A DNA stretch of 56,964 nt from positions 1 through 56,964 of the forward strand of contig WFXL01000005.1 of assembly GCA_015490605.1 (NCBI GenBank), read 5' to 3'. The position numbers were made by a program, and so were the translations under genes. Every line of letters starts with the position of its first letter. Within the stretch, counting starts at the first letter, position 1. Shown piece after piece: positions 1 through 56,964 of this stretch. The notes below the pieces were generated by a model. It did not search any database, was not told where the DNA came from, and was given only the letters and a program-made list of their open reading frames with translations. This DNA comes from Rhodospirillales bacterium. GTDB taxonomy: Bacteria > Pseudomonadota > Alphaproteobacteria > Geminicoccales > Geminicoccaceae.

Positions 1-332
1 AGCCCGACAAACCGGCCCATGGCGAGGCCGATGGCGCTGCCCACCAGCATGGCGATGGCGAAGGCAGCCCCCACCCGCGCCAGCGTGACCCCGAGGTGGA
101 AGGGAAGCTCGTCGGCCAGCTCCGCCACCAGCCGCGCCAGCACCAGAGCCGGCGGCGGCATCAGCCGGGCATTGCCGGCAAGCCATGCCAGGAGCTGCCA
201 CAGCCCCACCAGCAGCAGCAGCGACAGCAGCGCCACCGCCGCTGGGCGCCAGGCGCCACGAGCCGCCTCGGCCGCCGGCCGGCCCGTGGTCAGCTGGTGG
301 CGATCCAGCGCCCGGGCCACGGATCCACGCAC
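1..332 (-). CDS. ABC transporter permease (NitT/TauT-type), N-terminal part; gene runs off the window start
   Basis: The reverse frame is open to position 1, with GTG at 332..330, 7 nt after the stop of the binding-protein gene. My translation is VRGSVARALDRHQLTTGRPAAEAARGAWRPAAVALLSLLLLVGLWQLLAWLAGNARLMPPPALVLARLVAEL.... It shows a hydrophobic TM1 and permease-like N-terminus. It is absent from the ORF track because it is truncated. Confidence 0.55.
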   Translation of the reverse strand, partial: MRGSVARALDRHQLTTGRPAAEAARGAWRPAAVALLSLLLLVGLWQLLAWLAGNARLMPPPALVLARLVAELADELPFHLGVTLARVGAAFAIAMLVGSAIGLAMGRFVG

Positions 333-339
333 CCGCGCT

Positions 340-1323
340 CTACCAGCGCACCCGGTCCCAGAAGGTGCCGGCGGGGAGTTCCTTCGCCCTGCCCACCAGC
401 TTCTCGCCGCCCAGTTCGGCCAGCACCGCAAACAGCCGCGCCGCTGCCTGGCGCTCCTCATCGCCCCAGCGGCGTACGATGCCCTCACGGAAGCGTCGCT
501 TGAGGGTGGCGAAGACCGTATCGTCCTTGGCCTTGGTCAGCGGGCGGATGCGGTCCCATTCGGCATCGGAGGTCTCGAGGATCTCCTTGGCGCGACGCGA
601 GGCTCGGGCGAAGGCCTCGACCGCCTCGGGCTTCGCCCGCAGCACCTCACCCCGGCAGACATAGCCGAGCTGGGGTACGGTCCGGGGGACACCGAAATAT
701 TCCTGCGCCGCCGCCACCTCGAACAGCCGCACATGGCCCCGGGCCTCGAGCCGGGCGACGTAGTGCCAGTAGTTGAGCACCGCATCCAGTTCGCCTGTGA
801 GGAACTTCTCGTTGAGCAGCGGCGGCGCGCCGAAGGCGAGCTCAGCCTTGGCACCGAGATCGAGCCCATACTCTTTCTGGGCGACGGCCTGGATCAGCAG
901 CCAGCTCTTGTCGTAGGGGCCACCGGCGATGCCGATCTTGCGACCGGCGAGGTCGGCGAGGTTGCGGATGGGGGTACCCTTGTGCACCACCAGGGCGCCC
1001 ACGGTGCTGGAATAGGGGACGGCGAAGACGATGTCGGCGCCATCGGCGCGCATGCGCCCGACCCACAGCCAGTCATCGACGATGCAGTCCACCTCGCCGG
1101 CCATCAGCGCCACATTGCTGGCCTCGCCGCCGCCATAGCCCCGGACGTCGAGGGTGAAGCCCTCGGCCTCGTCCAGCCGGTGGGTCTTGATGACGTCCAT
1201 CTCCCAGCGGACGGTGCCGAACTTGAGGATGCCCACGCGCAGCGTCTCGGCTCGGGCGGCCAGGCTGCCACCGAGCACCAGCGAGAACGCCACCAGCATG
1301 GCAAAGGGGCGACGTGCCATCAT
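340..1323 (-). CDS. ABC transporter periplasmic substrate-binding protein (nitrate/sulfonate/bicarbonate NitT/TauT family)
   Basis: ORF 340..1341. It has a signal peptide (MMARRPFAMLVAFSLVLGGSLAARA) followed by an SBP-like body. I place the start at ATG 1323 because the strong SD AGGGAGGGAGC lies immediately upstream, so the track's MDQGGS prefix is really the RBS. Confidence 0.8.
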   Translation of the reverse strand: MMARRPFAMLVAFSLVLGGSLAARAETLRVGILKFGTVRWEMDVIKTHRLDEAEGFTLDVRGYGGGEASNVALMAGEVDCIVDDWLWVGRMRADGADIVFAVPYSSTVGALVVHKGTPIRNLADLAGRKIGIAGGPYDKSWLLIQAVAQKEYGLDLGAKAELAFGAPPLLNEKFLTGELDAVLNYWHYVARLEARGHVRLFEVAAAQEYFGVPRTVPQLGYVCRGEVLRAKPEAVEAFARASRRAKEILETSDAEWDRIRPLTKAKDDTVFATLKRRFREGIVRRWGDEERQAAARLFAVLAELGGEKLVGRAKELPAGTFWDRVRW

Positions 1324-1417
1324 GCTCCCTCCCTGATCCACGCGCCTCGGCCTCCATCTCTAGGGCTGGGGGAGGCGGAGTAAAGGCCGGATGGCGCGAT
1401 GGCGCCGGTGGAGCGGT

Positions 1418-1448
1418 GAAGAAAAGCGGGCGGCTCAGGGAGCCGCCC
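1418..1448 (-). terminator. Intrinsic-terminator-like hairpin on the minus strand, inside the rtcA/SBP divergent intergenic region
   Basis: The minus strand reads GGGCGGCU-cccug-AGCCGCCC (8-bp GC stem) followed by GCUUUUCUUC. No CDS lies upstream of it on that strand, so it would end a leader or sRNA. Confidence 0.5.
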
Positions 1449-1609
1449 GAGACTCACCATCGGCCAGGGAAGGAAGGGAACGCCGCGATCGCTGCCTCGA
1501 GCCGGCGTCTTACTTCCCGTCGCGCAAGTCCGAGGCTACCCCTTCCCCCGACGGGTTGGAACTGCTGCCGGCGAAAGGCGGCCATGCATTTCTGCATAGG
1601 AGGTGCGGC

Positions 1610-2698
1610 ATGTGGGAGGTGGACGGCGCGCTCGGGGAGGGCGGTGGCCAGGTGCTGCGTTCGGCGCTGGCGGCGGCGGCCGCCACCGGCACGCCCGTGC
1701 GCATCCGCCGTATCCGCGCCGGTCGCAGGCGCCCGGGGCTTCGGCCGCAGCATCTCACGGTGGTGCGTGCGCTGGCGGCGCTGACCGCGGCGGAGGTGGA
1801 AGGTGACCGGCTCGGCAGTCGCGAGCTGCTGTTCCGCCCGCGCACCCGGCCGACGTCCGGCGAGCATCGGTTCGATGTGGCGACGGCCCGGCGCGGCGGC
1901 AGTGCCGGGGCCGCCACGCTGGTGCTGCAGACCCTCCACCTGCCGCTGGTGCGCGCCGCCGGTCCGTCGCGGCTGGTGGTGCGCGGCGGCACCCATGTGC
2001 CACAGGCACCGCCCTTCGAACATCTGGCGGCAGTCTATGCGCCGGTGGTGAGCACGCTCGGCGCCGGCCTCTTTCCCCATCTTCAGCGTCACGGTTTCCT
2101 GCCGGCCGGGGGCGGGGAGATCCACGCCCGTATCACACCAGCGGCCACCATCCGTCCGCTCCAGGCCGAAGGGCCCACACCGGTGCTGCGCATCGTCATT
2201 CGGGCCGCGCTTGCGGGCCTTCCCGTCACGCCCGCAAGCCGGGCGGTGGCGCAACTGCGCGAACGGCTCGGTGACCTCGCGCCCCAGGTGCTGGTGGAGG
2301 TGCGGCGGGTTCCGGCCGATTCGCCCGGGGGCTATCTCTATGTGGCGGTGGAGCGGATGCGGCTGCCGGCGGGCTTTGTGGCCCTCTTCGGGCCTGACGG
2401 GGAGCCCGAGGCGCTGGTGGCGGATCTGGCGGCGGCGGTGCGCGCCCATCTTGCGAGCGGGGCGGTGGCGGACGGGCATCTTGCCGACCAGCTGATCCTG
2501 CCGCTGGCTTTCGCCGACGGTCCCTCGCGCTTGACCACCGAGCGGGCAAGCGGGCATCTGCTCACCCAGGCACGGCTGGTGGAAGCCCTGGGGCTTGCGC
2601 GCGTGCGGGTGGATGATTCGGTCCGACCGGTGCGGGTGGAGGTCATGCCACTGGCGTCGGGGGGTGAGGACGGAGGCTCGCGGGCTCCACGGGACTAG
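1610..2698 (+). CDS. rtcA: RNA 3'-terminal phosphate cyclase
   Basis: The translation from MWEVDGALGEGGGQVLRSALAAAAATGTPVRIRRIRAGRRRPGLRPQHLTVV matches the RtcA N-terminal signature (GEGGGQ.LR....I..IRA.R..PGL..QHL). ATG 1610 is preceded by AGGAGG at 1599..1604. The track ORF start at 1391 is too long. Confidence 0.9.
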   Translation: MWEVDGALGEGGGQVLRSALAAAAATGTPVRIRRIRAGRRRPGLRPQHLTVVRALAALTAAEVEGDRLGSRELLFRPRTRPTSGEHRFDVATARRGGSAGAATLVLQTLHLPLVRAAGPSRLVVRGGTHVPQAPPFEHLAAVYAPVVSTLGAGLFPHLQRHGFLPAGGGEIHARITPAATIRPLQAEGPTPVLRIVIRAALAGLPVTPASRAVAQLRERLGDLAPQVLVEVRRVPADSPGGYLYVAVERMRLPAGFVALFGPDGEPEALVADLAAAVRAHLASGAVADGHLADQLILPLAFADGPSRLTTERASGHLLTQARLVEALGLARVRVDDSVRPVRVEVMPLASGGEDGGSRAPRD

Positions 2699-3249
2699 CG
2701 ACCGGGACCGTCCGCTCTTGGCTGCGGGCCGCAGGTGGTCTGTTGGTTGATCCTGAGGGATCTCCCGGCGCCGGCCTGATCCCGGCGAGCACCCTCGGAT
2801 CTGAAGAGCTGTCGCAAGACTCCGCGACAACGAGCTGCGAATTCCGAATTAATAGACCGCAAGCGCAGGGAGGCACGGCGGGGTTGGCGTGGCGGTCGGG
2901 GCGAGGCGCGCGCCCGATGGTGGAGCCGGTGCCCGGGCTGTGGAACACAGCTGCACGCAACGGCAGCGCGGGGCCCGGATTCCCATCGTGTCGGGTTCCG
3001 CCCTCGTGTCCGCGCGCAAGGCGAACAACCCCTTGTCGCCATCAGCTCAGGAGCTTCTGAGGGCATGTTAACCGGATGTTGGGGATTTCGCGGCAGAATC
3101 CGCGGATGATGGGAAAGGTGCGCCGCGTCCCTGTAGTCGGCGGCACCTTCTCCACCATCCGAGGCAGGATGGCAGCGAGTCGTTAAGGAGTCGTGAAACT
3201 ATCCGTCATGAGGAAGCCATGAAGCTTTTCTGACCATCGTTGGGGAGCG

Positions 3250-4630
3250 GCGCGGGTTTTCTGAAGGTGCCGCGCAGGCTTTCTGAAGGGATAACCACTC
3301 GCTCGAGGCGTGGCCGAGGCCCGGGCGCGATGGGCGGGGAGGGCGTGCTCGCGCCTGTTCTCGGAAGCCCGCGGCATGGAGTTGGCTCCGGTGGGAAGCG
3401 GCCGCGCGAAGTCGCCACAGGGGATCGGGCGGCACAGCATGACGTATCGAGGGGACAGCTGGCGCATGGGCCCGCACGGCGAAGACGCCCGGCGCTAGGG
3501 ACCACTCTGCCTGTCACACCCCGGATCCCCGAACGGCAGGGTCGGGTGGTGCGACAGGGTCCACCTGCGTCCATCATGTGCATGATCGGCTTGCTTCTGT
3601 CCCCTCCTGGGACGAGAGAGTCGGCGTGCCGCAGGGAGACGTGTCTTGATCAAAGAGCGCTCGCGTCCGGCGTCGTGAGCGGTGGATCTGCATAGCGCTG
3701 TGAGATGGGTCACGCGTAGGACGGCGTCGCGCCCATTCCCGTGACGGACGGCTCGGCATGCCGTGGCCAGGAGTGTCTTGAATAGGGTGCGCTCGTGTCC
3801 GCCGCCGTATAAGGTGAATCGGCACCCCGTCACGAGACAGGTTCCAGGTCACATTTGCCATACGCTTTGGTGAGGAACGGCTCGGCATGCTGCGGCAGGC
3901 TGTGTCTCGAGCGGGGTGGGCGTGCTTCGGCGCTGTGAGGGGCAGATCGGCATTCCGTCGCAAGAGAGGTCTTCAACACGATGCCGTCACACACGCTTGC
4001 CTGACGGACGGCTTGGCATGCCTTGGTGAGGTGCGCTCAAGCGGGATGCACTTCCAGCCTCCGGGCGACGGGTCTGCATCTCGTCACCAGATGGGGCTGG
4101 AGCAAGTTCGAGTCGCCTGCGCTTCGTAATGGATAGCTCTGCAATACCGTAGCGAGGCCGGTTCCAAGCAGCATGCACTCCTCTTCTCCGGCGTGGGGCA
4201 CCTCCACATCCCGTCGCGAGCCGGGTCTCAACAGGATGTCGTCACGTACGCTTCCGTGACAGGCGGCTCGGCATGCCACGACGTCGCCCATCTCGAACAA
4301 GGCACACACCTTTCCGGCGCCGTGAGGGACGGATCTTCATACCGCCACGCAATGGATCTTGAGCAAAATGTATGCGCGTAGGCTGCTGTGACGGAGGAGT
4401 CTCCCTATCGTGGTGCGACTGGTTTCGACCAGCATGTGCTCGTGTACGCTACCGCGAAGACGAACGGATATGCATGCCGGAGCGAGTTGCGCCTTGAGCG
4501 GGGTCGACTGGCCTCCGACACTGCCAGAACCGGAGCCGTATAGCGTCGTGAGATGAGTCACGGGCAGATAGCTACAACCGAAAGGACAGATGTTCCCGGG
4601 CGAACGACGGCACGAGATGAATGGCTCTGC
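3250..4630. repeat. Array of >=10 degenerate ~130-nt tandem repeats (core GTGAC-GGACGGCTCGGCATGCC ... AGGnGTGTCTYGA), non-coding
   Basis: Clear units start at 3611, 3741, 3870, 4001 and 4256. Their cores are GGCGTGCC at 3623 and GGCATGC(C) at 3755, 3884, 4015 and 4270, with spacing 132/129/131/255 nt. Eroded copies lie at about 3262, 3373, 3531, 4136, 4392, 4472 and 4606. No frame has the GC3 bias of real genes here. The + frames hit stops in at least unit 3741 (TGA/TAG/TGA), although the + ORF 3887..4129 spans units 3870 and 4001. Confidence 0.65.
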
Positions 4631-4733
4631 CGGCTGCGCGCCGGACGCTCGAACGGCTGAGCCGGGGGTGCGCGAGGAAGGCGGCTGGGTGACGATGCCG
4701 ACCCCCGGTGACGCGACCGTGGTGCGAATCGGC

Positions 4734-5225
4734 TCACGGGTGGGAGCAGCCACGACCGAGGCCGCTGGCCGTCTGGGCCGGACCGCCCACCACGCTCAGG
4801 GACGGTGGCATCTCCGGATGGCCGAAGAAGCCGTCGAGCCGGACGATGGCGCCATTCTGCAGCACCACCACCAGGTCCTCACCATCCACCACATAGCGGG
4901 CCACGTCCGGGTGGAAGAAGGGCGCATCCAGCACCACCAGAGCACCCGCGGGTATGGGCACCACCCGTACGGCATTGGGCGGCGGCGGCTCGATGCGGAT
5001 CTCCGCAGGCGGGCCACCGGCGGTGGCCGCGGGTGCTGGGGGTGCGGTGATCGGCGCCTGGTCGGCAGGAGTCGCCGCGGTGCGGGCCGCGGCCTGCGGC
5101 TGACGGGACGGATGATCTCGGGCGAACGGCGGCTCGAGAAGCCGGGGGATGCGGGTCTGCCGGATCGGCTGCTGGAGGTGCACCAGCCCTGGCTGTGGGT
5201 CGCCCTGCAGCGGCGACAGACGCAC
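4734..5225 (-). CDS. Hypothetical protein, Pro/Ala-rich linker plus C-terminal beta-rich module resembling the N-terminal region of T1SS/RTX-type adhesins; probably a truncated remnant
   Basis: 163-aa ORF with very high third-position GC, which is a real coding signature. It contains the motif [42 protein letters not shown]. An in-frame TAG lies directly upstream of the GTG start. Confidence 0.5.
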
Positions 5226-5229
5226 CTAG

Positions 5230-5490
5230 GCCCTCGCGGCGCTCGGCATCGACCCCGGGGGGACCGTATCGCCCTCGATGTGGGCGCCTCCACCGGCGGC
5301 TTCACCCATGTGCTGCTGCACCATGGCGCCCGGCGGGTCTGTGCGGTGGATGTGGGCTACGGCCAGCTGGACTGGCGCCTGCGGCAGGATCCCCGGATGG
5401 TAGGCTGGAGCGCACCAACGCCCGCCCTCGTGACCGCACCCCCGTCGCGGCGCCGGTAGAGCTGGCGGTCGGCATGGATGGCGCCGACGG
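5230..5490 (+). pseudogene. tlyA: Fragment of TlyA-type rRNA 2'-O-methyltransferase/hemolysin A gene (frameshifted, lacks N- and C-terminal parts)
   Basis: The pieces sit in different frames: [11 protein letters not shown] / [46 protein letters not shown] / LERTNARP. Together they match the conserved TlyA core (..[38 protein letters not shown]). Confidence 0.6.
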
Positions 5491-5668
5491 GCTGCGGAGT
5501 CCGGCAATCACCGACCCGGCGGCCTGGCCAGGAGCCGGGAACGGCTGCAGGGGTGACCACCGCCTTGCCGGGTGCGTCGTGACGGGATGTCGGAAGGCGG
5601 CGCAGCGAACGGAGGATGGCGTGGCCCGGCAGGTCGGCGGGATGGCGGCCGCAGGGCCATGGCCCGTC

Positions 5669-5697
5669 GAAAAAAGGGGCCCGGGAGACCCGGGCCC
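5669..5697 (-). terminator. Rho-independent terminator of nrdJ
   Basis: The minus strand reads GGGCCCGGG-ucuc-CCGGGCCC followed by CUUUUUUC, about 65 nt after the nrdJ stop. A second hairpin (AACGTCCCG/CGGGACGTT) lies at 5727..5752. Confidence 0.75.
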
Positions 5698-5761
5698 AAG
5701 GGACGTGGAGGAGAATACGAGGAAGGAACGTCCCGCTGCCCAACGGGACGTTATGCGCACC

Positions 5762-8700
5762 CTAGCTGCACCCGGTGGTGCCGCCGCAGGTGACGCATTT
5801 CAGGCAGGTGCCATTGCGCACCAGCGTGAAGTTGCCGCACGACGGACACGGGTCGCCGGTAAAGCCCTGCAGCCGGGCCATCTCCACCCGTGTCTCGCGG
5901 CGGACGTCCGTGACCTCGGCCACCGCCACTTCACCCGCGGTGACCGGGGAAACCCGTTCGGCCGCGCCGTTGCGCGGCGCCTCCTCGACCACCTCGGCAT
6001 CGGCCGCGAGCTCGCGGAAGAGCGGCAGCTGACCCCGCAGGAAGCCGAGGCTTGCGATCTGCGCCACCGCATCGGGCATGATCCGCCCCTCCTCCACGCC
6101 GCGCCCGAGGGCATCATGGCGCAGCTGGGTGGGGTCCACATTGGCGAGATCGGTACGCCCGAGATAGGAGATGGCGAGCTCGCGGAAGATGTAGTCCAGG
6201 ACGGATGTGGCCATCTTGATGGAGTCATTGCCCTGCACCGGCCCCGAGGGCTCGAAGCGGGTGTAGGCGAAGGCCTCGACGAACTCCTCCAGCGGCACGC
6301 CATACTGCAGGCCGATGGAAATCGCGATGGCAAAGCAGTTCATCAGCGAGCGGAAGGCGGCGCCCTCCTTGTGCATGTCGATGAAGATCTCGCCGAGGCT
6401 GCCATCCTCATACTCGCCGGTGCGGAGATAGACCTTGTGGCCGCCGACGGTGGCCTTCTGGGTGTAGCCCTTGCGCCGGTTGGGCAGCTTCCGGCGGCGG
6501 CGCAGCTGGCGCGCCTTCTCCTCGGCGAGCCGCTCGGCCAGCGCCATGATGCGCTCGCTCTGGCTGCGCAGCTCGTCTTCGCCGCCCTCATCGCCGCCAT
6601 CCTCACCATCGTCGAAGCGGATCACCGACAGCGGCTGCGAAAGCTTGGAGCCGTCGCGATAGAGGGCGAGCGCCTTGAGGCCCAGCCGCCAGCCCTTCAT
6701 GTAGGCATCCGCACAGTCCTGCACGGTGGCGTGGGCTGGCATGTTGATGGTCTTGGAGATGGCGCCGGTGATGAAGGGCTGGGCCGCCGCCATCATGCCG
6801 AGATGGGCGTCCACCGAGAGAAAGCGCCTGCCGAGCCGGCCGGTGGGGTTGGCGCAGTCGAACACCGGCAGATGCTCGGGCTTCAGATGCGGCGCCCCCT
6901 CGACGGTCATGGTGCCGCAGACATAGCGGTTGGCTTCCTCGATCTGCTCGGGCGTAAAGCCGAGCGCCCGTAGAAGATCGAAGTCCGGCCGCCCATACTG
7001 CGCCTCCTCAAAGCCCAGCCGCTGGAGCAGCTCATCCCCGAGCGACCAGCGGTTGAAGGCGTATTTGAGATCGAACGCGAGGGGCAGGCTCTTTTCGATC
7101 CGCGCCAGATCCTCCTCGCGGAAGCCCTTGGCCTTCAAACTTTCGGGGTTGATGTGGGGCGCCCCCTCGAGGGTGCCGTGGCCCACGGCGTAGCGCACGA
7201 TCGCCTCGATCTGGTGTTCCTCATAGCCGAGGCTCCGCAGCGCCTCCGGCACCAACCGGTTGATGATCTTGAAGAAGCCGCCGCCAGCGAGCTTCTTGAA
7301 CTTCACCAGCGCAAAGTCGGGCTCGATGCCGGTGGTATCGCAGTCCATCACCAGCCCGATGGTGCCGGTGGGGGCCACCACCGTCACCTGGGCGTTGCGC
7401 AGACCAAAGCGCTCGGCCTTCGCCACCGCCTCATCCCACGCCCGCATGGCGGCCTCGGCCAGGCCCGGCACCGGCACCCTAGCCGCCTCCAGCGGCACCG
7501 GACGGATGTGGAGATCCTCATAGCCATCGCGCGCACCGTGGGCGGCCCGGCGATGGTTGCGCAGCACCCGAAGACAGGCCTCGCGATTGTCGGCGAAGCC
7601 GGCAAACGGCCCCTGCTCGCGTGCCATCTCGGCGGAGGTGGCATAGCAGGTGGCGGTCATGAGGGCGGCGATGGCAGCACAATAGTTGCGCCCCTCGTCA
7701 CTGTCATAGGGGATGCCCGAGGCCATCAGCAGCCCGCCGAGATTGGCGAAGCCGAGGCCGAGGGTGCGGAACTTCCATGACAGTTCGGCGATGCGGGCGC
7801 TGGGGAACTGCGCCATCGCCACCGAGATCTCGAGCACCAGCGTCCACAGCCGCACCGCGTGACGGAAGGCCTCGATGTCGAAGGTGTTGTCCTCGCGGCG
7901 GAACTTGAGGAGATTGAGAGAGGCCAGATTGCACGCGGTATCATCGAGGAACATGTATTCCGAACAGGGGTTGGAGGCGTTGATCCGCCCCGAGTTCGGA
8001 CAGGTGTGCCAGTCGTTGATGGTGGTGTCGTACTGGATGCCGGGATCGGCGCTGAACCAGGCGGCATAGGCCATGCGGTCCCACAGCTCGCGGGCGCGCA
8101 CCGTCTTCGCCACCTTGCCGTCGGTGCGCCGGATCAGCGCCCATTCGCGATCCTCCAGCACCGCCTGCATGAAGGCGTCCGACACCCGCACCGAATTGTT
8201 GGAGTTCTGGCCCGAGACGGTGGCATAGGCTTCGCCGTCCCAGTCGGTGTCCCACACCGGGACTTCCATGTGGCGATAGCCCTGCCGGGCGAACAGCAGG
8301 ATCTGCTGGAGGATGGCATCCGGCAGCAACGCCTTGCGCGCCTCGCGCAGCGCCTTGCGCAGTTGCGGATTGCGCCGGGGCTCGAAGCGGTCTTCGGCCG
8401 GCAGTTGGGAATCGTGGCAGGCAGCGAGGATGGCGTTGGCATGCCGTTCCAGAAGGCGCGAGCCCGCCACCAGCTCGGCCACCTTCTGCTCCTCCACCAC
8501 CTTCCAGTCGATGAATTTCTCGATGTCCGGGTGGTCGATGTCCACGATCACCATCTTGGCGGCGCGGCGGGTGGTACCGCCGGACTTGATGGCGCCGGCG
8601 GCGCGATCACCCACCCGGAGGAAGCTCATGAGGCCGGAGGAGTGGCCGCCGCCCGAAAGGGGTTCGCCCTCGCCCCTGAGCGGCGAGAAGTTGGTGCCGG

Positions 8701-9391
8701 TGCCGGAGCCATATTTGAACAGCCGCGCCTCCCGCACCCACAGGTCCATGATGCCGCCGGGGTTCACCAGATCGTCGCGGATGGACTGGATGAAGCAGGC
8801 GTGCGGCTGTGGCCGCTCATAGGCAGTGGTGGAGGGGTGGACCTCGCCGGTCTCATGGTCGGCCCAGTAGTGGCCCTGGGAGGGGCCGTCGATGCCGTAG
8901 GCCCAATAGAGGCCGGTGTTGAACCACTGGGGCGAGTTGGGCGCGCCCATCTGCATCGCCATCATCCAGCGGAGCTCGTCGAAGAAGGCGCGCGCATCCT
9001 CCTCCGTGTCGAAATAGCCGCACTTCCAGCCCCAGTAGGTCCAGGTGCCGGCGAGCCGGTCGAACACCTGACGGGCGCTGCGCTCACCGCCGAATCGCGC
9101 CTCCTCCGGCAGGGCGGCGAGGGCTTCGGGATCCGGCTCCGAGCGCCACAGCCACGCCGGCACGCCCTCTTCGGGCACGCGCCGCAGCACGGCGGCCACG
9201 CCCGCCTTGCGGAAGTACTTCTGGGCGAGCACGTCCACCGCCACCTGCGACCAGTGGGCGGGCACCTCGATGTCCTCGAGCCGGAAGACCAGGGTACCGT
9301 CGGGATTGCGGATCTCGCTGGTGGCCCGACGGAAGGCGATCTCCGCGTAGGGATCCTGCCCGGCCCGCGTAAACGCCCGCTCGATCTTCAT
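5762..9391 (-). CDS. nrdJ: Vitamin B12-dependent ribonucleotide reductase (class II)
   Basis: 1209-aa ORF. The N-terminus [32 protein letters not shown]..., the long RNR core and the Cys-rich tail [28 protein letters not shown] are typical of alphaproteobacterial NrdJ. Confidence 0.95.
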
Positions 9392-9647
9392 GGCGTGCTT
9401 CTCTCCTCCGACGTCCGTTCTAACCGTTCACCCTATGTTCGTCAAACACCGGGTGATCGGGCGTGATCCCTCAGCGGACCATGGTCCTTCCGGGCGTCGA
9501 GCTCCTCGCCTGATTCGGCTCTCAATCAGCCGTGAGTTTAGCCCATTCCGCCCCGGGGCGCAAGCCACACCCGTCACCCGCGCGGCCAGACCGGCTCGCC
9601 ATCCCCGACAACGCCGCACCGATGGCATGCCGGCCCGGCAGGCGCCA

Positions 9648-9692
9648 CAACATCTAGCATGACGTCGGGATAGGTGCAACAAGATATGCGGT
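9648..9692 (-). promoter_or_regulatory. Two AT-rich boxes (ACAACATCTAGCATGA, GCAACAAGATATGCGG), candidate NrdR boxes or promoter elements for nrdJ
   Basis: These are the only AT-rich islands in the 577-bp GC-rich region upstream of nrdJ. They partly resemble the NrdR box (acaCwAtATaTwGtgt). The offset I count is about 29 nt rather than the usual 31-32. Confidence 0.25.
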
Positions 9693-9968
9693 ATCAGCCG
9701 GATGGCCCGCAATACCTTCCGGATGCCACCGCACCGCTCTCACGACTCAACCATCGATCAAGCACCTTGCCGCCGAGGTGCCATGGGCTGATCGGAATTG
9801 ATCGACATGATCTCTTATCAGCTCTCGGCGCATCCCCCGTTTGTCCACAGGAGATGGCGCCGGGATCGTGGCGCCAATGCCACAAGGGCGGGACCGGCGG
9901 TCGCAGCGCCCCCATCTGGACGGCCGGGGTGCCGCTGTCCATACTCCGCCGCGGCCGCACCATGGGAG

Positions 9969-10370
9969 ATGCGGGGCGTGTTCGCGTGGCTGAGCTGGAA
10001 CCGGCTGGGCACCTGGCTGCGGACCCGCCGGCGGGGCGAGTTCGTCGGCGAGGACGAGTTCGGCAACCGCTATTATCGCGAGCGGGGAGCGCGCGACTGG
10101 CGGCAGGAGCGACGCTGGGTGGTCTATGCCGATAGCGGCGGTGAGATCGAGCCCAGCACGGTGCCGCCGGGCTGGCACGCCTGGCTCCACCACACCCTCG
10201 AACATCCCCCGAGCGAGCGGCCGCTCGTGCGCAAACGCTTCGAGAAGCCGTATGTGCCCAATCTCTCGGGCACGCCCGAGGCCTGGCTGCCGCCGGGCCA
10301 TCTGCTGCGCGGCGGAAAGCGCCCGCCGGCCACCGGCGACTATGAGCCCTGGCGGCCCGAGAGCGCCTGA
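9969..10370 (+). CDS. NADH:ubiquinone oxidoreductase subunit NDUFA12-like protein
   Basis: GEFVGEDEFGNRYYRERG...RRWVVYADSGGEIEPSTVPPGWHAWLHHTLEHPP is the NDUFA12 family signature. ATG 9969 follows GGGAG. The track ORF start at 9798 is too long. Confidence 0.85.
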   Translation: MRGVFAWLSWNRLGTWLRTRRRGEFVGEDEFGNRYYRERGARDWRQERRWVVYADSGGEIEPSTVPPGWHAWLHHTLEHPPSERPLVRKRFEKPYVPNLSGTPEAWLPPGHLLRGGKRPPATGDYEPWRPESA

Positions 10371-10410
10371 GGCCGCTTCAGCCCCAGCCTCAGCAGAGCC
10401 TCAGCCGCCA

Positions 10411-10863
10411 TCACGGCGGCATATCATCCTGGGGATAAGTCGGGGACGAGGGCAGCGGCGGCAGTCCCCAGATCGCCGGTGGCGCGAATTCGACGCTGTT
10501 GCCGGCGGGATCGCGCACATACAGGGACCAGTGGCCCGAGGGCCAGCGCTGTCGGTGTTCCACCGCCACCCCGTGGGCCTGGAGATGGGCCTGCCAGCGC
10601 TCGAGATCGCCTTCCGCCACGGCGAAGCACACATGGCCCGGCCCCTCGGAGCCGTGCGGCGGCAGCCCGCGGCCGCGCCGGCTGACATCGGGATGGAACA
10701 GCAGCAGCATCATGTCCGGCAGGCGGAAGAAGACGAACTGGCCGGGCCTGCGGGCGTGCACCGAAAGCCCCAGAATGCCGCCATAGAAGTGCTCGGCGGC
10801 CTCAAGATCGCGCGCATAGAGCACCGTCTCCAGAACCCGGGTAAGGGGAGGGGGCGTGGTCAT
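10411..10863 (-). CDS. VOC (glyoxalase/bleomycin resistance/dioxygenase) family protein
   Basis: 150-aa ORF. The N-terminal LETVLYARDLEAAEHFYGGILGL and C-terminal SLYVRDPAGNSVEF match the VOC beta-alpha-beta-beta-beta pattern. Confidence 0.75.
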   Translation of the reverse strand: MTTPPPLTRVLETVLYARDLEAAEHFYGGILGLSVHARRPGQFVFFRLPDMMLLLFHPDVSRRGRGLPPHGSEGPGHVCFAVAEGDLERWQAHLQAHGVAVEHRQRWPSGHWSLYVRDPAGNSVEFAPPAIWGLPPLPSSPTYPQDDMPP

Positions 10864-10941
10864 GGGCCGGCCTCCGGCATCGGGCTTTCACCGAAAGCCC
10901 CTCTGGATTAGCACGGGCACGGCAGCTGCGGAGCCGGGGCG

Positions 10942-11868
10942 GTGGCGATCCTGTTCATCAGCGACATCGATGATCCGCAGGCGTGGCAGCGCGAGCTCAG
11001 CCGCCGGCTGGGGCCCATCGACTTCCGGGTGTGGCCCGAGCTGGGCGATCCCGCCGAGATCGAAGTGGCGCTGGTCTGGCGGCCGCCGCCAGGGCTCCTG
11101 GCCCGGCTGCCGCGGCTGCGCCTGATCCAGGCTCTCTCGGCCGGGGTCGATGCGCTCCTGGCCGATCCCACTCTGCCGGATGTCCCCCTCTGCCGCATGG
11201 TGGATGCCTCCCTCACCACCACCATGGTGGAGTTCGTCACCACCGTGGTGCTGTTCTTCCACCGCGATCTGGACCACTACGCCCGCCAGCAGCGGGCCGC
11301 CATCTGGCGCCAGCGCCCGCCCCAGCCGGCGGCGGCCACACGGGTGGGGCTCATGGGCCTGGGCGTGCTCGGCCGGGCGGTGGCCGAGCGCCTGACGGGG
11401 CTGGGGTTCACGGTGCGCGGCTGGAGCCGCACGCGGCACGCGCTCGAAGGTGTCACCACCTTCGCCGGCGCCGACGGGCTCGCGCCATTCCTCGGCGGCT
11501 GCGACATCCTCATCTGTCTTCTGCCCCTCACCCCGGCCACCGAGGGCATCCTCGATGCCCGCCTGTTCGCGGCGCTGCCGCCGGGGGCGGTGGTGGTGAA
11601 TGTGGGACGCGGGCGCCATCTGGTGGCGCAGGACCTGCTGGATGCGCTGGACCGCGGTCGGCTGCGCGCCGCCTGGCTCGATGTCTTCGCTGACGAGCCG
11701 CTGCCGCCGGATCATCCCTTCTGGCGCCATCCCCGCATCCACCTCACTCCCCACGTGGCCGCCTGGACCCATCCCGAAAGCGCCGCCGATGTGGTGGTGG
11801 ACAATCTGCGGCGGCTCGAGGCGGGCGCACCGCTGCGTTATCGGGTTGACCGCAGACGGGGCTATTGA
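10942..11868 (+). CDS. D-isomer-specific 2-hydroxyacid dehydrogenase (glyoxylate/hydroxypyruvate reductase A-like)
   Basis: It has the NAD-binding motif VGLMGLGVLGRAVAERL and the catalytic region VNVGRG..V....L..AL..G.L..A.LDVF..EPLP..HP.W..P....TPHVA. Confidence 0.85.
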   Translation: MAILFISDIDDPQAWQRELSRRLGPIDFRVWPELGDPAEIEVALVWRPPPGLLARLPRLRLIQALSAGVDALLADPTLPDVPLCRMVDASLTTTMVEFVTTVVLFFHRDLDHYARQQRAAIWRQRPPQPAAATRVGLMGLGVLGRAVAERLTGLGFTVRGWSRTRHALEGVTTFAGADGLAPFLGGCDILICLLPLTPATEGILDARLFAALPPGAVVVNVGRGRHLVAQDLLDALDRGRLRAAWLDVFADEPLPPDHPFWRHPRIHLTPHVAAWTHPESAADVVVDNLRRLEAGAPLRYRVDRRRGY

Positions 11869-12062
11869 GGTGCGAGGCCAAGAGGTGCGCCCCCTGCGGC
11901 CGGGCGGCGGGGCCGGTCGCAGGCCGGTGAGGGGCGCTTCACAGCCGCGGCCACATCGCTATGTGGCGGCGGCGAGGGCCAGCTGCGGGACTGTGGCGGC
12001 GAGGAGAACAGGGCTCGCGATGCCGGTGCCATCGTCCCCGGGCCATTGGGGGAGGAGTGCAG

Positions 12063-13423
<1,361 letters not shown>

Positions 13424-13430
<7 letters not shown>

Positions 13431-13948
13431 GCCGGAGCAGAGGACCCGCCACCGCGGCGCAGCTGCTCGGCCCGCACCCACGCCGTTGCCCCCGGCGGGC
13501 GCACCTGGAACACCCGCCAGCCGTTGGCGGGGTGGCCGGCGAGATGGCGCGCGGCGGCCGACAGGCTGGCAAAGCGCCGCCCGGCGATCTCCACCCAGCC
13601 GTCCCGCACCTGCCCCTCCACCTCACGGCCGCGGATGCGGGCCCGTAGGGCGGTGCCCTCGGGCAGGGGGACTCCGCCCCGCGGTCGGCGCCCAGTCGGA
13701 GTCAAGCGTGACTCAGATGACTCGCCAGACTCCATATCTCCGATAGGATTGTCAACGGAGTCCTCCATGCCCTTCAGAGTCCCCCTGTTCGACTCCGCAT
13801 GAGCGTGCGACTCCATCACCTGGCGCCGCCGCGGCGGCAGGCCGAGCCAGGCGCGCAGCAGGTCGTTGAAGGACTCGTCCGGACCTCGGAGTCGGCGACT
13901 CAGTTCCGCCACCACCTCCGGGTCCACCGGGATGCGGATCGACTCCAT
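13424..13948 (-). CDS. Small hypothetical DNA-binding-like protein: short N-terminal module, Glu/Ser-rich linker, C-terminal DUF2924/RAMA-like module
   Basis: 174-aa ORF. The C-terminal half has strong GC3. The tail GWVEIAGRRFASLSAAARHLAGHPANGWRVFQV carries the (F/Y)xSxSAAA....G...NGW..F signature I recognise from phage and R-M-associated DNA-binding modules. The linker has depressed GC3 and is packed with GAGTC/GACTC. It overlaps the gshA 3' end by 7 nt (convergent). Confidence 0.6.
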
Positions 13949-14001
13949 GGGTGCCCCTCTGCCGCTGCCGCGTTCAGAGTCCCACGGCGGTGCGTGGAGT
14001 C
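13670..14001. other. Hyper-dense cluster of 15 GANTC (all GAGTC/GACTC) sites
   Basis: Hand-counted sites start at 13670, 13699, 13710, 13719, 13728, 13758, 13777, 13791, 13809, 13872, 13889, 13897, 13941, 13977 and 13997. Thirteen lie inside the small ORF, spread over all three codon phases. Two lie in its upstream region. Confidence 0.85.
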
Positions 14002-14115
14002 AAGCGCTGCGGCCGGTCGCCGCCGCCCTTGCAGGACTGCCTCCGGCAGCCCATCTGAGCCTGCGGCCGGTCATGCGATCGCGCAGCGTCATCACCGTCA
14101 TCGTCGGGAAGCGTC

Positions 14116-15033
14116 ATGCAGATCATCGGAGCCAGATCCAACGGATCCGCCAACGGCGCCGCCGATTCGTGGATCAAGGACGGCAGCACCGCCACCTTCA
14201 TGCAGGATGTCATCGAGGCCTCGCGCGAGACGCCCGTCCTGGTGGACTTCTGGGCGCCTTGGTGCGGGCCCTGCCGCCAGCTGACGCCGGTGCTGGAGAA
14301 GGTGGTGCGCGCCGCCAAGGGGCGGGTGCGGCTGGTCAAGATCAATGTGGATGAGAATCCCGAGCTCGCCCAGCAGCTCCGCATCCAGTCGGTGCCCACC
14401 GTCTACGCCTTTCTGCAGGGCCAGCCGGTGGGCGGCTTCGCCGGGGCGCAGCCGGAAAGCCAGATCAAGCGCTTCATCGAGCAGCTTGTGGGTGGGCCGC
14501 TTGCAGCCGATGTGGAGGCGGAGCTGGAGGCCGGGCGCAGGGCGCTTTTGGAGGGGCGGGCGAGTGAGGCCTTCGTCCACTTCCGCCGGGTGGTGGACCA
14601 GCAGCCCGACCAGGGCGAGGCCTGGGGCGGGCTGGTGCGTGCGGCGCTGGCCCTCGGGCGGCCGGAGGATGCGGCCAAGCTCCTGGAACAGGCGGAAAAG
14701 CACGCTTCCGGCCATGCCGCGGTGGCGGGCGCCAGGGCGGCGTTGGAGATCGCCCGCGAGGCCGGCGAGCTTCCCGATGAGGCGAGCCTGCGCCAGCGGA
14801 TCGCCGCCGATCCCTACGACTTCGAGGCCCGCAGCCAGCTTGCCACGCGCCTGTTCCTCGCCGGCCGCTTTGAGGAGGCCTTCGAACAGCTGCTCGACAT
14901 CGTCCGGCGCGATCGCACCTGGCGCGACGATGGCGCCCGCAAGCAGCTTTTGCGGTTCTTCGACGCCCTCGGGCCCGACCATCCGGCCGCGCGCAAGGGG
15001 CGCATGCAGCTGTCGTCGCTGCTGTTCGCCTGA
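14116..15033 (+). CDS. Thioredoxin-domain plus TPR co-chaperone (YbbN/CnoX-like)
   Basis: It has the thioredoxin fold with VLVDFWAPWCGPCRQLTPVLEKV, followed by a TPR-like helical C-terminal half. Confidence 0.85.
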   Translation: MQIIGARSNGSANGAADSWIKDGSTATFMQDVIEASRETPVLVDFWAPWCGPCRQLTPVLEKVVRAAKGRVRLVKINVDENPELAQQLRIQSVPTVYAFLQGQPVGGFAGAQPESQIKRFIEQLVGGPLAADVEAELEAGRRALLEGRASEAFVHFRRVVDQQPDQGEAWGGLVRAALALGRPEDAAKLLEQAEKHASGHAAVAGARAALEIAREAGELPDEASLRQRIAADPYDFEARSQLATRLFLAGRFEEAFEQLLDIVRRDRTWRDDGARKQLLRFFDALGPDHPAARKGRMQLSSLLFA

Positions 15034-15677
15034 TGTCGCCGGCGGCGCACGATCTGCCGCGCCACATCCCCATCTTCCCGCTGCGCGGCTCGGTGCTGAT
15101 GCCCTACGGGCGATTGCCGCTGCACATCTTCGAGCCGCGCTATCGGGCGCTCGTGCGGGACGCGTTGGCGGGGGAGGGGATGTTCGGCATGATCCAGCCG
15201 CGCCCCGGCCACGACGCCAACCCCTGCCCGCCGCTCTACGTCACCGGCTGTCTTGGCCGCATCGCCGCCCACCGGCCGCTGCCGGATGGGCGCTTTCTCA
15301 TCGTGCTCGCCGGCATCTGCCGGTTCGATCTGGTGGAGGAGCTGGCGGTGGAGACCCCCTATCGTCAGGTGGAGGCGTCCTACGCCCGCTGGCAGGGGGA
15401 TCTCGCCCCGGTGGGCGAGGCGCCGGAGCTGGCGGCCCGGCTGCTGCCGCGGATCCAACGCTATCTCGACATGCTGGAGGTGGAAGTGGACCGCCGCGCC
15501 CTCGCCCGCATGCCCTTCCCGGTGCTGCTGGCGATGCTGGCCACGGTGCTGCCGTTCGATCCGGAGGAGAAGCAGGCGCTGCTCGAGGCGCCCGATCTCG
15601 CGGCCCAGGCGGCGGTGCTGGAGGGGTTGCTGGAGATCGGCCTTGCCGGTGATACTTCGAGAGGACGGCCCAACTGA
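15033..15677 (+). CDS. LON peptidase substrate-binding (Lon N-terminal) domain protein
   Basis: IPIFPLRGSVLMPYGRLPLHIFEPRYRALV is the Lon N-domain signature. The TGATG start/stop overlaps the preceding gene. Confidence 0.85.
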   Translation: MSPAAHDLPRHIPIFPLRGSVLMPYGRLPLHIFEPRYRALVRDALAGEGMFGMIQPRPGHDANPCPPLYVTGCLGRIAAHRPLPDGRFLIVLAGICRFDLVEELAVETPYRQVEASYARWQGDLAPVGEAPELAARLLPRIQRYLDMLEVEVDRRALARMPFPVLLAMLATVLPFDPEEKQALLEAPDLAAQAAVLEGLLEIGLAGDTSRGRPN

Positions 15678-15683
15678 ACGCAC

Positions 15684-15932
15684 ATGGAGGGAGAGGTGAG
15701 CGAGCGCGCCGAAGCTGCCGGTCTCGATCCGCGTCTGTTGGAGATCCTGGTGTGCCCCCTCACCAAAAAGCCGCTTCGCTGGGATCCCGAGCGCCAGGAG
15801 CTGATCAGCGAAGAGGCCGGGCTCGCCTATCCGGTACGCGACGGCATTCCCATCATGTTGCCGGAGGAGGCTCGCCGGCTCGACGAGGCGGGGCCGGCGA
15901 CAACGCCCCCTGAGGAGGAGCCGGAGGCATGA
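15684..15932 (+). CDS. Trm112 family (UPF0434) small protein
   Basis: [14 protein letters not shown]......[26 protein letters not shown] is the Trm112/YcaR motif. Confidence 0.8.
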
Positions 15933-16303
15933 GCCATCCGCGCGAGGAGGGGCCTTGGCCGCTCGAGATCCGCGTCTATCGGGACGAGCGGCGGCTTGAG
16001 ATCGACTTCGACGACGGTCAGACCTTCGATCTGCCGGCGGAGCTCCTGCGGGTGGAGAGCCCTTCGGCCGAGGTCCAGGGCCATGGCCCGGGGCAGAAGG
16101 TGGTGGTGGCCGGCAAGCGCCATGTGGGCATCGAGGCGGTGGAGCCGGTGGGCAACTATGCCGTGCGCATCGTCTTCGATGACGGCCACGATTCCGGCAT
16201 CTATTCCTGGGCCTATCTCTATGATCTCGGCCGGCGCCGCGAGGAGATCTGGCAGGCTTATCTGCAGGCGCTGGCCGAACGCGGCCTCTCGCGCGAGCTC
16301 TGA
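15929..16303 (+). CDS. DUF971 (gamma-butyrobetaine hydroxylase-like N-terminal domain) protein
   Basis: [27 protein letters not shown]......[30 protein letters not shown]. It overlaps the Trm112 gene by ATGA. Confidence 0.8.
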
Positions 16304-16423
16304 CACCATCGCCCGCGCCCTGCCCAGAACCCAAGGGTGCCGTCCTGAATCGGCCCTCTCCATTGGCGCGACCCGGGGCGCAGGACGGCCGTGATCGGGC
16401 CCCATGCGGGCCGCCACGCCTCC

Positions 16424-17470
16424 TCAACCGCGGCCCAGGATCTCGGCGAAGACGGCAAGCGCCCGCTCGATGTCCTCGCGGCCCACGTCCAGGTGGGTGA
16501 CGCAGCGCACCCGGTGCGGGCCCGCCGCCAGCACCCGCACGCCCCGCTGCTCGCACAGTTCGGCGAAGCGGCCGGCGGTGAGGGGGCGCACCTCGAACCA
16601 GAGGATGTTGGTCTCCACCGTCTCCGGCCGGATGGTGATCCCCGGAAGTTCCGCCAGCCCCTCGGCCAGTCGGCGAGCGTGGGCATGGTCCACGGCCAGG
16701 CGTTCGCGGTGATGGTCAAGGGCATAAAGGCAGGCGGCCGCCAGCACGCCTGCCTGGCGCATGGCGCCGCCCATCATGCCGCGAAAACGGCGGGCGCGGT
16801 CGATGAAGGCACAGCTTCCCGCTACCGCCGCGCCCACCGGCGCGCCGAGTCCTTTGGAAAAACACACCGCTACCGTATCGCACAAGTCCGCCCAGGTGCG
16901 CTCCGGCACCCCCAGCGCCACCGCCGCATGCCACAGCCGCGCGCCGTCCAGATGGATGGACAGCCCATGGCGCCGCGCCTCGCGGCAGACGGCGGCAAAA
17001 CGCTCGGGCGGCCAGACGGTGCCGCCGCCGGCATTGTGGGTGTTCTCGAGGCACAGGAGCCGGACCGGCGGGAACAGGCCGGGCGGCATGGTGGCAGGCG
17101 GTGAGGGGATGCGGGCGGCCACCGCCTCGGGCCCGAACAGGCCCCGCTCGCCGGGGATGGCAAGCGGCATCACGCCGGCGATGGCGGTGGGCGCGGCCCG
17201 CTCATACAGCAGCACATGGGCCTGGGCTTCCGCGATCACCGCATCACCGGGCTCGCTCTGGGCGCGGATGGCGAGCTGATTGGCCATGGTGCCGGAGGGG
17301 GTGAACAGCGCCGCCTCCTTGCCCAGAAGCGCCGCCACCCGCTCCTCCAGCCGCCGCACCGTGGGATCCTCGCCATAGACATCATCCCCCACCTCGGCAG
17401 CCGCCATGGCGCGGCGCATGGCCGGCGTCGGCCGGGTGACGGTATCGCTGCGCAGATCGATGACGCCCAT
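16424..17470 (-). CDS. ltaE: Low-specificity L-threonine aldolase
   Basis: VIDLRSDTVTRPTPAMRRAMAAAEVGDDVYGEDPTVRRLEERVAALLGKEAALFTPSGTMANQLAI. I place the start at ATG 17470 (MGVIDL). Confidence 0.85.
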   Translation of the reverse strand: MGVIDLRSDTVTRPTPAMRRAMAAAEVGDDVYGEDPTVRRLEERVAALLGKEAALFTPSGTMANQLAIRAQSEPGDAVIAEAQAHVLLYERAAPTAIAGVMPLAIPGERGLFGPEAVAARIPSPPATMPPGLFPPVRLLCLENTHNAGGGTVWPPERFAAVCREARRHGLSIHLDGARLWHAAVALGVPERTWADLCDTVAVCFSKGLGAPVGAAVAGSCAFIDRARRFRGMMGGAMRQAGVLAAACLYALDHHRERLAVDHAHARRLAEGLAELPGITIRPETVETNILWFEVRPLTAGRFAELCEQRGVRVLAAGPHRVRCVTHLDVGREDIERALAVFAEILGRG

Positions 17471-17590
17471 GCCGGAGTCTCCCCGCAACCCGGCGCCATC
17501 ATGCGCGCGCGAGAAGCGGCTTAGAAGGCGCAGGGACGGCACCGGCAAGGGCAGGGGAGTCCGGTATGCCGGCCCGGCGTGCGCCTGCTC

Positions 17591-18967
17591 TCAGTCCCGG
17601 AGTTCGGCTGCAAGCCGGTCGAAGGTGCGGCGGGCGGCAGCAGCCAGGAAATCCATCTCCTCTTCGCTCAGGGTGAGCGGCGGCGCCAGGATCATGGTAT
17701 CGCCCACCGCCCGCATGACGAGCCCCTCCTCGATGGCAAGCTCGCGCGCGCGCAGGCCCACCTGCCGCTCCCGCGGGAACAGGCGGCGGCTGGCCTTGTC
17801 CGCCACCAGCTCGATGCCGGCGAGAAAGCCGCACACGCGCACTTCCCCCACCAGCGGATGATCCTCAAGGGCCATGAGGTGCTCGCGGAAATACGCACCG
17901 GCCGGGCCTGAAGCACGGGTGAACAGCCCCTCCTGTGCCATCAGCCGCAGATTGGCAAGCGCTACCCGGCAGGCCACCGGATGGCCGGCATAGGTGATCC
18001 CATGGGCGTATTCCACGTCGGCATGGAAGAGGGCCTCGCCCACCCGCGGGCCGAAGGCCACCGCCGAGATGGGCTGATAGCCTGAGGACAGGCCCTTGGC
18101 CATGACCACAATATCGGGGGTGAAGCCGAAGGTCTCGAAGCCGAAGGTGCGACCGGTGCGACCGAAGCCGGTGATCACCTCATCTGCCACCAGCAGCACG
18201 TCATACCGGCGGCAGATGCGTTGGATCTCGGGCCAGTAGCTCGCCGGCGGGATGATGGCGCCGCCGGCCCCCTGGATGGGCTCGCCCCAGAAGGCCGCCA
18301 CCTTCTCCGGGCCGAGTTCGAGGATCTTGGCCTCCAGCCAGGAGGCGGCGAGGCGGCCGAAGGCGTCCGGGTCGAGCTCGCCACCGTCACGGTACCAGTG
18401 GGGATCACCGATGTGATGGAAGCGCGCAAGCGGCAGGTCGAAGGGGCCGTGGACGTTGGCAAGCCCGGTGAGGGAGCCGGAACCGAGACCGGTGCCGTGA
18501 TAGGCGGAACGGCGCGAGATGATGTGCTTCTTCTCCGGCCGCCCCTGGAGGTTCCAGTAGTACCACACCGACTTGATGGCGGTGTCGTTGGCATCGGAGC
18601 CGGAGCAGCCGAAGAAGATGCGCGTCATCCCCAGCGGCAGCAGCCGGGCGAGCTCGGCGGCAAGCTCGGTGGCGGGCGGTGTGGTGCACTGGAAGAAGGT
18701 GTTGTAGTAGGGCAGCTCGCGCAGCTGCTCACAGCCGGCCTCCACCAGCTCCTCGCGCCCATAGCCCACATTGACGCACCACAGGCCGGCCATGCCGTCC
18801 AGCAGCCGGCGGCCGTCGGCGGTCTCGATCCAGGCGCCCTCGGCCCGCACCACCACGCGGCTGCCGCGGCGGGCGAGCTCGTGGTGGACGGTGAAGGGGT
18901 GGAGGTGATGGGCCGCATCCAGCGCCTGCAGCTGGGCGGGATCGTAGGATGTGGTGGCCGCGCTCAT
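17591..18967 (-). CDS. Class-III (omega) aminotransferase, putrescine/beta-alanine-pyruvate aminotransferase-like
   Basis: HHLHPFT......LLDGMAGLWCVNVGYGREEL...DEVITGFGRTG. ATG 18967 follows ACAGGAGCC. The track ORF start at 19387 is too long. Confidence 0.85.
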   Translation of the reverse strand: MSAATTSYDPAQLQALDAAHHLHPFTVHHELARRGSRVVVRAEGAWIETADGRRLLDGMAGLWCVNVGYGREELVEAGCEQLRELPYYNTFFQCTTPPATELAAELARLLPLGMTRIFFGCSGSDANDTAIKSVWYYWNLQGRPEKKHIISRRSAYHGTGLGSGSLTGLANVHGPFDLPLARFHHIGDPHWYRDGGELDPDAFGRLAASWLEAKILELGPEKVAAFWGEPIQGAGGAIIPPASYWPEIQRICRRYDVLLVADEVITGFGRTGRTFGFETFGFTPDIVVMAKGLSSGYQPISAVAFGPRVGEALFHADVEYAHGITYAGHPVACRVALANLRLMAQEGLFTRASGPAGAYFREHLMALEDHPLVGEVRVCGFLAGIELVADKASRRLFPRERQVGLRARELAIEEGLVMRAVGDTMILAPPLTLSEEEMDFLAAAARRTFDRLAAELRD

Positions 18968-18981
18968 GGCTCCTGTCCGAC

Positions 18982-20343
18982 TCAGACGTTGAGCAGCAGG
19001 TGTTCGCGCTCCCAGCTGGAGATCACCCGCTGGTAGGCATCGTGTTCGGCGCGTTTGACCGCCAGCAGCAGTGCCACGAACTCCTCGCCCAAGAGTTCCT
19101 TGAGGGGCGGGCACTGGTGGAGCTTGCGCATGGCATCGGGCATCTGCTGCGGCAGCGTCTGGGCGAGGCGATAGGCGCTGCCCTCCACCGGTTCGGTGGG
19201 CTCGAGCCGCTGTTCCAGGCCCAGCCAGCCGCAGGCGAGAGTAGCGGCGATGGCGAGATAGGGGTTGGCATCGGCCCCGGCCACACGGTTTTCCACCCGG
19301 GTGGCCTCGGGGCGCGATTCCGGCACCCTCAGGCCCACGGTGCGGTTCTCGATACCCCAGTGGACGTTGATGGGGGCGGTGGACCACCGGCGCAGGCGGC
19401 GGTAGGAGTTGACGTTGGGCGCGAGCAGCAGCATCGCCGCGGGCAGATATTTCTGCAGGCCGCCGATGAAGTGGTAGAAGGTCGGGGAGAAGCGCTCGCC
19501 GTCGCGCCCGGCGAAGGCGTTGCGGCCGCTCGCCTCATCATAGAGGCTCACATGCACATGCATGGCCGAGCCGGGCTCGGTCTCCATGGGCTTGGCCATG
19601 AAGGTGGCATAGATGCCGTGCTTGAGGGCCGCCTGGCGGACGGTGCGCTTGAACAGAAAGGCCTGATCGGCGAGCTCCAGCGGGTCGCCGTGGTTGAAGT
19701 TGATCTCCATCTGCGCCGCCCCAGCCTCGTGGGTGAGGGTGTCGATGTCGATCTCCATCACCTCACACCAGTCGTAGACGTCCTCGAACACCGGGTCGAA
19801 CTCGTTGACCGCATCAATACCGAAGCTCTGGCGCGCGGTTTCGGGCCGGCGTGAGCGCCCTACCGGGGGCTCCAGCGGATAGTCGGGATCGGTGTTGATC
19901 TTGGTGAAGAAGAACTCCAGCTCGGGCGCCACCACCGGCCGCAGGCCGGCCTCGCGATAGCGCGCCAGAATGCGCTGCAGCACATGGCGGCTGTAGAAGG
20001 GCACCGGGCGACCGTCGTGATAGTGGCAGTCGACGATCACCACCGCCGTGGGCTCATCATACCAGGGCACGAGCCGCAGCGAATCGGGATCGGGTCGCAG
20101 CCGCACATCCCGGTCCACCGGATCGATGACCCCATCCTCCGGGTCCTCGCCGGTGACGGTCTGGGCAAAGATGCTCTCGGGCAGCCGCAGCGTGTCCTCC
20201 TCGACGGTGCGAAGGAACTTGTCGGTGGGGAGGATCTTGCCGCGGGCAATGCCGTTGATGTCGGGAAGGATGCACTCCACCTCGGTGACGTGGTGCTCAC
20301 GCACCCACGCTTCAAAACGCCGTCGCGTCGCTTGGCCGTCCAT
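18982..20343 (-). CDS. puuA: Glutamine synthetase family protein, gamma-glutamylpolyamine synthetase-like
   Basis: PELEFFF, GSAMHVHVSL, NSYRRL and NRTVGLRVP are GS catalytic-domain blocks. I place the start at ATG 20343 (MDGQATRRR). Confidence 0.8.
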   Translation of the reverse strand: MDGQATRRRFEAWVREHHVTEVECILPDINGIARGKILPTDKFLRTVEEDTLRLPESIFAQTVTGEDPEDGVIDPVDRDVRLRPDPDSLRLVPWYDEPTAVVIVDCHYHDGRPVPFYSRHVLQRILARYREAGLRPVVAPELEFFFTKINTDPDYPLEPPVGRSRRPETARQSFGIDAVNEFDPVFEDVYDWCEVMEIDIDTLTHEAGAAQMEINFNHGDPLELADQAFLFKRTVRQAALKHGIYATFMAKPMETEPGSAMHVHVSLYDEASGRNAFAGRDGERFSPTFYHFIGGLQKYLPAAMLLLAPNVNSYRRLRRWSTAPINVHWGIENRTVGLRVPESRPEATRVENRVAGADANPYLAIAATLACGWLGLEQRLEPTEPVEGSAYRLAQTLPQQMPDAMRKLHQCPPLKELLGEEFVALLLAVKRAEHDAYQRVISSWEREHLLLNV

Positions 20344-21112
20344 GCCGGTTCCATCGTGCTGCGGCGCGGCGCCGGGCGGCTGCTGCGAAGGCCTCGAACA
20401 GCCGCAGATAGTCGGGATTTTCGCGCACGCGCCATTCGGGATGCCACTGCACCGCAAGAGCGAAGGCGGCAGCCCCCTCCACACTCACCGCCTCGATGGT
20501 GCCATCCTCGGCCACCGCCTCCACCCGCAGCCCCGGGGCCAGGCGGTCGATTCCCTGGCCGTGGAGCGAGTTGACCTCGAGCTCGCGCACACCGAACAGG
20601 CGTTCCAGCATGCCGCCCGGCAGGATGCGCACCCGATGCACCGGCGCATAGCGCTCGGCCCAGGGGCGGCTCTTCTCGGAGCGGTGGTCGCGGCGGCCGG
20701 CGACCTCATGCAGGCGCGGATGGAGCGTGCCACCGAGGGCCACATTGAGCTCCTGGATGCCGCGGCAGATGGCAAAGAGCGGCACCCCCAGCGCCAGCGC
20801 CCGGGGAATCAGCCGCAGCACCGTCTCATCCCGGGCAGGATCGAGCGGCTCATCCGGCGGTGGGGTAGGGCCGCCGTAGCGCCAGGGCTCGATGTTGGAG
20901 GGGCTGCCAGTCACCAGCAGGCCGTCGAGGCCGGCCAGAAGGTCATCCACCTCAAGGCGTGCCCCCAGAGCGGGGACGATCACCGGCACCGCCCCGGCCC
21001 CGTCGACGACGGCATCCACATATTTGTCCACCACCCGGTGGACCGCATAATGGTCCTCGCGTCGCAGACAGGCGGTCACGCCCACGAGCGGGCGCGGCGT
21101 GGCGGGGTCCAT
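20312..21112 (-). CDS. puuD: Gamma-glutamyl-gamma-aminobutyrate hydrolase-like class-I amidotransferase (peptidase C26)
   Basis: PLFAICRGIQELNVALGGTL, NSLHGQ and VQWHPE are typical. Its 3' end overlaps the puuA-like start by 32 nt. Confidence 0.8.
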   Translation of the reverse strand: MDPATPRPLVGVTACLRREDHYAVHRVVDKYVDAVVDGAGAVPVIVPALGARLEVDDLLAGLDGLLVTGSPSNIEPWRYGGPTPPPDEPLDPARDETVLRLIPRALALGVPLFAICRGIQELNVALGGTLHPRLHEVAGRRDHRSEKSRPWAERYAPVHRVRILPGGMLERLFGVRELEVNSLHGQGIDRLAPGLRVEAVAEDGTIEAVSVEGAAAFALAVQWHPEWRVRENPDYLRLFEAFAAAARRRAAARWNRHGRPSDATAF

Positions 21113-21250
21113 GGCTTCGCTCTCGCGCGATGGGCGGAGCCCTGCTCCGCCCGACCGCTTCTCGATCTAAACCGGGGCCGGCGAGGCTTCAACGCCGCCG
21201 GCACGAGCGGCATCCGTGCGGCTCCTGCCGCTCCGAAGAGAGGGCGTGCC

Positions 21251-21679
21251 TCAGCCGCTGCGGATGGCGATCTTGCGCGGCTGCGGCCGTTCGGGAAGGA
21301 TGCGCTCGAGCTCGATCACCAGAAGACCGTTCTCGAGGCTCGCGCCCAACACCCGCATCTGCTCGGCCAGCTGGAAACGGTGTTCGAAGGCGCGCCGGGC
21401 GATGCCGCGGTGGAGATACTGCACGCCGTCCTCCTCCTTGCGGCGCAGGCGGCCACGCACCACCAGCTGGTGGTCCTCGGTCACCACCTCGAGATCGTCG
21501 GGGCCGAAGCCGGCCACCGCCATGACGATGCGATAGCGGCGCTCGTCCAGCTTGACGATGTCGTAGGGCGGATAGGTGCTCTCGCGGGCGGGTTCGCGGA
21601 AGACGCTCTCGAACAGCTTGTCGAGGGTATCGAAGCCGACAGTGGAGCGCAGCAGCGGGCCGAGATCGAACTCACGCAT
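21251..21679 (-). CDS. Small heat-shock protein (Hsp20/IbpA family)
   Basis: It has the alpha-crystallin domain: YPPYDIVKLDERRYRIVMAVAGFGPDDLEVVTEDHQLVVRG......GIARRAFEHRFQLAE....GASLENGLLVIEL. Confidence 0.9.
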   Translation of the reverse strand: MREFDLGPLLRSTVGFDTLDKLFESVFREPARESTYPPYDIVKLDERRYRIVMAVAGFGPDDLEVVTEDHQLVVRGRLRRKEEDGVQYLHRGIARRAFEHRFQLAEQMRVLGASLENGLLVIELERILPERPQPRKIAIRSG

Positions 21680-21782
21680 GGGTAGTCCTCCTTCGAGCGA
21701 CGACGCCAGGGGCGACCATCGTCCGCCCGTGACGTCTCCCTGAGGTGCGGCCCCCGCCGAGGGCGAGCCGCTTCATCTCTGC

Positions 21783-21811
21783 AGGTGGGGATTGACCGTT
21801 GCGGGTTCAAC
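21783..21811 (-). promoter_or_regulatory. Sigma32 (RpoH)-type heat-shock promoter for hsp20
   Basis: The minus strand reads TTGAAC-N14-CCCCACCT, against the consensus CTTGAA-N13-17-CCCCATNT. It lies about 100 nt upstream of the hsp20 ATG. Confidence 0.55.
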
Positions 21812-21913
21812 GGTCGGCGTGCCGGCGGTATCCTGTGATCATAAAGGCTCCCGAGGTCTTGATGACATTCTGCGGCGTCAACGGTCGCGGTCAGCAGCGG
21901 GCTCACACCGCGC

Positions 21914-24199
21914 TCACACCACGGCTTGGGGGTACTGCTGGAGGAGGTCATCCACGGGTGTGGCGCCGAAGCGGGCGGGCAGGGCGGCAAGCTCAACGGT
22001 GGTGCCATCGCCGAACACCAGAACCTCCATCCCCTTGGCCTGATCCCGGCCCTCATCCCCATCCGCCGGATCCACATCCGCCATCACCAGCCGCCGGCCT
22101 CGCCGGGCAAGCTCATAGCCCGAAGGATCGCCCAAGAGCTCCCACACATCCCGGCCTCCACCGCCATCGAGACGGTCATTGCCGGCGCCCCCTGTGAGCC
22201 GATCATCCCCGCCATCGCCCCGAAGCCGATCGTTGCCGCCATCGCCCCGCAGCACATCATCCCCATCGCCGCCGCGCAGCTGGTCGGCGCCGGCACCGCC
22301 CTCGAGCCGATCAGCCCCCGCATCGCCCATCAGCCGGTCAGCGTCGTCGCCACCCCTAAGCACATCATCCCCAAGCCCGCCGCGCAGCCGGTCACGTCCG
22401 GGGCCGCCGTCCAGCTGGTCGGCATCCGCCCGGCCCTCGAGCCGGTCGTTGCCGGGACCACCCAGCAGCACATCATCCCCATCGCCGCCATCCAGCCGGT
22501 CGTTGCCGCCTCCGCCTTCCAGCCGATCGGCGCCCCCATCGCCCATCAACCGATCGGCATCATCACCACCCCGCAGCACGTCGTCGCCGGCGCCCCCCAT
22601 CAGCCGATCGCGCCCGGGGCCGCCGTCGAGCTGATCGCGGCCGGCCTCACCCCAGATGCGATCATTGCCACCCTCGCCAAAGGCGATGTCATCGCCGCCG
22701 CCGAGTCGCAGCTGGTCGTGACCACCACGGGCGTAGACGGTCTCGGCCTGATCGGTTCCACGGAAGCGGTCGCGGCCGTCGGTGAGGGTGTGGTCGGCCG
22801 GAGCCGGAGCCCCCGGCGTGGTGTTGGTGAGTTCCAGCACCACATAATCACGCGCCCGTTCGACGGCGGTAAACGCGCCGGCGCGGTGTCCCTCGAGTCG
22901 CACCTGCGCAGTCGCAAGGCCGTCATCCAGGTGGAGCTGCAGGGTGCCGCCGGTGGTGCTGGTCCACCAGCGCAGGGCCCCGGCCGCTGGAGTATCGACG
23001 CGCAACTGATCGCGACCGGCCTCGAAGCCGACGATCACATCGTCCGCGAGGTCACCGAGGGTGCCGGCGTAGGTGTCACGTCCGGGTCCGCCGTCGAGGC
23101 GATCGCGGCCGCTGCCACCGGTGAGCACATCGTCACCGTCGCCGCCCTCGAGCCGGTCGTCGCCAGCACCGCCCACCAACCGATCGTCGCCGGCACCACC
23201 CACCAGATGATTGGCCACATCATTGCCGATCAGGAGGTCGTCACCGGCACCGCCGAGCGCATCCTCGATCACGGTGCTTCCGAGGATGGCGAGATTGCCC
23301 TCGGCGGCGAAGAAACTGTCGAGTCCGCTGCCGCGCCGGCCGATGCTGGAATAGGCGCCCGGGCGCAGGTCGATCTCCACCGGCAGCAGCTGGGCGGAAG
23401 CATCGATCACATCGCGACCGCCGGTATCGTAGAGGGTGGCGACTGTTGCGATCTCGTCGGGAAACACATAGCGATCATCGCCGCCACGATAGCCGGGGCG
23501 CAGGCCATAGAGCCGCTCGAGGGCCGCGAAGTCGAGCGGCATGGGTGTGCGCGGGGCGATGTCGAGATCGCCATAGCGGGCATCCTCCCCCACGCCGGGA
23601 TGGGCGGTGTAGGACATGAGGGTAAAGCGCCAGTTGTCCCGGCTGGTGTTCAGGGGCGGCGTGCCGGCAAAGGGATGGCCGAGACCGAGGGCATGACCGA
23701 TCTCGTGCAGCAGCGTGTGGAAACCGCCGGAGCCGGGCTCATAGGCCAGATTGTCGGGGGCGTAAGGATCGATCACCACTTCTGCCCCCACCAGCTGGGC
23801 GCCCAGGGCCTGGGGATAGGTGACGCCGGCCCAGGTGAGATCGGAGTCGCCAAAGGCAAAGCGCAGATCGGCCCCGGCCGAGTCCCACCCGCCATAGGGC
23901 ACGAAATCGATCAGGAAACGATCCTCATAGATGGCGAGGGCCCGTTCGATGGCGGCCCGCTCCGCCGCCGTGGGGGCCCGGGGTGAGGTGAAGTCGGTTC
24001 CCTCGCCCAGGAGTGGCGTATCGCCGGGCGCCCAGAAGTCGTAGGTGATACGTGCCGGACGTCCGGGCCGCTGCGGCCAGCTCAGGGGGGTGCCATCGAA
24101 GGCTCGCATGAAGAGGGACTCGACATCCTTAGGATCATAAGCATAAATCATGGGAAATCCGCCCCTTCCATGCTCATCTGACGGGAGTCTGGACATCAC
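21914..24199 (-). CDS. Serralysin-like (M10B) zinc metalloprotease with RTX calcium-binding repeats; type I secretion substrate
   Basis: It has the HEIGHALGLGH zinc site (aa 165-175), an LMSY Met-turn and two blocks of GGxGxD nonapeptides (aa 316-378 and 490-685). The start is ambiguous among GTG 24199, ATG 24196 and ATG 24151. Confidence 0.85.
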   Translation of the reverse strand: MMSRLPSDEHGRGGFPMIYAYDPKDVESLFMRAFDGTPLSWPQRPGRPARITYDFWAPGDTPLLGEGTDFTSPRAPTAAERAAIERALAIYEDRFLIDFVPYGGWDSAGADLRFAFGDSDLTWAGVTYPQALGAQLVGAEVVIDPYAPDNLAYEPGSGGFHTLLHEIGHALGLGHPFAGTPPLNTSRDNWRFTLMSYTAHPGVGEDARYGDLDIAPRTPMPLDFAALERLYGLRPGYRGGDDRYVFPDEIATVATLYDTGGRDVIDASAQLLPVEIDLRPGAYSSIGRRGSGLDSFFAAEGNLAILGSTVIEDALGGAGDDLLIGNDVANHLVGGAGDDRLVGGAGDDRLEGGDGDDVLTGGSGRDRLDGGPGRDTYAGTLGDLADDVIVGFEAGRDQLRVDTPAAGALRWWTSTTGGTLQLHLDDGLATAQVRLEGHRAGAFTAVERARDYVVLELTNTTPGAPAPADHTLTDGRDRFRGTDQAETVYARGGHDQLRLGGGDDIAFGEGGNDRIWGEAGRDQLDGGPGRDRLMGGAGDDVLRGGDDADRLMGDGGADRLEGGGGNDRLDGGDGDDVLLGGPGNDRLEGRADADQLDGGPGRDRLRGGLGDDVLRGGDDADRLMGDAGADRLEGGAGADQLRGGDGDDVLRGDGGNDRLRGDGGDDRLTGGAGNDRLDGGGGRDVWELLGDPSGYELARRGRRLVMADVDPADGDEGRDQAKGMEVLVFGDGTTVELAALPARFGATPVDDLLQQYPQAVV
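22145..22732 (-). repeat. RTX nonapeptide repeat block containing an internal ~216-bp (72-aa) tandem duplication
   Basis: aa 526-578 (GGPGRDRLMGGAGDDVLRGGDDADRLMGDGGADRLEGGGGNDRLDGGDGDDVL) nearly repeats at aa 598-650 (GGPGRDRLRGGLGDDVLRGGDDADRLMGDAGADRLEGGAGADQLRGGDGDDVL). Confidence 0.8.
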
Positions 24200-25068
24200 G
24201 CATTCCAGCGAACGGTGCCGAGCTCGGCAATGTCATAGCCGCCAAGCTCGCGTGCACGGGCGCGGAAGCGTGGCGTGCGCGCAAAAGCCCACAGCCGCTG
24301 CAGCGGCGGCTCGAACCAGGCACGGCGGTCCACCAGCAGATCGAAGGACTCCCGCAAAAGCGGCACAAAGCCGAGACCCAGGGGACGGGCCAGGGCCTCA
24401 AGGCCAAAGCCCACATCCGCCCGACCCTCCACCAGCATCATGGCGAGCTCATGCTCGGTCCGGGCGGGCGGTGTCACCGGCTCGAAATCGCCAGGACCGA
24501 GGCCGCTCTCCTCCAGCAGATGGGCGAACAGGCGCGCCGCACCCGAGCCCGGCTAGCGCATCACCACCCGAAGACCACGGATGTCGGCAAGGTGCTGCAC
24601 CCGCGCGGCCACGGCCGGTGCCAGCAGCAGGCCGCGGCTGCGCTGGGCCCATGCCACCAGGACCGCCGGCAGATGGGCCGCCCGGGTGGCCACCAGCGGC
24701 ACATTGAAGCGACCGCTTGCGGGATCGAACAGATGAAGGGCGGCCACCGCCGCCCGGCGGGCGAGGAACAGCTCGAGGCCGGCCTCGCTGCCGTCGAACC
24801 AGCTGGCAAGACCACTGCCGGACTCCCGCAGCGCCCATTCCAAGAGCGGATCATGCGAGCCGGCCAGCACGTCCGGCGGCGGGGAAGGGGTAATAGCCTG
24901 CGCCTGCGGCGTGATCCGGGCAAGTACGGCGGTGCGGGGGAACAGCAGCCGGCCTGTGATACGCACGGCCGGCAGCTCGCCGCGGCGGGCGAGCTCATAG
25001 ACCCGCCGTTCCTTGAGGCGCAGAAGCCGCGCGACCTCGCGGGTGGTGAGGTACTCGGGTTCGCTCAC
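24196..25068 (-). pseudogene. HTH (excisionase/MerR-like) plus periplasmic-binding-protein-like domain regulator, interrupted by an in-frame TAG at 24553..24555
   Basis: ORFs 24553..25116 and 24196..24477 are in the same frame. Read through the TAG, they give ...RGLRVVMR*PGSGAARLFAHLLEESGLGPGDFEPVTPPARTEHELAMMLVEGRADVGFG.... The GTG start at 25068 follows GGGAGGAGGG. The stop overlaps the protease GTG (GTGA). Confidence 0.7.
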
Positions 25069-25157
25069 GGTCCACCCTCCTCCCGCTGCATATCGGCATA
25101 GCACGGCAGGGGGCACGGGAACACGGCGGTGCGGAGGCTTCCCCCATCTTCGGCTTT

Positions 25158-25880
25158 GTGGGCATGAGCCCGGCCGCTATAACGACCAGCGCCGGCGGCC
25201 ATGGAGGGATCTTGGGCTTCTATCTGAGGCGGGTTTTGCCGCTGCTGCTCCACCAGGTGATGCGCCGGCCGCGGTTCTTGCCCTGGCGGCGGCGCCTTGT
25301 GGCCGAGGCGGCAGGCGAGGTGCTGGAGATCGGCATCGGCTCGGGCCTCAATCTGCCGCTCTACGGCCGCCGGGTGCGCCGGGTGGTAGGGGTGGATCCC
25401 TCGAGCGCACTGCTGGCGCGGGCCCGGCAGGCGGCCACATGGCTGGATGTGCCGGTGGAGCTGCATGAGGGTGGGGCCGAGACGCTGCCGCTTGCGGAGG
25501 CCGCGGTGGATACGGTGGTGAGCAGCTGGACCCTGTGTTCGGTGGCGGACCTCGACCGGGTGCTGGCGGAGATCCGGCGGGTGCTGCGCCCGGGCGGGGT
25601 GTTCCTGTTCCTCGAACACGGGCGCGCGCCCGAGGCCGCCGTGGCCCGCTGGCAGCAGCGGCTGACCCCCTGTTGGCGCCGCCTTGCCGGCGGCTGCCAT
25701 CTCGACCGCGATATCCCGACAGCCCTGAGGCGCGCGGGCTTTCGCGTCGAGCTCCGGGACCAGGGGCATCTGATCGCCGGCCCCCGGATCCTCACCTGGC
25801 ACTGGCGCGGGCGGGCCATCCCCGACCCCGCACCGGGCCCGGGACCCCACGCCGAGGCAGGGAGCGACAGGCCACGATGA
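25158..25880 (+). CDS. Class I SAM-dependent methyltransferase
   Basis: It has motif I VLEIGIGSGLNL and post-I/II motifs (VVGVDPS, VLRPGGVFLFLEH). Confidence 0.8.
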   Translation: MGMSPAAITTSAGGHGGILGFYLRRVLPLLLHQVMRRPRFLPWRRRLVAEAAGEVLEIGIGSGLNLPLYGRRVRRVVGVDPSSALLARARQAATWLDVPVELHEGGAETLPLAEAAVDTVVSSWTLCSVADLDRVLAEIRRVLRPGGVFLFLEHGRAPEAAVARWQQRLTPCWRRLAGGCHLDRDIPTALRRAGFRVELRDQGHLIAGPRILTWHWRGRAIPDPAPGPGPHAEAGSDRPR

Positions 25881-26755
25881 GACGGGTCACGGTTGCCGCC
25901 ATCCAGACCTGGTGCGAACCCGACCGGGCGCGCAACCTCGAGCGCCATGTCCATCTGGTGCGGCGGGCACGCATGCGCGGTGCGGACATCGTGCTGCTGC
26001 AGGAACTGTTCGAATTCCCCTATTTCCCCAAGGACCAGAAGGCTGACTATTTCGAGCTGGCCCAACCGTTCGAGGACCATCCCACCATCGCCCGCATGGC
26101 CGAACTCGCGGCCGAACTCGGGGTGGTGCTGCCGGTGAGCTTCTTCGAGCGGGCCCACAACGCCTATTTCAACTCGGTGGCGGTGATCGACGCCGATGGC
26201 CGGGTGCTGGGCATCTACCGCAAATCCCACATCCCCGACGGTCCGGGCTATCAGGAGAAGTACTACTTCAATCCCGGTGATACCGGCTTTCGCGTCTGGC
26301 ACACCCGCGCGGGCGTGCTCGGCATTGGCATCTGCTGGGACCAGTGGTTTCCCGAGGCCGCCCGCGCCATGGTGCTGATGGGCGCGGAGATGCTGCTCTA
26401 CCCCAGCGCCATCGGCTCCGAGCCCCAGGATCCCGACTATGACAGCCGCGATCACTGGCGCCGGGTGATGCAGGGCCATGCCGCCGCCAACATGGTGCCG
26501 GTGGTGGCGGCCAACCGCATCGGCCGCGAGCAGGGGGAGAGCTGCACTGTGACCTTCTACGGCAGCTCCTTTGCCGCCGATGAGACCGGCGCCATCGTCG
26601 CCGAGGGGCCGCGGGATGAGGAGGCGATCGTCACCGCCAGCTTCGATCTCGATGCCATCCGCACCCGTCGCGCCGGCTGGGGGCTGTTCCGCGACCGCCG
26701 CCCGAATCTCTATCTGCCGGTGCTGAGCCTCGACGGACGCGGCACCGCCTTCTGA
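25877..26755 (+). CDS. aguB: N-carbamoylputrescine amidase (nitrilase superfamily)
   Basis: VTVAAIQ....D...N......VR.A...GADIVLLQELFE.PYF, GIGICWDQWFPE and YPSAIGSEP. It overlaps the methyltransferase stop by ATGA. Confidence 0.9.
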   Translation: MRRVTVAAIQTWCEPDRARNLERHVHLVRRARMRGADIVLLQELFEFPYFPKDQKADYFELAQPFEDHPTIARMAELAAELGVVLPVSFFERAHNAYFNSVAVIDADGRVLGIYRKSHIPDGPGYQEKYYFNPGDTGFRVWHTRAGVLGIGICWDQWFPEAARAMVLMGAEMLLYPSAIGSEPQDPDYDSRDHWRRVMQGHAAANMVPVVAANRIGREQGESCTVTFYGSSFAADETGAIVAEGPRDEEAIVTASFDLDAIRTRRAGWGLFRDRRPNLYLPVLSLDGRGTAF

Positions 26756-26810
26756 GAGCAAGAGGTTGCGATCCACAGACGAGCCATTTCATGAAAGAGT
26801 GGGAAGAGAG

Positions 26811-27374
26811 ATGGCTACTGACCGAATGGCGACAAGTGATGCTATCTTACTCATCATGAAAGCATTGTCATTTGCCGCATGCAAGCACATGAACCATCGT
26901 CGCAAAGGAAAATTTCAGGAGCCTTACATCAATCATCTCGTGGAAGTGGCGGAGATGGTCGCACGAGCCACCGGGGGCAGGGACCCCGTAGCCGTGGCCG
27001 CAGCGCTACTGCACGATGTGGTAGAGGATACCGAGACAGAACGGGAGGAGCTGGAACAGGAATTCGGTAGCGAGATCGCAACCATCGTGGCCGAACTTAC
27101 CAAAGACAAGCATTTATCACGTGATGAAAATCGCAAGAGAGAAGTCCAAAGGGTTAAGACGTACTCTCCAAGAGCGCGTATTATACGCCTTGCCGATAAA
27201 TTGAATAATCTACAATGGCTTGATAAAAGCCCTCCTGCCAAATGGTCGCCAGAACGCTGCTTGGACTATGTGCATTTCGCCCGTCGGGTGGTGGCGGTAC
27301 TGCGCGGCACCGATGCTGAGCTTGAGGCCCAGTTCGAACAGCTGGCCAACAAGCTCGAAGCCCGATTTAAATAA
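26811..27374 (+). CDS. HD-domain (p)ppGpp hydrolase-like protein (SpoT/Mesh1-type small alarmone hydrolase)
   Basis: ALSFAACKHMNHRRKGKFQEPYINHLVEVAEMV......AALLHDVVEDT matches the RelA/SpoT hydrolase HD signature. ATG 26811 follows GGGAAGAGAG. The gene is visibly AT-richer than its surroundings. Confidence 0.75.
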   Translation: MATDRMATSDAILLIMKALSFAACKHMNHRRKGKFQEPYINHLVEVAEMVARATGGRDPVAVAAALLHDVVEDTETEREELEQEFGSEIATIVAELTKDKHLSRDENRKREVQRVKTYSPRARIIRLADKLNNLQWLDKSPPAKWSPERCLDYVHFARRVVAVLRGTDAELEAQFEQLANKLEARFK

Positions 27375-27678
27375 AGAAAACTCACGTCGTACGGAAGCAT
27401 CTAGGGCATGACCCCCTGATCCCGTGATCTTCGAAGGCGCACTGATGTGTCGCATGGGAGCTGAGCTGCCCTTGCCGAAGCATGATGATAGATGAGGACA
27501 CGGGATGGCGGCTTGCGACCACGACAACTCCACAACATCCTGACCACGACACTTGGGTCGATCTGATAGAGTTGGGTTTTCATCGTGGCGGCCCACGAAG
27601 GGATTGGGGGCGTCGTCGGCCATCTGATGGAGATAGGCCTTTACGTACGGCCCTCCCACGCCCTCTCTCAAGGGATGC

Positions 27679-30009
27679 TCAGAGGGCCGGCTCGGGCAGG
27701 CCCGATTCCTCGGCGGTGCCGCGCTCGGCCCGGCGCCGACGGCCCCGCGGGCGCGCCGCCTCGATCTCGAAGGCGGGCTGATCGTCGCGGACGGTGACCA
27801 GCACCCGGCCGCCCTTGGAAAGGCGTCCGAACAGCAGCTCGTCCGCCAGCGGTCGCTTGATGTGCTCCTGGATCACCCGGGCGAGCGGCCGGGCGCCATA
27901 GAGCGGGTCGTAGCCGCGCTCGGCCAGCCAAGCGCGCGCCGCCTCGTCCACCTCGAGAGAGACGCGGCGGTCGGCCAGCTGGGCGGCCAGCTCGCGCACG
28001 AACTTGTCCACCACCGAGCGGACGATCTCCGGCGTGAGGTGGCGGAAGGGGATGATGGCATCCAGCCGATTGCGGAACTCGGGCGTGAACAGCCGCTTGA
28101 TGGCTTCGGTATCCTCGCCCTCGCGCGCCTCGCGGGCGAAGCCGAAGGCCGGCTTGCTCATGTCGGCCGCGCCGGCGTTGGTGGTCATGATGAGGATGAC
28201 GTTGCGGAAATCGACTGTCTTGCCGTTGTTGTCGGTGAGCTTGCCGTAGTCCATCACCTGCAGGAGGATGTTGAAGACGTCCGGATGGGCCTTCTCGATC
28301 TCGTCCAGCAGCAGCACTGCATGCGGGTGCTGGTCGATGGCATCGGTCAGAAGGCCCCCCTGGTCGAAGCCCACATAGCCGGGCGGGGCGCCGATGAGGC
28401 GCGAGACCGCATGACGCTCCATATATTCGGACATGTCAAAGCGCACCAGCTCGATGCCCATGATGCGGGCGAGCTGGCGCGCCACCTCGGTCTTGCCGAC
28501 CCCGGTGGGGCCGGAGAAGAGGTAGCAGCCGATGGGCTTCTGCGGCTCCCTGAGGCCCGCACGGCTGAGCTTGATGGCGCTCGCCAGGGCCTCGATGGCC
28601 TCGTCCTGGCCGAAGACCACCGACTTGAGTTCGCCCTCGAGGTTGCGCAGGGCCTCGCGGTCGCGGTGGCCGGTGGCCTTGACCGGCACCCGGGCGATCT
28701 TGGAGACGATCTCCTCGATCTCCTTGACCCCGATCACCCGCTTGCGCTGGCTCTCGGGCTTGAGCATCTGGGCCGCGCCGGCCTCGTCGATGATGTCGAT
28801 GGCCTTGTCCGGCAGCTTGCGGTCGTGGATGTAGCGCACCGACAGCTGCACGGCTGCCCGCAGCGCCGCGGTGGTGTACTTCACCCGGTGGTGTTCCTCG
28901 AAGGAGGGCTTGAGGCCCTCGAGGATCCGGACGGTCTCGTCCTCGCTCGGCTCGGGGATGTCGATCTTCTGAAAGCGCCGCACCAGCGCGCGGTCCTTTT
29001 CGAAGTAGTTGCGGAACTCCTTGTAGGTGGTGGAGCCGATGCAGCGCAGGCTGCCGGAGGCGAGCGCCGGCTTGAGGATGTTGGAGGCATCCAGCGAGCC
29101 GCCGCTGGTGGCACCGGCGCCGATCACCGTGTGGATCTCATCGATGAAGAGGATGGCGTTGGGATCGTTCTCGAGCTCGTTGATGACCGCCTTGAGGCGC
29201 TCCTCGAAGTCGCCGCGATAGCGGGTGCCGGCCAAAAGCGCCCCCATATCAAGGGCGTAGATGACGGCGTTCTTGAGCACCTCCGGCACTTCGCCGCGCA
29301 CGATCCGCAGCGCCAGCCCCTCGGCGATGGCGGTCTTGCCCACGCCGGGATCGCCCACGAACAGGGGGTTGTTCTTGGCGCGGCGGCAGAGGATCTGGAT
29401 GGTGCGCTCGATCTCGCGCTCGCGGCCGATGAGCACGTCGATCTTGCCCGCCCGCGCCTTGGCATTGAGATTGGTGCAGTAGGCGTTGAGTGCCTCGCCT
29501 CCCTCCCGCCGTTCCTCGCGTTCGCGTTCGTCCGCTCCGCGCACGCGTCGCTCCTCGCTGAGACCGGGCTTCTTGGCGATGCCGTGGGCGATGAAGTTCA
29601 CGGCATCGAGACGGGTCATGTTCTGTTCATGGAGGAAGTGGACCGCGTGGCTCTCGCGCTCGGAGAACAGCGCCACCAGCACATTGGCGCCGGTGACCTC
29701 GCTCCGGCCGGAGGACTGCACATGGATCGCCGCACGCTGGATCACCCGCTGGAAGCCGGCCGTCGGCTTGGCCTCCACATGGCCGTCCACCACCAGCCCC
29801 TGGAGTTCATGGTCGAGGAAGTCGGTGAGCTGGGCCCGCAGCCGGTCGATCTCCACCGCACAGGCCCGCAGCACCGCCACCGCATCCGGGTCCTCGGTGA
29901 GCGCCAGCAGGAGATGCTCGAGCGTCGCGTACTCGTGCTGCCTGGCATTGGCGAGCGCCAGCGCCCGCCGCAGGGTCTTCTCGAGCGTACGCGATAGCAT
30001 CGGCATCAC
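27679..30009 (-). CDS. clpA: ATP-dependent Clp protease ATP-binding subunit ClpA
   Basis: 776-aa ORF with an N-domain ([33 protein letters not shown]), two AAA+ modules (GDPGVGKT and GPTGVGKT) and no ClpB-type middle domain. Confidence 0.95.
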
Positions 30010-30069
30010 CTCCGCTCCTCATTCCGGCCCCGCGGGCCTGCGTTCCTCCCGGTCCAGATGGCCAAGCGT

Positions 30070-30402
30070 CTACTCCTTTTCCATCGTGCACTGCAGCGGA
30101 TGCTGATGCTGCCGCGCATATTCGATCACCTGGGCGACCTTGGTCTCGGCCACCTCATAGGTGTACACCCCGCACACACCGACCCCATGGTGGTGGACAT
30201 GCAGCATGATGCGGGTGGCTTCCTCCGGATCCTTGTGGAAGAACTTCTGCAGCACGTGGACGACGAAGTCCATCGGGGTGAAGTCGTCATTCAGCATCAG
30301 CACCTTGTACATCGACGGGCGCTTGGTCCGCGTCCGTGGCTCGGCCACGACGGCCCCACGCGTCCCCTCGTCCCCGCCATGCTGAGGCGGCTTCGGAGTC
30401 AT
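30070..30402 (-). CDS. clpS: ATP-dependent Clp protease adaptor ClpS
   Basis: [62 protein letters not shown] 30402 follows GGTGGAGGAA. It lies directly upstream of clpA. Confidence 0.9.
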
Positions 30403-30619
30403 GCCGCTGGTTCCTCCACCTCGGCTCTCCGGACCAAGGGAATCATAGCGCGATCCCCCGACCCGACAAATCCCCTTCGCACCAGGACCCGCGGGTGGCC
30501 TCGGCGGTGAGTGTGGCCCACCAAACCCCAAGATTCGGTTAGCATGGCGACAGCAACGGCCGGCAGCGGGCGGATCCGGCACGGCGATCGCACGCGGGGC
30601 CGGCAATGCGGGGAGGTGG

Positions 30620-31564
30620 ATGATGCGGACGGTTGCGGTGGTGGGTTGCGGTCTGGTGGGCCGGGCGTGGGCGGTGTCCTTCGCCCGCGGTGGCTTCGAG
30701 GTGCGGCTGTGGGATCCCGCGCCGGGCGTGGCCGAGGAGGCAGCCCGCTGGGCGCGGGAGATGCTGTTTGAGCTCGCCCACTTCGCGCTGGTGGAGGGTG
30801 CGGGTGAGGCGGCAGCCGGCCTGCGCCCGGTGGCCGCCCTCGAAGACGCGGTGGCGGCGGCCGATCACGTCCAGGAGAGCGCGCCCGAGCGGGAGGAGGT
30901 CAAGCGCGCCCTGTTCCAACGGCTCGATTCCCTGGCCCCGGCCACGGCCGTGCTGGCTTCCTCCTCCTCGGGCATTCCCGCCTCCAGCTTTGCCGCCCAT
31001 CTGCCGGGCCGGGCGCGCTGTCTGGTGGCCCATCCGGTCAACCCGCCCTGTCTCGTGCCGGTGGTGGAGCTGGTGCCGGCGCCCTTTACCGCCGAGGCGA
31101 CGGTGGCGCGGGCCGAGGAGGTGATGCTGCGGGCGGGGCAGGTGCCGGTCAGGGTGCGCCGGGAGATCCCGGGCTTCGTTCTCAACCGGCTGCAGGCGGC
31201 GCTTTTGGGCGAGGCCTTCGAGCTCGTGCGCGAGGGCTATGTGTCGGTGGAGGACCTGGACCGGACGGTGCGCGATGGCCTCGGCCTGCGCTGGGCCTTC
31301 ATGGGGCCCTTCGAGACCATCGACCTCAATGCGCCCGGCGGCGTGCGCGACTATGTCGCGCGTTACGGTGCGCTGCTGGCGGCGCTGCAGCGCCCGCGCT
31401 GTACCCCACGGCCGTGGGACGAACCGCTCATAAGCCAAATCGAGCACGAACGCCGCCAGCGGCTGCCGGCCGCGGCGCTCCCGGCACGCCGGCGCTGGCG
31501 CGACCGCCGGCTGATGGCGCTCCTCGCCCACAGGCACGAGGCCGAGCGCCGCTTCGGCCGCTGA
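30620..31564 (+). CDS. 3-hydroxyacyl-CoA dehydrogenase family oxidoreductase (L-gulonate 3-dehydrogenase/lambda-crystallin-like)
   Basis: It has a Rossmann N-terminus [28 protein letters not shown], plus HPVNPP and GFVLNRLQ blocks. Confidence 0.8.
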
Positions 31565-31580
31565 GGGCCTAGAGGTGGGT

Positions 31581-32375
31581 CTAGGTATCGGTGCTCTGCT
31601 GCTGCCAGCGGCGCAGCCAGCCGAGCCCCTCCTCGGTGCCGTGGCGCGGGCGGTACTCCAGGCCCACCCAGCCGGCATAGCCGAGCTCATCGAGCCGGCG
31701 GAAGATCCATTCATAGTGGATCTCGCCCACATCGGGCTCATGCCGCCCGGGCACGCCCGCGATCTGCACATGTTCCACCAGCGGCCGCATCTCCTCGAAG
31801 CGGCGGGTGAGATCGCCCTGCATTCGCTGGGTGTGGTAGAAGTCGAACTGGAACCGCACGTTCTCCTGTGCCACCGCCGTGAGGATGCGCCGAGCCTGTT
31901 CGTGGGTGGTGAGGACATAGCCCGGCATGTCGTAGCTGTTGATGGGCTCGAGGCAGAGGCGGATCCCGAGCGGCCGGGCACGCTCCGCCGCCCAGCGGAG
32001 ATTGTCGATGAACACCCGCTCGCACTCATCCACCGCCACCCCCTCCGGCACCACCCCGGCCATCACATGGAGCCGCGGGCAGTCGAGCTCGCCGGCATAG
32101 TCGAGGGCGCGCTCGAAGCTTTGGCGGAAGTCGGCTTCGCGTCCCGGCACGGCAGCAAGCCCGCGCTCGCCCCGGTCCCAGTCGCCTGGTGGGGTGTTGA
32201 ACAGCACCACCTGCAGCGCCGCCTCATCGCGCATGTGACGCACCGCCGCGACATCGAAGGCGTAGGGGAACATGAACTCCACCGCCTGGAAGCCGGCCGC
32301 GCGGGCACGCTCGAAGCGCTCCAGGAAGGGCACTTCGTGGAACATCATCGAGAGATTGGCCGCAAAGCGGGGCAT
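31581..32375 (-). CDS. hyi: Hydroxypyruvate isomerase family TIM-barrel protein (Hyi/OtnI-like)
   Basis: MPRFAANLSMMFHEVPFLERFERARAAGFQAVEFMFPY......EPIN......HVQIAGVPGRHEP..GE..Y. Confidence 0.8.
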   Translation of the reverse strand: MPRFAANLSMMFHEVPFLERFERARAAGFQAVEFMFPYAFDVAAVRHMRDEAALQVVLFNTPPGDWDRGERGLAAVPGREADFRQSFERALDYAGELDCPRLHVMAGVVPEGVAVDECERVFIDNLRWAAERARPLGIRLCLEPINSYDMPGYVLTTHEQARRILTAVAQENVRFQFDFYHTQRMQGDLTRRFEEMRPLVEHVQIAGVPGRHEPDVGEIHYEWIFRRLDELGYAGWVGLEYRPRHGTEEGLGWLRRWQQQSTDT

Positions 32376-32461
32376 GGGACCTCTCCCGGACCAGCGACCC
32401 CCTCAGCGAAGCGGATTCGGCCGACGAGGTAAAGCACCCCGAACAGCACGCCTGCCTGGGA

Positions 32462-32668
32462 TCAGGCGAGCTCGAGGGTGCCGTCCACCTCGAAGCGGAG
32501 GTCGAGACCCTCCACCTGCACCGTCGCCCGCACCGAAAGCCGGGCATCCGGCGGGATCCGGCCCGCCCGTACCGCCTCGGCGACAGCGCGCTCGAGCTCG
32601 CGCTGGGCGGTCACGCCGAACTTCTTGAGGAACTTGCGCACGCTCATATTGAGCACGTCCTCGTTCAC
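32462..32668 (-). CDS. Small conserved hypothetical protein (68 aa)
   Basis: VNEDVLNMSVRKFLKKFGVTAQRELERAV.... GTG 32668 follows GGGAGGGGAAGCG. It lies 17 nt downstream of the preceding gene. I recall this pattern as a DUF family (DUF6494), unverified. Confidence 0.55.
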   Translation of the reverse strand: MNEDVLNMSVRKFLKKFGVTAQRELERAVAEAVRAGRIPPDARLSVRATVQVEGLDLRFEVDGTLELA

Positions 32669-32684
32669 CGCTTCCCCTCCCACG

Positions 32685-33704
32685 CTAGGACGCCTGCCCA
32701 AGCGGCAGATTGACCAGCAGGTTCTGCGGTTTCATCCGCAACCTTCCGCTCTCGTCGCAGGCCAGGCCGAGATACACCGGCCGCCCCCGCATCTCCTCCA
32801 GCACCACCGCCGGCTCTCGAAAGTCCAGGCGAAACAGAGCCAGAAGCCGCCCGAGGCGGGTCTCGTCCACCTCCGCTCCGCGATAGAGGTCGTTGAGCAG
32901 CGCCGTGGCCTCGGCATCGAGGCCCACGTGCCAGCGCCAACGCTGATCCCGCACCTGGGCGAGCGGCTGGATCCGAACCTCCACATCCAACAGCCGCAGC
33001 ACCCACGCCTCCAGGAGCCGGCAGAGGGCATCGAGCCCCTCGCGGCCGAAGCTCAGATCCAGCACCCAACGCTCGGGTGCGGGGTCGTCGAGGAAGGCTG
33101 TGGCCGTGGTGGCGCCCAGCACCGGCAGCTCCGGCGGCACCAGTCCGCCGCCTGCCGCCTGCACCAGGGCACCAAGGCTGCCAAAGGCGCGATCCGGTCG
33201 ATGGCGCGCCACCGCCTCGACATCGGCCACCAGCACGCCGGCCTCGGTGAAAGCCACCTGGTGCGGGCGGAAGAACAGCAGCGCTGCGCGCCGGCGGAAG
33301 GGATCAGGCGTGGGTGATGGGGCAAGGATGGCGGCGAGGATCAGGCGCGCGAGCTCATCGGCGAACACCATGGGCAGCCGCACCTCGCCGAGAAACAGGG
33401 CGAGATAGGCCTCCTCAAGGGTGGAATGGCGCAGCAGATGGTCGCGAAAGCGGGCGAAGAGTTCCCAGTTCTCGCGCGCATCGGCATCCCGGATGCGCAG
33501 CAGTGTGACCGGCGTGATGGGGGTGCGCGGATCGGCCGCAAGCGCCCGGTGGAGCGCATGTTCCTGCGGGCAGCTCTCCGCCACCAGGGTGAGCTCGGGC
33601 CGTGCGAGCTGGGCGCGCAGCCAATTGTCCGTCACCACCAGGCGCCCGCGCGCATCGCGGGCCAGCAGCTCGAGCCCCGCCTCGAGCCAGCCACCCGCGC
33701 TCAC
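32685..33704 (-). CDS. Conserved hypothetical protein (339 aa)
   Basis: The in-frame GTG at 33704 overlaps the upstream stop (GTGA). The translation is VSAGGWLEAGLELLARDARGRLVVTDNWLRAQLARPELTLV.... I cannot assign a catalytic motif. The track ORF start at 34115 is too long and overlaps the neighbour. Confidence 0.6.
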   Translation of the reverse strand: MSAGGWLEAGLELLARDARGRLVVTDNWLRAQLARPELTLVAESCPQEHALHRALAADPRTPITPVTLLRIRDADARENWELFARFRDHLLRHSTLEEAYLALFLGEVRLPMVFADELARLILAAILAPSPTPDPFRRRAALLFFRPHQVAFTEAGVLVADVEAVARHRPDRAFGSLGALVQAAGGGLVPPELPVLGATTATAFLDDPAPERWVLDLSFGREGLDALCRLLEAWVLRLLDVEVRIQPLAQVRDQRWRWHVGLDAEATALLNDLYRGAEVDETRLGRLLALFRLDFREPAVVLEEMRGRPVYLGLACDESGRLRMKPQNLLVNLPLGQAS

Positions 33705-34189
33705 GGCGTGTCGTCCTCCTCTTCGGGCACCAGGGCGAACACCCGCCCCGGCGGCAGCCGCCCGGGGTCGATGGTGCGAAAGCGCTCGCGCACGCCCGCC
33801 TCCTCCAGCGTCCGCTCCACCACGATCAGCGTTCCCGGCGGATGGTCGGCGATCTCGCAGGCGAAGTCGAGCTCCGCCCGCGCCACCGGCCGGGCGGCGG
33901 CGAGATCGGGCGCGCCGTAATGCTGGACGAAATGGTGCGCGAGCCGTTCGGTGAGCGCATCCAGGGTCGCGCCATCCACCGGTGCCACCTGCACCAGGGT
34001 CGACCAGCCGAAGCTCGAAAGCCCCAGAAAGCCGCGGCGAAAGGCCTGATAGCGGCGCCCCACCAGCGTCTCGGGGGTATCCCGGGCGAAGGCGAAGCCG
34101 CCGGGAATCGCCCACTCACCGGGCTCGGCCGCCCGCTCGAACACCTGCAGATCGCTGTCATCCAGCCGGATGGTCCGAAGCAGCCTCAC
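33701..34189 (-). CDS. Conserved hypothetical protein (162 aa)
   Basis: GTG 34189 overlaps the upstream stop (GTGA). The translation is VRLLRTIRLDDSDLQVFERAAEPGEWAIPGGFAF.... I recall this N-terminal pattern as a DUF family (DUF6505), unverified. Confidence 0.6.
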   Translation of the reverse strand: MRLLRTIRLDDSDLQVFERAAEPGEWAIPGGFAFARDTPETLVGRRYQAFRRGFLGLSSFGWSTLVQVAPVDGATLDALTERLAHHFVQHYGAPDLAAARPVARAELDFACEIADHPPGTLIVVERTLEEAGVRERFRTIDPGRLPPGRVFALVPEEEDDTP

Positions 34190-34914
34190 GCCCACACCTC
34201 CTCGCCCGCCAGCACCGCCGGCGGCAGCTCCCACAGGCCGATGGCGCGCTCGCCCAGGCGAAAACACCCAGCCTCATCAAGGCCGCCCACGGTGCCGGCA
34301 ACATTGCCGGTCCTAAGCTGCAGGCGCCGGCTTTGGCCGCGTTCATCGCAGCGCTCATTCCAGGCCCGCTGGATCACGGCGAAACCATATTGTTCCAGCC
34401 GGTCGAACCAGAACAGGAAATGCCGCGCCACCGCCTCCACGAAGCGCGCCACCGGCACCTCCAGCGCCCCCGCACCTCGCAGGCTGATGCGATCGGGCCG
34501 TTCGTGGTCGGGATCGGGCTCGCTCACCTCGGCCTCGAGGCCGAAGACAATCCAGCGCGGATGGCCGTCAGGGGCGGTTTCGCGGGGCCAGGCCAAGGGC
34601 GTGCGCGCGAGCTCGAACATGTCGAAGGTGATGACCAGCGGCCAGCGCAGCGCCAGCGGATAGGCCGCCTCGGTATAGGCCCCCAGCGCATCGCCACAGG
34701 CCACCTGGAAGGCGTAGAAGGCCTTGAGGGTCTGTTTGAGGTCGGCCTCGGGCTCCAGCACCAGGGCGAGTTCCAGCCGATCGGCCCGCTCACGCCAGAA
34801 GAGGGTGCCATCCTCGGCTCCCGCCGCGGCGGCGGCGACGGCGTGGGGGAAGGCCGGCTGGTCGCCCGCCAGCACCGCCAGCTCATAGGCGGTGGGGACT
34901 TCGGGCTTGACCAT
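34186..34914 (-). CDS. Biotin/lipoate protein ligase-like (BPL/LplA/LipB-fold, DUF4444-type) protein lacking obvious BirA catalytic motifs
   Basis: GTLFWRERADRLELALVLEPE......LRWPLVITFD......WIVFGLEAEV......FVEAVARHFLFWFDRLEQYGFAVIQRAWNERC matches my memory of the alphaproteobacterial 'biotin/lipoate-protein ligase family' pattern. I place the start at ATG 34914. Confidence 0.55.
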   Translation of the reverse strand: MVKPEVPTAYELAVLAGDQPAFPHAVAAAAAGAEDGTLFWRERADRLELALVLEPEADLKQTLKAFYAFQVACGDALGAYTEAAYPLALRWPLVITFDMFELARTPLAWPRETAPDGHPRWIVFGLEAEVSEPDPDHERPDRISLRGAGALEVPVARFVEAVARHFLFWFDRLEQYGFAVIQRAWNERCDERGQSRRLQLRTGNVAGTVGGLDEAGCFRLGERAIGLWELPPAVLAGEEVWA

Positions 34915-34976
34915 TCGCGCGCGAGCCTCCCTCTGGCAGCGGAACCCCCAAGAGGGGCTTATGGCGCCCACGGCCG

Positions 34977-36356
34977 ATGTCCAGATCACGCCGGCTCGAA
35001 TTCCCCATCGGCAGCCCGCTCTACCACACCGCCCTCAACGATCCCGCCAACCCGCCGGCGACCTACTGGCACGCCACTGGCGGGCCGGTGCCGGTGGCGG
35101 TGGACCCGCTCCGGCGTGAGGTGACGGCGGAGGTGGCGGTGATCGGCGGCGGCTACACCGGGCTTGTAGCCGCCCTCAGGCTCGCGCGGCAGTTCGATGT
35201 GGAGGTGCGGGTGCTGGAGGCGGGCCCCATCGGCTGGGGCGCCTCGGGCCGCAACGGCGGCTTCTGCACCCTGGGCGGCACCGCCCGCGACTGGGCGGAG
35301 ATCGACCGCCGCTTCGGCGTGGCGGAGGCGCGGGCCGTGTTCGCGGCTCAGCGCCGGTCGGTGGAGCTGGTGCGGGAGCTGGCCGCCGCCCACCGGATCG
35401 ACCTCAGGGCCACGGGCGCGGGCGAATATGTGGTAGCGCACAAGCCCTCGCGGGTGGACGGGCTTGCCCGCGAAGCGGCGTTCGTGGCCGAGCTCGTGGG
35501 CGAGCGCTTCGAGCTGCTCACCCCTGATGAGCTGCGCGCGCGCGGCATCGCGTTGGCGGAGGCCTATGGCGCGCTCCACATCCCCCACGCCTTCGGCCTT
35601 CATCCCCTGCGCTATCTCCGCGGTCTCTGTCGGGCGGCGGTGGAACATGGCGCGCGGGTGCACGAGCGCACGCCGGTGGTAAGCTGGGAATATGCCGGCG
35701 GCTGGCACCGGCTGACTACGCCCGGCGGTGCGGTGCGGGCGCGGCGGGTGCTGGTGGCCACCAATGGCTGGACGCCCGAGGGGCTGCGGCCGGAGCTGGC
35801 CGGCCGGGTGCTGCCGGTGCTCTCCTCCATCCTGGTAACCCGCCCGCTCACCCCCGGCGAGCGCGAGGCCCAGGGCTGGGTGCAGCCGGCGCTGGTGGCC
35901 GATACCCGCGAGCTTTTGTTCTACATCCGCCTGCTGGAGGATGGGCGCATCCTCTTCGGCGCGCGTGGCGGCACCCGTGGGGATGAGAGCGCCTTCGCCC
36001 GGCGCATGGCCTGGCTGGAAGCGCGCTTTCGCGAGCGCTTTCCCGCTCTCGCCCATGTGCGCGCGGAGTTCGGTTGGTGGGGGCTGGTGGCCTTCGCCCG
36101 CGACCGCCTGCCCCATCTGGTGCGGCTCGAATCACCGCCGGCGAGCCTGGTGGCGCTGGCCTATCACGGCAGCGGCATCGCCATGGCGACGCTGCTGGGC
36201 TGGCATGCCGCCGCCGACATCCTGGGGCGCGAGGATGAGCCGCCGCTTCCGGCCTGTTTCCGCCGGCCGCTCCGCCGCTTTCCACTGCCGGCGCTGCGCC
36301 TTCACTATCTGCGGGCGGCCATGGCGCTGGCGGCCGCCCGCGACGCCTGGTGGTAG
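34977..36356 (+). CDS. FAD-dependent oxidoreductase (DAO family, gamma-glutamylputrescine oxidase-like)
   Basis: It has the dinucleotide-binding motif VAVIGGGYTGLVAALRLA and ...WGASGRNGGF. Confidence 0.85.
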   Translation: MSRSRRLEFPIGSPLYHTALNDPANPPATYWHATGGPVPVAVDPLRREVTAEVAVIGGGYTGLVAALRLARQFDVEVRVLEAGPIGWGASGRNGGFCTLGGTARDWAEIDRRFGVAEARAVFAAQRRSVELVRELAAAHRIDLRATGAGEYVVAHKPSRVDGLAREAAFVAELVGERFELLTPDELRARGIALAEAYGALHIPHAFGLHPLRYLRGLCRAAVEHGARVHERTPVVSWEYAGGWHRLTTPGGAVRARRVLVATNGWTPEGLRPELAGRVLPVLSSILVTRPLTPGEREAQGWVQPALVADTRELLFYIRLLEDGRILFGARGGTRGDESAFARRMAWLEARFRERFPALAHVRAEFGWWGLVAFARDRLPHLVRLESPPASLVALAYHGSGIAMATLLGWHAAADILGREDEPPLPACFRRPLRRFPLPALRLHYLRAAMALAAARDAWW

Positions 36357-36424
36357 CCCCAGCTTCCGCCGCACCCCGGATTTCATTAGAGTACAGCCGT
36401 AGCCGTCTCACCGGGAGGGAGCTC

Positions 36425-37741
36425 ATGCGGCAGCCGATGGGATGGGCCGCGCTGCTGCTCCTGGGGCTGTGGTCGCTGGCAGCAGAAGCCAGCATTCTCC
36501 TGGAGGATGTGCGCTTTCGGCCCGAGCGGGTGGCGCCGGGCGAGCGTGTGCGGGTGGCGGTCACCCTGCGCAATACGGGCGAGCGACGCGCCCCGGCGCT
36601 GCGGGTGCTGTTCGTGCGCGCGGGCGAGGCGGGCGGGGATGTGGCCTTTGCCGTGAACTTCCGCGGTCGCGCCCGGCCGCGGCCGGGCGAGGCCATCACC
36701 CGCAGCAAGCGGGTTCCCGCGCGCGAGGTGCGCACCCCCGGGCGGCGCTGCTATCAGGTGCTGGTGGTCCCCCGCCGGGGTGGCGAGGGTAGGCTGCCGC
36801 TGGCCCGCGCCAGCGCCTGTTTCACCGTGACGGGCGGTGCAGGGGCGGGCGAAGGGGCGATGGACACACCACCGGAAGACCCCGGTGCGGCTCCAGGCGA
36901 AGAGGCCGACGGCGCGCTCCTGCCAGTGGTCCGGAGTGCTGTCGCCACCCGGCTCGTGGGAGCGGGTGCCTACGGCTTCGAGCTCACCGTCGCCCATCCC
37001 GAGGCCCGGTGGGGACCACCCACCCGGACCACCCCGGCAGGACGTCTCGAGCTGTGGCTGGTGGGGGAGGGGCGGCGCCTCGGCGAGGTGGACCTGCCCG
37101 AGCTGCGGCCGGGCGAGATGCGGCGGGTGGGCGCCACCCTCTGGGCGCCCATCCCCTGGGGGCGCTGTGCCCACCTCTTCTTCGAGGACCAGGTCGACCA
37201 ACTGGCCCGCCTCTGCGTGGGCCAGCCGGAGCTGCGGGTGGTGGCCTGGATCGATCAGTATCGGGTGCTGGAAAACGGCGTCGCGGCAGCGCAAGCGCGC
37301 ACACGTGTCCGCTTCGTGCTGTGGTGCGGGGCCTGGCGCGATTGCCCCGGCAGCGACTGGAGCGACACCAGCCTCACCGTTGCCGATGGGGATTCCGGCA
37401 CGCGCCTTCCCGCCACCGTCTGGCGGCAGATCCGAGCCGGCGATCGGCCCACTTTCCAGCTGCTGTGGCAGGTGACCTCGGCGCCTGCAGGCGCGCCCGC
37501 GGGCGCGGGTTCGGGACGGTGGAACGCGAACGTGCCCTATCGTGTGCTTCTGGGTGCCGCCCAGCGGGGCCGCCCGTACCGTCTCAAGGGCGGGGTGTTT
37601 GATCAGGCCTGCCGCCGCGATCCCGACTCCTACCGCCATTGTCTGCGGGTGGCGCTGGTGGCGGCCTTCGACCCTACGCCCGTCGGGGTGGAGGTGGTGG
37701 TGCGACAAGGCGGCACCCCCACGCGGCGCCCCGGCCCCTGA
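36425..37741 (+). CDS. Secreted hypothetical protein (signal peptide, CARDB-like N-terminal beta domain)
   Basis: ATG 36425 follows GGGAGGGAG. It has a signal peptide MRQPMGWAALLLLGLWSLAAEA and high GC3 on this strand. The N-terminal segment VRVAVTLRNTGERRAPALRVLF resembles CARDB-type domains. Confidence 0.6.
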   Translation: MRQPMGWAALLLLGLWSLAAEASILLEDVRFRPERVAPGERVRVAVTLRNTGERRAPALRVLFVRAGEAGGDVAFAVNFRGRARPRPGEAITRSKRVPAREVRTPGRRCYQVLVVPRRGGEGRLPLARASACFTVTGGAGAGEGAMDTPPEDPGAAPGEEADGALLPVVRSAVATRLVGAGAYGFELTVAHPEARWGPPTRTTPAGRLELWLVGEGRRLGEVDLPELRPGEMRRVGATLWAPIPWGRCAHLFFEDQVDQLARLCVGQPELRVVAWIDQYRVLENGVAAAQARTRVRFVLWCGAWRDCPGSDWSDTSLTVADGDSGTRLPATVWRQIRAGDRPTFQLLWQVTSAPAGAPAGAGSGRWNANVPYRVLLGAAQRGRPYRLKGGVFDQACRRDPDSYRHCLRVALVAAFDPTPVGVEVVVRQGGTPTRRPGP

Positions 37742-37781
37742 GGGGGCGTGCCGCCATGGGCCGGTGGTGATCGGGGCGCGT

Positions 37782-37810
37782 TGAACTGGCGCGTAAGGAT
37801 TCCCACTCTA
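37782..37810 (+). promoter_or_regulatory. Sigma32 (RpoH)-type heat-shock promoter for htpG
   Basis: TTGAA (37782..37786) -N16- CCCACTCT (37803..37810), about 50 nt upstream of the htpG ATG. Confidence 0.55.
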
Positions 37811-37857
37811 GCGGGCGGAGTGGTGGGGCCTCTGCCAGCGAGGGAGCGCGCACATTC

Positions 37858-39837
37858 ATGAGTGCTACGCCCAAGCCCTTCGAGGCCGATGTCGGGCGCG
37901 TGCTCGACATCGTGGTCAACTCGCTCTACCGCCATCGCGAGGTGTTCCTACGGGAGCTCATCTCCAACGCCTCTGATGCCTGCGACCGGCTGCGCTATCT
38001 CTCCCTGTCCGAGCCCGAACTCTTGGGCGAGGATCCCGAGTTCCGCATTGAGATCCTGCTGGATCGGGGCAAGCGCCTGATCACGGTGCGGGACAATGGC
38101 ATCGGCATGAACCGCGAGGAGCTGGAGCGCAACCTCGGCACCATCGCCCGCTCCGGCACCGCCCGCTTCGTGGCCGAACTCACCGGCGAGCGCACGCGTG
38201 ATCTCGAGCTCATCGGCCGCTTCGGCGTAGGCTTCTATGCCGCCTTCATGGTGGCCGATCGGGTGGTGGTGGTCTCGCGCCGTGCCGGTGAAGAGCGGGG
38301 CTGGGTGTGGGCATCGGACGGCCGCAGCGGCTATCTGGTGGAGGAGGCCGAGACGGTACCGCCGCGGGGGACCGCCGTCACCCTCCACCTCAAGGCCGAT
38401 GCCGACGAATTCCTCAACCCCTTGCGCATCGAGGAGGTGATCCGGCGCTATTGTGATCACATCGCCTTTCCCATCTTCCTCGAGGTGGAGCCGGCCGCAG
38501 GTGAAAGCCGCACCAGCCTGCAACAGCGGCGTCAGATCAACCGCGCGAGCGCCATCTGGACCCGGCCGCCGCAGGAGATCTCGGACGAGGCCTATGTGGA
38601 ATTCTATCGCCACGTGGCCCACAGTTTCGACCGGCCCTATGCGCGGCTGCATTTGCGGATGGAAGGGCAGCTTGCCTGGAGTGCGCTCCTGTTCATCCCC
38701 GAGCGCCGGCCCTTCGATCTGTTCGACCCGCACCGGCGCCACGGGGTGAGGCTCTACGTCCGGCGGGTGTTCGTCACCGACGGGCTCGAGGGACTGCTGC
38801 CGCGGTGGCTGCGCTTTGTGGTGGGGGTGGTGGACAGCGAGGATCTGCCCCTGAATGTCTCGCGCGAGACGCTGCAGCACGATGCGGTGGTGGCAAAGAT
38901 CCGCCGCACCCTGATCCGGCGGATCCTGGACGAGCTCGCCCGCCTGGCGCAGCGCGAGGGAGGTGAGGGCGAACGTCCCTCCTGGAGCGACTGGTGGTGC
39001 GAGTTCGGACCGGTGCTCAAGGAGGGGCTGCTGGAAGAGGGCGAGTGGCGCGAGCGCATCCTCGCCCTGGCCCGCTTTCGCACCACCCGGGATGAGGGCT
39101 GGACCGACCTGGACTCCTATCTCAGCCGCATGGTGAAGGGCCAGAAGGCCATCTATGTGCTCACCGGCGAGGATGCGGCGAGCCTGCGGCACCATCCCCA
39201 GCTGGAGGCGGCGCGTGCGCGCGGCATCGAAGTGCTGCTCCTGGACGACGCCGTCGATCCGTTCTGGCTGGAGCGGGTGGAATCCTACAAGGGCCACCGG
39301 TTCGTCTCGCTGGCCAAGGGCGAGGTGGACTTCGCCGGCATCGGCGAGGCGCCGCGGGAAGAGGCTGAACCGGCACTCGCCGCGGGCGAGCTTGCGAAGC
39401 TCACCGCCCGCCTCAAGTCAGCGCTGGGAGAGGAGGTGGCGGATGTGCGCCCGTCCCGACGGCTGGCCGACAGTCCGGCCTGTCTGGTGGTGCCGGAATA
39501 CGCGCCCGATCCCGCCCTCGAGCGCCTGCTGCGACGCCATGGTCCCGTCAGCCCGCCGCCGCGGCGGATCCTCGAGTACAACCCGCGCCATCCGCTCCTG
39601 GTGGCGATGGCGGGGATGATCGGGGATGCGCGCCGCAGCCTCGAGTTCGACGAGCTCGCGCGGCTGCTCTTGGACCAGGCGCGGGTGGTGGAGGGCGAGC
39701 CGCTGCCGGATCCAGGTGCCTTCGCCCGCCGCCTCGGCCGCTTCCTCGCGCGTGCGGTCGATCGGGCCGCCCCCACAGCCGGCGATGCGCCACAGGCGGA
39801 TGCCGCCGGGGCTGCTAGCCCAGAAGGCGGCCGGTGA
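37858..39837 (+). CDS. htpG: Molecular chaperone HtpG (Hsp90)
   Basis: FEADVGRVLDIVVNSLYRHREVFLRELISNASDACDRLRY......IGRFGVGFYAAFMVAD. Confidence 0.95.
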   Translation: MSATPKPFEADVGRVLDIVVNSLYRHREVFLRELISNASDACDRLRYLSLSEPELLGEDPEFRIEILLDRGKRLITVRDNGIGMNREELERNLGTIARSGTARFVAELTGERTRDLELIGRFGVGFYAAFMVADRVVVVSRRAGEERGWVWASDGRSGYLVEEAETVPPRGTAVTLHLKADADEFLNPLRIEEVIRRYCDHIAFPIFLEVEPAAGESRTSLQQRRQINRASAIWTRPPQEISDEAYVEFYRHVAHSFDRPYARLHLRMEGQLAWSALLFIPERRPFDLFDPHRRHGVRLYVRRVFVTDGLEGLLPRWLRFVVGVVDSEDLPLNVSRETLQHDAVVAKIRRTLIRRILDELARLAQREGGEGERPSWSDWWCEFGPVLKEGLLEEGEWRERILALARFRTTRDEGWTDLDSYLSRMVKGQKAIYVLTGEDAASLRHHPQLEAARARGIEVLLLDDAVDPFWLERVESYKGHRFVSLAKGEVDFAGIGEAPREEAEPALAAGELAKLTARLKSALGEEVADVRPSRRLADSPACLVVPEYAPDPALERLLRRHGPVSPPPRRILEYNPRHPLLVAMAGMIGDARRSLEFDELARLLLDQARVVEGEPLPDPGAFARRLGRFLARAVDRAAPTAGDAPQADAAGAASPEGGR

Positions 39838-41281
39838 GTTCCGCCTTCACCCGCGTGCGGAAGGCGTCGATGGTGCGGAAATCCTCGCGCAGCCGCCGTC
39901 GTTCGCGCCGGCTGAGGGTACGCGGATCCAGCCAGTAGCCCGGCGTGCGGCCGGCGCGGAAGTCGGCGAGCTGGGTGCGCAGCACCAGCCCCGTGAGGAA
40001 GGTCCAGGCACTCTCCAGCTCCTCGGCCTCATCCGGCTGCAACACCCCCTGGCTGCGCAGCGCCCTTAGGCGCTGGAGGGTGTTGGTCTCCGCCACCCGA
40101 TGGCGCAGCGCCAGAAGCCGCACCGCCTCGGCCAGCGGCAGGGTGCCGCCATACTTCAAGTGGATCTGGCCGCGGTGGGCGGGATCCTCCCGCTCCGTCA
40201 CCAGCCGGCCAAAGAGGCCGATGGCGGGGCGGTGGTCCGCCTGCACCTCGAACATCTGATAGAGGAACGGGCGGTTGGTGGCGGCCTCCTCGGTCACGAA
40301 CGCCCTGAGCTCACGGCCCAGCTCAAGAGCGCCGAAAACCGGGCGGAAATCGAAGAAGATGTCGCACGAGCGCAGCATCATCTCGTGCAGCCGCCGCATC
40401 CACAGCCGCACCTGCGCCTTCCACTGGGAGAGGGTCTTGCGCCAGAGCGGGTTGGTGGCCATCACCCCACCGCGGCAGTAGGCAAAACCGAGCTCGGCCA
40501 GGCGCCGGGTGAAGCGCTCGGCCAGTTCGATGAACCACGGGTCGATAGCGCCGTGGCGGTCGTCGGCATAGTCGGCCAGGATGAAGCCATTGTCCTGGTC
40601 GGGAAACAACAGGCTCTCGCCGCGCCCGCCAGATCCCATCACCAGCGCGCAGAAAGCGACCGGCGGCTCGCCCCAGCCCTCCTCGCGCATCTCCGCCAGC
40701 ACCAGCCGCAGCACCCGCCGATGCAGATCGAGATTGATGTCGGAGATGAGCTCCTGGATCTCGGGCGCTGGTACGCCGTCAGCCAGCAGCCGTTCGGCCA
40801 CATCCACCTGCGCCTGCTTGACCTGCCCCAGCCCTGCCAGGGTGTCCTCATGGGTGAGGCGGTCGATGTCGTCCACCAGCGGCCCCGCCGCCACCGCCAG
40901 CGCCTCGTGCAGGTAGAGCATGCCCACCAGCCGGCCGGCGGCATCCACCACCGGCATGTGCCGCAGGCGCATGCGGCGCATGAAGCCGATCGCCTTGTAG
41001 AGCCGGTCCTCGGCCGGGATGGTCAGGACCGGGGCGGTGGTGAAGCCGTCCACCGGGCGCTCGCCAATGCGCCGGCAGGCGATGCGGCGCACCACGTCCT
41101 GCTCGGTGAGGATGCCGCGGATGCGGCCGTCGGCATCCGCCACCACCGCCGCCGAGGCGCGCGCTTCCACCATCCGCGCCACCGTCTCCGCCGCACTGGT
41201 GCCGGGAGCCACCACCACCGGCGGCGGTGCCATGTGGTCGCGCACGATGCGGCGGAAGACGGCGGTGCGGCTGGTGGGCAC
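39815..41281 (-). CDS. CBS-pair plus DUF294-type putative nucleotidyltransferase signalling protein
   Basis: It has two N-terminal CBS motifs, then the GSGGRGESLLFPDQDNGFIL nucleotidyltransferase motif and a DUF294_C-like tail. It overlaps the htpG 3' end by 23 nt (convergent). Confidence 0.8.
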   Translation of the reverse strand: MPTSRTAVFRRIVRDHMAPPPVVVAPGTSAAETVARMVEARASAAVVADADGRIRGILTEQDVVRRIACRRIGERPVDGFTTAPVLTIPAEDRLYKAIGFMRRMRLRHMPVVDAAGRLVGMLYLHEALAVAAGPLVDDIDRLTHEDTLAGLGQVKQAQVDVAERLLADGVPAPEIQELISDINLDLHRRVLRLVLAEMREEGWGEPPVAFCALVMGSGGRGESLLFPDQDNGFILADYADDRHGAIDPWFIELAERFTRRLAELGFAYCRGGVMATNPLWRKTLSQWKAQVRLWMRRLHEMMLRSCDIFFDFRPVFGALELGRELRAFVTEEAATNRPFLYQMFEVQADHRPAIGLFGRLVTEREDPAHRGQIHLKYGGTLPLAEAVRLLALRHRVAETNTLQRLRALRSQGVLQPDEAEELESAWTFLTGLVLRTQLADFRAGRTPGYWLDPRTLSRRERRRLREDFRTIDAFRTRVKAELTGRLLG

Positions 41282-41393
41282 GGGCGGATCTCCCGGGCGC
41301 GGCTTCCCCGGCAGAGAAGGGGCGTTTCAGGGCGGGCTTCAAGCCGGGCTGCCGCCGGGATCGCCCCGAATCACGGCCCGGTGTGGCGGCACC

Positions 41394-42302
41394 TCACCAC
41401 ACCGGCTGTTCGGCCACCTTTTCCAACAGGAAATCGCGGAAGACGGCGACCCGTTTGCTGTGGCGCAGTTCGCTCGGATAGATGAAGTAGGCGGTGAAGG
41501 TCGGGCCCTCGAGATCGGGCAGCACCCGTTCGAGGCGATAGCTGCGATAGGCGAGATAGTCCGGCAGCGAGGCCAGGCCGACGCCGCGCTCGGCCGCCCG
41601 CAGCATGCCGTAGACATTGTTGATGGTGAGCGTGGCCTTGCGGGGTGGGCGCGGATCGCCCGGCTCGCGCCCCGCCACCAGCACCCAGTTGAGCGCGGGC
41701 ACCGGCACGCCCGCGGGCTCCTCGCCATAGGCCACCAGACGATGGCGGTCGAGTTCGTCGGGGGTCTCGGGGCGGCCGTATTTCTCGAGATAGTCGCGCG
41801 AGGCGTAGATGTGGGTATGGCCGGTCATCAGCCGCCTTTGGACGAGATCGGGGTGGCGTGGGCGGTGCATGCGGATGGCCACATCGGCTTCGCGCAGGGT
41901 GAGGTCCAGGTCGGTATCGGTGACGATCAGGGAGACGGTGATCTCGGGATAGCGCTCGTAGAATTCCGCCAGGTGCGAAGTGAGCCAGACAGTGCCGAGG
42001 CCGACGGTGGTGTTGACCCGCAGATGCCCCGCCGGCCGGTCGCGGCTTTCCGACAGGAGCGCCTGGGCGCGGTGCATGCGCTCGGCCATCTCCCGCGCCA
42101 CTTCCAGCAACAGCTCACCCTGTTCGGTCAGCACCAGCCCGCGGGCGTGGCGGTGGAACAGGGTCACCCCCAGGTCCTCCTCGAGCGCGCCGATCTGGCG
42201 CGAGACCGCCGACTGGCTCAGTCCCAGCCGCTCCGCCGCCCGGGTGAAGCTGCCCGCCTCGGCCACCGCGAGGAAGACGCGGATGCGATCCCAGTTGACC
42301 AC
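41394..42302 (-). CDS. LysR family transcriptional regulator
   Basis: It has the N-terminal wHTH WDRIRVFLAVAEAGSFTRAAERLGLSQSAVSRQIGALEEDLGVTLFHRHARG and a LysR substrate-binding C-terminus. Confidence 0.9.
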   Translation of the reverse strand: MVNWDRIRVFLAVAEAGSFTRAAERLGLSQSAVSRQIGALEEDLGVTLFHRHARGLVLTEQGELLLEVAREMAERMHRAQALLSESRDRPAGHLRVNTTVGLGTVWLTSHLAEFYERYPEITVSLIVTDTDLDLTLREADVAIRMHRPRHPDLVQRRLMTGHTHIYASRDYLEKYGRPETPDELDRHRLVAYGEEPAGVPVPALNWVLVAGREPGDPRPPRKATLTINNVYGMLRAAERGVGLASLPDYLAYRSYRLERVLPDLEGPTFTAYFIYPSELRHSKRVAVFRDFLLEKVAEQPVW

Positions 42303-42342
42303 CGTCCATCCCCCGAACCGTCGCCCGCGGTCGGACGGGCGC

Positions 42343-43323
<981 letters not shown>

Positions 43324-43803
43324 TCACACATAGCGCACTTCCAGGATCTCGAAGTAGCGGGTGCCCCGCGGGGTTTCCACCTCCACGCGATCCCCCGCCT
43401 CCTTGCCGATAAGCGCCCGCGCCAAGGGGGCGTGGATCGACAGCAGGCCCTTGGCCACATCCGCCTCCTCGGGGCCGACGATGCGATAGGTGACCTCCTC
43501 GTCGGTCTCCTCATCCACCAGCCGCACGGTGGCGCCGAACATGATGCGCTTTTCGCCGGCGAGCTTGGCCACGTCGATCACTTCGGCACGGGCGAGCTTA
43601 TCCTCGAGCTCCATCACCCGTCCCTCGATGAAGCTCTGGCGCTCGCGCGCGGCGTGGTATTCGGCGTTCTCCGAGAGATCCCCGTGGGCCCGCGCTTCGG
43701 CGATGGCCCGGATGATGGCCGGGCGCTCCACCGTCTTCAGGCGCTTGAGCTCCTCCTGGAGACGCGCATAGCCTTCCGGCGTCATCGGAATGCGATTCGA
43801 CAT
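43324..43803 (-). CDS. greA: Transcription elongation factor GreA
   Basis: [59 protein letters not shown]. Confidence 0.95.
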
Positions 43804-43857
43804 GGCCGGTCGTAATCCGTGCTACGGGTCTGGGGAAAAACGCCCCATGCCGGGGCG

Positions 43858-47130
<3,273 letters not shown>

Positions 47131-47133
47131 GGG

Positions 47134-48306
47134 TCAGCTCCCGCCGCGTTCGACGAGGGTGCGGAACCGGTGGAACAGCTGGTGGGCGTCGTGGGGACCG
47201 GGTGAGGCCTCGGGATGGAACTGGACCGAGAAGGCCGGCCGGTCGAGGGCGCGGATCCCCTGGATGGTGCCGTCGAAGAGGGAGCGGTGGGTGACCTCGA
47301 TCCCCGCCGGCAGCCCCTCATCGGCGATGGCAAAGCCATGGTTCTGGCTGGTGATCTCCACCCGGCCGCTGGCCAGCTCCTGCACCGGATGGTTGGCGCC
47401 GTGGTGACCGAAGGGCATCTTCACGGTGCGCGCACCCAGGGCGAGGCCCAGCATCTGATGGCCGAGACAGATGCCGAAGAGAGGCATACCGGCATCCAGA
47501 AGTGCTCGGATCTGCGGCACCGCCCAGCGGCCGGTGGCGGCGGGATCGCCGGGACCGTTGGAGAGCAGCACGCCGTCGGGCTTGAGCGCGAGGATGTCGG
47601 CTGCTGCCGTGCGCCCCGGCACCACGGTCACGCGGAAGCCGGCGGAGACCAGCGAGCGCAGAATGTTGCGCTTGACCCCATAGTCCACCACCACCACCCG
47701 CGGCCCATCCGGGGTGGTGGCGGCATGGCCCTCGGGCCAGCGCCACAGCCCCTCGTACCACTCATAGCGCTGGCGGCAGCTGACCTCATCCACCAGGTCC
47801 ATGCCCACGATCCCCGGCCAGTCGCGGGCCATGCGGGCAAGCTCCTCGAGGTCGAGCGCACCCGAAGGGTCATAGGCGATGGCGGCGTTCTTGAAGCCCT
47901 CCTGACGCAGGATGCGGGTCAGCCGGCGGGTGTCGATGCCGGTGACGGCAAAGAGACCGTGGCGTTCGAGCCAGCGGCCGAGGGACTCGGCCGCACGCCA
48001 GTTGGAGGGATCGGCGATGGAGGCGCGCGCCACCATGCCGCGCACCACCGGGGTGGTGGCCTCGTGGTCCTCGGCGTTGGCGCCGACGATGCCGATGTGG
48101 GGGAAGGTGAAGGTGATGATCTGGGCGGCGTAGGAGGGATCGGTGAGGATCTCCTCATAGCCGGTCATGGCGGTGTTGAAGACCAGCTCCCCCACCGCCC
48201 GGCCCGGCTGGCCGCAGCCATGGCCGAGAAACGCCCTGCCGTCCTCCAGCACGAGCGCTGCGTCGGGACGGCGCCGGAAGGATGGGGACATGGCGGGATG
48301 GTCCAT
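47134..48306 (-). CDS. carA: Carbamoyl-phosphate synthase small (glutaminase) subunit
   Basis: GELVFNTAMTGYEEILTDPSY and the GATase motifs PLFGICLGHQ and HGFA. It lies 3 nt upstream of carB. Confidence 0.95.
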   Translation of the reverse strand: MDHPAMSPSFRRRPDAALVLEDGRAFLGHGCGQPGRAVGELVFNTAMTGYEEILTDPSYAAQIITFTFPHIGIVGANAEDHEATTPVVRGMVARASIADPSNWRAAESLGRWLERHGLFAVTGIDTRRLTRILRQEGFKNAAIAYDPSGALDLEELARMARDWPGIVGMDLVDEVSCRQRYEWYEGLWRWPEGHAATTPDGPRVVVVDYGVKRNILRSLVSAGFRVTVVPGRTAAADILALKPDGVLLSNGPGDPAATGRWAVPQIRALLDAGMPLFGICLGHQMLGLALGARTVKMPFGHHGANHPVQELASGRVEITSQNHGFAIADEGLPAGIEVTHRSLFDGTIQGIRALDRPAFSVQFHPEASPGPHDAHQLFHRFRTLVERGGS

Positions 48307-48491
48307 AAGGGATCGGTGCGATCGACCGGCCGGGGCGCGGGGCCGCGGCCGCCCGGCATTCTAGGTTGCGGAGGCCGCGGGTCAACCGCGGTGCGACGCC
48401 CCCCGCCGGGGTCGCCAGCGGCGGCCGCGCTTGACAGGGCAGGGCGCTTGGCGTTTGTCGGCTGTGGTGGCGACGGCGAGGGAGGTGCAGC

Positions 48492-48872
48492 ATGGAGCCG
48501 GTGTACGACGATAACAACGTCTTCGCAAAGATCCTCCGCGGCGAGATCCCCTGCCGGAAGGTCTATGAGGACGATTACGCCCTCGCCTTCCACGACATCA
48601 ACCCGCGCGCGCCGGTCCATGTGCTGGTCATTCCCAAGGGCAAATATGTCAACATGATCGACTTCCACCGCCGCGCCAGCGATGAGGAGATCGCCGGTTT
48701 CTTCCGGGCAGTGGGGCGCACCGCCGCCGAGCTTGGCCTCGAGGCGCGGGGCTATCGCTTTCTCGCCAACAATGGCGCCGATGCCAATCAGGAGGTGGGG
48801 CATTTCCACGTGCACATCTTCGGCGGCGCGCCGCTCGGGGCCATGATCGGCCGGGTGCGGGGCGAGGGCTGA
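48492..48872 (+). CDS. HIT (histidine triad) family protein
   Basis: NVFAKILRGEIPCRKVYEDDYALAFHDINPRAPVHVLVIPK and the triad HFHVHIFGG. Confidence 0.9.
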   Translation: MEPVYDDNNVFAKILRGEIPCRKVYEDDYALAFHDINPRAPVHVLVIPKGKYVNMIDFHRRASDEEIAGFFRAVGRTAAELGLEARGYRFLANNGADANQEVGHFHVHIFGGAPLGAMIGRVRGEG

Positions 48873-48916
48873 ACCGCCGTCGCAGGGTGTGAGATCAGCG
48901 ACAGGGGAGGCGGATC

Positions 48917-49894
48917 ATGGCACGACGGGTGGTGGTGCGGCGGCACGGCGGTCCCGAGGTGCTGGAAATCGAGGAGTACGACCCGCCGCCGCCGGGGCCG
49001 GGGGAGGTGCGGGTGCGGCATACCGCCATCGGCCTCAACTTTATCGATGTCTACTTCCGCACCGGCCTCTATCCGCCGCCGCAGCTGCCCTTCACCCCCG
49101 GCTTCGAGGCCTGCGGCGTGGTGGAGGAAGTGGGCGAGGGGGTCGACTTCCTGCAGGTGGGCCAGCGGGTGGCCTATGGCACCGGGCCGCTTGGGGCCTA
49201 CTGCGATGTGCGCACCATGCCGGCGGAGGTGCTGGTGCCGATCCCCGACTCCATCCCCGACGAGGTGGCGGCGGCGATGATGCTCAAGGGGATGACGGTG
49301 CGCTATCTGCTGCGCCGCACCTATGAGGTGAAGCCGGGCGACTGGATCCTGTTCCATGCGGCCGCCGGTGGTGTCGGGCTGATCGCCTGTCAGTGGGCCA
49401 AGCATCTGGGGGCGGTGGTGATCGGCACCGTCGGCAGCGACGCCAAGGCCGAGCTTGCCCGCGCCCACGGCTGCGACCATCCCATCAACTACAGCCGCGA
49501 GGACTTCGTCGCGCGGGTGGAGGCCCTCACCGGCGGCGAGAAACTGCCGGTGGTCTACGACGGGGTGGGACGTGCCACCTTCCTCAAGTCCTTGGACTGT
49601 CTGCGGCCGCTGGGGCTGATGGTGAGCTTCGGCAATGCCAGCGGGCCGGTGGAGCCGTTCGACATCGGCCTGCTTGCCAAGAAGGGGGCGCTGTTCCTCA
49701 CCCGCCCCACACTGTTCGTCTACACCCGCACGCGCGAGCTGCTGCTGGAACACGCCCGCGACGTGATCGAGGTGGTGGCAAGCGGCGTGGTGCGCATCGA
49801 GATCGGCCAGCGGTTTCCGCTGGATCAGGTGGCGGAGGCCCATCGGGCGCTGGAAGCGCGCCGCACCGTGGGTGCCACCGTGCTGCTGCCCTGA
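48917..49894 (+). CDS. qor: NADPH:quinone oxidoreductase (zeta-crystallin family)
   Basis: GEVRVRHTAIGLNFIDVYFRTGLYP and AAAGGVGLIACQWAKHLGA are MDR superfamily blocks. Confidence 0.88.
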   Translation: MARRVVVRRHGGPEVLEIEEYDPPPPGPGEVRVRHTAIGLNFIDVYFRTGLYPPPQLPFTPGFEACGVVEEVGEGVDFLQVGQRVAYGTGPLGAYCDVRTMPAEVLVPIPDSIPDEVAAAMMLKGMTVRYLLRRTYEVKPGDWILFHAAAGGVGLIACQWAKHLGAVVIGTVGSDAKAELARAHGCDHPINYSREDFVARVEALTGGEKLPVVYDGVGRATFLKSLDCLRPLGLMVSFGNASGPVEPFDIGLLAKKGALFLTRPTLFVYTRTRELLLEHARDVIEVVASGVVRIEIGQRFPLDQVAEAHRALEARRTVGATVLLP

Positions 49895-49981
49895 TGGTCC
49901 GGCAACGGCGGCCTTGACGGGGGCCGGAGCGGCGGGCACCACCCCCGTGGTTTCGCATTTGCGCATAAGAGGGGGAGCAGC

Positions 49982-50347
49982 ATGAGTGACTGGCTGGCGT
50001 TGGAACAGGCCTATGTGGCCCGGGCCCGGAGCTTGTATCGCGACGGTGGCGCCCCCATGGAGGCCTTCCGACGTCTGGTGCGTGCCACCGCCACCGACGG
50101 GACGCTCACGCACCGGGTGAAGGAGCTGATGGCCCTGGCGATAGCCGTGTGCATTCGCTGTGAGGGTTGCATCGTGTTCCACGCCCGTGCCTTCGTGCGG
50201 CTCGGAGGAACCCGCGAGGAGCTTCTGGAGGCTCTCGGAGTGGCGGTAGAGATGGGGGGTGGGCCCGCCACCATCTATGCCGCCAAGGCGCTTGAATGTT
50301 TTGACCAAATGACGGCCGCCGCAACCCGCGGCCAGGCGGCCAGCTGA
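49982..50347 (+). CDS. Carboxymuconolactone decarboxylase (AhpD-like) family protein
   Basis: LTHRVKELMALAIAVCIRCEGCIVFHARAFVRLGGTREELLEALGVAV carries the CxxC of the AhpD-like fold. Confidence 0.8.
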   Translation: MSDWLALEQAYVARARSLYRDGGAPMEAFRRLVRATATDGTLTHRVKELMALAIAVCIRCEGCIVFHARAFVRLGGTREELLEALGVAVEMGGGPATIYAAKALECFDQMTAAATRGQAAS

Positions 50348-50359
50348 GGGAGAAAAGCG

Positions 50360-50959
50360 GTGGAGGCCTTTGAGGCGCTGTTGGGACGTCGCACCGTGCC
50401 GCTGCCCAAGCTGGGCGAGCCCGGGCCGGATGATGCTACCCTCGCCCGCTGGCTCGAGGCGGCGGCAGCCGCACCCGACCACGGCAAGCTGGTGCCCTTC
50501 CGCTTTCTCATCGTCCGCGGCGAGGGGCGCCGCAAGCTCGCCTCATTGTTGGAACGGGCGCTTTTGAGCGAGCGCGATTCGCCACCTCCCGGCGAGCTCG
50601 AGAAGATGCGCACCAACCCCCTGCGGGTGCCGCTGGTGCTGATCGCCTGGGCGGAACTGCGGCCCGATCATCCCAAGATTCCCGAGATCGAACAGATCGA
50701 AGCGGTGGCCGCAGCGGTGGAGAATCTGCTGGTGGCGATCCATGCTACCGGCTTCGGTGCCAAATGGGCCACCGGCTTTCCCGCCTACAGCCCGACGGTG
50801 CGGCAAGGACTGGGCCTGCCGGCAACAGGGCGCATCGTCGCCATCATCTATGTGGGCACCCCCAAGGCTGAACAGGCGCTGCCGCCCAGGCCCGCGGTGG
50901 CGGACATCGCCCGCCTGTGGCCCGAGAACCGGCCCTTCGGTGCCGGTGACGGGAGCTGA
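50360..50959 (+). CDS. Nitroreductase family protein
   Basis: It has an N-terminal RRTV....L.EPGP block and ...AAPDHGKLVPFRFLIV. It has a GTG start. Confidence 0.75.
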   Translation: MEAFEALLGRRTVPLPKLGEPGPDDATLARWLEAAAAAPDHGKLVPFRFLIVRGEGRRKLASLLERALLSERDSPPPGELEKMRTNPLRVPLVLIAWAELRPDHPKIPEIEQIEAVAAAVENLLVAIHATGFGAKWATGFPAYSPTVRQGLGLPATGRIVAIIYVGTPKAEQALPPRPAVADIARLWPENRPFGAGDGS

Positions 50960-51004
50960 CCCCGGCGCCCCTGCGGGTGTGGGGAGATGAGATGTGCGGG
51001 CGTC

Positions 51005-51028
51005 GGGGGCGGCCCTGGCACCGCCCCC
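51005..51028. terminator. GC hairpin between convergent nitroreductase and icd genes (possible bidirectional terminator; no U-tract)
   Basis: GGGGGCGG-ccctggca-CCGCCCCC. Confidence 0.3.
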
Positions 51029-51038
51029 GATCGGGACC

Positions 51039-52256
51039 TCAGGCGCCCAGGCGCCGGCGCAGTTCCGCCTCGATCTCATCCATGAACTGGGTGGTGGTGA
51101 GCCAGGGCTGATCGGGGCCGATCAGCAGCGCCAGGTCCTTGGTCATCCGGCCCGACTCCACCGTGTCGATGCACACCCGCTCGAGGGTCTCGGCAAAGCG
51201 CACCACCTCAGGCGTGCCGTCGAGCCGCCCGCGGTGGGCCAGGCCGCGGGTCCAGGCGAAGATGGAGGCGATGGGGTTGGTGGAGGTCTCCTTGCCCTGC
51301 TGCCACAGGCGGTAGTGGCGGGTGACGGTACCGTGGGCCGCCTCCGCCTCGACGGTGCGACCGTCGGGGGTCATCAGCACCGAGGTCATCAGGCCGAGGG
51401 AGCCGAAGCCCTGGGCGACGGCGTCGGACTGGACGTCGCCGTCATAGTTCTTGCACGCCCAGACGAAGCCGCCTTCCCACTTGAGCGCTGCCGCCACCAT
51501 GTCGTCGATCAGGCGGTGCTCATAGTGAATTCCCTTAGCCTCGAAGCGTTCCTTGTATTCCTTCTCGTAGATCTCCTGGAAGATGTCCTTGAAACGCCCG
51601 TCGTAGACTTTGAGGATCGTATTCTTGGTCGAGAGATAGACCGGATAGCCCCGCTCGAGCCCGTAGTTGAAGCATGCGCGGGCGAAGTCGCGGATCCTGT
51701 CGTCCTGGTTGAACATCCCCAGGGCGATGCCCGGGCCGGGGAAGTGGTGGACCTCCCACTCCTGCACCTCGCCGCCGTCTTCCGGCTCGAACCGGAGGGT
51801 CAGCCGGCCGCGGCCGGGAATCGGCACATCGGTGGCCTTGTACTGATCGCCGAAGGCATGGCGGCCGATGACGATGGGCTTGGTCCAGGTGCGCACCAGC
51901 CGTGGCACGTTACGGCAGATGATGGGCTCGCGGAAGACGGTGCCGCCCAGGATGTTGCGGATGGTGCCATTGGGCGAGCGCCACATCTTCTTGAGGCCGA
52001 ATTCCTCGACCCGGGCTTCATCAGGCGTGATGGTGGCGCACTTGACGCCGACATTGTAACGCTTGATGGCCTCGGCCGCTTCGACGGTGATGCGGTCCTC
52101 GGTGGCGTCGCGGTTCTGGATCGAGAGATCGTAGTAGATCAGCTGGATGTCCAGGAAGGGCAGGATCAGGCGCTCGCGGATCATGTGCCAGATGATCCGC
52201 GCCATCTCGTCGCCGTCGAGCTCGACGACGGGATTGACGACCTTGATCTTGGCCAT
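51039..52256 (-). CDS. icd: NADP-dependent isocitrate dehydrogenase (homodimeric, eukaryote-like type)
   Basis: [36 protein letters not shown]......[41 protein letters not shown]. Confidence 0.95.
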
Positions 52257-52346
52257 GCAGGAATCTCCGGACTGTCACGGATTGCCGCGTTCGCGCGGCT
52301 CTCTAGCGGCTTTTCGCAGCGCGGCAAAGGCCGCCGCGGCAGCCGG

Positions 52347-52868
52347 TCACTCCGCCCGGCGGGCTGACACCAGCCCGTCCTCCCCGGGTGGCACGAGGCC
52401 GCGGCGCTGCAGTTCGACGATCAGGCGCGCGCGCACCTGCTGAACGTCAGCGAGCGGGCGTTTGCGGGCGCGGCGGATCTCGTCGACGCTGTAGGGGCGG
52501 AAGTCGGGGGCGAGTTCCTCGGGACTGTAGGTGGCAAGCAGCCAGTTCATGAGCCGCGTGAGGCGCTCATCATCCAGCATCGCCCACACCACACCGGGCA
52601 CCCGGATGAGATAGTCGCGGCCCTCGGGCAGCTGGGTGAAGAGGCCGACGAAGCCCCTAAGCCGGGGGACGCTGCCGAAGGCGCCCATGCCGTCGGCGCG
52701 ATGGCAGCCTTGGCAGTTGCGGGCATAATCCTCCTGCACCGGCGTCACCCGATCCGTTTCAGCAAGGGCGGTGCCGGCAAGCGCCAGGCTCAGCGCGAGC
52801 ACCAGCAGGAGCTTAGGCGCGCCCCACCAGCCCCGCGGTGGTGCAGTGATAGACCATGCTCCGGGCAC
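52347..52868 (-). CDS. Periplasmic monohaem c-type cytochrome; start uncertain
   Basis: It has a signal-like segment KLLLVLALSLALAGTALA and a haem site CQGCH. There is no in-frame ATG. Candidate GTGs at 52922, 52868 and 52802 all lack a good SD. The 5' end overlaps the mauA 3' end. Confidence 0.6.
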   Translation of the reverse strand: MPGAWSITAPPRGWWGAPKLLLVLALSLALAGTALAETDRVTPVQEDYARNCQGCHRADGMGAFGSVPRLRGFVGLFTQLPEGRDYLIRVPGVVWAMLDDERLTRLMNWLLATYSPEELAPDFRPYSVDEIRRARKRPLADVQQVRARLIVELQRRGLVPPGEDGLVSARRAE

Positions 52869-53346
52869 CGAAACACCAGTCGATGTCGTTGGAGAGCTGC
52901 GGGCGGTAGACCGGCATCTCACCCTCGGTGGAGAGGCACGGGCAGCGGCCGCACACGCCCTTGCCGCAGCAGTCGCGGTAGGCGATGAGATAGGTCTGGC
53001 CGTCGTCGGGATTGATGCAGCTCCCCACCCAGGAGGTGGGCGAGGGCTCGGAGCCGGGCGGGCAGGCGTTCACCGCGCCATTGCAGCAGGTGCAGAGATA
53101 GCCGTCCATGGCACAGTAGCGCCAGTAGTTGCAGGCGGTATCGTCCTGGGTCTGGGCCTGTTCGGCGAAGGCCTGGGCGTGGGCGCGCTTCAGCCGGCCG
53201 CTGCGGTCCACCGGCAGCAGCGGCAGCAGTGCCCCGCCCGCCAGCGCCGTGCCCAGCCGGGCGAGAAAGCTTCGGCGTGAGCTCTTCTGGGCGACCCGGC
53301 GGGTGAGGCGCTCCACCACCCGGTCGAACATGCTCGCCTGCGTCAT
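52813..53346 (-). CDS. mauA: TTQ-dependent amine dehydrogenase small (light) subunit, MauA/AauA family
   Basis: It has a Tat-type leader (SRRSFLARLG). The Cys-rich mature part CNYWRYCAMDGYLCTCCNG..CPPGSEPSPTSWVGSC...YLIAYRDCCGK..CGRCPCLSTEGEMPVYRPQLSNDIDWCFGA carries both TTQ tryptophans (SWV and DWC). Confidence 0.9.
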   Translation of the reverse strand: MTQASMFDRVVERLTRRVAQKSSRRSFLARLGTALAGGALLPLLPVDRSGRLKRAHAQAFAEQAQTQDDTACNYWRYCAMDGYLCTCCNGAVNACPPGSEPSPTSWVGSCINPDDGQTYLIAYRDCCGKGVCGRCPCLSTEGEMPVYRPQLSNDIDWCFGARSMVYHCTTAGLVGRA

Positions 53347-53981
53347 CGGCTGTGCCCCCCTGGATCGTCCCCATGCGTGGTCGCCGGCGCCGGCTGGCGC
53401 TCACCGAGATACTGCTGGATGCTCACATAGCCGGTTTCCTTGGCCACCAGCAGGCTCTCGAGGTGTTCGCGCGAATTCACGAGCCCCTTGGAGCGCACGA
53501 TGCCCTGTTCGTCGATGAGGATGGCATAGGGCAGCTTGCCCACCTGAAAGCGCATGCCCACTTCGGGCGCGATCACATAAGGCACCTGCTGCAGCCGGTG
53601 GCGCGCCACCAGCTCCTCCTGGGCACGGCGTTCGCCGTCGCCCACCAGCACCAGGTCGAGATGGCGCCGTTCGTCGCGCACGAAGTCGCGCACGAGCCCG
53701 AGGAGCTTCTTGCATACGGGACAGCTGGGCGAGACGAACAGCAGCATCTGCGCCCGCTCGCGCGCACCGCCGATGGTCACCGGCCGCCCGGCGAGATCGG
53801 TGAGCTCGAAGCGCGGCGCGGCATCCCCCACATCGATGCCGCCCGGCATCATGAGTGCTCCCAGCGGCGCCACCCGCTCGTGCAACACGCCGATCTGGCG
53901 GGCGAGGGCGAGGGTCACCAGCGCCAGCACCACGAAGCCGATCCACAACAGCACCTGGGAGACCAGCAGGGCCTCATTCAC
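53343..53981 (-). CDS. mauD: MauD-like thioredoxin-fold (TlpA-type) accessory protein
   Basis: It has an N-terminal TM segment, a CPVC motif (LLFVSPSCPVCKKL) and a GTGA overlap with mauE. Its stop overlaps the mauA ATG (ATGA). Confidence 0.8.
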   Translation of the reverse strand: MNEALLVSQVLLWIGFVVLALVTLALARQIGVLHERVAPLGALMMPGGIDVGDAAPRFELTDLAGRPVTIGGARERAQMLLFVSPSCPVCKKLLGLVRDFVRDERRHLDLVLVGDGERRAQEELVARHRLQQVPYVIAPEVGMRFQVGKLPYAILIDEQGIVRSKGLVNSREHLESLLVAKETGYVSIQQYLGERQPAPATTHGDDPGGHSR

Positions 53982-54511
53982 CGGCCTTCTCCGGGATGTG
54001 GGAGTTCCAAAAGCGCGCTCAGGGCGGCATAGCCCGCCAGCAGCACGGTGGTGGCGGCGGCCACGGTGAACAGATCGAAGGCCCCCAATGGCCGCGCCGC
54101 CGGCGGCGGCAGCAGCAGCACCCCGCAGGCCCCCACCAGCAGCAGATTGCGCACCACCAGCGACCAGCCGATGCGCTGTCGGGTGAAGCCGACGAAACAG
54201 CCGCAATCGATGGCGGTGCGCCCGCGCAGGATGTTGATGGCCATGGCGGCGGCAAAGACCAGGAGCAGAAGGCCGGCTGTGAGCGCCCCCAGCCGGGCGG
54301 TGGCCGGCAGCAGCAACAGGCCGGCCGTGACCAGCTCGGCCCAGGGCAGCAGCCGCGCGAAGGGGGCCACCAGCGCCGGCGGCAGCAGCCGGTAGTTGGC
54401 GACGATGCCCTCGAAGGCCTCGCGCCGGCGCAGTTTGGCCAGCGCCGCCGTGGCGAACAGCCCTGCCAGCATGAGGCGCAGGGTGAGGGCCAGCACCGGG
54501 TCCACGCTCAT
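53978..54511 (-). CDS. mauE: MauE-like (DoxX-type) membrane accessory protein
   Basis: It has four hydrophobic segments and LRLMLAGLFATAALAKL......IDCGCF. I place the start at ATG 54511. Confidence 0.8.
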   Translation of the reverse strand: MSVDPVLALTLRLMLAGLFATAALAKLRRREAFEGIVANYRLLPPALVAPFARLLPWAELVTAGLLLLPATARLGALTAGLLLLVFAAAMAINILRGRTAIDCGCFVGFTRQRIGWSLVVRNLLLVGACGVLLLPPPAARPLGAFDLFTVAAATTVLLAGYAALSALLELPHPGEGR

Positions 54512-54521
54512 GGCCAGGCCC

Positions 54522-55706
54522 TCATGGTGCGAAGGCATCGAGCAGGAAGGGGGTGACCCCGGCACCCTCGATCCGGCGCTGCACCTCGCCGCTCGCAGGA
54601 TCGAGGATGGTGAGAAGCCCGGTGTCGCTGAGGGCCGCCAGGAGCGGCTCTTCACCCGCGGTCACCAAGAGGCTCACCGCCGGTTCCTCCAGCGGCAGGC
54701 GGGCGATGCGGCGGTTGGCCGCGGGATCCAGCACCCAGACCTCCTCGCCCGGCCACTTGTGGGACCATTTCGGTCCCTTGTGCATCAGCAGATAGAGCCG
54801 GCCGCTTCGGGGGTCGCGGGCGAGCAGCTGCCAGCCGCCCGGCCGCCAGCCCTCGGCTGCATCCTCGGCGCTCACCACCGACCAGGATTCCCGCAGCGCC
54901 GTGCGCCCGTTCTCATCATAGCCCACCTCATAGAGGGTGCCGTCGTAGGAGATGAAATACCACAGGCGGGCGTCGGGATCGCGCGCGGCGTGTTCGAACA
55001 CCGGATCGTTCTCGGCGTCGAAGAAGGGCTCATTGTCCGCCACCCGGGCGCTGCCGTCCTCGGCGAAGGCCACATCCACCAGCGAGCCGTCGGGGCAGAG
55101 CATGGAGAAGCTGCGCGCGCCGGTGGGATAGACCAGCGAGCAGCCGGGGGCTTCGATCTCGCCCACATAGGCGCGCCGCTGCACGTCCACCAGGCTCACG
55201 CTGGTGGCGGGCGAAAGGTTGAAGGAGAGGAGGAAGCGGCCGTCGTCGGAGAGCTGGGCCACGGGCTGTTTGGACACGATCAGGGCACGGCCGCGGGGCA
55301 GGGGAATCTCGGCCAGCACCTCGAGGGTGCGGGCATCGAACACCGTCACCAGATCCTCGCGCCGGCCGCGGGTGCCGTGGGTCCAGTAGGTCTCCACCAC
55401 ATAGACCTCGCGGCGATCAGGCGCCGGCAGCACATTGGGCACATAGCCCGAATGGAGCACACCCAGGAAGTCGCCGCTGAGAACATCGAAGATGTTGACC
55501 CGGGAGGCCACGAGATTGTCGAACGCCACGTCCAGCACGTAGATCCAGGAGGGTGCCGGCGGCGGCAGGGTGCGGGTGGTGAAGGCCTCTTCGGGGACCA
55601 GACGGGCTTCCTCCGGCAACGCTTCAATGTCCTGGGCGGCCCATGCCGAGGACGCCAGCAGCACGAGGGCGGTCGCCGTCGCCAGAATCGGTGCCGAGCG
55701 TCGCAT
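54522..55706 (-). CDS. mauB: Amine dehydrogenase large (heavy) subunit, MauB/AauB family (beta-propeller)
   Basis: It has a signal peptide MRRSAPILATATALVLLASSAWA, then a MauB-like body (..VYV.D......SR..IFD...G.FLG......P....P.DR.EVYV.ETY..........VT.FD..TL). Confidence 0.88.
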   Translation of the reverse strand: MRRSAPILATATALVLLASSAWAAQDIEALPEEARLVPEEAFTTRTLPPPAPSWIYVLDVAFDNLVASRVNIFDVLSGDFLGVLHSGYVPNVLPAPDRREVYVVETYWTHGTRGRREDLVTVFDARTLEVLAEIPLPRGRALIVSKQPVAQLSDDGRFLLSFNLSPATSVSLVDVQRRAYVGEIEAPGCSLVYPTGARSFSMLCPDGSLVDVAFAEDGSARVADNEPFFDAENDPVFEHAARDPDARLWYFISYDGTLYEVGYDENGRTALRESWSVVSAEDAAEGWRPGGWQLLARDPRSGRLYLLMHKGPKWSHKWPGEEVWVLDPAANRRIARLPLEEPAVSLLVTAGEEPLLAALSDTGLLTILDPASGEVQRRIEGAGVTPFLLDAFAP

Positions 55707-55804
55707 GGCCTCCCCTCCCCGATGGACCTGTAGCTTGTGGCGAATCGGGTCTCTTCCTGTTCCCTACCACACGGTCTTCCACCGGTAAAGCATCCTCCCG
55801 GACA

Positions 55805-56964
55805 TCAGCGGGGGAGGGTGAGGATCGCCACAAGCCCGCCCTCGGGGCGGTTGGCGAGGCGCACATCACCACCATGAGCGCGCGCAATGGTCCGGGCGAT
55901 GGCAAGGCCGAGGCCGCTGCCGCCGGTGGCGCGCGAGCGGCTGGTCTCGAGCCGCACGAAGGGCTCGAACACCCGCTCGAGGGAATCCTCGGGAATGCCG
56001 GGCCCCTGATCCTCGATGAGGATGCGGACCTCCCGTGGCTCGACCTCGAGCCGTACACGCGCGCACCCACCATAGCGCAGCGCATTGTCCAGGAGATTGC
56101 GCAGCGCCCGCCGCAGAGCTGTGGCCCGCACCGGCACCACCACCGGTGGCGCACGCTCGAGGGTGATAGCGCCACCGCGATCGGCCAGGTCGTCCACCAG
56201 ACTCTCCAACAGCGCCGCGAGATCGGTGGGCCGTACCGGCTCCTGCGGAGTCTCCGCCCGCAGGAAGGCGAGCGCCGCTTCCACCGTCGCCTCGATCTCA
56301 TCGAGCCCCGCCAGCAGCCGCTGGCGGGTCTCCTCGTCCTCCACCAGCTCGGCCCGCAGCCTGAGCCCCGTGAGGGGTGTGCGCAGGTCATGGCCGATGG
56401 CGGCGAGCACCTGTGCGCGATCCCGCAACAGCCGCTCGAGCCGTTCCTGCATGCGGTTAAAGGCCGCCACCAGCCGGCGCAGCTCGAGCGGACCGCGCTC
56501 CGGCAGCGGCGCCGTCGGCCGACCGCGGCCGAGATCATCGGCGGTTCGGGCCAGCGCCGCGAGCGGCCGGGTCAGGCGTGAGAGCGCGAACCACGCCACC
56601 AGCGCCACCGCCACGCCCACCGCCGCTGCCTGGGCGATGCCATGCAGCGCGAACAAGGCCGGCAGCCGTTCGAAGGCCAGCACCGCATCGAGCCGGAGGC
56701 CATCGCGGTCCAGCGGCAGCGAGATCAGCAGCGCGTGCCGGGCCCGGTCCAGCAGCCGATGGGCATCCACCCAGCCAGGCTCCACCAGTCTCACCGGATC
56801 GGTCCCGAACAGCAGGGCGGCCACCGGATCATCGGCCGTGGGGTCGAACGGCGGGGCCTCGAGTGGATCCGCGAGGGATGAGGCGGGCGGCGGGGTGCGG
56901 GCGAGGCGGGCGGGATCCAGAAGCCGCACCGAGACCTCATCCGGTGAAAGGCGCAGTCTTCGGG
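55805..56964 (-). CDS. Two-component sensor histidine kinase (periplasmic domain-TM2-HAMP-HisKA-HATPase); N-terminus beyond window end
   Basis: It has the H-box AAIGHDLRTPLT, the N-box LRNLLDNALRYG and the G-boxes DQGPGIP and GGSGLGLAI. The frame stays open to position 56964. Confidence 0.85.
   Translation of the reverse strand, partial: RRLRLSPDEVSVRLLDPARLARTPPPASSLADPLEAPPFDPTADDPVAALLFGTDPVRLVEPGWVDAHRLLDRARHALLISLPLDRDGLRLDAVLAFERLPALFALHGIAQAAAVGVAVALVAWFALSRLTRPLAALARTADDLGRGRPTAPLPERGPLELRRLVAAFNRMQERLERLLRDRAQVLAAIGHDLRTPLTGLRLRAELVEDEETRQRLLAGLDEIEATVEAALAFLRAETPQEPVRPTDLAALLESLVDDLADRGGAITLERAPPVVVPVRATALRRALRNLLDNALRYGGCARVRLEVEPREVRILIEDQGPGIPEDSLERVFEPFVRLETSRSRATGGSGLGLAIARTIARAHGGDVRLANRPEGGLVAILTLPR

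Follow-up and report, generated by a model that had tools for sequence, protein, structure and literature searches.

Mycobacterial MIRUs are minisatellites that vary in copy number (PMC3635867). The tandem array described here shares several features with such bacterial minisatellites and variable-number tandem repeats (VNTRs): it consists of direct repeats arranged head to tail between genes, with 14 adjoining units whose length falls within the range of about 10-100 bp, and its copy number varies between close strains (14-15, 10, and 0 units). It also differs from them in several ways. The units of MIRU and VNTR loci are usually highly similar, whereas those of the array share about 50% identity on average and are too dissimilar for slippage or unequal exchange to continue. 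While MIRU units recur at many loci, the array is found at a single locus, and unlike MIRU/VNTR loci it contains no small ORFs coupled to the flanking genes. In addition, strains differ here by bulk deletions and not by the stepwise slippage of MIRU/VNTR arrays. We consider the array to be, with fair probability, a lineage-specific, old, and degenerate minisatellite that is decaying roughly neutrally. It would most likely lack a sequence-dependent function and be neither an RNA gene, nor a protein gene, nor a structured element.

Tandem organization is also a feature of other systems. Eukaryotic satellite DNA features higher-order repeats and diverged monomers. Every second and every fourth unit of the array is likewise slightly more identical, but this signal is weak (55% vs. 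49%), the array extends over 1 kb and not megabases, and it bears no evidence of homogenization. Batteries of tandem small RNAs include the NsiR1 arrays of cyanobacteria and the CcsR1-4 or 'cuckoo' RNAs of Rhodobacter. The array resembles these batteries in its tandem intergenic units (60-90 nt in size) and in having one hairpin with a CCUCC loop nearby; in contrast to them, its units have no promoter or terminator of their own, no conserved hairpins, no CCUCC loops, and no Rfam match.

Several further classes have been considered and rejected. The period of about 66 bp is within the range of a CRISPR repeat plus spacer, yet no repeat is identical between units and the would-be spacer half is homologous between them; searches with Pfam and PADLOC matched no cas gene among the ORFs lying no more than about 3 kb away, nor among ten further genes of the window (the whole 57-kb stretch of DNA that was analysed). 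Dispersed repeats of the REP/BIME type do not fit, as no other copy is present in the window or in the 23 loci fetched for comparison. An iteron or centromere-like array is not suggested by the neighbours, which are rtcA, an orphan ORF, a tlyA remnant, and nrdJ, with no rep or par gene, nor by the degenerate units. In setting aside CRISPR, REP/BIME, and iterons, the preliminary description of this locus is supported. ToxI-like repeats of type III toxin-antitoxin systems are near-identical, are about 36 nt long, and lie beside an endoribonuclease toxin gene. The units here are 66 nt long and diverged, and the ORFs flanking the array have no PADLOC match.

Dimensions and sequence of the array

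The array is located in a spacer of about 3 kb without a credible gene. The spacer is bounded by rtcA (Pfam RTC, E = 6e-66), the stop codon of which is at 2698 as first reported, and by nrdJ, which occupies 5762-9391 on the minus strand. The nearest named homologues of nrdJ are from "bacterium HR40" and Geminicoccaceae (70-78% identity). Other genes of the window encode an NDUFA12-type protein, a plant-type glutamate-cysteine ligase, a eukaryote-type NADP isocitrate dehydrogenase, ClpA, and HtpG. Taken as a whole, this gene content and the nrdJ homologues point to an alphaproteobacterial chromosome of high GC content.

When the stretch 3201-4700 is compared with itself, the self-match reaches its maximum at a lag of 66 (35.6% vs. 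a mean of 27.1%, 5.8 sd), while a lag of 132 reaches only 3.1 sd. The tandem repeat that had been proposed is therefore real, but its period is about 66 nt and not about 130 nt. The longer period was read because the odd-numbered units are better preserved and every other unit is slightly more similar. This serves as a caution, in that one unit in two has diverged beyond recognition by eye and the true period was missed as a result.

Profile searches with nhmmer define the extent of the array. Into the first profile went 10 units, and it recovered the four that had been left out, at 4322, 4127, 3676, and 4389 (E = 6.6e-07, 5.5e-06, 0.0027, and 0.0028 as a set). After iteration the profile returned exactly 14 adjoining units (E = 1.5e-12 to 2e-04), and the rest of the 57-kb window has no match better than E = 0.27. 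Tandem Repeats Finder (TRF) gives no call for the array. By self-comparison and profile search the tandem array is real and far beyond chance. The units start at 3609, 3675, 3741, 3807, 3870, 3935, 4001, 4063, 4126, 4191, 4256, 4322, 4388, and 4457, and their lengths in the same order are 66, 66, 66, 63, 65, 66, 62, 63, 65, 65, 66, 66, 69, and 66 nt (mean about 65.5 nt, range 62-69). The five clear copies noted earlier at 3611, 3741, 3870, 4001, and 4256, with their spacing of 132/129/131/255 nt, were placed correctly. Of the extent originally assigned to the array, 3250-4630, the part from 3609 to 4522 stands, with a weak 15th unit to 4590, whereas nothing repeat-like was found by profile search at 3250-3608 and the eroded copies placed at 3262, 3373, and 3531 have no profile support. 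A repeat search also found the pair 4129-4142 and 4617-4630, the second member of which falls in the possible 16th unit, a segment that the profile does not detect. The features of the locus are summarized in Table 1.

Table 1. Position of the array, its notable units, and the surrounding features within the window, with the basis of each assignment.
Feature	Position	Strand	Basis
14-unit head-to-tail tandem array, ~66 bp per unit	3609..4522	.	self-match at lag 66, nhmmer profile, unit alignment, pairwise identity
Unit 3, best preserved	3741..3806	.	best profile score (E = 1.5e-12); highest identity to other units; full 10-bp palindrome CGGCATGCCG
Doubtful eroded 15th unit	4523..4590	.	nhmmer E = 0.41 over 4540-4567; 31-51% identity to other units
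Possible further eroded (16th) unit	4606..4670	.	by eye only; begins ATGAATGGCTCTGC, like unit 9
Distal units (from the end of unit 10 to unit 15), missing in L018/L019	4232..4622	.	alignment with L018/L019
Strain-variable segment around the array	3063..5338	.	L014: 1.02 kb of unrelated DNA in place of ~2.28 kb (blastn)
Orphan ORF, 163 aa, with sub-threshold BapA_N-like stretch	4734..5225	-	Pfam E = 7.3e-4, 19.7 bits vs. cutoff 27
tlyA-like (FtsJ) remnant, 5'-truncated and frameshifted	~5105..5500	+	Pfam FtsJ fragment, three-frame translation, alignment with L018

The consensus of the 66-bp unit is GTGAnGGACGGnTCnGCATnCCGTnGCGAGAnGGGTCTCGAGCAGGATGnnCTCGCnTnCGCnnCn, with a mean column identity of 63% in the unit alignment. 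In pairwise comparison the units share about 50% identity on average, where base composition alone would give 27%, and the most similar pair is 73% identical. Similarity spans the whole unit, and none of the columns is invariant among the 15 aligned units. Identity is 55.6% between units two apart and 55.4% between units four apart, vs. 48-49% at odd lags, which weakly suggests a two-unit higher-order pattern in which the even-numbered units make up a more diverged subfamily. The repeat had been described as old and strongly diverged, a view that is supported here, and it is specific to this locus; it would be an unusually old and diverged minisatellite to survive in a bacterial chromosome. 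A unit identity this low implies an age far beyond the split of the strains, an observation that runs counter to neutral decay.

The array in related genomes

The loci of relatives were found through exact-protein look-ups, and 23 loci were fetched. A scan of the GTDB species representatives with RtcA revealed no close relative, the best match being 48% identical. The closest locus, L013 (GCA_027046885.1), is 99.97% identical to the window over 15.2 kb and has zero differences in the array. As L013 is an independent assembly with the same array, the array is not an assembly artefact. Two other loci, L018 (an ENA metagenome scaffold) and L019 (GCA_015488175.1), have a right flank that is 97.3% identical and carry 10 orthologous units, each of which matches its positional counterpart best (93, 93, 87, 87, 87, 89, 79, 67, 75, and 74% identity). 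This lineage is without 4232-4622, which holds the distal five units, and without 4759-5105, which makes up most of the 163-aa ORF. As the assignment of units is ambiguous, its difference from the window cannot be read as a neat two-unit (132-nt) indel. In L014 (GCA_054032635.1), the flanks are 95.6% and 92.9% identical and rtcA is kept, but the segment around the array is replaced by unrelated DNA in which profile search detects no array units.

The preliminary description had asked whether orthologous rtcA-nrdJ intervals carry the array, and the answer differs by lineage: 14-15 units are present in the window and in the identical L013, 10 in L018 and L019, and none in L014. Since L014 keeps rtcA without the array, the connection to an RNA-repair gene that had been raised is not supported. 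In more distant relatives, the DNA of which is 79-86% identical across nrdJ, different genes follow nrdJ. Comparison of these genes with the spacer by tblastn gave only chance-level matches, the best of which was Arg-rich (E = 0.052, 14/43 identities).

The rate of change along the locus has been assessed between the window and L018. Divergence at third codon positions is 6.9% in rtcA and 7.4% in an ssuA-like gene, and in successive pairs of units it amounts to 6.1, 12.4, 11.5, 24, and 25.5%. The high divergence of the distal units continues into the non-repeat flank at 4623-4758, which is about 78% identical, and it may be the mark of a mosaic, imported segment as opposed to hypermutation specific to the repeat. 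Distal divergence that reflects imported DNA would not report the local substitution rate, which is a further point counter to neutral decay. Between close strains the spacer has been rearranged, shortened, or replaced, and the sequence of the array changes at least as fast as synonymous sites. This comparison with relatives is the decisive evidence, and as judged from the aligned sequences the array is dispensable, variable in copy number, and free of purifying selection as a whole. A lack of conservation in relatives had been named in advance as pointing to neutral junk, and the sequences compared here largely fit that outcome.

Other parts of the spacer have degenerated as well. The orphan ORF on the minus strand (4734-5225) matched only itself among 5.8 billion proteins and is probably not a functional gene. 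Because this ORF and the broken tlyA remnant both reside there, the spacer can be regarded as a zone of gene decay. It is plausible that the array began with the tandem duplication of a segment of about 66 bp, that slippage or unequal recombination then probably multiplied a two-unit block of about 132 bp, and that the copies subsequently drifted to about 50% identity. The array would now be decaying and undergoing trimming in a spacer that is prone to recombination and deletion. If the neutral reading is right, the array has little biological importance of its own. Its value lies in flagging such a spacer and in a possible use for telling strains of this Geminicoccaceae-like lineage apart. 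With regard to persistence, bacterial deletion bias should purge 1 kb of useless DNA, yet the array is retained in two lineages, which is an observation counter to neutral decay.

Searches for related arrays have been extended to other replicons. No further copies are present in the 57-kb window or the 23 fetched loci, and blastn with a word size of 11 found nothing similar in 72,556 plasmids or 50,697 phages. A scan was also performed with a pattern of 20 fixed bases, which matches five of the array's own units and for which 0 matches are expected by chance. No viral contig matched this pattern, although differently diverged arrays could escape such an exact pattern. A lone metagenomic match, in L017 (30% GC), was dismissed as a chance match given that the contig has no units.

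A putative binding core

The units are not equally diverged along their length. Among paralogous units the best-conserved stretch is a core at alignment columns 13-24, TCnGCATnCCG, in which T13, C17, T20, and C23 are conserved in 14 of the 15 units and where unit 3 has its palindrome. This core could be taken to mean that the array presents 10-15 copies of a recognition motif, ancestrally the palindrome CGGCATGCCG, as a putative protein-binding scaffold on DNA or on a long transcript, while the spacers between the motifs drift and whole units are born and lost. Such a scaffold is a possibility that we consider unlikely. Between orthologues the core changes about half as frequently as the rest of the unit (11/111 vs. 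109/540; Fisher p = 0.010), and an unbiased sliding-window scan of orthologue changes has its minimum at columns 13-24 (p = 0.025). The persistence of the array in two lineages despite its great age is also consistent with a scaffold. However, between orthologues the core still diverges by 9.9% overall and by 17.8% in distal units, no less than synonymous sites (about 7%), and the clustering of paralogue conservation at the core is marginal and not significant (p = 0.08-0.11). The full core is matched exactly in only two units, and the motif is not enriched outside the array, with 3 matches vs. about 1.5 expected for the whole window. Furthermore, the relative that is about 95% identical has no array, and in the window no candidate partner gene adjoins the array. 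In our view, the roughly two-fold slower change of the core is a lead and not a finding, and the aligned units give a weak hint of constraint. If this weak constraint were real, it would indicate a new repeated binding platform.

A more specific version of the scaffold, which we hold to be more doubtful still, is that only the core is selected. The array would then be a fast-turnover, lineage-specific platform with 10-15 constrained cores, each a remnant of CGGCATGCCG, that are putatively recognized by a protein, either in DNA or in a long non-coding RNA. Under selection on the core alone, the array would appear almost neutral in standard tests.

Known binding and regulatory motifs have been compared with the unit. 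NrdR boxes, CcrM sites, and sigma-54 promoters do not fit when examined by eye against their consensus sequences. The consensus unit contains CAGGATG, which resembles the repeats of CsrB. A CsrA sponge was rejected, as GGA is kept at this position in only 3 of the 15 units when the alignment is read.

Protein and RNA readings

Given that 66 nt corresponds to 22 codons, the array could in principle be what remains of a long-inactivated gene whose protein had 22-residue repeats. In one version, the array would be the body of an adhesin with the orphan ORF at 4734-5225 as its N-terminus. Some features are in line with a protein-coding past: the period is a multiple of 3, as are 10 of the 14 unit lengths (the other 4 are not); the consensus unit can be read through in the plus frame (VTDGSACRGETGLEQDALASAA); the orphan ORF, with its weak BapA_N-like match, lies on the strand that would lead into the array; and tlyA is a second pseudogene in the same spacer. 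These features are outweighed by others, and we judge a repeat-protein relic to be quite improbable. All six frames of the actual array are broken by stops, and no three-base phase is detectable across the unit columns, whether in variability (p = 0.55) or in GC content (p = 0.52), in accordance with the preliminary description, which had recognized no credible coding frame. When consensus repeats were translated in the five open frames, only spurious, sub-threshold Pfam fragments and no repeat family were found, and the translations had 0 matches at E <= 0.001 among 5.8 billion proteins. The minus-strand ORF at 3574-3963 exists as reported but has 0 matches among 1.84 billion representatives. 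As for the orphan ORF, it has no homologue, scores below the Pfam cutoff, and is mostly missing from the 97% identical relative. None of the relatives among the compared loci has an intact gene at the position of the array. Without a codon phase or a homologue of either the real or the consensus translations, the decayed adhesin that had been offered as an alternative is not supported.

The suggestion that the units are tandem paralogous small RNAs that form a battery, or that modules of two or three hairpins make up a single structured RNA, is scarcely credible in light of the searches and folding analyses that follow. With Rfam 15 at gathering score, no covariance model matches anywhere in the window. 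At E <= 10 there are four sub-threshold matches at chance level (miRNA-type models and a Burkholderia sRNA), none of them within the 14-unit array. A scan for tRNA and tmRNA in the window returned none. RNAalifold predicts 0 pairs for 15 units. Folding of the whole array compared to dinucleotide shuffles gives z = -0.58 for the plus strand and -0.31 for the minus strand, with no excess stability, and the 14 units folded singly range from z = +1.53 to -3.01 with a mean of about 0 and with structures that are inconsistent between units. A sigma-70 consensus scan found 0 promoter-like sites in the array, and no terminators occur within units, the single terminator-like site being at 3238, outside the array. 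Likewise, one would not expect an RNA battery to change at the neutral rate or faster, as the array does, or to prove dispensable to a close relative.

The base pairing that favours an RNA is seen in the consensus unit, which has the inverted repeats ACGGC-N7-GCCGT and CGAGA-N4-TCTCG. Pairing is seen in about 70% of the cells, compared to 34-42% when the partner columns are slid. Column composition suffices to produce this level, as column shuffles give an expected 68.6 ± 2.0% and reach the observed value in 121 of 500 cases. The same two inverted repeats in 24 units pair at 72.2% vs. 70.5 ± 1.4%, a value reached by 63 of 500 shuffles. The hairpin at the unit boundary, GTCAC-N10-GTGAC, behaves differently in that shuffles reach its pairing in 6 and its covariation score in 3 of 500 cases; the hairpin was chosen post hoc, and kinship of the units alone can yield such values. 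G-U-compatible changes favour the plus strand. Substitutions between the window and L018 in the putative stems kept pairing in 10 cases, lost it in 12, and gained it in 13, so that orthologue changes fail to preserve the pairs and lend no support to the boundary hairpin, which is otherwise suggestive. The position of this hairpin above shuffles, albeit post hoc, and the slower core (p = 0.010) can be noted as observations counter to neutral decay.

After comparison with close relatives, a striking repeat with palindromic cores showed neither an RNA nor a protein signal, which is a second caution to be taken from this locus. A final detail concerns the hairpins with CCUCC-containing loops that had been attributed to several units. 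No CCUCC loops occur within the units, and the hairpin GTCCC-CTCCT-GGGAC that had been cited as an example is present at about 3600-3614, upstream of unit 1. This hairpin is the single one of its kind near the array, and it is not conserved in the 97% identical relative, where its loop reads GCUGCU.

A predicted hairpin segment shared by three lineages

Within the variable spacer, the ~3-kb interval between rtcA and nrdJ, a segment of ~130 nt is the only sequence common to the window, L018 (a metagenome scaffold, ~97% identical in flanking DNA, with 10 array units) and L014 (GCA_054032635.1, a ~95% relative without the array). The L014 copy is inverted relative to its flanks. RNAalifold folds the segment into a single long imperfect hairpin of 42 pairs (-43.8 kcal/mol). 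Pairing is retained despite one-sided changes at 14 pairs, mostly G-C to G-U substitutions that pair on the plus strand only, while one change is compensatory and five pairs are broken. The segment is absent from Rfam. The candidate readings are a small structured RNA and a recombination-associated hairpin, and the segment holds more promise than the array.

Coordinates of features in and beside the variable spacer
Feature	Position	Strand	Remarks
rtcA	window 1391-2698	+	
Shared segment, ~130 nt	window 3067-3197; L018 15487-15617; L014 14374-14504	+; -; +	
Two adjoining 22-nt direct repeats	window 3244-3287		GGAGCGGCGCGGGTTTTCTGAA and GGTGCCGCGCAGGCTTTCTGAA, 82% identical
Orphan ORF, 163 aa	window 4734-5225	-	C-terminal half BapA_N-like, below threshold (Pfam)
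tlyA-like (FtsJ methyltransferase) pseudogene	window ~5105-5500	+	5'-truncated, at least one frameshift

Possible exchange and duplication around the array

The non-coding stretch directly 3' of rtcA (2699-3066) is 99.7% identical to L018, whereas the genes on either side diverge by ~7% between the two at third codon positions; identity to L014 is 80-93%, with a well-kept block at ~2885-2975. The cause is either a recent recombination event or an element under constraint. Window 4001-4758, which covers the distal array units and non-repeat flank, forms an island of about 22-26% divergence from L018. The island lies between segments that are 94-99% identical, a pattern that suggests import from a more distant array-bearing lineage. 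In L014, filler DNA (14504-15083) takes the place of the array and contains a short direct repeat of its own, GGATGT(T/C)GTGGCTCATCCGCC(C/T)ACACC, in two copies ~85-90 nt apart, the second preceded by a Shine-Dalgarno-like AAGGAGG. The locus of array and filler appears to be duplication-prone. The 22-nt direct repeats, ~320 nt upstream of the array, overlap the sole terminator-like site and are also kept in L018.

Probable gene remnants and the possible origin of rtcA

The tlyA-like pseudogene is convergent with nrdJ, and L014 retains only its portion right of window 5338. The orphan ORF has no homologues among 5.8 billion proteins. Its C-terminal half shows sub-threshold similarity to the prefix domain at the N-terminus of giant adhesins. 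The 97% relative lacks window 4759-5105, inside this ORF, which is probably a gene fragment or spurious. Across 185,579 species-representative genomes, rtcA has no close relative; its best match, at 48% identity, is in an Anaerolineae MAG. More distant relatives of the source lineage are missing the gene at the corresponding locus, which suggests that rtcA was horizontally acquired.

Follow-up and report, generated by a model that had tools for sequence, protein, structure and literature searches.

A conserved, dense array of GANTC sites in the promoter-like region and coding sequence of a small gene for a putative SeqA_N-RAMA-type protein in a Rhodospirillales bacterium

Results

Analysis of a 56,964 bp stretch of a Rhodospirillales bacterium genome (contig WFXL01000005.1, referred to as the window) confirmed an array of 15 GANTC sites at the start of a small gene (Table 1) and showed that the array is kept in all nine orthologous loci compared. 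The gene product combines a SeqA_N-like domain, a disordered linker and a RAMA/DUF2924-type domain. Tentatively, the reading we prefer is that of a methylation-coupled, self-targeting regulatory array, which may act on CcrM-type sites as SeqA does on GATC clusters.

Table 1. Features of the small gene and its GANTC array (positions in the window).
Feature	Position	Strand	Basis and remarks
Small gene, 174 aa	13424..13948	-	ORF list; orthologs P0001-P0010; synteny
Array of 15 GANTC sites	13670..14001	.	from the promoter-like region through the 5'UTR to nt 279 of the small gene
Tightly phased sub-array	13699..13732	.	four sites with gaps of 11, 9 and 9 bp
-35-like hexamer TTGACT	13998..14003	-	within invariant block CT(T/C)GACTC; overlaps GANTC 13997-14001
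-10-like hexamer GACTCT	13976..13981	-	overlaps GANTC 13977-13981; 16 nt downstream of the -35-like hexamer
SeqA-N-like (ribbon-helix-helix type) putative oligomerisation domain, codons 1-40	13829..13948	-	profile comparisons; holds 4 GANTC
Disordered Glu/Ser-rich linker, codons 41-93	13670..13828	-	AF2 and alignments; 9 GANTC, some in a run with gaps of 9, 9 and 11 bp
RAMA/DUF2924/DUF4357-type domain, codons 94-167	13448..13669	-	signature FxSLSAAAR..G..NGWRxF...LR

Distribution of GANTC sites

The sites start at positions 13670, 13699, 13710, 13719, 13728, 13758, 13777, 13791, 13809, 13872, 13889, 13897, 13941, 13977 and 13997, and all 15 are GAGTC or GACTC, which is also the top enriched pentamer within this region. 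Thirteen of them are located inside the minus-strand ORF and use every codon phase, with eight in phase 0 (seven encoding Glu-Ser and one Asp-Ser), two in phase 1 and three in phase 2. The remaining two are non-coding and located at -53 and -33 relative to the ATG. Besides the phased sub-array there is a second close pair, 8 bp apart (13889/13897). These data agree with the initial annotation, which had described the local pile-up of 15 sites, the restriction of N to G or C, the short spacings, the spread over all codon phases of the ORF and the two further sites upstream of it.

Outside the cluster GANTC occurs at 1.41 sites per kb, from which 0.47 sites are expected per 332 bp (Poisson P ~6e-18), and the background over the window together with the ortholog flanks is ~1.2-1.4 sites per kb. 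When these 109 kb were scanned, no other 332-bp stretch held more than 4 sites. The rarity of the motif elsewhere was likewise borne out, as the whole window contains 95 GANTC compared to 211 +/- 15 expected from dinucleotide-preserving shuffles, GASTC and GAWTC both being depleted 2- to 3-fold. Under-representation of GANTC has been reported for CcrM-encoding Alphaproteobacteria (PMC3973325), and the depletion of the motif as a whole outside the array points to a methylation-related motif. This indirectly supports the array as a putative CcrM-type methylation target. A six-frame motif search of the 57-kb window gave no signature of ccrM (DPPY-type methyltransferase) or gcrA.

The high local density of presumed CcrM targets would fit a sink or landing pad titrating CcrM or another reader, one of the functions suggested at the outset. 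This is very improbable because a genome of a few Mb should, at the background rate, contain several thousand GANTC, among which 15 sites would be a small fraction (well under 1%).

Conservation of the array and its genomic context

The small gene is located between gshA, which is convergent and overlaps it by 7 bp at the 3' ends, and the divergently oriented thioredoxin-TPR gene ybbN, and this synteny is conserved. In the nine orthologous loci, which share 50-99% protein identity and the gshA/ybbN order, between 12 and 16 GANTC are found from -70 to +280 of the start codon, and the array is lost in none of them. Single sites have been gained and lost among the orthologs and the density has stayed; the lineage of the window, for instance, has sites at +48 and +56 instead of a site at +63 (Arg-Ser-Pro, with the rare codon AGT). 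The commonest distance between neighbouring sites across the orthologs is 9 bp (19/106), with close phasing of 9 and 12 bp among sites, and the 9-bp-spaced triplets fall in differing codon phases. N is G or C in 109 of the 114 sites, and at one orthologous codon GATTC is found in place of GACTC.

The orthologous clade is small (~10 sequences). A scan of genome contigs with the single protein revealed no further orthologs, the same kind of scan with the alignment as query gave two loci, and a metagenome scan gave only a duplicate locus. Five more distant family members, among them one from Sphingobium, carry 0-3 GANTC in the gene and no other enriched palindrome, and since they lack the array a self-targeting array as a trait of the whole family was rejected.

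A type IIS restriction-modification system recognising GAGTC (PleI/MlyI-type) had also been considered, and the form of the 15 window sites is in line with it. The idea is hardly credible when the substitution of GATTC for GACTC and the mixed orientations of the sites are taken into account, the depletion extends beyond GASTC to GAWTC, and there is no restriction-modification gene among the neighbouring genes. No partition ATPase was found among these genes either, and searches of the window for Rfam families and tRNAs gave no matches. As the GC skew does not switch at the locus, nothing points to a replication origin there.

Selection at the DNA level

The initial annotation had proposed that the motif is selected at the level of DNA, and ortholog conservation and synonymous-codon resampling agree on this point. 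Resampling of synonymous codons predicts 2.8-7.5 sites in the orthologs compared to the 8-13 observed, and in no ortholog do more than 0.9% of the resamples reach the observed count; when the order of the amino acids is shuffled the expectation falls to 1.5-2 sites. Since far fewer sites are expected than found and the orthologs keep the density, selection of GANTC density at the DNA level is strongly supported by the sequences compared. The opposite reading, which derives the sites from an acidic Ser-rich peptide with repeated Glu-Ser or from the local base composition, can refer to the seven of 13 coding sites that encode Glu-Ser and to a linker that is Glu/Ser-rich in every ortholog. It is scarcely tenable, being rejected by the resampling for each ortholog, and the rare codons ACT and AGT are used where they create sites, which occur in all three phases as well as in non-coding DNA. 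Furthermore, the 9-bp triplets encode different peptides in different orthologs (Pro-Thr-Arg/Leu-Thr-Gln/Lys-Ser-Gln as against Glu-Ser).

A role in mRNA or DNA secondary structure would build on the mutual complementarity of GAGUC and GACUC and on the presence of both orientations on one strand, and the window transcript does fold slightly better than shuffled sequences (z = -2.2). Two orthologs showed no excess folding (z = -0.6 and +0.1), and such a role is highly doubtful.

Promoter-like blocks and the fit to GcrA

Upstream of the start codon, both GANTC sites are invariant among the orthologs and belong to two conserved blocks similar to -35 and -10 elements, with a distance of 20-22 bp between them. 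In the alignment of all nine loci the -35-like block stands out as conserved from a spacer that is not. The -10-like hexamer is replaced by TAGACT or TAGAGT in more distant orthologs, and in bacterium HR39 the -10-like block contains GAGTC for GACTC, GA-TC therefore being kept while N changes. In most orthologs the short 5'UTR or the initial codons contain further GANTC. A strict sigma-70 and terminator scan of positions 13350-14200 gave no matches; from their conservation the two blocks may act as a promoter.

With respect to this predicted promoter the sites take the core-promoter and early-transcribed positions known from CcrM/GcrA promoters, and the main rival to a self-targeting array builds on this. 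The gene would then have a CcrM/GcrA-controlled cell-cycle promoter in which the product is uninvolved; RNA polymerase, with GcrA or alone, would read methylated GANTC in the -35, -10 and +2 to +30 regions, and the many sites would do no more than adjust timing or strength. In Caulobacter, the sites of GcrA targets are found around -20 and between +2 and +30 (PMC4647560), and the GANTC depletion of the window is typical of CcrM genomes. The sequence context speaks against it, as the preference of Caulobacter GcrA is YGAKTCK (PMC4647560) and few of the 114 ortholog sites fit, with Y at -1 in 22 (19%) and K at +5 in 45 (39%); the promoter sites, GGAGTCA and AGAGTCC, are outside this context, and no flanking consensus was found apart from G being mildly preferred at -1. 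GcrA, named as reader in the initial annotation, thus fits poorly with only 19% of the sites having Y at -1. GcrA targets rarely have sites at the -10 element (PMC4647560), the 8-10 further sites out to +280 and the 9-bp phased triplets are left unexplained, and no gcrA was seen in the 57-kb window. We consider this rival somewhat unlikely.

Domains of the encoded protein

The first 40 codons were assigned through a chain of profile comparisons to the SeqA_N oligomerisation domain (PF17206). The N-domain of the clade aligned with that of the wider family in hhalign at a probability of 98% (E 5.7e-14), and the family N-domain with residues 1-37 of E. coli SeqA at 96.7% (E 4.3e-10). The only significant PDB matches of the family profile were SeqA (1xrx_A, E 2.8e-5; 3fmt_A, E 6.8e-5), and the Pfam SeqA_N cut-off was exceeded by the family members P0026 and P0111. 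The protein encoded in the window reached SeqA-N on its own at 53% probability, with no Pfam match, and clade-only profiles from three alignments gave nothing significant against PDB sequences, SeqA being reached only by the wider family profile. A Foldseek search of the PDB with the full-length AF2 model gave SeqA-N (1xrx) as the match of highest probability (0.54) and nothing at E <= 0.001.

This domain has a beta-alpha-alpha pattern and weak matches to ribbon-helix-helix (RHH) and VapB-type antitoxin models (the window protein matches VAPB_antitox at E 0.21, and two members of the family match RHH_1 at E 0.01-0.02). These matches, together with the 9- and 12-bp phasing and the predominance of G and C at N, would suit an operator or nucleation array that is independent of methylation, where GAGTC/GACTC are binding sites of the product or of another transcription factor, as in the short-repeat arrays to which the RHH proteins omega, ParR and MetJ bind, or parS in parB. 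However, the strand consensus of the wider family is IEID, which is acidic as in SeqA-N, a domain that oligomerises and does not bind DNA. The bias at N is largely predicted for phase-0 sites by a GC3 of ~0.88, and orthologous sites tolerate T. The missing extended consensus and the overall depletion of GANTC also argue against such an array, which is quite unlikely.

The linker has AF2 pLDDT values below 50 at residues 43-85 and its amino acid sequence is poorly conserved, to the extent that it is barely alignable among orthologs although the site density persists. Most of the array sites sit in its codons; the linker carries nine and the N-domain codons four. GC3 is 0.70 in codons 41-93 compared to 0.88 and 0.89 elsewhere in the gene, with neighbouring genes at 0.88-0.89, as expected from the depressed GC3 that had been noted for the site-bearing segment. 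Both folded domains have dN/dS <1.

The C-terminal domain is modelled with AF2 pLDDT >90. The window protein scored 30.2 bits with Pfam DUF2924 (PF11149, cut-off 31.2) and 16.4-18.3 bits with RAMA (PF18755, E 0.002-0.009, cut-off 35.2), while the ortholog P0010 reached 46.9 bits with DUF2924 and 27.9 bits (E 2e-6) with RAMA. RAMA is matched at E < 0.01 by 17 of 19 family members, the best at 3.6e-11, and P0111 exceeds the Pfam cut-off with 37.8 bits. The DUF2924 match is confined to model positions 72-134 of 135, the helical N-terminal half of DUF2924 being replaced in the small protein by the SeqA_N-like domain. The C-terminus of CcrM is a RAMA domain binding DNA at GANTC (PMC6787082, PMC9963953), and hhalign of the C-domain with the C-terminal sequence of CcrM in 6PBD gave a weak match (42% probability over 24 columns). 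The C-domain model (AF2, pLDDT 83) showed no similarity to the CcrM/MPND fold in a Foldseek search of the PDB, with nothing at E <= 0.001 and no match to CcrM, 6PBD or MPND. In PADLOC and PHROGs the C-domain is similar, at the domain level only, to the C-terminal parts of PDC-S14, of PtuB and of a model for a type II methyltransferase.

The RAMA domain has been predicted to discriminate m6A, and a fusion to SeqA has been noted (PMC4738411). The solved structures, of CcrM and MPND, make DNA backbone contacts without base specificity, and MPND showed no 6mA preference (PMC9963953). DUF4357 and DUF2924 are mentioned only in passing in the literature found by full-text search. The C-domain of SeqA, which recognises hemimethylated GATC, gave no match in Pfam or PDB searches of the protein, and as its C-domain is of the DUF2924/RAMA/DUF4357 type the small protein, judged by its domains, is not a member of the SeqA family in spite of its SeqA-like layout.

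Discussion

Among the functions first suggested for the array, the SeqA_N and RAMA-type nature of the product adds support to that of an operator array for this protein, and a methylation-state sensor is plausible. In the self-targeting reading that we tentatively prefer, the array would be the cis-regulatory region of the small gene, extending over both promoter-like boxes, the 5'UTR and the codons of the N-domain, but chiefly over those of the linker. The product would oligomerise on the close GANTC of its own gene according to whether these are un-, hemi- or fully methylated, and how far the promoter and the early transcribed region are occupied, hence expression, would shift when the replication fork renders the array hemimethylated and again when CcrM remethylates it. 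The outcome would be an autoregulated, replication-coupled switch, similar to that of SeqA and GATC but built for GANTC. A bolder and, from the sequence data at hand, unlikely version is that the clade harbours the first SeqA-type reader of CcrM methylation, a SeqA_N-RAMA protein polymerising on hemimethylated GANTC with the array in its own gene as both nucleation and autoregulatory site.

Even if the product is uninvolved, this is the densest conserved GANTC array on record as far as a full-text literature search shows, in which phrases such as 'GANTC cluster' or 'GANTC-rich' gave no results. An otherwise avoided motif is packed ~30 times above background and selectively held across proteins that are only 50% identical, in a gene whose product joins a putative SeqA-type oligomerisation domain with the type of DNA-binding domain found in CcrM. 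Clusters read by SeqA at Dam sites are well understood in Gammaproteobacteria, whereas on the CcrM side the known cases are limited to promoters where GcrA reads one or a few sites. If array and product are linked, the protein would be a testable candidate for a reader of the GANTC methylation state and would give an experimental handle on the widespread, uncharacterised small SeqA_N-RAMA (DUF4357/DUF2924) proteins, and the disordered linker would be a clear case of one serving mainly as container for cis-regulatory DNA. Should the protein be a SeqA-type reader, it would provide a replication-coupled epigenetic timer for Alphaproteobacteria, a group thought to be without a SeqA analogue (according to reviews, Caulobacter has no known SeqA homolog; PMC6393856), and the linker would be a dual-coding segment with an evolution dominated by its DNA function.

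Compared with known systems, the array shares with the CcrM/GcrA promoters of Caulobacter ctrA (P1), mipZ and ftsZ the position of GANTC in or near the core promoter and a genome that is otherwise GANTC-poor (PMC3973325, PMC4647560). Those promoters have one to few sites, whereas there are 12-16 here, most of them in coding sequence and with flanks that deviate from YGAKTCK.

With the RAMA domains of CcrM (PDB 6PBD) and MPND the small protein family shares the signature S-x-S/H ... N-G-W ... L-R, apart from the Pfam RAMA matches across the family. In an alignment of low probability, the CcrM residues S315, H317, N330, W332 and R350, which contact DNA phosphates, have counterparts in invariant columns of the orthologs. 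The domain differs in standing alone, unfused to a methyltransferase or deubiquitinase.

Self-encoded nucleation arrays, such as parS in parB, ParR/parC and the omega heptads, place many close short sites at their own gene, leading to autoregulation. The small gene resembles these in encoding a small, probably oligomerising protein with multiple short and close sites at its own gene, but there is no nearby partition ATPase, the sites are a methylation motif and the N-domain is SeqA-N-like instead of a DNA-reading RHH.

In the Dam-dependent switches pap (with Lrp) and agn43 (with OxyR) methylation and binding compete because the methylation sites overlap the regulator sites. A similar overlap near a promoter is proposed here; the difference is that pap and agn43 use two to three GATC and global regulators, compared to a large array and a dedicated protein encoded within it. 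Dam-dependent epigenetic switches have been discussed elsewhere (PMC3973325).

In layout the protein resembles E. coli SeqA, whose hemimethylated GATC clusters include oriC and the dnaA promoter, with three parts in a protein of similar size (174 compared to 181 aa), namely an N-terminal SeqA_N-type domain, a flexible linker and a C-terminal putative DNA-binding module, and with a dense cluster of host orphan-methylase sites as the presumed target, 15 GANTC in 332 bp here and 11 GATC in 245 bp at oriC. It differs from SeqA in that the C-domain is of RAMA/DUF2924 type instead of a GATC-binding domain, that the motif is GANTC (CcrM) and not GATC (Dam), and that the cluster is located within the promoter-like and coding region of the small protein's own gene.

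Density of GANTC sites in the window

A site count located 15 GANTC sites within the 332 bp of the array (Table), all of them GAGTC or GACTC and at exactly the positions first reported, and the other factual statements of the initial annotation on the array were likewise borne out. Thirteen sites lie inside the ORF of the small gene and occupy all three codon phases (eight in phase 0, two in phase 1 and three in phase 2) while two lie upstream, at positions -53 and -33 relative to the ATG. GC3 is depressed in the linker, at 0.70 over codons 41–93 compared to 0.88–0.89 in the rest of the gene, gshA and ybbN. The depletion of GANTC claimed for alphaproteobacteria was also observed, with 95 sites in the 56,964-bp window against 211 ± 15 in dinucleotide-preserving shuffles, an avoidance signature termed genome-wide here as measured in the window. 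Both GAGTC/GACTC (53 observed, 38 of them outside the array, 114 expected) and sites with N = A/T (42 observed, 95 expected) are depleted. At a background of 1.41 per kb only 0.47 GANTC are expected per 332 bp (Poisson P ~6e-18 for the 15 seen), no second 332-bp stretch with more than four was found elsewhere in the window, and of all pentamers GACTC/GAGTC shows the strongest enrichment in the array span. Outside the array the depletion is stronger for GAGTC/GACTC than for sites with N = A/T (observed/expected ~0.33 and ~0.44) despite the 69% G+C of the genome, so that N is A or T at half of the background sites but G or C throughout the array.

Coordinates of features in the window and in related loci
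Feature	Position	Remarks
GANTC array	window 13670–14001	
Small gene	window 13424–13948, minus strand	174 aa
One flank of small gene		nrdJ, NDUFA12, glyoxalase gene, 2-hydroxyacid dehydrogenase gene, gshA; gshA convergent, 3' ends overlapping
Other flank of small gene		ybbN (thioredoxin-TPR), Lon-N-domain gene, Trm112; divergent from small gene
3' overlap, small gene/gshA	window 13424–13430; orthologous locus L001 5522–5528	7 bp; same in most orthologous loci
ATGGAGTC (Met-Glu-Ser) at start codon	window 13946–13953	Also in orthologs; repeated in frame at codons 45–47 and 72–74 in the window's lineage, each an ATG plus a GANTC site
ybbN promoter-like blocks	window 14029–14059, plus strand (columns 51–99 of the intergenic alignment)	TTGCAG, ~17–18 nt, CATCT(G/A)AG, then conserved CCGGCC; GANTC absent from all of these
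Raised GANTC density	window 2818–4555	10 sites, moderate rise
GAGTC pair	window 3177 and 3188	11 bp apart, inside 2700–5700
Region of ~3 kb downstream of nrdJ	window 2700–5700	No convincing long ORF, no Rfam match; ranks second in the window for GANTC density
Low-G+C region	window 26000–30000	G+C 0.64, whole window ~0.69–0.70
Second 9-bp triplet, orthologous locus L005	5168–5190	GACTC-N4-GACTC-N4-GAGTC, partly palindromic
Second 9-bp triplet, orthologous locus L008	~2943–2965	
Second 9-bp triplet, orthologous locus L009	~328–350	
Distant family gene, locus L013	5851–6459	G+C 0.57, surroundings 0.63
Distant family gene, locus L015	5851–6396	G+C 0.47, surroundings 0.62
Distant family gene, locus L016	5851–6537	G+C 0.38, surroundings 0.50

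Conservation of the gene and its array

A search covering 5.8 billion proteins revealed about ten orthologs of the small gene (50–99% identity), all in alphaproteobacterial metagenome-assembled genomes with record titles such as "Alphaproteobacteria bacterium" and "bacterium HR39". Judged by this conservation the ORF is a real gene, and its clade is narrow and uncultured. The synteny is identical in every locus with enough flank, and no terminator-like hairpin was found at the convergent 3' ends of the small gene and gshA. Residues 1–40 and the last 80 of the product are well conserved (dN/dS 0.14–0.8) and the central 50 are barely alignable among orthologs.

When the orthologous loci were compared, nine carried 12–16 GANTC between positions -70 and +280 relative to the start codon, and over 109 kb (the window and the ortholog flanks) the density outside the arrays is 1.23 per kb, with no more than four in any 332 bp. 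Single sites come and go; +48 and +56 are occupied in the window's lineage, +63 in the others, the latter site being built with the rare Ser codon AGT, and the linker sites differ among lineages in position, phase and amino-acid context (Glu-Ser, Asp-Ser, Pro-Thr-Arg, Leu-Thr-Gln, Lys-Ser-Gln).

The motif had been proposed to be selected at the DNA level and not to be a by-product of a peptide repeat. Resampling synonymous codons from the usage of the neighbouring genes gave 2.8–7.5 expected sites against 8–13 observed, with an excess in every ortholog and at most 0.9% of the resamples attaining the observed count in any of them, and when the amino-acid order was shuffled too the expectation dropped to 1.5–2. 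The two procedures exclude a peptide by-product and argue that selection has shaped both codon choice and the amino-acid sequence of the linker, keeping the GANTC density. Folding z-scores of -2.2, -0.6 and +0.1 speak against mRNA structure as the cause of the array, which is unlikely.

An Asp-Ser codon pair otherwise containing GACTC has GATTC in one ortholog, and bacterium HR39 shows GAGTC at the second putative promoter site where the other loci have GACTC. Together with the depletion of sites with N = A/T this points to GANTC, rather than the asymmetric GAGTC, as the unit under selection, and makes the type IIS recognition site suggested by the initial annotation an unlikely reading.

Five genes of distant family members (one each from Sphingobium and Sideroxyarcus, three from metagenomic contigs) hold 0–3 GANTC each, no other strongly enriched palindrome was found in these five, and the linkers of their products are mostly short. 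Members of the gshA/ybbN clade have a long, Glu/Ser-rich linker of low GC3, consistent with an expansion to house DNA sites, and by this comparison the array is a clade-specific innovation.

Upstream region and spacing of sites

The two upstream sites are invariant across the orthologous loci and lie in the conserved blocks CT(T/C)GACTC and (G/A)GA(C/G)TC(T/A), separated by 20–22 bp of unconserved spacer. These may be read as a putative -35 box (TTGACT or TCGACT) and, after a spacer of 16 nt, a -10 box (GACTCT, TAGACT or TAGAGT), predicting a transcript start ~20 nt upstream of the ATG; a strict σ70 scan found no promoter. Most orthologs have one to three further GANTC in the short leader between that predicted start and the ATG, or at codon 2. 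The intergenic region seems to contain two separate back-to-back promoters, with methylation sites in one only.

Neighbouring sites are most often 9 bp apart (19 of 106 gaps in eight loci) and next most often 12 bp, and every ortholog has at least one site triplet at 9- or 12-bp spacing. Several have a second triplet at exactly 9-bp spacing (Table), its sites falling in phase 2 of the codon or coding for Asp-Ser instead of Glu-Ser. The bases flanking the pentamer show a mild preference for G at -1 and nothing more, opposite to the Caulobacter GcrA context YGAKTCK (PMC4647560). The strongest rival explanation, a promoter controlled by CcrM and GcrA with the product uninvolved, would account for the promoter-proximal sites but leaves 8–10 sites out to +280 and the 9-bp triplets unexplained, and the sites match the GcrA context poorly; we consider it rather unlikely.

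Domain structure of the product

The AlphaFold2 model has a short extended segment followed by two N-terminal helices, a disordered stretch (residues 43–85, pLDDT <50) and a confident beta-rich domain (residues 95–165, pLDDT >90). A profile built from the ten orthologs matched 1,818 cluster representatives (E <= 1e-3), and about a dozen of the best 150 matches aligned from end to end and shared the two-domain layout. The N-terminal domains of clade and family matched each other with an hhalign probability of 98%, and that of the family, clade sequences excluded, matched residues 1–37 of E. coli SeqA (sequence checked against 1xrx) with a probability of 96.7% (E 4e-10). SeqA (1xrx, 3fmt) gave the sole significant matches of the family profile to PDB sequences, and two family members pass the Pfam SeqA_N cut-off.

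Across the family the C-terminal domain matches Pfam DUF2924 (C-terminal half only), RAMA and DUF4357, RAMA being matched by 17 of 19 members (best 3.6e-11, one above cut-off) while the window protein scores just below the Pfam cut-offs. The C-terminal DNA-binding domain of CcrM is a RAMA domain (PMC6787082, PMC9963953). The original prediction for RAMA was discrimination of m6A, and the domain's fusion to SeqA has been noted (PMC4738411); in the RAMA domains of solved structure, DNA binding is specific neither for sequence nor for methylation (PMC9963953). The signature S-L-S ... N-G-W ... L-R, invariant among orthologs, parallels the phosphate-contacting S315, H317, N330, W332 and R350 of CcrM, although the direct alignment with CcrM is weak, and Foldseek returned no structural match for the domain. 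The product is thus predicted to combine a SeqA-like oligomerisation domain with a DNA-binding domain of the CcrM type.

The distant family genes in Table lie in low-G+C patches and the Sphingobium gene adjoins a HicAB toxin-antitoxin pair, which suggests horizontal mobility for these members, in contrast to the gshA/ybbN clade with its conserved synteny.

Possible function and comparison with SeqA

The comparisons show that CcrM-type sites form an array, conserved and under selection, which covers the putative promoter and the 5' end of the small gene. The sites may be methylated by CcrM, and the product may assemble cooperatively on the array, over its own gene, according to the methylation state; we put this full mechanism forward tentatively, as possible rather than probable. 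An operator array independent of methylation is less likely than either this mechanism or the CcrM/GcrA promoter, and the CcrM sink considered in the initial annotation is unlikely. A full-text literature search found no paper describing GANTC clusters, and no functional work on small DUF4357 or DUF2924 proteins was found.

According to a review, Caulobacter has no SeqA homolog (PMC6393856). SeqA has the layout predicted for the product, in which a flexible linker joins an oligomerisation domain to one that binds DNA, but reads GATC with its C-terminus where the product has a predicted RAMA-type module instead, and the product falls outside the SeqA family proper. Shared with SeqA/GATC would be the principle of a cluster of methylation sites as a cis element; the unusual feature is self-encoding, since the linker codons that contain the sites belong to a protein that plausibly reads them.
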